A stretch of 64,000 nucleotides of DNA. Source: Pocillopora damicornis. Taxonomy: Eukaryota. Of this stretch, positions 1 through 64,000 are shown in pieces. Location: assembly GCF_003704095.1 (NCBI RefSeq), contig NW_020847378.1, forward strand, positions 62,001 to 126,000. Reading direction: 5' to 3'. How positions within the stretch are numbered: position 1 is the first letter of the stretch; each line of letters starts with the position of its first letter. The notes under the pieces are model-generated. The model did no database searches. It saw only the letters and a program-made list of their open reading frames with translations, and had not been told where the DNA came from. The translations under genes and the position numbers were made by a program.

Positions 1-3000
1 GCGAGTGACTGAAGACACGGACAGTTCTCTGGTACCTGAATAAAAGTGAACCATAAGATATCTTAGAAAAAGTAAACTACAAGCAGTCCCTCATTTCCGT
101 GCGCCTTACTTCCAGAGTTCCACGCGATAAGCTACCATCAATTTTTTCTTTTTTTTTAATTTTTTTTTATAGCAAATTCTTTTCGACTCGTGCAAAGGAC
201 TTTGCCGAAACGGTTCTGATGTATCTGACTAGAAACCTTGCTATTAAATCTGGAGTTCAAATGAACAACACTCTACAACTCCGGCCTGAACATACTTGTC
301 TTCGAAGCCATCGTCCCTTTCCTTGGGTTCGCAACAAATTTGTAAATTAGATCAACAACAGGGAAAATTAAATGTGAATTAACCTCCCCATACAAAGTTA
401 GAAGCCACCTTAACCCTTTCACTCCCAAGATCTCATTAGTACTTCTTATTTCTGGCTGCCATACAATTCTTATAATGTTAGTTCGGAGAATTTATTATTT
501 GATCAACAACTAATTAACCCCCTGACTGATTTTTTCGCTATTATCATCACTTATCTGCCTGATACTGTATTGATATTGTAAGGAGAAATTCCGTCTTGGT
601 CACTCATGGCAGTTAAAGGGTTAAGTTGAAATTTAGTAAGAGTTACGTAAAGTTTCTTCCTACAAAGTAACATAAATAAAAAGTTCACGTCTCCTGGAGA
701 TTATAAACGCTCAACTGTTTGCTATTTTGGGTCGAAATAATCTCTTCGGAAGACGTGACGATTTTACCTACACAAGATCATATGCAAAATATCGAAGATC
801 ACCAAGACACAATACGGGCTTGAAAAGGTGTGCATAAGTTTTCTTCAGAACATGTTACGAAGGATTATGTATTTTTGCAACATGCAGGAGAACGGCGTAA
901 GCGAACCATTAATAAGAGGTCATTACAAAGAAATAGAAAAACATGCGAAACATTTGCGTGGCGCAATTGCACCTTAAACAAAGCCTGCTTTCTCTGTTCC
1001 AACAAACTTAAATTAACGTGACAAAAGTGTATCTAACGTGACAAAGTATACCTGGCGTGACAAGTGTAAAGGTACATCCTCCGCCGCCCGCTCCAGTCAA
1101 CTTGGAGTGCAAACCGTGTTTAGCGGTCACGTGACACACCTGGTCCAATGAACTGTGGCTAACTCCTAATGTCACAAGCAACTGTTGGTTCAAGTCAATA
1201 AGTTTCTGTGTCCAAAATAACAAACATAAACAAAATAAACGGATTGGCAGACAAACAAGGAAATTTCTTTCCCCCCTAGCTTTACTTTCCTTATTCAACA
1301 ACCTCCGAACTCTTCAAGCGAAGAAATACTCGGGTCCAGGCGTTCAGTAAACGGAGAGCACTATTGGCGCTGAACGAGGAAAGTATGAAGGCTTGGCGAA
1401 CACAGCGATCCAACGTAGGGCACGCGCAAGGGTTTTTCTTTAAGCCGGCTGCGCGCCAATTTCCCGCGCAAAGTTATAAACGCAAACAAAAGAAACAACC
1501 GCTGTCACGCAAAATATACCAGGAAGAAATTGAGACACTCAAACACATTTGTGTAACGCGTACACAAAGGAGACAAACATTTGATTAAAAGAGTCCTCTT
1601 TTCCATCCCACTGTAAAACAAGGAAGGCACACTCGTGCAATTAGAAAGCCAGCACAGTGTGATGATACAATGAAGAGGAAAAAGTCTACCTTCAACATAC
1701 AATAGTGCTCTTGAGAGTTTTCTTCTTCCGGTGGTGAAGCTGCTGCAAAAAGAGAAAAGTCTGGTGGTCAGTAGAGGCTAGTCCTGATGTTAACATCACT
1801 CGAGAAAATTCCATCCACATGTGAGTGGTGCCACGTCGACTTTTGACACACATTAAAAATATTAACTGGAAAAAAAAAACACTGCTAAGAACACATACCT
1901 TGGATTTGATACAGCTTCTCAAGATACACACAGCTCTCTTCTGCAATAGCACCAACAGCATCAAACAAAGGATTGTAAACAGAAGGAAGCTAGAGATTTT
2001 TAGAAAAAGAGTGGTTGAAAAGTTTATAATGTCAAGACAGCTTTGATTCATTTTTGGAAAATGTACTTAACCCCTTAACTCCTAGAGGTGATAAAAATGT
2101 ATCTTCTCCCAATAAATTGTCACACATTGTCTGGCAAACAGGTAATGAGAATACCCAAACTTATCAAGTTGTAGTTGTTGCCTTGATCCAACACCACATT
2201 CTTGTAACTAATTAACATGGAAATGTGTAGCAGCAAGAGGGGAGAATTAACAATCAGATCTTGGGAGTTAAAGGGTTAAGTAACCGGCCTAACTGGCATT
2301 CAAGCCTGAAAACAAAATTTGACAAAAAAAAACAGCTAAAGATTCTGTAGTTCATCATTTCACCTGTTGACATCTGTCCCTTAAGCCTGCCACTAACTTC
2401 TTTGTGCTGCGGGGTATCTTTGTGTCTGTTATCAAGACCCTGAGCTGTGGAATTCTGTTATAAAAGACATAAACTCCTGAATCAGAAGAAAATTTTAGTA
2501 AAATAAATTAAAACCTGTAAGTTATGGTAAGCCTAATTAGCAAAGATTACTATTTTGTCAGCCTGCATTGGAGGGCTGGAGACAGGTACAAAGCACGAGC
2601 AGTGTTAGCTGGTAGGTTGTAATTTGCAGTTGTTCAATAGGGGGGGGGGAATCTTCAGCTAACCTTCTCTTATTTTCGTTTATAAAGACTGTCATATTGT
2701 CACCAGATTTTTCTTTTATATATTGTAATATTCTCTTCTCAGAGAAAATTTTATCTAAAATCTCAGGGGTTACACCACTGCCTTTGGTAGGTATATGTTC
2801 CCTGTTTTTTTTTGTTTTTTTTTGTTTTTTTTTTTTTCAGCAGCTAGTCTTTAAGGGTTTTGGAAAGTGGATTTGGAACATTTATTTTACCTTGATTGTA
2901 AACACCTGTACAAACAGTACCATAGCTTGGCTGCCTGGGTATCATCACCTTGGTACCCAGTCAAGTAGTGGAGGCAAAATTCAAGTGAGAGCAGCTATCT

Positions 3001-6000
3001 TCAACTGCCGCAGCTCAATATCAATGAATACACCTCTGATTTGAATTATAATGCTGACAATAATTAGCTTTTCAAATGTTCATTTATTATATAGTACCTT
3101 GACAAGTGCTCAATTGTTCCATCTTGGAAAGTAAGAACTGCTCCTAAAAAAGAATGATCAGCTGCTAATCAAATGAATTGAGAATACTCCATGAAAGGGT
3201 TGTAATGCAGAGTCATTCATTAAAAGAATAATGGAAATGATCATCAATTTAAGAATCTTTGATTGCTAAGCCAATTCTCCTTGTCAGCACCAGAGGCAAT
3301 GTATAGAGAAGAGTAGGGAGAATTTTGATACTGGGGTGTAAAGGGTTACCATAATATCAAACTCTAAGCTAGGCCTAAAGGGAGTTGGGTTGTGCACTGT
3401 ACATTAGTATCCTGGGAACATAGGAACATCCTATTTTGTTTCTACCTACCATATGTACAAACTGAGTTGTCAATTCCAGATGGCTTTCCATGAACAAGCT
3501 TTTCTGCCTCTAAACTCCACTTACAAATTAACTCCAGGTCTTTAACAGACAGAGATGCCATTTCATTTTGGCATAGCTCTCTCTCATCACCTGGAATGGA
3601 TCTCATCATTGAGGGTTGTGAAATCTTTCCTGTTACTGCCAGAAGAGCTGTGGAAAGGCAAACACAGTATGATGCTGATGATCCCAAACCAGCTCCAACT
3701 GGTAAAGACGTGTTCACTACCACTGAGAATGAAGGAACCCTAGAAAAAAGGATAATTGTTTAGCACATAATTTTGGACCTCAGCACAAACAATTAAGACC
3801 CCCACTCCTTTCACATCTTAAATTCTTCACTGCATCCCTGACACATAACTCTATTCCATACACTGAACAGTAATTCCACACATCCTCTCAGAAATTGTCC
3901 TAAAAGAAGTTGAAATGATTTTAGATCCCTCCAGTTACTTTACAAATCCATGCTGTGCATAATTTAAGGCAAGTTGAGTATGCACATACATGCACATACA
4001 CAGAACCTTCTGAAGTGTCTGCTTAATAGAGGGTGTCCAATGAATAGAGGTTTGTAAAAATTGCACAATGTTCGTTTATGATTAACATTCAATGTTTACT
4101 CTGTACTGCAATAACGTTCCATGTTGTTAACAAAGCTATCCACAGTTCAAGTTTATTACCTTGCATTACCAACTTTAATATGTTGATAGTAATGCAAAAA
4201 CATAACAGCAAAATAGCCACAATAATACATGCCGTACAATGACTCTTTGATTACATTTGATTGACTGTTTCAAGGATGTAATTCCATACACCACAGTGTC
4301 AGTTCAGTACAGTGTCTGCTAAATAGTGGTTTTTAACAACAGAAATTAGCCAAATGCAATTTATTTTAGTGTTCAAGTAAGCTTAATCCTTTAGCCCCTA
4401 AGAGTGACTAGCATCTATTTTCTCCTTACTATATCACCCCTGAATCAAACACAAAAGTCATGAGAATAGAGGAGATGATCACCAACTAAAACAGCTCTTG
4501 ATTATTTAACAAATTCTCCTTGTCAGCCTCTTTGGAAATGTATAGAGGATAGTATGGAGAATATGCATACTGATGTTAGGGTGTAAAGGTTTAATAGAGG
4601 TGTCTGCTTGATTGGGGTTGCTTATAAAGGGATATATAAAATGTTTATTTTGGAACCCAGCTTAGCATCCACTTAAGAGAGGGTGTCTACTTAATTGGGG
4701 ATCCGCTCACTAGAAGTTTCATTGTATGAAATGATCATTTGAGCATGACCCTTATCTAAGCCTACCTGTCAATTTCTTCAACAATCTGACCAATGAGGTA
4801 AATAAACACACTTATTGCATCATTAATGACTCTCTCATCCACTTCTTTGACCTCAGAGAGGTCAAAAGACCTTTTGAACAGCTTTCTTCCATCCTGTGGC
4901 CAACATGATCCATCTCTACCTGAGAATTAAAAAAAACAAATTGACAACTCTAAAACTCACCAATGTGATAGAAGAAGAGCTGATCAACTTTTATCATGCA
5001 AAAAAGTGCAGAAGGCACTTACTCCATCATTTGCAATTCAGCTGGTCCCAGAAAAGCACAGAGAACTCTAATGCAAAATGGACAATAAAAGCAATCCAGC
5101 AGTACATATCTAGGTGAGGTAAGTTACTCGCATATTTAAACAAAAGTAGCATTTTGATTACCATACCTCTGACAGAATTCTAAATGGCTGACATTTCAGA
5201 ACACACTCTCAAAAGTAATGATAATTTATTGGGTCTGAGAAAAGAGCCTCAACTGATTGTCTGGTGATATTTTGATGTCCACGCAATGCAATGTTCAAAA
5301 TGATTATATCATCAACATGAGACAAGTGGCTCACCCTGTTCAAGCTTTCAAGGTATGAGTCAGATAACACAGCTCCAAGCCTATCTATTCAGTCACTATT
5401 TAGCAACCTAAAACCATAATGTAGCCACTAGAACTACAAGTTTAGTTATATGAAAAAAGGAAAAAAAAGAAAAAAAAATCTGATGATACTTTTTGGGAAA
5501 ATTGAGTCATGTCAAAGCTTGACACTCTGAAGAGAGGCATTGTAAGAACAAAGAATCTTGACAGAAAACACCTCATAATGACCCAGCCCATATCATTTGA
5601 TCTGGAGTCTGGTACCCACTTTTAGGCCATCAGTATATATCTCAGGTGTGACTAACAACCAATTCTTATTTCAGTCTCAAGATGATTTACCCTTGCAAGA
5701 TATGATGCACACTGATGTAGTTTTTACCATGGAACCTTGAAAAAGAGTCAAAATTTGGATTTGCTATGACATAACCTGGTCATGGCAGAGTGTTTTGAAA
5801 CAATATGTCCTTTTAACTAGTTAACAGTACTGCTTATGTAATCAAGAAATAAAAAAGTCCTTTCCNNNNNNNNNNCCCTGTATCATCTCCAACAGCCCCA
5901 CTCCAGTGGTTTCTAGCTGAAAATGGCAAAATTCACAGAGCCCCTGGAAGGGGATTGCAAGTTTGACAAGCATGAACTTAGATTTCCAGACATCCTATAA

Positions 6001-6360
6001 AAGTATACAGTTCACTCTACACTGAGACCTTACCAAGTTTTTCCACATCTTGTTGTAGCTCTTCTCCTTTCCACCTGCACGTTGTCCCAAAGTTTAGCAA
6101 CTTTAGCGTAAACTGACCGTCGTTGGTTGCTTCCAATTTGAGTGTTGTCCTCAAATCGATAGCTGCTGCAACGGCTTTCTAAAAAGGTGGAGATAGCAAC
6201 CAATAATTCCCTCCTATAGAGTATTGTAAACAAACCCATTCAAAACGCGCTTATTCAAAGGCGAAAAGCTAAAAATAACTACCTTTCCATAGACAACTGC
6301 ATGTTCTCCGTGAAGGATTATCTTTCCCGGGGCAGTGACGGTAAAAGAAGGAGAAATCAT
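1..6360 (-). CDS. MVK: Mevalonate kinase, 10 coding exons, final exon truncated by the window edge
   Basis: Exons 6283-6360, 6034-6178, 4766-4919, 3450-3739, 3098-3143, 2364-2454, 1899-1989, 1690-1742, 1052-1205 and 1-35 join in frame with GT-AG introns. GHMP motifs are present: [36 protein letters not shown] and [11 protein letters not shown]. Confidence 0.95.
410..624. mobile_element. piggyBac-type MITE (TTAA-CCC...GGG-TTAA)
   Basis: Starts ttaaccctttcactccc and ends agttaaagggttaa. About 12 related copies occur in the window. Confidence 0.8.
2067..2279. mobile_element. piggyBac-type MITE
   Basis: ttaaccccttaactcc ... gggagttaaagggttaa, TTAA at both ends, in an MVK intron. Confidence 0.8.
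4383..4594. mobile_element. piggyBac-type MITE nested in an older repeat (about 4010-4725)
   Basis: ttaatcctttagcccc ... gggtgtaaaggtttaa. Both flanks carry repeated atagag(g)gtgtctgctt-like units. Confidence 0.7.
5866..5875. other. Assembly gap (10 N)
   Basis: Run of N in MVK intron 2. Confidence 1.
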
Positions 6361-7722
6361 TCGCCTCTTCGCCCGACAAGAACGAATAAACACGACAGAT
6401 TGAGATAGTTCGGTATTACCGCACGGTGGCCGCCATTTTGTTTCACTGCTGACCAATAATACTGAACACAATAGATTGTCCTCTCTACACTCACTTGGAA
6501 TTTTTTTAATCTCTGACTTTCGTTATCTAGAAATTGGAATCTAGCAGTTGTATCCAGGACATTGGGTGAGGCAAGAGAGCCTACTCAAGACATTGACCCA
6601 GAGAACTGAAATTGATTCAGGACCCTGACAACCTTTCTCCTACGCTTCAAGCGGCTTGCTTCTTTTTTGTTTGAGTTCCTATTGGCTATGTTATGTTTGG
6701 TTCTGCTTGGCCACTTAAGTCAGGGGAAGTTGTCTACAAACAAATAGATTCCATGTTGCCGAAGCGCAGCCAAAAGTGTGCCTGTGATCCATCACTGTAC
6801 AGACCCACGGCAACAAGGAATCTAATTACTTGATGTGATAAAAAAGCAAAGTGTTGGTTATGATGACGTCATCTATACGTCTGTCCTCCAATGAATCATG
6901 AGTAAAGAACCAATCAAAACGCGGCTATGACTCTCCCCATCACAAGAAGTCAGTTTGACACCGAATTTTCAAGACAAGCCAAACAAGAAATATTCACTCC
7001 TCGCTTAGGAAAATAAAACTGTCGGATTTTGACGCACTAGAAATACGATTTGTCAAAGAAATACAATAACAGCAGCAAAAAAAAGTTAAAATACAATTAT
7101 TTTTTCATTTACTGTCCAAATGGCGACGGAAATAACATGACATTACAAAAATGCTGCAAACTTACGTCACTGCAAAGAGATAGCCTGCATAAACATCTAT
7201 TCATTATTTATATATACAGTACACTCATCTTTGTTGTAGAGAACTTAAAATATCGACAAATATATCTTAAAATATTATATTAAACTAATTATAACACTCG
7301 TTTTGTTCATCTATGAACCAAAATTATCTTAAGTTTGGGAACCAGCTGAAAACGTGGATGAAAATAACTTTAAATGGAATAAGTTGCTGAGTCTCTCGGT
7401 CAAGACTTAACACGTCCCTTAACAGGACTTAGGTACTTGTCGTCAAATAGTTTTCTTCTTCTGCGAACAGAAAATCTAAATGGCTTTAAATAAATAATTT
7501 TCGTAATTTTACACTATTCCTCAAAGATCTACTTTAACAAGCCTTGGCTTGTTAAGCCTTAAGCTTCGCTTTTTTTTTTATTTGTTCTACTGACACTCTT
7601 TTTCCATCACACGGTTCATGAAATATTCACGACGGGTGAAAGTTTTTGAAAAAATTTGTGCGTAAAACGGGATCAGGACCCCCCTTCCACACCACCCCTT
7701 TGCTATTCTCTCCGAATTGCTC

Positions 7723-10700
7723 TCAACGACTTGTCATCGAACGAAGTGATCCATATGAGGTCCGTCGAGATCCAGAAAACCGGAATTTGTCTTCACTTTC
7801 CAGCAGTATATTTCTTCGCTGTTCTGAAGCTTCACGGAAGTTTTTTCTGGCCCAGCCATAGACTATACAGTTGAAAAAGCCTTGCATAGGTGCAGTGAAA
7901 CCCTGTTAATAACAAAACGCAAAAGAAAAGACGTCAATACCACAAGGAATTTTATGTAAGACAGATATATCAAGATTATGATATTTTAAGTTTGTCACGA
8001 GCGTCGAGCAAAGAAAATTCTGGCAACCCCTTGAGGAACAGACCCTAGCTTGCTACGATTTTGCGCCGGGAAGCTTCAATTATTGAGCCGTAGAAAACTC
8101 TTTAGTAAGCTAGGCCATAAACTAGGTTCATAGGCGACTAGCATCCGGCATAGTTCAAAATTATTCCCCCAAAGTGTGTCGAAGTGTGTCAATATCCGCC
8201 ACTTTCACGGACACGAGGGTTGATAATTATTTATACCACACAAGAACCAAACAAATTGTTTATTACTCTCAATTTACAAACAAATGGTCGGAAATTAAAC
8301 TTTTCATGCGCGAATTTGTCCCTTTCGCTGCACGAAGGTCTATAGTACTTGCCAATCACTCCCGAACTAGCCAATCAGAGCGCGCAAAAAGCTTTATTCA
8401 ACTGATTTGACTGTGTGGATATACCAATAACTAACATTTGCAATGAAAGATCCAAACTCAGTCAGTTCCAAGCACGGTTAGAGAGTCTGCGATACACTGT
8501 CTTTCTACTCCACCAATAAAATCGAGTCGCCTGCTTTCTTTACTTCAACTTTGTTGACGTAAATTATTCTGTGCTCCTAAAAAACGGTGCTCTCATTTTT
8601 ATTCCGGCACCGGCTGCGCAGTTAGACAATTCACTGGTACCCATTCCTATTCCTGAGTGGAGAGAGGAAATGCAAAGGTTCCTTGCCCAGAATATAAAAG
8701 AGAGAGCCTTGTTGGTGAGGACTCGAACACACACCCTTCCCAATTCAAAATCCGGCGCAATTATAATAAAGCCAGAGGGATCAACTAGAGAACGAAGCCC
8801 AAAATAGTGTCAACACTTACTTGAAAGAAGAACATGAGGTACCAATGCTGCAGGTTAGTGATAGTTACTCTAGGTGCGATGTCACAAGCTGCTACCACAA
8901 GTGCTGAAAATAATAACAAACAAAATAGGAGATGAAAGTTGACGAATCCAACTTCAAATTAGGGTCGATTATCAGCCGCTGATCGGAAAACGAACCCGCA
9001 CATCTCCCCCCGACTAAAGGAGGATTGAAGACTGGGTCGAGGAAACGACGGACATCAAGCCTTAATTCTGAGTCAATCGTGACAAAATGATTAAATACTA
9101 AAGTGCTTCACTTGCTTGTCAACAGACCTCATTCATCCAGGTGCTGGCGTACGACTTTTCGCAGTATCTTGTTTGTCAGTAGTTAGCATTTAATGTCAAA
9201 ACTAAAACGTTAGAAATATCTTACCCGGGCTCCAGCATACCAAGAACACCAATACGTAAAGAAAGACTTTGTTACGAATAGCGTCAATGCTGACCCGCTC
9301 TAGGTTTGTCAATACTCCTGAAAAACAAAACACAAAGTGCAAAGTCGTCAAAGAATATAATACATGCTCGGTTCCATCTACTGACGTTCCCTCCCCCCCC
9401 CCCCCCCCCCCCCCTTCTCAAAGGTGATGTATTATTTCTCCAACAACTTCCTAGCGGGTAGCGGGTGGGCATTTCTTTGGACAAAGGTGGCGCTCTTCTT
9501 TGTGATACCGGATGGGTCCGTTAAACCAATACGTGACTGTTACACAACGCATCCACAACCTTGCGCACCCATTCCGCTGTACGAAGGCGGTGAAGGCAAT
9601 GAGGGAAAGTAGCAAAGTCTCCACAAACGAAACTCACAGAAGTCGGCGCGCATACTATTTGCCTTGTTTTCCAAACTGGGTGGTAGCATTAACGATTCAT
9701 GTTATTTTTAATTCTTCATTCCCATTCCCATTGGAGAAATCAAGCACTGGGTTTTTGGCAAACGTTAAAAATTGAATTTCGTACCGTGTGCTTTCAATCA
9801 TTTGTACATTGTACATTCCAATTAAAATAATTGCATTATCTGTGAGTGAGAAATGTTTTGCTGCTTCTCAGAATAGTTTTGCTTTTCTTTGTTAAACACA
9901 AATACTAACCCGAATGTAGGACAGCTTTTCTGTAGGTTCTGACCGCTAAAAAATACACCACCTGTAAAACAAATAGATTAACTTTGAGATGCTGAAATGT
10001 AGATTTTCCTAAAGAGTATGCGGCAATGTTCATAACAGATAACATGCAGTGTAAAGATGAATCGTAGCAAGAGGTCCGATGTCATCGCAATGATAGGTCA
10101 GTCACCTTAAACACGCCGTTTAGATAGAGGGGAAAGAGCATGCAGCTCTTTGTGATTCTAACAATTCGACTGTGGGTTACATGAAGTTTAATTTTCATCC
10201 TTTCCTTCGATCTCTAAAGCATTCTCTAAGTTTAAAAAACCTATTCACACCCTTAATAGAACTACTAAAATAGCGATCGACCATCAACGTACAGCAACCA
10301 AAACTCCGCGCCTATTCCAGAACTAACATCCAAAATTATCTCATGAAGAAGGCGCGGTGGGCTGATGATTGAGGAGCTCGACTCCGATCCAAAGGTCTCA
10401 GTACACTGGCAGGGCTCTCTTTGTTGAGTTCTTGTCAAGTCACTGTACTCTTACGATGTCCCTCCCCACCCCCGAGGAAATCTTAGGCTTGTTTACGAGA
10501 CATTATTTGGGAGGGGGGGGGGGCCCTTTCTTCTTGCTAGCTGCCTATTTCCAAGGAAACTTGGATAAGCTACTATGCTACCACTGTGCCACTAAACTTG
10601 TGTGCCAGATATTACTTTGGAGGAGAGGGGGGGATAAGGGACTTGATGTTTTAAGGGGTCTTTTTCTGGATCTCTTAATTTAAAACAATTATTGATGACA

Positions 10701-13700
10701 TATAAGCTGGATACAGTTTCTCCTACCATGAGCGCCACGATGGAGAAAACTAAAGTTGCAACCAGTGCAATAGAACCATAAGCCTCCCAATATCGTGGTT
10801 TTTCACCATCCGGAAGAGACTGCGAAGAAAAACGTAAGTAAGCCCGTCTTAGTTACTTAACAAAAAGGATCTAGGCCGTACTATCTTCAATTTTTTTTTT
10901 TGAAAATTAACGTTATAATAATAATAATTATAATAAAAAAATATAATAATTCCATCATCGTATTCCATAGAGGACGCAGAGCCACGGAACCCTTAGAGAA
11001 TTTAATTATTGGCACACACAGAGTTATTTGATCATAAGCGGTTCATTAATCCTGCTATCCATCCAATTTGCACTCGAGTCGTTGCAGTCAATCCATTTTT
11101 CCTGGCGTTGATGTCCACAAGCCAGATTTTACCATTCCACTGTTAATAATGGTTCAGTAGTAATAGTTAAATAGTGCTAATCTCATAACCCAACGGCATG
11201 TGAAACCTACCTTTGCCTTCGGTCGATCAAAAAGTAAAAGGCAACTACAAATAAAAAAATAGCAGGTAGACTTTAAAATTAAAGTACGTGCTGTAGTATA
11301 GAAATAACCGACATCTGACGATTGCATCATAAATCGCCATTTTTCTCTCCGTATCACCCCGAGGAAATATTTATTTCCACACTTAGATAGCCTGTATACG
11401 ATTATTTCAGGCTGGTTTAATCAAAACAGTTTTCATTTATCCTTTAAAGAGTAAAAAGTTATACCCAGTTGTGGCAGAAGTAAAAAAAGATCAAGAGAGG
11501 ACTTCGTGTCGGTATTACATCAAATGGCTACCAGGTGATGGCAATGGCCGACTCTTGCAAGGCCAATAATGCAGGCCTTATCCAAGAAACTATATGCAAT
11601 TGTTATTATTAAATTAATTAGTAGCTGTCCCAATATACGTTCTCAGTACTTACTGAGTGCAGTTGTCATATAGGGTTCTTTTTTCATCATCCTCAGGCAA
11701 CAGCAAAGGCAACATAATTGCAAAAGGCACTAACCTATAAGAAAACAAGCAGCCTTAATAATGCCACTGGCCAGATATATTTTGAACTTCAAAACAAATA
11801 GACATGCGCTGTTGCTTAATAGACTTTAGAGATTTCCTGTTTAAAATGTTGCCTATTGTCTTTTAATACTTTATCTCAACAAAGTAAATTATGTGAATGA
11901 AAGTGATCCTCGCAGTAATATGCACTACTTAGGCAGTAGTGAAAATAAGGCCTGAAAAAAAATTCAGGCCTGTACGGGATTTGAACCCATGACCTCTGCG
12001 ATACCGGTGCAGCGCTCTACCAACTGAGCTAACAAGCCAACTGGGAGTTATTTTCACTACTGCCTAAGTAGTGCATATTACTGCGAGGATCACTTTCATT
12101 CACGTCTTTATCCGCAGTTCAAATATATGACTTTCATATATTCCTAACCAAAGTAAATTATCGAGTTTGAATACTTAAATCTCAAGATATCAACAGCCTT
12201 GAAACACTTTGTTGATGGCATTGGAGGGTGGGGGCTATAAAGGAAGCCACAGAGAAGGAAAGTGAACAGCAAGCTTCTCAGCCGCAAGGAGCACACCATG
12301 GCAACAATACCACAGCCCACTTAAGGTCATAACCTGGCAACACATTACCCACAAACCTGAAGTGGACTGAGAGGGAGAGGGTGAAAAAAACAAAACAAAA
12401 CAAACAAATTGCAAGGTAAATTAGGAAAAAATAGGCAGTCTGAGATGATTGATTGAGGGAGAAGATTTCATTTCAAAAAAATTTTTTAATTTAGCAAGTG
12501 GTACAGCAAAATACACCAAAATAAACTTATTTCAATTCACAATGACATGATTTAAGACACTCACCAACATAATGCATATAATATCCTAGTGGGCCATAGG
12601 TAAGATGTTGTTGAAGAAACCTTGTCAGTAAAATACAACATAATTAGAGTGCACACACTGTAATGAGTAAAGATATTACCTATTAGCCAGTACATTTTCC
12701 TTTTCCTTTCTTTTCTTTGTGTTATCTTGCCAACCTGTCATTTATTTTCATTTAATGCTGATGCCATCTGGCTGCCTGGCTCCACTAGCCCCTATGGTCA
12801 TTCCAGGTACTCTAATTTCATTTCCAAAGTTTTTTTGTTTTGCAATAGCTTACAAGGTAGGAGAGAGTACAAATAAAGTTTGCTTTGTTGATGTGCCATA
12901 TACAAGGTTTGTACTGTCTGAAAATTCGAAGACCTTTTCTTACATGTAGGAATTATGGGCAAGTTAAAACCAATGTTGTGCTACAACAATCATGCAATGA
13001 ACCAAGGCACTTTCTCTTAGTTCAAACTTTAATTTTTTGTCAGTCACAAGTGATAGTTGAAACTACCATCAACTCTCATGACTGTTTGAACAGGGCTTTT
13101 AAGTAAGAATGTAAAAACCACTCATAGGGGTTTCAATCACTTTTTCCACATGCATTTGCAAAAATATTTGCAATGTTTATAGTTTTTTTGAGGTTCACAG
13201 TACTTACTGACAGTAACTGAAAATTGGTGATATTTTTAGCCTTTTCTCTGAGTCTGATGTATGCATTCAAACCATAGTTGACAGTCAAAAAGAATGATGC
13301 CAGGTGCGCCATCTAGGGAAGAAAAAATGGTGTTCATAATAAGAAGTTTCTTACTAATAAACCTTTATTTCACAGTCAAAACCAAAACTTGGAATTGATT
13401 TTGCATATCCCTGTGTTTGCAAACAATTTGGGCTAACCCAGGATTACAAGCCTAGATTGAAAAATCTTCATTGGGAAACTTAAAACAACTTTAAGTGTTT
13501 CTTCAGTCATAACAAAGCTGAATTCAGACATAATTTGTTCACCACATGATTTGCTCATAAGAAAATCCAAAGTTGATGACACCATTGGAATCCTGCAATT
13601 TGCATTTGCTGAAGCTTTAGACGCTGATTAACCTTTGGACCCCTAAGAGTGACTAACATCTAATTTCTCCTCACAATACCACCCCTGAATCGCACAGTCA

Positions 13701-36700: not shown

Positions 36701-39700
36701 AGGAAGCTCAATAAGTCAGAAACCTTGATAATTGAGGATCATTAGGCCTCTTTTTTTTCGTTTCGCCTTCTCTGTGGCTACTTATTTGCTGCAAATAATC
36801 AATTGCAAGGTAAGGTACAATCTTGTTTAGTTGCACGTTGAGGTTTCCATGTTTATGCGCTTCTGGAGCAACTGTTAAACTTGAGAAATGTTGCAGTAAT
36901 TTTCTGAAAATTTTCGTGTTGTTTATTCACCATCACACAAACACTTTCAGTTACGTTAAATAGATTTTTACATGCGTTAGGAATGAATCTCAGGAGTACA
37001 ATTTTCAGCCCTTCATATGTTAAGCGCCATGACTCACTGACTTTTCACGTGATCTGTAGTATTAAAGTCAGTTTTGTAACGAAGCCAACAGCCAGAGTCA
37101 CTCTTAATTTTTTCATATGGTGACATTCGTTGAATTTATCTATAAGCCGTTAAGACGAAATTTAAACGTCTTTAATGCACGCAAGAGAAGACAAGTGCTT
37201 TTAAATTGTTTTTGTCGTCACAAAGACTTTCCAATTTACTGAATGTCAGTATGGTTGGGATAACGGTGTAAACATTTTTTTAGCCAAGTTCAGAAGTTAA
37301 CTTCAAATTGCGCTTTAGTTTTGCCAGATATATGTATATATTTTTGAATCATAGATTTTAAAATTTTGCATATTCAATTCCCTAAAGGTGTTATCTTGGA
37401 ACTGGTTTACATTGCCTTGGGAAATATTTAGCATGACAATAGAACTGGCGTCTCTACAAAATTTATTTTATAACCCAAATACTTTTAAGTTATTTGTATT
37501 TACAAATACATTTTTCAAAACATAGGTTCCACCCGTCTAAAAAACCGCAATTGGCAATATATAAGTGTGAACGACACATAAACAACGATTCTTTATTACA
37601 AAGAAATGATATGAACTTATCGCAAAAAAAGAAAATCTGCCTAATTTATAGTGTTGTTAAGGCTATGTTTACATCTACATTACAATGTTGAAGGCAAAAG
37701 GTTTTTAAGAAATCCTCTTCACGTACCGCTTAAGTTGTGGTTTGTTCTTATTCCAAAATATGGTATGTTAATTTGGAAAAAAAAATTAACTTTACCTTTG
37801 CATCGCATACCTCTTGCGAAATTGCTTTGAAATATCTAGCAGTTACGAATACAAGTATTAAATATCAAAGTACCTAGTAACTTCTTTACACAAAATGTAC
37901 TTTTTTTTTGTTATTTAGAAACGTTGTGATAAAGACTCAGTCAGAGGAGAAGTGTTATCTTTTAATTGTTTTCTCACAATAGGAAAAATTTATGTAAGGC
38001 CAGTTCTTGATGAGTAGATTGTCACAAAACCCACAGCTGAAAAGTAACAGACACGGAATGGAAGACATTATCGCTGGTTTTCAATCACCCTCCAGGGTAC
38101 CAACCGCGGAAAGATAACTATAGATATAATTCAAACGATCTTTTAAAAATTAAAATCACCTTAAAAAATCAGGGAGACCCCCTATTCAAAGGTTTTGCCA
38201 AGTAAGAATAACTTTGAAGGAAGTCGAATAGTCGCTGAAATATTAATGAAAGTTTAAACAATTTTCTGGAGAGAAACATTGCACAAAAACAATTAAGATC
38301 TTTAGCGTGCTACAGTTTTCATTGCAACACCTGCAGGCACGACCAAGAACCATCAGAAACGATGATTTTTAATTAAAAAACTCCGATACTAACATTTTAC
38401 CAATTGTCCTCGCTTGAAAACACGTACCACTTTCCGCAAGATGGTCTGGACGAATTGCCATGGTTTGTTCAAAAAGTAGCTCTTTCAACCTTGAATTTTC
38501 GACGTTCAAAAAGCTTTGCAAAAAGAAAGCTATCTACGGTGTGTTGCTTTGAAAGAAAAATGAGGACCTTCGTCGCCAAGTGAGTCAGGGGGTAGTTTAG
38601 TCTATCCGTGTTTTATTTTCGTTAAGTTGAAATTTATAACATAGATTTCGTTTGAATGAAGTGAATAGCGGTGCTGAACAGTAACCGAGATCTATTAAAG
38701 CGATCACCTCTGTTTTCAACACCTCGCATATGAGGAAGGACAGGAAAGCATCCAGGGTAGATCCATCACGTACTTCTTTTGATGCTCAGCACTCCCTTAT
38801 CTGGCCGCGGTGGGTATGTACCACCGGGTATGGATTTCAGGATTTGAACCTAAACAGGCAACGCAAAAGACCAAAAGGCCAAAATACAAAATGTCTTGCA
38901 TATGGCGAGACTGTAGTCTATATGCGCTCTACTGACCATCCAAACAAGTCTATGTGAATATTCTCTTTGTGGTCGCCGAACCTATGATAAACCGTGACCC
39001 ATGACAATTTTTCGTGTAGAACAAAGACGCAAATTGACCAAAAAGACTTTTCATCTAACCTCGCACTAACATCTTCCCGGCTGGGGGCTGCTTAACGGCA
39101 TGGTACATGGTAAACACAAGTGAAAAAAGCTGATTTCGTATAGCTTCAGCTTTTCATACAGAATCAAAGGTCTTTGGAGGCATACTTAACTTTTCGTTTC
39201 GCCCAAACGGTAAGAACTTCTGAGAAACATATTACTTACGGAGCGTTTTTAAAGTAGCTACTTCATGGTTCGTGTCTGACATCACATGATTAGTTAAGGA
39301 ATGTTATTTTCCCTATATTGGGAATTCTGAGCTTCACATAAAGTAAGTTAAAAATAACTCTTAGGAAACATGATGATGTCTACACTACTTAGAAATGCAA
39401 CAGCTCTAAAAAAAATGGTGTGAAAAATTTCCTTGCAATGAGAGTTATGGAGGGCAGTTATTAAAAAGCCCCTGACTGATAGTCATGGTTTCCATATTGC
39501 TTAAAAACTACGAATGTAAACAGAAAAAAAAAAAACGAACCTAAGATTAAAACATAATTATTTTCTGAAGTGGAACGCTACAACTGGAGAAAAACAGTTT
39601 TTCTCTCAGTCTTCGGAAAAGCTACCTAGTGAGCTTTTTGCATAGAATGAGCAATTCACGTTGACATCTTTCTCAACTCTTCAAATTTTTCATTATTGCT

Positions 39701-40019
39701 CAAGTTTAAACTTTTTTAAGCAAGATGTCGTTATTGCCTCCTGTGTACTCTGAGCCCAATTATAAATTAAACTTCGTTGCCAGCAGTCCTCCTCTCAAAT
39801 GACGCTGTTAATTGTTTTTCTGATTTGCATCACGGTTGATAGAACCCAAACTTACCTTTGTAATTTTCAGAGATATTCAAATTTATCTGAATTGCTCAAG
39901 TACAGACACAGCTGTTTTAGAAGTTGAATTTCTCTGTCTGGTCATTTTGAAAGAGGGAGATAAACTCTCTCGTTTTTCTTTGCAGTAAACAGACCACCGT
40001 CTTGAGGAGAGGAAAAAAG

Positions 40020-43000
40020 ATGAGGTGCAATGATATCGTTCTCTTTATTGTCGTTTTACGCTCCACAGGTAGGAATATTTTGGTATTTCCTAGCTTCTCA
40101 CTTTGTATTCTATGTCAGCCCCTTGTATGGCCTTCACAACTGCGTATCAAAGCTTACTAACCTTCGACACGGAGGGCATCTCTTTATACATATGTATTAT
40201 ACCCCGTTTTCGAAAAGAGAAAGATTTTTCTCTTTTTTCTAATTAGTGTTGTAACTCAATGCCAATAACCGTACTTCGGAGGAGCCATTTTTATCGTTTT
40301 TAAAACAAAGCTGCCTTCACACGAAATTGAACTTCATCAGTGCTGCATAATAGATGAACAGCACATTTAGATGCCAGGTTAGATTAAAATGTGGATAACA
40401 AAACACGAAGACCAACAATTAAACGTACTATATGAACTGAAGCAAGTTGGCATGATCCTAGCAGTATTTTTGATAACCTGCTCAGTAGTCAAGCTCGTAA
40501 TTCTTGGCCAAAATGTAATTGGCCAAAACGATTTCCAGCTGCCCTCCAAAAGACATTTTGCTATGCAGTTTATCTAATGTAAAGTACTTAGAAGAGGAAT
40601 TTGTTGCTTCGACTACTTAAAATCTGCTATCGTAGTGTCATCGATCGATGCTCTTAGTAACTAATTTGATTCATAAGAACAGCATTACGTGCATCCTTTT
40701 GAAGAAGTTTCCCAGGCTCTCTCTGAAATCGAGAAGGGCACTCGTTTAAACTTTATCTAATTTCAGTTTTCATGGTGAACGGAGCACTGGAAGTGAATGA
40801 AACTCGCCTTCACAAGGAGTTATTCAAAGGATATAACAAGCATGCACACCCCAGGCTACCAGGGACAGGTCCGGTAGTGGTCACTTTTGATTTTCAACTT
40901 ATTCGGATCCTTGATGTGGTGAGTGTCTTTTTTTGTTTACATTCCTGTGGGAGGGTGGCTGCGTCTGACGATAACTTTTCGGAATTTGTACTAGGAGATG
41001 ACCCCATTCTGATTATCAACAGTAAACAGAAAACATTTATGAAAAACCCTGGGATTTGTCGGGGTGAGGAGTGGGGCCGAGACTTGTGATACACTAGTAT
41101 CTCAGCCAAGGTATCAACAATACTCCTGTTCCTTCGCCCAGAGGGCCAAAGAACCATTACGGAGATAGAACCGTGTTTAATTCAATAACACAATTCGATC
41201 TAAAATACAAAGAAACTTCGTTGGCCTTAAAATTGCTCAAAACAAACCGAAGATTAACAGCAATAACCTGGAAATGAACTGAAAACTTACTTCTTGACTG
41301 CCTCCGTATTTGACATACATTGTGGCAAATAATTGGTTAGCAATTACACTAACTGGTTAGCAATTACACTGGTTACACTGGTTATCTAAGCTGAATCTAA
41401 CCTGTACAACTGAACAACTAATTTACACGTATTTCATCAAATGTTTTACGCGGTAAACATTGCGATAATTATTGCAATACATGAATTCAAACGGAGTGCA
41501 CGCGCACTACATTAAACATAAACAGCGCGCGCGTTATACTTAACAATTAATTATAATATAATGAAGGTTCAGCGAAACACTCTCATACGTTGCTTTATGC
41601 CAGGAAATCTAAAGAAACTGCCGCGAATAAGGTAATAATTAAAGAATTTATATTTTACAGAGTGCAAGAAGTCAGTATATCACCACGTATGCTTGGGTGA
41701 ATCAGGTATGGAGAACTATCAACTTTTAGTATACTAGTGGTTCTGAAGGAAAAATGACATAACTACTGCGTTTTGATTACGCTAAGTAATCGTCGTGCTC
41801 TTTGCTCTTTTTCTTCGTCGTCGTGCTATTTGCTTTACTTGTTTCACACTTTTGTTACCTTCAAGAGTGTTTAATCGAATTTCCGGTCCTACTTGCAATC
41901 AAAAGTTTCTCTAACAAAACTTGCGACCCCCAGGCCATATTGTTGTCTGAGAAATACATCTTCATAGGCCATCTTTTCCAATTAATAACGGTGATAGGAC
42001 CGAGTAGAGTCCAATTCAGTCTGTAATTACGAGTATCATTACAAACAGGACTGGACGACACAAAGTCCTTTTATCAATTAATCATAACTGTTACAATTTC
42101 CCAGAAAAAAATACATTCAGGACAAACATGTGCAGTAGAGACAATTTTCAAGTAAAAAATTCCTTAACTTTGGAAATTCCACAATATTTTTGGGATAAGT
42201 GATTGTTGCTAAGGTTATTGTGATCAATTATGTGATAAGTGGATTTGACTGTGAAAGGATTAAGTATGATTGGCTGCTTCAACTGTCCAACTACAGGTGT
42301 CCGATTACAACTCTAACTGCTAATGCATCGATCACATTTAATGAAAATTGCAATGGTTATGATGAAGCAGGGACCGCGCAGAGGGAGGGGCTAGGGGGCT
42401 TTCGCTCCTCCACTTTTTTGCAAAAATAAAAATAAATTAAACAAAAAATAATTTAACGAAAATAACGGAGCCGAAAATAGCCTCCCCGCCACTCAAAAAC
42501 TTGCTGCGCGGTCCCCGTTAAGAGGTAAATCTCGACAGGAGATGATTTCTATCTTTTGTGATTTATCATAAAACCAATACGAATAAAGTTAATTCAAGGA
42601 AATTGAAGTTCTTAGGAGGGTTTCCGTCAAAAAAAGTTTAATGATAGACACCAAAATTCTTAAATAGACTATGGTGTGAAAAGAAAAGTGATTCTGTCTG
42701 AGGTTTCATTTTCCAATGCCCCGCACACAATGCTCTCAGCAGTTGACATTCCTTAAAGATCCAACTGATCTAATGGACAATGGTAAGCTCTGTGAAGCCG
42801 TACATGATGATCCTAAGACCATCATCAATTCTTGAAATTTTTGTAGTATTGGGAGAACCGTTTGCTAAAATGGGATCCAAAAGAATATGGAGGAGTGGAG
42901 GAAATTCATGTGTCTCCAAGCGACATCTGGGTGCCTGACACACTATTATACAACAAGTAAGTCGTTTTACATAGGCTCAATTTCCAAAGTTTTCACTGAT

Positions 43001-44996
43001 CCGATTTGCGTTCCTTCCGAGAAAGGACAACTCGGGGTCGAACTACTTCTTTCAGTGAAGGTTCGATGCTTCCAATCATTTTCCAGGACGATAGATCATT
43101 TTTTCGACATAAACCACCTTTAACTACCGAGAATTTAAGGTTGCTCTGCACCTAGTGAAATAATATTTTGAACTGATCCACGCAAAGAAACGATGCTATG
43201 AATATCCTTACTGCCATTCAATGACAAAAGATATTGAGTTTAAGAAACGACGACGGCGACGCCGTGGAAAACGTCGATTAAAAAAAATGAACTTATATTT
43301 TACCTACGAATCTCGCGATACTCTAGAGTCATTAAGTTGGTTTCTCTTTGTCAAAACTGTCTCGAAACTGAATATGGAACACAGTTTTAAATTAGAAATA
43401 GAAATTTGAAAAAAATTAGACGTCACCGTTCACGTTATCCAGACAACGCAAACCTAACATCAGTATGCATATTCTCCATACTGTTCTCTGAGGCCCTTCT
43501 CTGCGTATTTCCTAAGGTGCTGACAAGGAGAGTTTGTTTAACAATCAAGAGTTTCTTTAATTTGTGATCATTTGCTTTGTTCTCATGACCTCAATGTTTG
43601 ATTCCGGGGTGATATTGTAAGGAGAAATAACAATCTTAGTCTCTCTCAAAGCTTAACTGTCCTATTTAGTCTCCACGTTTCCCTTTACTTGCGTTGCAGT
43701 ATAGACGAAGAGGAGCGAATGGGAGGCGGTAGGACGACTTATACCACTAACGTAGAACTGCGATATGATGGCAAAAACACGTGGCTAAACCCCGCCATGT
43801 TTAAAAGCATCTGTAGCGTGGATGTCACAAACTTTCCTTTCGACGATCAAGAATGTCGATTAAAATTCGGTTCTTGGGCCTTCGACAGAGCAAAGATAGA
43901 TTTGGCCGTAAAAAACGGCAGCACCTTGAACTCATACTACATCAAAAATGGTGAATGGAAAATGCTGAAACTGACCGCGAAGAGAAATGCTCTCAAGTAT
44001 CAATGCTGCCCGCACGAATTTGTGGACATAACAGTGAGTGTGAAAATCCGACGAGAATCATTGGACTACATTCTAAAGTTGATTATTCCATGCTCGCTGA
44101 TTTCTTCCATGATATTTTTGGGTTTTGTTCTTCCACCTGAGTCAGGCGAACGTATTGGACTGAGTATCACAGTTCTGCTCGCAATGACTGTGTTTCAGCA
44201 ACTCAGCTCCGAGCTCATGCCTTCGTACGGCTTTCCACTCCTGGGACAGTTCTATTTCGCAATCATGTTGGAAATAGGTCTTTCCTTGGCTGTAACTACG
44301 CTTATTTTAAATTTTTACCATCGCAACAGGCGTCGAATGCCTAAGACTATGAGAAAAGTGATTCTTCAATGTCTAGCGCGCGTGCTGTTTCCATGTCAAA
44401 AACCAAAGAACTGGAACGAAATCCATCGAAAAAGCGTTCTTCGACGAAGACTTGAAAACAGCAATGCTCTGGATGCTGAGAGGGGGGTATCCTGCAGTGA
44501 CTCAGAGTTTTGCGAAGAAGATGTATACGAACAAGAAAAGAGCACGAGACGCGATCAGAATTTGACCACGTGGGTCGTGCAAGAGTCTGGCACCATTTGC
44601 ACGCTTTCTCCGAACGGTACCGCAAACGGGGATCACTCGTTCTTGAATCTCGCAGCGTCGCCACAAAACACTCGCACCAAAACTGTCGGGTTCTCAAAGG
44701 ACTGCTTCAAAAAGCTTAAAAGGAACAACAGTTTTCGTTCTCGGGATACAAATTCCGGCCGGGCGGGAAAGAAGCGGTCTTCATCAGCGACACGTAGCAG
44801 GCCGCGACAAGTCGACTCGCAGTTTCTTACAGGCAATGTACTTGACTGGACCGAAGAGAAGATTAAAAACCAAAAGGAATGGATCAAGGCAGCGCGTGTG
44901 CTGGACAGGCTGTTTTTGATCATCTCCATCTTCTCCTTTATTGCCACGTTACTGACAATCTTCCTGCGGGCTCCAAGGTTCCGTCTTTCTCAATAA
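40020..44996 (+). CDS. Nicotinic acetylcholine receptor alpha-type subunit (paralog 1), 5 coding exons, about 550 aa
   Basis: Exons 40020-40068, 40767-40918, 41661-41705, 42847-42956 and 43700-44996. Motifs WVPD..LYNN, Cys-loop CSVDVTNFPFDDQEC, vicinal YQCC, M2 GERIGLSITVLL and M4 ARVLDRLFL. The first exon is less certain. Candidate 5'-UTR splice sites lie near 35831, 36146-36202, 36809 and 39986. Confidence 0.93.
42369..42517. mobile_element. Small GC-rich MITE
   Basis: 12-bp TIR gggaccgcgcag (42370-42381) / ctgcgcggtccc (42505-42516). No clear TSD. Confidence 0.55.
43452..43657. mobile_element. piggyBac-type MITE, degenerate
   Basis: cctaacatcagtatgcatattctccatact... is the reverse complement of the 4383-4594 subfamily. 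Confidence 0.65.
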
Positions 44997-46790
44997 GAAA
45001 GCATCAACTCAGCCTTTTGAAAACCGTGACAACGTGTTCGGAAAAAGGAACTTTATCTCGTGTTGGGTGTGAAGCATTACTTCACCCTGGGTCAACGCGA
45101 AGAAAGAGGGAGTTATACTTTTATAAAATGCATGACAGGTAACTGAGCGTAGAGATTGAAGCTGATCTATTTTCACTTGCTTGCTCGTATCATTCCTTGC
45201 ATTAAATTTTTACCCCTTAGCTACAAATGTACCTCCAAACACTTTTTAAACCACTTGTAAAATAACTAAGGCTGATCTGCCCCAACATTTCCGAACTGTG
45301 ATTCCTGTCTAACCATTCAGTGGTGTGCCACGTTCGTTACTGGATGACTGTCGTTTGCCATGACTTTTGTCCTGCATGGATCTTTTTTAGATTAGTTTAA
45401 GATCGCTCTTTAATCATTTTGGGATAAATAGAATTCGTTTTGATAACATCCGAATAGTCTTTTTAACTTGTTTTACGAATACATAGAGGAGTTGACACTT
45501 TTTCGCATGTTTACCTACGAGGAGTTAGTCGACTTTGTAGCTTTGAGCGCTGAAATTGTACAAGTAAAGGTGCCGATAATCATATTACGTCTAACGAGAA
45601 AGGTAGCCATATTAATAGTCCTTACTGAATCAGAAGAAAAGGAAAAGTGTAAGACTACTACAGACTTCATGTTGCCTAGCAACATTTTGAAGCCCAACTT
45701 TCATCGACTGCGATTAAAAAATTTATATTTTTAGATATAAAACTGAGCCTCACTAGAGATAACGCACAAACTTTCGACAAATAAACCTTCAAAACAGTTT
45801 TTTTTGTGCTTAATCTTCAAGTGTATTCCGTTTGTCTCTTTAGCAGTAGAGGACTGTGCCTAATTCTAATTAACAGCGCTATTCATAATACTAAAACTTA
45901 AGTAATCACAACAGCTAATGAGAAGAGAGGAAAATACCTTGAGAGCTAAAACTAAGAACTCTCTCAAGCGCGGGAAAACACAGGCGACCAAGTCGTGATT
46001 GGTTCAGAAAGTGGCGCGGTGTGATCAAGTCAAGTTGAGCCAGTTTGAAAGAGAGCACTCCCTTCTCTTTGCTAAAGAACATCGATGTAATCCTGAATAA
46101 CTGACAACTTTAATCCTATCTTAACCAAAGAAGCTTACAAATGAATTTCATTTGCACAAGTAAACAAAAATATTTGAAGAAAGGCACATGACTTAAGTAA
46201 TATTTTAATTGCTACAGTATACGTGTTCAATAATTTTGCGATACTTTACATTAAGCAAGGCCTTCTCTACAGACTTCATAGTGCTTTATTTTCTGCCCAT
46301 CAACAGTACTGGACATCATTATTCCATCTTGATAGCCCCACAAGGTATGGAAAGAGTTTTGAATAAAGTGGGGCCCTTACACTTATGTTCTCCTTGAGGG
46401 GCATGACATATTGTTTAATAATAATGAAAAAAGGAAGGATCACATGCCCTTAGAACATTTTAGTAGTGCAGTAACTGTTCCATCACACAACCCAACCTCC
46501 TAAGTGGTAGCATGGACACACTGGTTGAAGGTAACGTTATATATAACTTCAGATTGACAAAAATGGTATAAGGCCACCAAAAAACACTACAATTCGTGTT
46601 AAATTAGCTTGTGAAGTTGTTTATTCATCTTCATTTGTCTTGACTGAATAGTGCCCAATGCTTTTTCCATATATTTCTCTTCCCTCACACCTATAAAATT
46701 CCACAACAAAGTCTTTGTACAATATTTTTTGTCCATTAAAAGTCTTTCTCATGGCATGAAAGAACCTCAGGCACAAAAACCCCCCTATTT

Positions 46791-49700
46791 CTATGAGTCA
46801 GGTGTAACCATATCCCTAGCTACTTGGAAGGCTGCTATCAGTGAACTAAGCTGAATCTTCTCCGAGGTTCCAGCTGCTAGACGGTACCTGAAAACAATTA
46901 GCATATCCCATTAGACAAAAATGTGACAAGCTATCCATGATTTCTATCTTACTTGTAAATAAGAAAACTTTTTCATATACAAAACCAATCAAAACTGCTA
47001 ATCAAAACAACATAATGTTTATATCATATAGAGCCAGAGAGAGCTCTCAGCAAACATATTAACTCAGCTTCAAATGAGCAAACATGAATTCCCTGTCAAA
47101 ATTTTGTACAAGTTTCTGCATAGATATTCTACTTACTCAACATCTGCCATCTTTTCCAACAAGTGAATTCTGATTTTCTGAGGAAAGTTAACTAGAAAGG
47201 GAAAAGGTAAAACCTTTAAGTTATGAAAGTCCAATAAAAAGAAGCAAAACAAATAGAATGAGAGTGTGATCTTGGGGAAGATAATGTGACAAAGAAATGA
47301 AAATGATAAAAAAAAGAAAAGGGAAAAGCTTAGTGGTGGTGGTAGTTTAGAACAGATATGAAGATAAGTTTAAGCTAGGTTAAGCTACTAACCTCTATGT
47401 ACATACAGGTGTACTTCTGTGAGAATGTCTTGTAGGGCAAGTCCTTTCAGAGTCTTTAGTTTTGTTATATCTGTATAGTGGTTACGGATTGTATGAAATT
47501 TAGGTTTTCATGCAGCATCACATGAGAAAAATCATACAGTTTCATGTTAAGTATTAAATGGTTATTGAGGCCAGCGGCAATGTGATATATTAACCTCAGC
47601 CTCACAGAAATTATCATAAAAGGAATAATTCTCTTAAGGCAGCACTATTTGCTCCATAGAACACCCCTTACTGAACACCAGACAATGAAATTAGTTCAGT
47701 TCAAAAAGATACTACTATAAGCAGTATTGAAGTCTTCATTAAGCATCCACTCTACTATGTTTGCAATGTCTGATCTCAGAGGTTGCCCTGTACAGGTGTA
47801 TACGTTCACCTCATCAACAATGCTAAAAGCCATGGAAGTGCTCTGAAAAGAGACAACTAAAACAGGTTACCACCATTGAACAGTTTTGTTTACTTAAATG
47901 AAAAGAGACTGGAGAGACAATTAAGACTTAACAAGAGCTTAGCACTAACCTGAAGAATGTTCAGAGCTTTTCTCATGTCACCATTTGCCAGCCTGACCAA
48001 ACTTTTCATTCCGTCATCAGAAACTTGTACTCTGAAAACAAATCACACACTGAGTATGCATCAAAATACTCAATAAGAGAGCGCATTAACCCTAGTTAAA
48101 TTAGGCTACAACCCCATTTGCCTTTATATTCATCTGAAAATTAACGTTAATATTTTAAAATTCAACATCAGTAATTTGACATCTAAGTGAGGCTCTGAGA
48201 AATTAGCTATAGAGTTGAAAGATAATCTTCCTCAGAATTACAGTGATGTCTTTGTTTCACACTGAATTTTAAAATATCAGAATTAATCTATTGTCAATCA
48301 ATGCTGTAAGAACCTTACCCTTCAGTTTTGATGACATGTTCCAATCTACTCTTCATCTGTTCATTATCAAGAGGTCCAAATCTAAACCTTGTACAACGAG
48401 ACTGGAGAGCTGGAATAATCTTTGTCAGATAATTACAGATCAAACAGAATCTGGTGTTCTCTGTAAATTTCTCCATGACTGCAAAGAAAGATGGAAAGAG
48501 ACCAAACTACAATTTAGCAAGTAACTAACAGTGATTAACCCTTTAATTCCTTAGAGTGACAAGGTTCTAATTTCTCTTTACAATATATCCCTTGAATCAA
48601 ATGTTTTAAGTCATGAGAATACAGGAAATGATCAGTACCTGATGAAGCTCTTCATGGTTTTCAAATTCACCTTGTTAGAACCAAAGAAATGTGTAGAGAA
48701 CAGCATGGAGGGTATGCATAATGATGTCACGGTGTAGAGGATTAAAGAGACTGAGAATACAAGTTCTGTTTTTGTATCTAATCAAAGGAAATTTTTCCAC
48801 AACTTTTAAAAGGTGAGCTTTGACCAGGAAAATTGTAAATTCTTTATGGGAAAAGAAAAATACTGAGGCTTTAAAAGAAAATGAATGAAGTAGAACACAA
48901 CAAAGTTAGGGAAGAGAATGGCAAAAGGTGCACATTGTGAACTGTAGGCAACAGATGGAATGTACAAGCAGTCAGTTCTTCTTCAAACAAACTAAAGAAC
49001 AAACCACTGACAATGAAACTACAGTACAACACAATATAATATTACTGGTTTCTTTCATATGAGGTATTCAGATTTAATTTTAATTTACAAATTATGGTTT
49101 TAGCTACACTACTTAGTGAAAATACTTAAAAGTAACCACAATGCAATAAACTTAATAAATTAAGGAGGCAACCTTCCTGAGATAAGAAAACAAGGCAACA
49201 ACTGACCAAACCAATGATTACGTTCAGTAGGTAGTACATGTACCTCTTCGTAGGGCATTCTGTGCATCCTGAGTCATAGCATCTGCTTCATCCAAAATTA
49301 CAATTTTAAAACCAGATCTGCAGTGTACAAGAAATCGTATTGCTGAAGTATTTAATCATGAGTACTGAACTTCTAATACTATTCATACAACTCATCGGCA
49401 GACAGTTGTTGGTAATTTACACTGTATGCTCTAAATATACTCGACTTACTTAAAAATTGTTCTTGTACTTGCAAAGTTTAAAACGGCTCCTCGAACAATA
49501 CCAATACCTCTATCATCTGAAGCATTCAACTGAAAAAAGAACATTATAGATTTCAAGTTGCTGAGATTTAATAACAGAAAGCACTATAAACCCTCCCTGT
49601 TTCATTATGATATAAATGTCAATTCACACCTTTTGCCTGAATTAACTTTGAGAGAACATTTTTGATTTGAAGTACTGCATAACAAATCTTAACTACCCAT

Positions 49701-51155
49701 TATTCAATAATTGACAATTTTACTGTCTTGGAAAAAAATGTTCTCAAAATCAAATCCGAGAATATAAAATAAGAAGAAACAAATGATCTCCTGTAGCCAC
49801 TACTTGTATACAGCATTTCCCTTTAACACTTTTCTTACCTCAAGAACCATGGAGTTGAATTCTCTTGGAGAGTAGATCTGTTTAGCAACAGCTAATATGG
49901 TTGATGTCTTCCCAGTTCCAGGTGGACCATAAAATAACAGATGGGGCAATCGATCTTCCTCGATAAATCTTTTGACTATTGACAGTTATAATAGAATTAT
50001 TTCATTGACAACACTTGTATCCAAGCATAGACTGAATCATACATCTTACGCCTTAATAATGGTCATAAGATGCATGTTAATTGCACAATAAAGGGGGTAA
50101 GTATCTAAAGAAACTGTGGTGCTGCATTGTTGGGAGAGTATAGCAGGTAATTTAGTATTAACAACTGAGTTGAAAACGTAAATTAGCCACTGTAAAGAGT
50201 GAAAAAGCTGACGTTTGGAGTGTTAGCCCTTCATTCTGTTGAAGGGCTAACTTTTCACTCTCTATACTGGCTAGTTTACATTTTCAACTCAGTTGTTAAC
50301 ACTAAATTACCTAGTTACACAATAGTCTTTAAATAAACAGAAAATGGCAAAAGGCTGACATATCTGCTTGCTCAGTCACGCTGTTATCTTGCATTTCGCC
50401 AAGTTAACTGTTTTTTTGTTGATGAAAACATATAACTGATTCCTAGTTTCTTTCTCAAATTTGTCATAACTGGGTTTAATTGGTAACAGGACTTAACATC
50501 CTCCAATTCTGTTGGTATTCATACTCATGATTAACATATAAAACTCCTAATTCGCAATTGTCCGATTTTCCTAGTCACTCGTACATGTATGATTACAGAC
50601 TGAAATGGACTATTCCTATTATGTAATAACTGGAATAACAAATAATTGTAAGAAACAGTCTGAGATAATCGCTATTCACAAAGCTAACACTGCAGTAAAA
50701 CCTTCCATGTGCTTCTACTGATAACGCAAGGGAGATAAGCTTACTTGTTGTGATGATATCCCGGTGGGAGATTAGATCTTCCAAACTGTTGGGTCTGTAC
50801 TTCTCAACCCTGTTAGGAAATGTTGTATTGAATACATATATTCAACGTCTCTTGTTGACTTCATAGACTGTCACAACGTGATGCAGGAGTAATAAACTCC
50901 ATTCCCCGTTAAATATGACGTCTAAGTTAAAAACAGTGTCCTTGACTCAAACAAAAATATTTCTTTGTGAGTACACAGACTCAAAATGTCCTTTTAGCAT
51001 GTGTTAGCGTCGCTCATAATTCACGATGTATTATCAGCATTGTCAATCAGGGGGAATGCAAATAAGTGAGACATGCTGGACCTACAGACATACGACGATC
51101 TACTTCATATCTCAACTTACCAGGGGAGATTTCGTTTTTGCTCAGGAACGACCAT
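46791..51155 (-). CDS. RFC5: Replication factor C subunit 5, 11 exons, about 330 aa
   Basis: Exons 51121-51155, 50745-50809, 49839-49975, 49450-49529, 49244-49317, 48319-48478, 47950-48031, 47713-47842, 47393-47470, 47137-47191 and 46791-46887 join in frame. Motifs NLPWVEKYRP, GPPGTGKT, LELNASDDRGI, ILDEADAMTQDAQNALRR, QSRC and LKGLALQDIL. Confidence 0.95.
48535..48745. mobile_element. piggyBac-type MITE
   Basis: ttaaccctttaattcc ... ggtgtagaggattaa in an RFC5 intron. Confidence 0.7.
50091..50311. mobile_element. Palindromic hammerhead-bearing non-coding element, copy C
   Basis: Same extension (ggggtaagtatctaaagaaactgtggtgctgc) and palindrome as copies A and B. The minus-strand arm retains gaagggctaacactccaaacgtcagc. 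TSD-like ta(a/g)tt(g/a)cacaata at 50078-50090 and 50312-50324. Confidence 0.78.
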
Positions 51156-52307
51156 TTTATCCAAATCCAAGTTTTGTGATTTCTTGCGAGCCTAGTGTGC
51201 ACGAAATTAAATTCTGGTGGCAAACTGTTTACGATATACCGTTCGTATGATATTTATGTCTTTCGCGAAGATGCTGACCACTTGAAGAGAGGTAAATGAA
51301 GGCGAGTAGATGATAACCAGTCAGTATAAAGAGTCACACAGTCTGCTCAGTTCGCCATGTTTGATTTCCCGCCGATTTCGCGCCATATAACATACGCGTG
51401 CCAAAAAGAATTTAGACCGCTGACATTAAGTTTTGTATTAATCTCGAGCCCAGGGTCATGTTGGCTCCTTGTCAGCGGTAAGGTCGCCAAATGGGATAGT
51501 AACAAGCATTTTCTTTCCTTTTTTTTTTTTTTTTTTTTTTTTTTCATGAATCAAACAGAGAAAAGGAAAGGCTTTTAAATTCGAATTAATGAGTCAGATA
51601 ACTATAAGAGTTGTTCTCTCTGGAAAAGGTGGTTAGATGAGCTCTGAAAAGGCTTATGATTGAGTGTCTTAAATTGACAGAAAACTTTCTCCCAAATTTC
51701 TCAGAGGATTTTGGTTGTTACAGTGAAATATCCTCCTCTTAGGCTCTGTGTTATTTTAATGATCCGCCCTCATTGATAATCAATTTTCTGGAGCCTCCTA
51801 CTTTAGCCTTGATACTCTGTTAGACACTACTGATCCCCATTCCGATCCCCCTGAAAACAGTGTGATCCTCCCAAAATTCTGCAGACACCAGAGTGGTCCC
51901 TTAGTTTCACCCTTCTCTACTTCTCTACAGGCGTGTGTCAATTTTAGTCATGCACCATTCGTTATATTAACGTGTGGAAGCAATGCAGGAATGGGAACCA
52001 TCATTATTACCATGTCAGTGTTAATATTGTAACTGTTTGATGATTGATGATCTCACTATAGAAGCGTATTCACACGTATTGATTGCCAAGGTCATTTCAT
52101 TGATCATGAACAAGGTATACTGGGTAGGCCCATATTATTTTCATGTGCTTTTTAAACAGCTTCTTTCCAACAATGGGTATAAGAAACTGAAAGTTACCGG
52201 TTAGTATTAATAAAAAATGTTTGATTCACATACAGAAAAGACCTACATTGGTTAAAACTTCAGAGCTTTTTCTTCCATTATTAGTAGTTATTGCACATGC
52301 ATTTGGT

Positions 52308-52500
52308 CATCATATCCATCAGGATGAGCTTGCTCGGCTTTCCATGACACGTTTCTTCAATTGTAATCTGTCATTCAAAATATTTAGGATTTCTTCACTC
52401 CTGCTTCATCTATCAATCAGTTGGTCGATATGTATTCTCTTTGGGCGTCTTCGTGCGTATTTGCCATGGCTTGGTCCCCAGAGTAGTGCATCTACATTTG
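52308..52500 (-). mobile_element. Decayed 3' end of a non-LTR retrotransposon (RTE-like)
   Basis: Translates as LLWGPSHGKYARRRPKRIHIDQLID.*..EEI.NILNDRLQLKKRVMESRASSS*, followed by a tga-rich tail. This resembles the 'W.P.G.R.RGRP...DR..W' C-terminus of RTE-type ORFs. Confidence 0.55.
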
Positions 52501-54267
52501 CTAATGCAAGAAGACTGGGCACTACCTTGAAAGGTGTGTTAAACCTTTGAAAGCAGTCTGAATCTAAGGCTATTTCGACTTGCTTCAATTTCCCCATAAT
52601 GCTAAACTCATCATAAATATAATACTCCTGGAATTGAATCCCTGCTCCCCAATATAATTGCATTGCTAGGATGATACTACGGTCAGCTTCAAAGGTCTAA
52701 TTCTGTACCTCTGTTATTGTCCAAATGATAGCCATATTAAATCATGTTCCGCAAGCTTTCTGAATTTTTCTGGTGAAGAAGGACACAAGAACCTTAAAAG
52801 GTACCATAAAAATGATTACCATTGAAACAAACTTTTACTTTGGAAAATAATTGTTATTAATTTCTAATTGACATGGATATTACATTACATCACTTACATC
52901 TCTCTTACCCTTACTTACTCTCTCACATCTTATTCTTAATTAATCACTTACATCTCTTCTCTTCCATGGTTATAACATGTAGGTTGATGTATCCAGTCCG
53001 AAAAAAGAAAAGAAAATTAATGTAGTTGAATTGGTGTGCATAATTAATATATTTAATATGATCATAGTTACTGGTATGTTCCAACTTTTCATAATGGATT
53101 AATACGTTAGTTATCTCTATATGCTTTCTCACACTAATTTGCAAAGCTTATGACCTTCCTTGAGGGCTGTTACGCCACAACTCCAAAGGTTGCACAGCAT
53201 GGTGAATTGTAAAGTGTTTGGTCTTAATTGACTCAGACACGTGTACGGAAATTTCCATGGATCATTAAGTGAAATGGTTAAATTTAAGATCTTCACTCAT
53301 AGCTGATCCGTGGCTCAGTTAGAAACATGTATAAATAAAATCTCAAAAGAAAGGAAAAATATAAATTTGACCTCAACGATCGGAACTAGGTATTTCTGGA
53401 CCAAATGATATAACCATACCGTTAACTGGTCTTGAAACAACTTCAGTCAATATTGTGCAGGGTGACGCGCGGTGTATTAGCTCTGGCGCGTCATGGCTTG
53501 AGGCGACATCGCAACGGGGCGACCTGACCTATACTCAAATTGAAAGGAGCTAATATAGAGTTCACTTCCTTCTTTTAAAAGTATCGGTCACTCGGAAGTC
53601 CATACTATTCTTACTATACTGAATCGGCTTCCCTTTCTCGGTCAGAAGACAGCATATTTTGTCTTCGTTTTTTATCGTTTCGTTATAACTAAGACTCTGA
53701 ATGATTCAAGCTCACTTTCATTTTTCCAGAAGGTTGTAACTCCTTGGCTCATTTACTTTTCCTTTTACATGGTATTTTCCTTCGCTCGCTCGACGGAATC
53801 GAAAAGTTAACTTCTTGAAAGACAGGACGCGAACTTGTAGCAGCCTAAAACTGATCCATGACTGAATCGCGAAAGAATTTAATTTCAAAATAATGCTTTT
53901 CATGAATGATTAAAGGCACTTCAAGGAAGACAACATAACAGATGCCAAAAAAAAAAGAAAAGAAGAAAGAGGGCTTCCCTTACCCAAATCTCCCTCTTCA
54001 AAAAGAATGGATGCCTCTGTTTTGTTTTGTGTAAGTCTGAAATTCAACTTGCATACAAATGTAATTTCAAATGAGTTAATGCCTTTCTCGTTCTTTCAAA
54101 ATGAAAAGGTATCTTCCTGACGGAGAAAAAAGCTTCGATGAAGTCGTTTTTCTCTTTCTTTGAGTGCAAAGAAAGCATGTTATATTTGCCATTTAAAGCA
54201 ACTTTTTGGGCGCGCTTTCTGTGAATATTGCACATACACTTAACTTAAAGCCTCTGTTCAAGTTATC

Positions 54268-57200
54268 TCAACGAAACCTTGGAGCCTTTAGAAACAAGGC
54301 AAAGAGAGTAGTTACACCAATCAACACGGAGATAATCAGAAACAGTCTATCCAACACACGTGCCGCCTTAATCCACTCCTTTTGGTTCTTTAACATTTGT
54401 GGCGAAAGCTCCGAGTCGTTCGTACTCTGAAAAAGGTCCAAAAGAATAGATGTAGCACCAATGGACGAGCCTCTTTTCTCGGGGCTTTGGCGATGAGTGC
54501 AACAATGATTCCTTGAGGTCTTTCTCCGGGTGTTATTTTGGTAGTTTGAAAATCTTGTTTTTCTTTGGTTTCCAGTATGCCTGGACCTGTTTCCTGATAG
54601 CATGTCGTAAGCTTGGCCATTTGTGTTCTTGTAGTGTGATGTGCCGTTTGCTGAATTGCCAAACTCATTCTTCCTTTCCAATGGGATCCACGGATCGGAA
54701 TATGTGGGAGAAATCTTTGATTTGTCGTGCTCCAAAAGCGATTGCACGAGGAAAAACGAACCTTTTTCGCTATCAGAGTCGCCCTGTTCTCCATTACCAT
54801 TCGCAGTTGACTTGCAATTGGGCGCTTCCACATTTGTTGAAATCACTTCCCAGTCTTTGGCGCTACTTTTTGGGAATACCACTCGAGCCAGCCATTTTAA
54901 TATCACAACCCTCAAAAATTTTGGCATTCGTCGACTGTTACGGTGATAAAAATTTAGTATGAGAGTAGTGACAACCAGGGAAGCGCCTATCTCGATCATA
55001 CAGGCGAAGTAGTATTGCCCAAGCAGTGGAAATCCATACGAAGGCATTAGCTCGGAGCTGAGTTGTTGAAACACAGTCATTGCCAGCAGAACTGTGATAC
55101 TCAGCCCTATTCGTTCACCAGATTCAGGCGGAAGAACAAAACCCAAAAATATCATGGAAGAAATCAGCGAGCATGGAATGATTAACTTCAAAATATAGTC
55201 CAGCGATTCTCGCTGTAGCTGCATCTGTATCGTAACATCAATGAATTCGTGCGGGCAGCATTGATATTTTTGTTTATTTCTTTGAGATTTCAATAGTGTC
55301 AACCTCCATTCTCCGTTCTTGACGTAGTTGTCGTTCATCATACTTCCACCGTGTGCGTGAAGATCTACTTTTGAGCTGTCGAAGGACCATGAACCAAACT
55401 TCAGGGAGCAATCCTGCTCATCGAACGGGAAATACGTTACGTCCACTTTACAAATACTTTTGAAAATAGCGGGGTTAAGCCATGTGCTGTTTCCATCGTG
55501 TGTCATGGCAACGTTGGTTTTGTAAGTAAACTTTCCACCAGCAAAACGGTCTTCTTCATCAACACTGGTAAGAGGGAAAGGAACGACTCTTTGAAAATGA
55601 AGTTGTGTTAATTTTATTATTAAGAAAAATAAATAAAACTGGTTTTCAGACGGTTCTGGTTGGGTCTGTAACCTTGGTTTTCCTGTTTGTTAATTTGAAG
55701 TAAGGTGCTATACGTTAACGTGGCTCTCAGACGGGTGAAGAGTCTATCCTGGTTGTCCTGTTCCTTGCTTTCAATCACTTGAAAATTGCATCTTGAACAA
55801 TACTGCTTAAAGTTTTTAAGATCACCGTTTGCAATCTGTGTCACTTCCTTTTGATCCTAAAACGTCTTTCATCGATTCTTTTTTATATCTCTGCAGTCTA
55901 ATGTTTTGCTGCACTAGTTAGCGACTGAATCAAGTTTCCTCAATATTTCAAAGGCAATGGTATCTGACTCAAAAAATGGTGATGAAGCTCTATTAATTTT
56001 ACCCTCCATCAGATGTTAGGGAATATTCTTCTGTTAACGACGAGATAAATTGCGCACTTTTCAGTTATTTAGACAATTCCACTTACTTGTTGTATAAGAG
56101 GATATCAGGGACCCATACATCGGATGGCTGTATATGAATTTCTTTGATTCCATTGTACTTATTGGGATCCCATCTAAGCTGAGGATTATTCCAGTACTAA
56201 AAAAAACACGAAGGGGAGATTGAAAACTTCTCGCACACGTTTAGTAGTCAACCTCCTAAATGACTGAAATGTTTTTTTAGCATGCAGGAAGAGAAAGAAA
56301 TCGGTCGCATGCGAGAGGCCACCATGGTGAAAATATCAACCAAAAAAAATTGAAATTGAAATGTTGGACTGGCGGTACAAAGGAATGTGGACAAACACGA
56401 AAGGAAAAAAATGGAAAAGAAAGGTAGGGCAACTTAAGACAAGATTCATAAAAATAATTCGCTTGAGTTGGTCATTAAATCAAAGCTGAATCAATGAAAA
56501 CTACCAAACGGATGAAAGGAAATATGACAAGGACTTCATGGAAATTCAACACATAATAACAAAATGTTATAGATGCGCAGCAAAAAGTAAGAAGCTAATT
56601 CGTGATCAATTTGTTTTTATAATAATGATCCGGTTTTCTGGGAGAATCCCGAATAACTTTTGATATTTAATTTAAGAAAAAAATTGCATTAATCTAAGGG
56701 ACTAACTTCTCTCACCTGGTTAACCCAGGCATAAGTCTTGATGAACTGGTCCTTGGCACTCTGAAAAAATCATTGATTTAGAGATTTTAATTAATAAAAG
56801 TGTACAACCTATTCATTGTTGTATTCGAGTTCATCAACCCATGCCAACAGCCAGTCCTCATTTACCTTAAAAGAAGAGAAAAATGACCTACCACATCAAT
56901 TATACGAATGAGTTGGAAATCAAACACGACCTTGACAGCATCAGCCCCTTTGACTGTTGGATGGTTATATTTGTTGTAATTTTTAAATAGGTCTTCGTAC
57001 AGTTGTGTCTCGTTAGATTTGACGGCGCCCTCTGGAACAAAAACGGAAAACTGATGATGATGATTGGCAGTGGGCACTAATACGATAGATAAAGGTAAAG
57101 GTGAACTCTGTACGCAAGCTATGTGGCCCACCCAGTCGAAACTTATCCCAACTTCCTTAGAATGAAGCGACAAGGAGTATCACTATTCCCCCCTCCTGCT

Positions 57201-57626
57201 AGTCCATCGCAAGATTACCCCCCCAGCATTTTACAAGGCCTCACTGACAATTCGCCGGTACTCATTTATACTCCTGTGCCCAGTTGTATCCAGGATAACG
57301 CTAACCAACGGATAAATCACTATCCAGCGGATAAGTGATGGCAATACGTACAGCGTTATCCAATGGATAGAGATTTATCCAGTGGATGGCGTCATCTAAC
57401 CTTCGAAAAACCAGAGCAGGGGTGGAGAGGGGCACTATGAGAATAAAGTGTTTTGTCCTAGAACACACTGACTTGGTCAGGTCTCGAATTCGAATCTCTC
57501 GACTCGGAGTCCAGCGCACTAACAATGAGGCCACCGCGTCTACGGTGACATACCTGTGACATGAAAGATGAATACCAATAGGGGAACAAATTTACCCATT
57601 GAAATCAATGGGTAGCCTGTGAGCAT
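54268..57626 (-). CDS. Nicotinic acetylcholine receptor alpha-type subunit (paralog 2); start codon uncertain
   Basis: Exons 56892-57031, 56716-56760, 56087-56196 and 54268-55564, plus a probable signal-peptide exon ending at 57596. Intron positions match paralog 1. Cys-loop CKVDVTYFPFDEQDC, YQCC, and identical M1-M2. Confidence 0.9.
57092..57541 (-). mobile_element. tRNA-derived SINE with a nested MITE (57277-57418)
   Basis: The minus-strand head agacgcggtggcctcattgttagtgcgctggactccgagtcgagagattcgaattcgagacc carries A/B-box-like motifs, and the tail is (ccttta)n-like. The insert has repeated ttatcca.tggata palindromes. Confidence 0.7.
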
Positions 57627-60600
57627 TGCGTAGACTGCCAGTTGAGACTGTAAGCATCTGAAAGTCAATCGTCCCGGGTCAGATCTGTTGGAAAAAATTG
57701 CAAAATGTACAATCGATTGGATGGTATCTCTTAGCTACCTCTACTTCCAGATCTTGCACCATAGGCCGAATTCTAACTGGCGATATCTTTTTTTAAAATA
57801 TATTTTAACGTAACATACAGAGTCTTCCGTGCAGGCCTTTTTCTTGAGTTCAATAAAGTCCACCCCATTAAGTTATTTTAAGATTCCTTTTTTATGATTC
57901 CAGGAGAATCTGCATATAACCATTCTGCTCATAGAGTCATCTCAAGCAGTATCTAGTCCTATTCATCATAGACCTCGACCTAGAAGAACCATGATAAAAA
58001 AGGCTTAAAATTTAGAGACAAATTTGAAGGATATAGTTTCTTTCTGTAATCTTGTCCTAATGAGAATCTTTATTACGTCTAAGATTGGTACAAGTTTTAT
58101 TTCAATAAAAACTTTTTTCATACACGTATTAATTCCTGCGGCAACATTATTTACACAGGTTAAGTCAGCAAAAGAGCCTGACGGCTCATCTGGCCTTAGG
58201 TTATCCCCATTTTTTAGCTTGAAGGGAACTACTGAGACAAAAAATAAAAATACGTCTATAGGAAGACCCCCTACGGTCTAGGTTACTTGATGTTCAAGAT
58301 GAACAACAAACCAAGCATTTGAAAAGAAACGCATGTCAGCAACGTTACAATCATGTCGCCGCTTGAAACAGTTGAATGCTATATGCCTGTTGATATTCGG
58401 CCCTCAGTTGTAATACTGGTGCTATTAGAGAGTATTCGGTTCAGCGATGTAATCTGTCCCATGAATAAGTCGGCCGTTATAATGCTAATAAACGTTTTCA
58501 AGTATAGTGACACTTTTTGTGACACCACAAATACAACACAAATCAGTATGACCTAGGGCTCATGGAAAACAAACTTAAAGTGTAAGTCACCATGGATAGA
58601 TGAGCAGAAGGGTGCTATTAAAACTCTATGTTTGATGTCTCGGGACTAGCCCCTCCTATAAAATGAACAACCCGTTTTATCCGCGCCAAAGCCAGCCATA
58701 TTTCCGGAGAATGAAATTAAAACGAATTCGAACTGCCTGATACCAATAACAGATGACGCCGGTGTATGTATTCCCAGTTGCCTTGCCGAGGGCAAAAATT
58801 AGCAAGCCCCCATGTTATCTCCATGATAACGGCTAGAGGAAAAAATTATTATATCGGGCTGAGAAAAAGCCAATGTACCCCATTGGAAAGTTACTTAAAT
58901 AAATAAGAAAATAGTGAAGTCGTTACCAAAGTGTTTTCAAAGGACTCACTTATTGGCACCTTGAAAAGTCTTTGATTATGCGATCTTCCTTTTTGAACAC
59001 GTTTTAACACTTCAACATGCCTCTTGCATTACTAATTGTAATTGTAACTTTAAAAAATTGGAGAGCGAAGAAAGTCTGCTTTTCAGTATATTTTCTTCAT
59101 AAATTGTAAATATTTCTCTCAAAATATGGGTTGTAGGACGTGTCACTTGCTTACGAAGGCCTTTTTTTCGAGTTTCGCAAGAACAAATGAAATAGCTGCT
59201 GGCGTTTGTTTTGCCTTTTTCACACCTCCTTGGTTCGTGTTATGCCATCAGACTCAATTACATTTGCCCAATGCTACTACTCGAGATAGTCGTAGGAGCC
59301 GTGAACAGAGGAGTTGAAGTATTCCAATCCAATCAATTCTGAATTCATGTATTATTATAGAGAACTTTTTAACCTCCTTATGCTAAAATAATACTTGTCT
59401 TATAATGAAAGTATAACTAGCAACCTTAATGGCGCAGCGGTGTAACTTTCACAAACGCCATGACAAACAATCATATTATTTTCATATAATAGCTAAAACG
59501 TTGAGCCATGCCAACAAGATTGTTCCTTGAAAAAGTTTCTTTTACTGTGTCAAAAAAAAAAATGTTTTAATTTTCATTTAATGTTTAGAGACAAAACGTA
59601 AAGCGCACTAAATAATTCCCACAACAGGTTGCGTACCTTTTACTTTTTGTGCTCTGCTCTGGTCCAATATATTTTACCAAGGATCTTGCATCATTAGGTG
59701 AATCACGATGTTAAATATCATTTTCATGCAATGATTGTATGCATTATCACTCGCTGTTGGTACTATCTGGCTCCAATGCTAAACAGAATAACATTAATTT
59801 CCTATTAAAATGTCATCCATACATAATTACCATGGCCTCCAGCTGCTCTAATGAAGGCACCAGAGTGGGCGACGCTGTATTCATTTTATAGATCGCTAAA
59901 CTCATTTAAATGTAAATGACACCCATCACTGCAGAAGTGTTGGATACAAAGAAACATATCAAGCAAAAATAAACATCTCAGGGAACAATTTAGTCAATCA
60001 TGTCCACGTTTTTTGGTGTAGAAACCGTAACTTAGTGCTTACTGACTATGCAAGGAAGAGCAGATGAGCAGTTAGATCACGTATTGTTCAAATTTCAAAG
60101 ACTTCATTACAATGTTGTTGTATTAAAGATAGCCTTAAAAGGAAGAAGGCATTGTTCTTTGATGTAAGACTAATATCATATTTTGACCGCCGCCAGAGTC
60201 TAGTAAATAGCTTTTAAGCCACCTCTTTTAGCGTGATAACTGCTTCAAAATCTCAGTTCTTACAGAGACAATAGGTCATTATGAAGGACATTTTATATCT
60301 TTAACTGTCTGCACTCAAAGGTCCACGGAAGCGGGTAGATAAAGAGTAGCAAATGAAACGATTCCACCAGTAATCCTCCACCGATAAAGTACTGTACCGA
60401 TATATCAAATAAACCTTGAGATAAAGTTTACTTTTGAAGGCAATAATTTCTTTGCGACTTGAGGATCATATGAAATCAGAGATTGACTCGGTCTGAGACT
60501 GCAAAAAACCAGAACTTCGAGTAGCCATTAAACTTATTGAAAGGCACTCTCAAAGCTATATGTTTTGTAATCAACAAATTTTGCTCCCCTTCAGTAACCT

Positions 60601-63518
60601 GAGATGGCTCTAAGCGGGACGGTTTTTCCTTTGGGTTACAAATGAATGATAGCTTCTTGATTCCGTAATTCTGTCATGCAGCTGTAATAGAATACTGCAT
60701 GAGATATTTGTAGGTGAGATAACAACACATTAAGATACAATTTTCATTAGCACACATTTAAGAACGCAAAAGATGCCACAGTCGGTGAGTGATGTGTAAA
60801 CCTCACCTGGTGCGTTCTTTTTTGCTTTGAGAGTCGAGATTTTTTTGTTGGAAATATACCACATCGCACACTTGTAGTCATTGCGTGCTCCTCTTGTTTG
60901 GGAGAACGCACGCCCAAAAGGGAACTAAGCCAAAGGGCAGTAGAATAGTCTGCTGTCTGTTGGTAACCGTCACGTATAGATACTAGCTGAACGGATCACG
61001 ATTATGTTAATCGTCAAAACATCCTGAGTTAGGTACAAGGAGAGATTTTACCTTACATCCATAGCTTTGGGTTCAATCCATGGCCAATATGTACAGACTA
61101 TTATTCCTCCCAAAATATTTTAATCAGCTGCACCTTGTGTTCGTCACTTGTAGTGCATTTTGCGCAAATCAGTATATCTATTCAAACTTTATATGCAAGA
61201 GTTTGTTTTAAAATGATGATTAATGGATAAAAGCTGGCGCACTTTCAGGCCATTTTGACTGTGTTGCAAACGTCACTTGAAAACTGACAAATAAATTAAA
61301 GGATGAGTTCTCCATAATTAGTGTAAGCGAAAAAATAAAAAGACTCTCCAAAAGCTGCATACATAGTTGCATAGTTGCAAAAGACCACGAACCGTTTTCA
61401 AATAATAAAAGTGGCCTTACATAGTAACAAGAGATTAGAGATAGCCCACCAACATAAATACCAACTTGTATCTGTACCGTACTTCTTAAAGGTTTTTCAT
61501 AGATATATTCAGATTAGTGGTGTTTATTCATAACAGATCCGTAGTTTTAACAAAGCCTTTTGTTTGAAAGCATTACCAGATAAGTTATATCAAGAGCCTT
61601 TCTCTTCATAAATAAAACAAGTTTTCAGGTTGTCCACGATGTTAAATCGGAAATTTGTAACCAAACTTTGGAAATTTCGGTTTTCATTGAAAGTGGTGGT
61701 ATTCGCTGAATATTTCCGACACAATGTTGCTCAATGTGTGGCTGTTAAAAATGAAATGTTATTCATGTTTATTTAAATTCAAATAACACCCAAATGAGTT
61801 ACTCAAGCCAAGATGGTTATTTATCCATTTTTTAAAAAAGTTTCTTTTTTAATGTCACTATGCAATGGCGATTAGGTGAGAAAATATGCAAATTTTAATT
61901 AAATATTTATTAGCATAAACTGTAGAATGTTCTCACATGATGTCTGTTCACTGAATCGAATTCACTTGAATGCTGGAGAGTCGTTGATCCAAAATTTTGC
62001 TGATCATTTGGACCGAACGGAAGAACGATTTTTTTGAACTGCACTCAAGTAGAAATATTTGCGTCATCTGCACAGGTTGAAATTCAGCTAGGTTTTAGTA
62101 TTAGACAAGTTTTATGCTCTGTTTACAATATAGTAAAATCATGCAGACGAATAGAAATTGGCATTTAAATTAAACTTGCCCGTAATCCTAACTATTGAAA
62201 TTGTGCTCTGATGCTGTTAGATTTTAAGAAATTTAACTACACTCACCATGAAAAATTCTCAATCTGTTTACTTTCCATAGCTTTACAAGAGCGATCGTTG
62301 ATATGTTTTCTTGTGTGCACATTTTATCCTTATTTAATTTTGCACAGAAGTCTGATGGGAGGCAATCCAAATCTAACGAGAACCTAGATCACGTGTGTAG
62401 CCTTGTTGTCTGGGATCGATATGCCCCGCTGAAGCATGCTGTATTCCATTTATGGACTCATAATGCCACAATAATTAGCGGTATTCATATTTTTACCTTA
62501 GCTTTAGCAGATATTTTCCAGACTGCGAGCAGACCCTGCTTTTCGGCGATGTTCTTCGCACGATTAGTAAGAAAATTACGTAATCTGTGCGACTCTCTCC
62601 CAGAGTTTCGAGCACCGCACTAACATCCCTTTTTACCGACTTTTTTCGGATTCATGCGACAGACTTCGTCAAAAAGGGAGACTGCTCGTGATATATTATT
62701 TTCCCTTGTGTCCACTCGGCTAGATAATCTATTTATTTCTTTCATTTTCTAACGCATAAAAGCGTGAACTAAACCGAGTAGTTTTGGAATTCAAAGCGAC
62801 GATTAATTTCCAAAAATTAAAGGGCGAGGAAGAGAGATTAGAATTTCTATTAGGTTGTAGAAGCTGTCAATTAGTTTTTAATAAACCACTGATCTGGTTT
62901 AGAAATTGGATTGGTTTGCCTAGCAAGATGTAAAAGATGGAGCAGCTGATTCAAAATACTTTGAGAGGACAAGTGTTCAAGGAGATGGTTGCTAGGAGGC
63001 ACCAGGTACCTTCAAGTTAAGGATTAACCTAGGATTCAAATTAATTGCACTTGCGCCTTTTATTCACCACATACATCAAGTTGTACTTACCGTTTAATTT
63101 ACCAGTGTCCCGGAAAAAAATGCACAATTAGCTTAAAAAAAGGGATTTCATTGGCTGATATAGGCTGAAAAGTTCGCATAACACGCACAGCTGAACTATA
63201 AACCACTTTCACCCAGCATAGCATGACAATCTTCATCAGATCTATTTATAGTAAAATCAATTATGCAGTTGAAATCTGACTCGATATTGCTCTGTGTTAA
63301 GCAGTAATATAGCCGAGCATAAATTTCTTGAGAAATTCAAAGATGTGCCTTGAACTGACAGATATTTGAAAAAGGTGGCCGGCTTCGCGTTGCTTTGACT
63401 TCAAACTTTGATCCAAGATACAGGTGTTATAAACCTTTGACAAAAATGTGGCAAATTCCGTCTATCCCTTCACGGGCTTCTGTAACCTTTGCCAAAGGAA
63501 GGTAAAGATGTGGGGAGT

Positions 63519-63549
<31 letters not shown>

Positions 63550-63809
63550 ATCACTTGGGTCAATTTTTGCTGGATATGTGCCACTGGTCTCTCAGGACGT
63601 CCACTCCGTAACACTGTAATCCTTGACCAATTATAGACCCCATCTTAGTCTCTTTTGAGCGAATGAAACACATTTTACGACCCCATTTTAGAAGCTGCAT
63701 AAGAAGTGCAATCCTATTACAGTCAATCCAGAAATGAAAATGCAGCTCCATCCAGCGACGCATCCATATCTTTATCAGTCTTCTTCTAGGCAACCCCCCC
63801 CCCCCCCCC
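63519..63809. repeat. MITE-like element bounded by G30 and C15 homopolymers
   Basis: G run 63519-63548 and C run 63795-63809 enclose about 245 bp of complex sequence. Confidence 0.45.
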
Positions 63810-64000
63810 TCCCGCTTTCCCTCCCTGCGGGCATCTCAGACAGTATTTATCTGTATAAGTTCAATTCTATCACCTTGCTTAAAAAGATATGTTACTTTAG
63901 CACATTTCCATGATGACGGAAATCGACCACTCACTCTCTTAGGACAGATTGATGAAATGAGGAAACGATTTGCTGAATCCTTGAGCACTGATGTTGTCCA

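Follow-up and report, generated by a model that had tools for sequence, protein, structure and literature searches.

A tRNA-bearing, non-coding retroelement of the coral Pocillopora damicornis with Penelope-type insertion traits

A family of short repeats in the genome of Pocillopora damicornis, built around a tRNA-like cloverleaf, is best explained as an element mobilised by Penelope enzymes, a likely reading because the genome's dominant Penelope-like element follows the same insertion rules. The original prediction, made from one locus (11880-12161) of the window (the whole 64-kb stretch of contig NW_020847378.1 analysed here), was of a tRNA-carrying non-autonomous element inserted by reverse transcriptase and GIY-YIG machinery. 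This holds at the level of the family, whose insertion traits are mirrored by the local Penelope. The copies derive from tRNA-sense RNA, from one unit to over two in length. Its reverse transcription has an internal start, at unit position ~154-160 or ~201-208, some 50 nt apart, and stops at variable 5′ points. The sites of insertion are AT-rich, the stagger is about 13 bp, and where both sides of the break carry arms, these are joined head-to-head, always with one short and one long start.

The window locus is best explained as one insertion of a non-coding, non-autonomous retroelement. Across the 64-kb window ARAGORN predicts one tRNA only, a minus-strand tRNA-Thr(GGT) at 11966-12038, and the Rfam tRNA model scores it at 59.7 bits against a gathering score of 29, which confirms the predicted minus-strand cloverleaf and sets its length at 73 nt. 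A repeat search bore out the perfect 56-nt inverted copy of the tail (arms 11893-11948 and 12048-12103, 100% complementarity), as well as the AT-rich direct repeat around the unit, an exact 13-nt match (11880-11892 and 12149-12161). The right arm runs 45 nt further (12104-12148), through bases that the left arm lacks. These had been described as an “extra 45 nt”: the one-sided extension is real, but it is not an addition: arms of this family normally end at one of two 3′ positions, and this is the longer version. Poly(A) and simple repeats, sought at both ends of the element, are absent, as predicted. The assembly yielded no empty-site paralogue or haplotig for the insertion, and the left flank is unique. 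The head-to-head layout is seen again in other copies of the family and is therefore not a matter of chance. The parts of the insertion are as follows:

11880-11892, no strand: left target-site duplication, 13 bp, CAAAGTAAATTAT, an exact match to 12149-12161; duplications differ among other copies (9-16 bp)
11893-11948, minus strand: tail of the main arm (unit 100-155), ending at the family's short 3′ end; left arm of the inverted repeat (repeat search, copy alignment)
11949-11970, minus strand: T8-run hairpin, 8-bp stem, T8 in loop and stem, overlapping the end of the tRNA acceptor stem (sequence)
11966-12038, minus strand: tRNA-like cloverleaf (Thr, anticodon GGT), 73 nt (ARAGORN, Rfam)
12039-12047, minus strand: 9-base leader preceding the tRNA, where the main arm has its 5′ end and meets the inverted arm (copy comparison)
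12048-12148, plus strand: inverted, 5′-truncated second arm (unit 100-200), ending at the family's long 3′ end
12149-12161, no strand: right target-site duplication, 13 bp (direct repeat)

The first base (C) of the right duplication could equally be unit position 201.

An initial search of the genome returned 1817 candidates, and the family amounts to a few hundred arms, about 260 of them at two mismatches or fewer (at this limit, unit 135-155 has 259 matches and the linker 152). Its repeat unit is 249 nt long and consists, in order, of a 9-nt leader, the 73-nt tRNA-like cloverleaf, the T-run hairpin, about 107 nt of tail and a 43-nt linker. Tandem copies are possible, with a period of 248-249 nt, and in these a conserved linker of 49 nt is continuous with the 9-base leader. 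Fifty-seven arms were read, from loci that are mostly best BLAST matches and not a random sample; arms spanning 1.0-2.2 units show the partial tandem (pseudo-LTR) structure. The 3′ ends of the 57 gather at two places, 24 at unit 154-163 and 23 at unit 201-211, about 46-51 nt apart, and the 10 arms that end elsewhere belong to broken copies or to copies cut by the locus edge. The 5′ starts, on the other hand, are scattered across the whole unit, and many lie upstream of the tRNA, in the linker or in the preceding unit. Copy coverage peaks just upstream of unit 155 and is at its minimum in the linker, which is what 5′ truncation predicts.

Roughly half of the sampled loci have arms on both sides of the break, and 20 head-to-head junctions were found among them, with arm lengths and inner junction differing between copies. 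All 13 composites that could be classified combine one short and one long end (binomial p = 1.2e-4). Genome-wide, at least 21 close inverted pairs, counted by eye in coordinate lists of exact patterns, are head-to-head (-,+) without exception, and none is tail-to-tail (+,-). Missing duplications in other copies, or the fixed termini and fixed short duplication of a DNA transposon, had been named at the outset as observations that would speak against the prediction. Instead, the 5′ ends vary, and 14 insertions carry target duplications of 9-16 bp (mean 13.1) with a GC content of 25%, against 38% for the window. Single-arm or direct partial-tandem copies that have no inverted repeat still carry them (loci L014 and L020). 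Logan contigs show the element in coral RNA libraries made by poly(A) selection, with the signal mostly over the tRNA part, in contigs that carry no information on starts, ends or strand.

The Penelope copy located 5 kb away in the window does share this layout, as had been claimed. Its 194-nt inverted repeat (98%, arms 16820-17013 and 17658-17851) is prolonged on one side by 35 nt (17852-17886), and the whole is flanked by a 12-bp duplication (16808-16819 and 17887-17898). An ORF on the minus strand (16967-17578) gives a weak GIY-YIG match, and longer copies elsewhere in the genome have RVT_1 upstream of GIY-YIG. The corresponding features are:

16808-16819, no strand: Penelope target-site duplication, 12 bp, with its second copy at 17887-17898
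16820-17657, minus strand: 5′-truncated copy of the dominant Penelope-like element (C-terminal GIY-YIG and 3′ UTR), to the short 3′ end
17658-17886, plus strand: inverted second Penelope arm, to the long 3′ end, with 17852-17886 as the 35-nt tail

In the Penelope family as a whole, 3′ ends fall at q837-847 or at q871-873, 35 nt apart. Eleven of 12 pairs are short with long, the other being short with short, and duplications measure 11-14 bp with a GC content of 22%. Both start sites flank the first ORF codons at the junction between pLTR and ORF, the same as described for the lizard Penelope element PAc (PMC11167929) and for Pen2a of Adineta vaga (PMC3846280). A one-sided tail of 30-40 bp and an adjacent inverted, 5′-truncated copy are features of Penelope-like elements (PLEs) that are not observed in non-LTR (LINE) insertion (PMC8557442). 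The end spacing of the tRNA element, 46-51 nt against 35 nt in the local family and 30-40 nt in the literature, counts against the Penelope reading.

The cloverleaf, as read from the sequence, has good A and B boxes, a C at position 33 and one anticodon-stem mismatch. Outside CpG sites, mismatches between copies amount to 1.6% in the cloverleaf and to 4.4-6.6% in other parts of the unit, and because it is conserved three times better than the remaining unit, the tRNA module probably matters for propagation. A run of T6-T8 stands six bases after the tRNA in 28 of the 28 copies scanned, and the hairpin that contains it looks like an RNA polymerase III terminator. With this run immediately behind its tRNA, the element does not qualify as a classical SINE, and for the same reason a classical polymerase III promoter role appears less likely; the earlier suggestion of the tRNA as promoter is hard to reconcile with such an arrangement. 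The companion suggestion, that the tRNA replaces a hammerhead, has no comparison to rest on: Rfam detects no hammerhead at the pLTR/ORF junction of the coral Penelope itself, even at a relaxed threshold. The same holds for the tRNA element, of which a copy of 2.15 units searched with Rfam at E-values up to 5 gave two tRNA matches and noise, with no hammerhead or other self-cleaving motif. As for arm starts, four lie exactly at the 3′ foot of the T-run hairpin (unit 99-100), and six lie at unit 6-11, a 6-nt window that includes the tRNA 5′ end (unit 10), where 1.4 would be expected, although these are small numbers noticed post hoc.

A search for an autonomous Penelope element whose 3′ end matches the tail had been proposed as a check, and none was found in the main lineage or in four to five further GIY-YIG lineages. 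BLAST searches for a partner, at word sizes of 7-11, covered 30 main-family loci, 14 “diverged” endonuclease loci, 12 RT-region loci and 8 loci of other RT lineages. Against the main Penelope family (56 loci, taking the last 873 nt and the 5′ ORF region), the unit has no nucleotide similarity at word size 7, and the 3′ regions of the four to five other GIY-YIG lineages gave no BLAST match. The sampling of lineages behind this last result is incomplete: it consists of the 8 RT-lineage loci, 4 of which have GIY-YIG-family matches, one above Pfam's threshold. The 14 diverged endonuclease matches are in fact degraded members of the main Penelope family. Smith-Waterman comparison of the element with the Penelope junction regions stayed within shuffles, 79 of 500 reaching the score, and the best alignment is a 13-nt AT-rich match near the long ends. 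A “CAYGTCT”-like motif that seemed to be shared at the short site was rejected, as the ends resolved by duplications fall 3-4 nt apart relative to it. The element is therefore without a sequence link to the sampled Penelope lineages and, as noted above, without a detected hammerhead; both count against the Penelope reading. Tail-only sites sampled at random were in four cases out of four old copies of the tRNA-element family, and not LINE 3′ ends. Full-text searches of the literature turned up no description of a tRNA-bearing, Penelope-dependent element.

How would such an element be propagated? Its enzymes would most likely be supplied in trans by a Penelope-like element, because the hallmarks are those of endonuclease-containing PLEs and because the local Penelope family obeys them, with near-equal duplication length. 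PAc offers a guide to the RNA: it requires about 170 nt downstream of the start sites, and the protein binds Penelope RNA just downstream of these sites (PMC11167929). By analogy, only copies that retain sequence downstream of the start sites, namely tandem or partial-tandem ones, would be possible sources. In a tandem unit this stretch is made of the linker and the tRNA-like fold, so that a role in cis for the tRNA module would be favoured, either as a handle for the protein or by setting the RNA 5′ end via RNase P, the job ascribed to hammerheads in retrozymes. We put forward only tentatively, on the strength of this analogy with PAc, that the cloverleaf may be a working cis element of a Penelope-dependent retroelement, lying, in the tandem RNA, immediately 3′ of both start sites.

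Several other explanations deserve to be weighed against Penelope mobilisation. One of them takes the element for an ordinary SINE of tRNA origin that a LINE (RTE, CR1, L2 or similar) has copied, with inverted arms produced by twin priming. Such an origin would account for a head that is tRNA-like and keeps its A and B boxes intact, and for 5′ truncation with variable duplications of LINE-like length, and it fits the lack of a Penelope element with a matching tail among the lineages sampled. Yet the element has neither a poly(A) nor a microsatellite tail, its 3′ ends are two and discrete, and polymerase III would be halted before the tail by the T6-T8 run after the tRNA. Moreover, twin priming puts the outer end of the inverted arm at an internal and variable position, while here both outer ends are fixed 3′ termini, one of each kind, and the tail-only sites (random, n = 4) were all old copies of the family. 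On this balance, LINE mobilisation is highly improbable. Taken by itself, the window copy also resembles cargo between perfect 56-nt inverted repeats with a flanking duplication, as in a DNA transposon (MITE or foldback element) holding a tRNA gene between terminal inverted repeats. That possibility is scarcely credible once other copies are considered: many are single-arm or direct partial tandems, with duplicated targets in spite of having no inverted repeat (L014, L020), arm lengths and inner junctions are variable, outer ends are never symmetrical, and duplication length is not fixed (9-16 bp). It is contradicted by the asymmetric ends, the single-arm and tandem copies and the range of duplications.

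Two further explanations concern the tRNA and the copying of the RNA. Under mobilisation by Penelope enzymes, the tRNA may be mere cargo, a gene and its terminator captured once between pLTR-like sequences and playing no role in propagation. The native-looking T-run terminator that accompanies the tRNA agrees with this, and the capture of unrelated sequence (host genes) between pLTRs, followed by mobilisation in trans, is documented in Adineta vaga (PMC3846280). Mere cargo would nevertheless not be expected to show 1.6% mismatches in the tRNA against 4.4-6.6% in tail and linker, which points to constraint in the source copies, nor so many arms starting where the tRNA starts (6 arms for 1.4 expected, in small numbers and post hoc); we consider it unlikely. 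A retrozyme-like cycle, finally, would have unit-length RNA circularised and then copied by rolling-circle reverse transcription, which rather than tandem genomic sources would explain the arms of more than one unit. Arms do reach 2.2 units, and the hammerhead retrozymes of the coral Acropora, at 220-240 nt, are similar in unit size and in their tandem habit (PMC7229834). However, Rfam detected no self-cleaving motif here. RNase P and RNase Z leave 5′-phosphate and 3′-hydroxyl ends, and such products are not substrates for RtcB, the ligase implicated for retrozymes. This cycle is a distinctly improbable one, and mobilisation by Penelope enzymes stays the best explanation of the family.

To our knowledge, no class of eukaryotic retrotransposon is less well understood than the Penelope-like elements, and the small Penelope hitch-hikers that we know of all carry hammerhead ribozymes; the definition of a SINE, for its part, links it to LINEs. 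A tRNA-bearing family that inserts in the Penelope manner would add a third retroelement class to those that have recruited small-RNA genes, and if the tRNA were a working cis element, it would define a first class of “Penelope SINEs.” It would also provide a natural minimal substrate for Penelope retrotransposition, 249 nt long, in which both start sites are mapped precisely. The strict pairing of a short with a long end, present in the passenger and in the autonomous element, is a concrete constraint on models of Penelope priming at both sides of the break. Annotation of coral genomes probably mislabels such copies as tRNA genes, SINEs or MITEs.

Among known systems, tRNA-derived SINEs (SINE2) too have a tRNA-derived module with A and B boxes, and are short, non-autonomous and 5′-truncated, with target duplications. 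The coral element departs from them by its T6-T8 terminator directly after the tRNA, by a tail that is not A-rich and for which no LINE origin was found, by a tRNA that lies inside a tandem unit and is not a fixed 5′ head, and by its two alternative 3′ ends and head-to-head composites. Helenus elements, which are non-autonomous LTR retrotransposons with tRNA-derived sequence in their LTRs (PMC10886601), likewise represent the recruitment of a small-RNA gene module by a non-autonomous element outside LINE/SINE pairs. They depend, however, on LTR-retrotransposon machinery, with LTRs and short fixed duplications, in contrast to the target-primed, Penelope-type insertion of the tRNA element. A further comparison is with MRC1 of Chlamydomonas, a Chlamys-type, non-coding and Penelope-dependent element that forms pLTRs and head-to-tail multi-copies (PMC8557442). 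Both are non-coding and multi-copy or tandem, with a Penelope dependence that for the coral element is inferred. Elements of the MRC1 type have 3′ ends in common with autonomous families and no tRNA module, and the tRNA element is the reverse, among the lineages sampled.

Animal non-LTR retrozymes consist of short units in tandem that carry type I hammerheads; they are regarded as non-autonomous and as having Penelope-like elements for partners (PMC7229834, bioRxiv 10.64898/2026.07.22.740005). The tRNA element resembles them in being about 250 nt long, non-coding and tandem-capable, with a compact structured RNA module, duplications of more than 4 bp, a coral host and Penelope enzymes as presumed helper. 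It has a tRNA-like cloverleaf instead of a hammerhead, no self-cleaving motif being detected, and it is not visibly related in sequence to pLTRs, as retrozymes are. From the endonuclease-containing PLEs (Penelope/Poseidon, Neptune and Nematis), to which the Penelope family of the window belongs, it differs in having no ORF, a unit of only 249 nt, a tRNA-like gene and a tail of about 46-51 nt where theirs is 30-40 nt, and no sequence similarity to any sampled Penelope lineage was found. With these elements it nonetheless shares partial tandems, an adjacent inverted 5′-truncated copy, an optional “tail” at only one end, reverse transcription from either of two internal sites, target duplications that are AT-rich and variable, and the absence of a poly(A) tail.

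The element at 11880-12161 has every part ascribed to it by the original prediction, each found in its place by ARAGORN, Rfam or repeat detection. The Penelope-like copy nearby likewise possesses the inverted 3′ end, the extension and the duplication first described for it. These features and their neighbours are as follows:

11893-11948 with 12048-12103: perfect inverted repeat of 56 nt (sequence repeat search)
11966-12038, minus strand: tRNA-Thr(GGT), the sole tRNA in the window (ARAGORN; Rfam tRNA model, 59.7 bits)
up to 12148: right-arm extension of 45 nt beyond the 56-nt inverted repeat
bracketing the whole element: exact direct repeat of 13 bp
5 kb from the tRNA element: Penelope copy whose 3′ end is inverted over 194 nt, with a one-sided extension of 35 nt and a 12-bp duplication
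18736-20638, plus strand: two Sir2-family ORF fragments (E 1e-26 and 6e-12), probably exons of a sirtuin-like gene
21813-22742, minus strand: BTB/POZ-domain ORF, 309 aa
23360-25543, minus strand: ARMC5-like armadillo-repeat protein, single ORF, 727 aa (E 8e-58)

In the whole genome (234 Mb, 4393 contigs), a first look at the tRNA-bearing element gave 1817 candidates, and all 40 of those scored are copies. Mapping of 30 loci revealed a tandem-capable unit of 249 nt, of which the “tRNA plus tail” originally noticed is a portion: a 9-nt leader is followed by the 73-nt cloverleaf, a T-run hairpin, the tail, and a conserved linker that rejoins the leader. With at most two mismatches, unit positions 135-155 have 259 pattern matches genome-wide and the linker has 152, so the young family comprises a few hundred arms, an arm being one stretch of unit sequence. 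A linker variant common among these matches (A to G in ...TTTAGAACC) defines a second subfamily, and older copies of 84-89% identity were seen at four loci (L012, L100, L101, and L103); the family has thus spread in several waves.

The way in which copies are built is regular at one end and free at the other. Among 57 arms, the 3′ end lies at unit 154-163 in 24 (short) and at unit 201-211 in 23 (long), the other 10 being rearranged or cut by the edge of the locus; the window copy owes its 45-nt extension to this long 3′ end. The 5′ ends fall at any unit position, arms span 0.1 to 2.2 units, and coverage is maximal just upstream of position 155 and minimal in the linker. This pattern is what 5′-truncated reverse transcripts of a tRNA-sense RNA several units long would give. 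A second, head-to-head arm is present at about half of the loci sampled, and all 13 composites with both outer ends classifiable combine one short and one long end (7 short-long, 6 long-short, no like pairs; p = 1.2e-4). Genome-wide, a tally made by eye from exact pattern-match coordinates gave 21 or more close inverted pairs. Every one of them runs minus-then-plus, with the 3′ ends outward, and the opposite order did not occur. The target duplications of 14 insertions measure 9-16 bp (mean 13.1) and are AT-rich (GC 25% vs. 38% for the window). The sampled copies therefore lack the fixed termini and fixed short duplication that would have counted against the original prediction, and duplications are not confined to the window copy.

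These insertion rules are also obeyed by the main Penelope family, the dominant Penelope-like element of the genome and the sole lineage here shown to be recently active. The GIY-YIG match in the ORF of its window copy is weak; the endonuclease fragment of this copy has more than 1100 genome candidates, many of them 98-100% identical. Some matches to it seem divergent at the protein level, but these are decayed members of the family. The family has two 3′ end sites 35 nt apart, its target duplications are 11-14 bp long with a GC content of 22%, and its head-to-head composites unite a short and a long arm in 11 cases out of 12 (11 vs. 1; loci L031-L090 and the window copy, 16808-17898). Single copies use short and long ends about equally. 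At one locus (L088:480-760, in G000:C2266), the pseudo-LTR (pLTR) is followed by the ORF, whose start codon coincides exactly with the short 3′ end site and whose next residues are encoded by the 35-nt tail; this places the reverse transcriptase (RT) start sites at the pLTR/ORF junction. In this respect, and in having two sites that bound the tail, the family resembles the lizard Penelope element PAc, for which biochemical work showed that two internal initiation sites delimit the tail and that both DNA strands are cut and extended (PMC11167929). The same has been described for Adineta vaga Pen2a (PMC3846280). In published accounts of Penelope-like elements, the tail often occurs at a single end; strict short-plus-long pairing was not found as a stated rule in these accounts, and it may narrow the range of models for priming on both strands. 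Craig et al. note that a one-sided tail with an adjacent inverted copy is not observed in non-LTR (LINE) insertion (PMC8557442). Since its two-end, head-to-head, and target-duplication anatomy matches that of the resident Penelope family point for point, the tRNA-bearing family is best explained as a passenger of Penelope-type insertion, and quite probably is one.

No Penelope element ending in a match to the tail, the partner that the original prediction proposed to look for, was found in the main family or in the other RT lineages sampled. Comparison of the unit with the last 873 nt of the main Penelope family and with the 5′ ORF region of that family revealed no similarity, and the same held for eight loci from other RT lineages, compared over their 3′ regions, of which four had GIY-YIG-family matches. 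An alignment of the junction regions of the unit and the Penelope family scored no better than shuffles. No coding element ending in the tail pattern was present at four randomly fetched tail-only sites, all of them old copies of the tRNA-bearing family; a tail derived from a LINE 3′ UTR was sampled at these four sites only, and there it did not appear. Three explanations remain for a passenger of this kind: its partner lies outside the sampled lineages, recognition operates through structure or very short motifs, or divergence has made the tail unrecognizable. The other RT loci (L091-L098) include at least four further lineages with GIY-YIG-family matches, one above the Pfam threshold. They share 35-49% identity with the main Penelope family in the RT region and look like additional Penelope-like families.

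As read from its sequence, the cloverleaf of the tRNA module is well formed and its A and B boxes are good. At position 33 it has C where tRNAs almost universally have U, its anticodon stem contains a mismatch, and its anticodon, GGT, is one not normally used in eukaryotes; the module is tRNA-derived, and not a working tRNA. In 28 of 28 copies, a T6-T8 run lies six bases past the tRNA 3′ end. Polymerase III should stop at this run, with the first start site still about 60 nt away. This run sets the element apart from classical SINEs, in which transcription of the full unit is driven from the head. In addition, many arms start upstream of the tRNA, and the tRNA is unlikely to serve as a polymerase III promoter for the entire unit. 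The module is nevertheless threefold better conserved than the rest of the unit (non-CpG mismatches among copies of 1.6% vs. 4.4-6.6%), which points to constraint in the source copies. There are two clusters of 5′ ends, both small and recognized post hoc: six arms begin at unit 6-11, the tRNA 5′ end (1.4 expected), which would fit templates that RNase P, or else a nearby start, had given a 5′ end at the tRNA, and four begin at unit 99-100, the 3′ foot of the hairpin, which would fit RT stalling there. In a tandem RNA, the ~140 nt that follow the long start site consist of the linker and cloverleaf, and it is here that PAc RNA needs a protein-binding region (PMC11167929); by analogy, the tRNA could be a protein handle, or it may act as a processing signal. 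The proposal that it stands in for a hammerhead has nothing local to replace, as Rfam detected no hammerhead in the tRNA element or in the Penelope junction (L088:200-900, at E up to 5). Next to another Penelope copy, L033:304-363 weakly matches the 3′ half of the module and the hairpin (E 0.006-0.24), and may be another tRNA-derived repeat family.

Sequencing runs containing the element come from coral or coral-associated libraries of three organisms. Parts of it also occur in RNA contigs from four libraries, of which three were prepared by poly(A) or oligo-dT selection, and some of these contigs extend into unique flanks; they are silent on the ends, strand, and level of its RNA, and DNA carry-over is possible.

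No tRNA-bearing Penelope-dependent element was found in the full-text literature, a search that did not extend to Repbase or Dfam, so that a prior description is possible. Its nearest known counterparts are the non-LTR retrozymes with hammerheads that occur in corals and other animals (PMC7229834; bioRxiv 10.64898/2026.07.22.740005) and the non-autonomous Chlamys elements (PMC8557442). In concept, the family is also akin to Helenus, a group of non-autonomous LTR elements that make use of a tRNA-derived sequence (PMC10886601).
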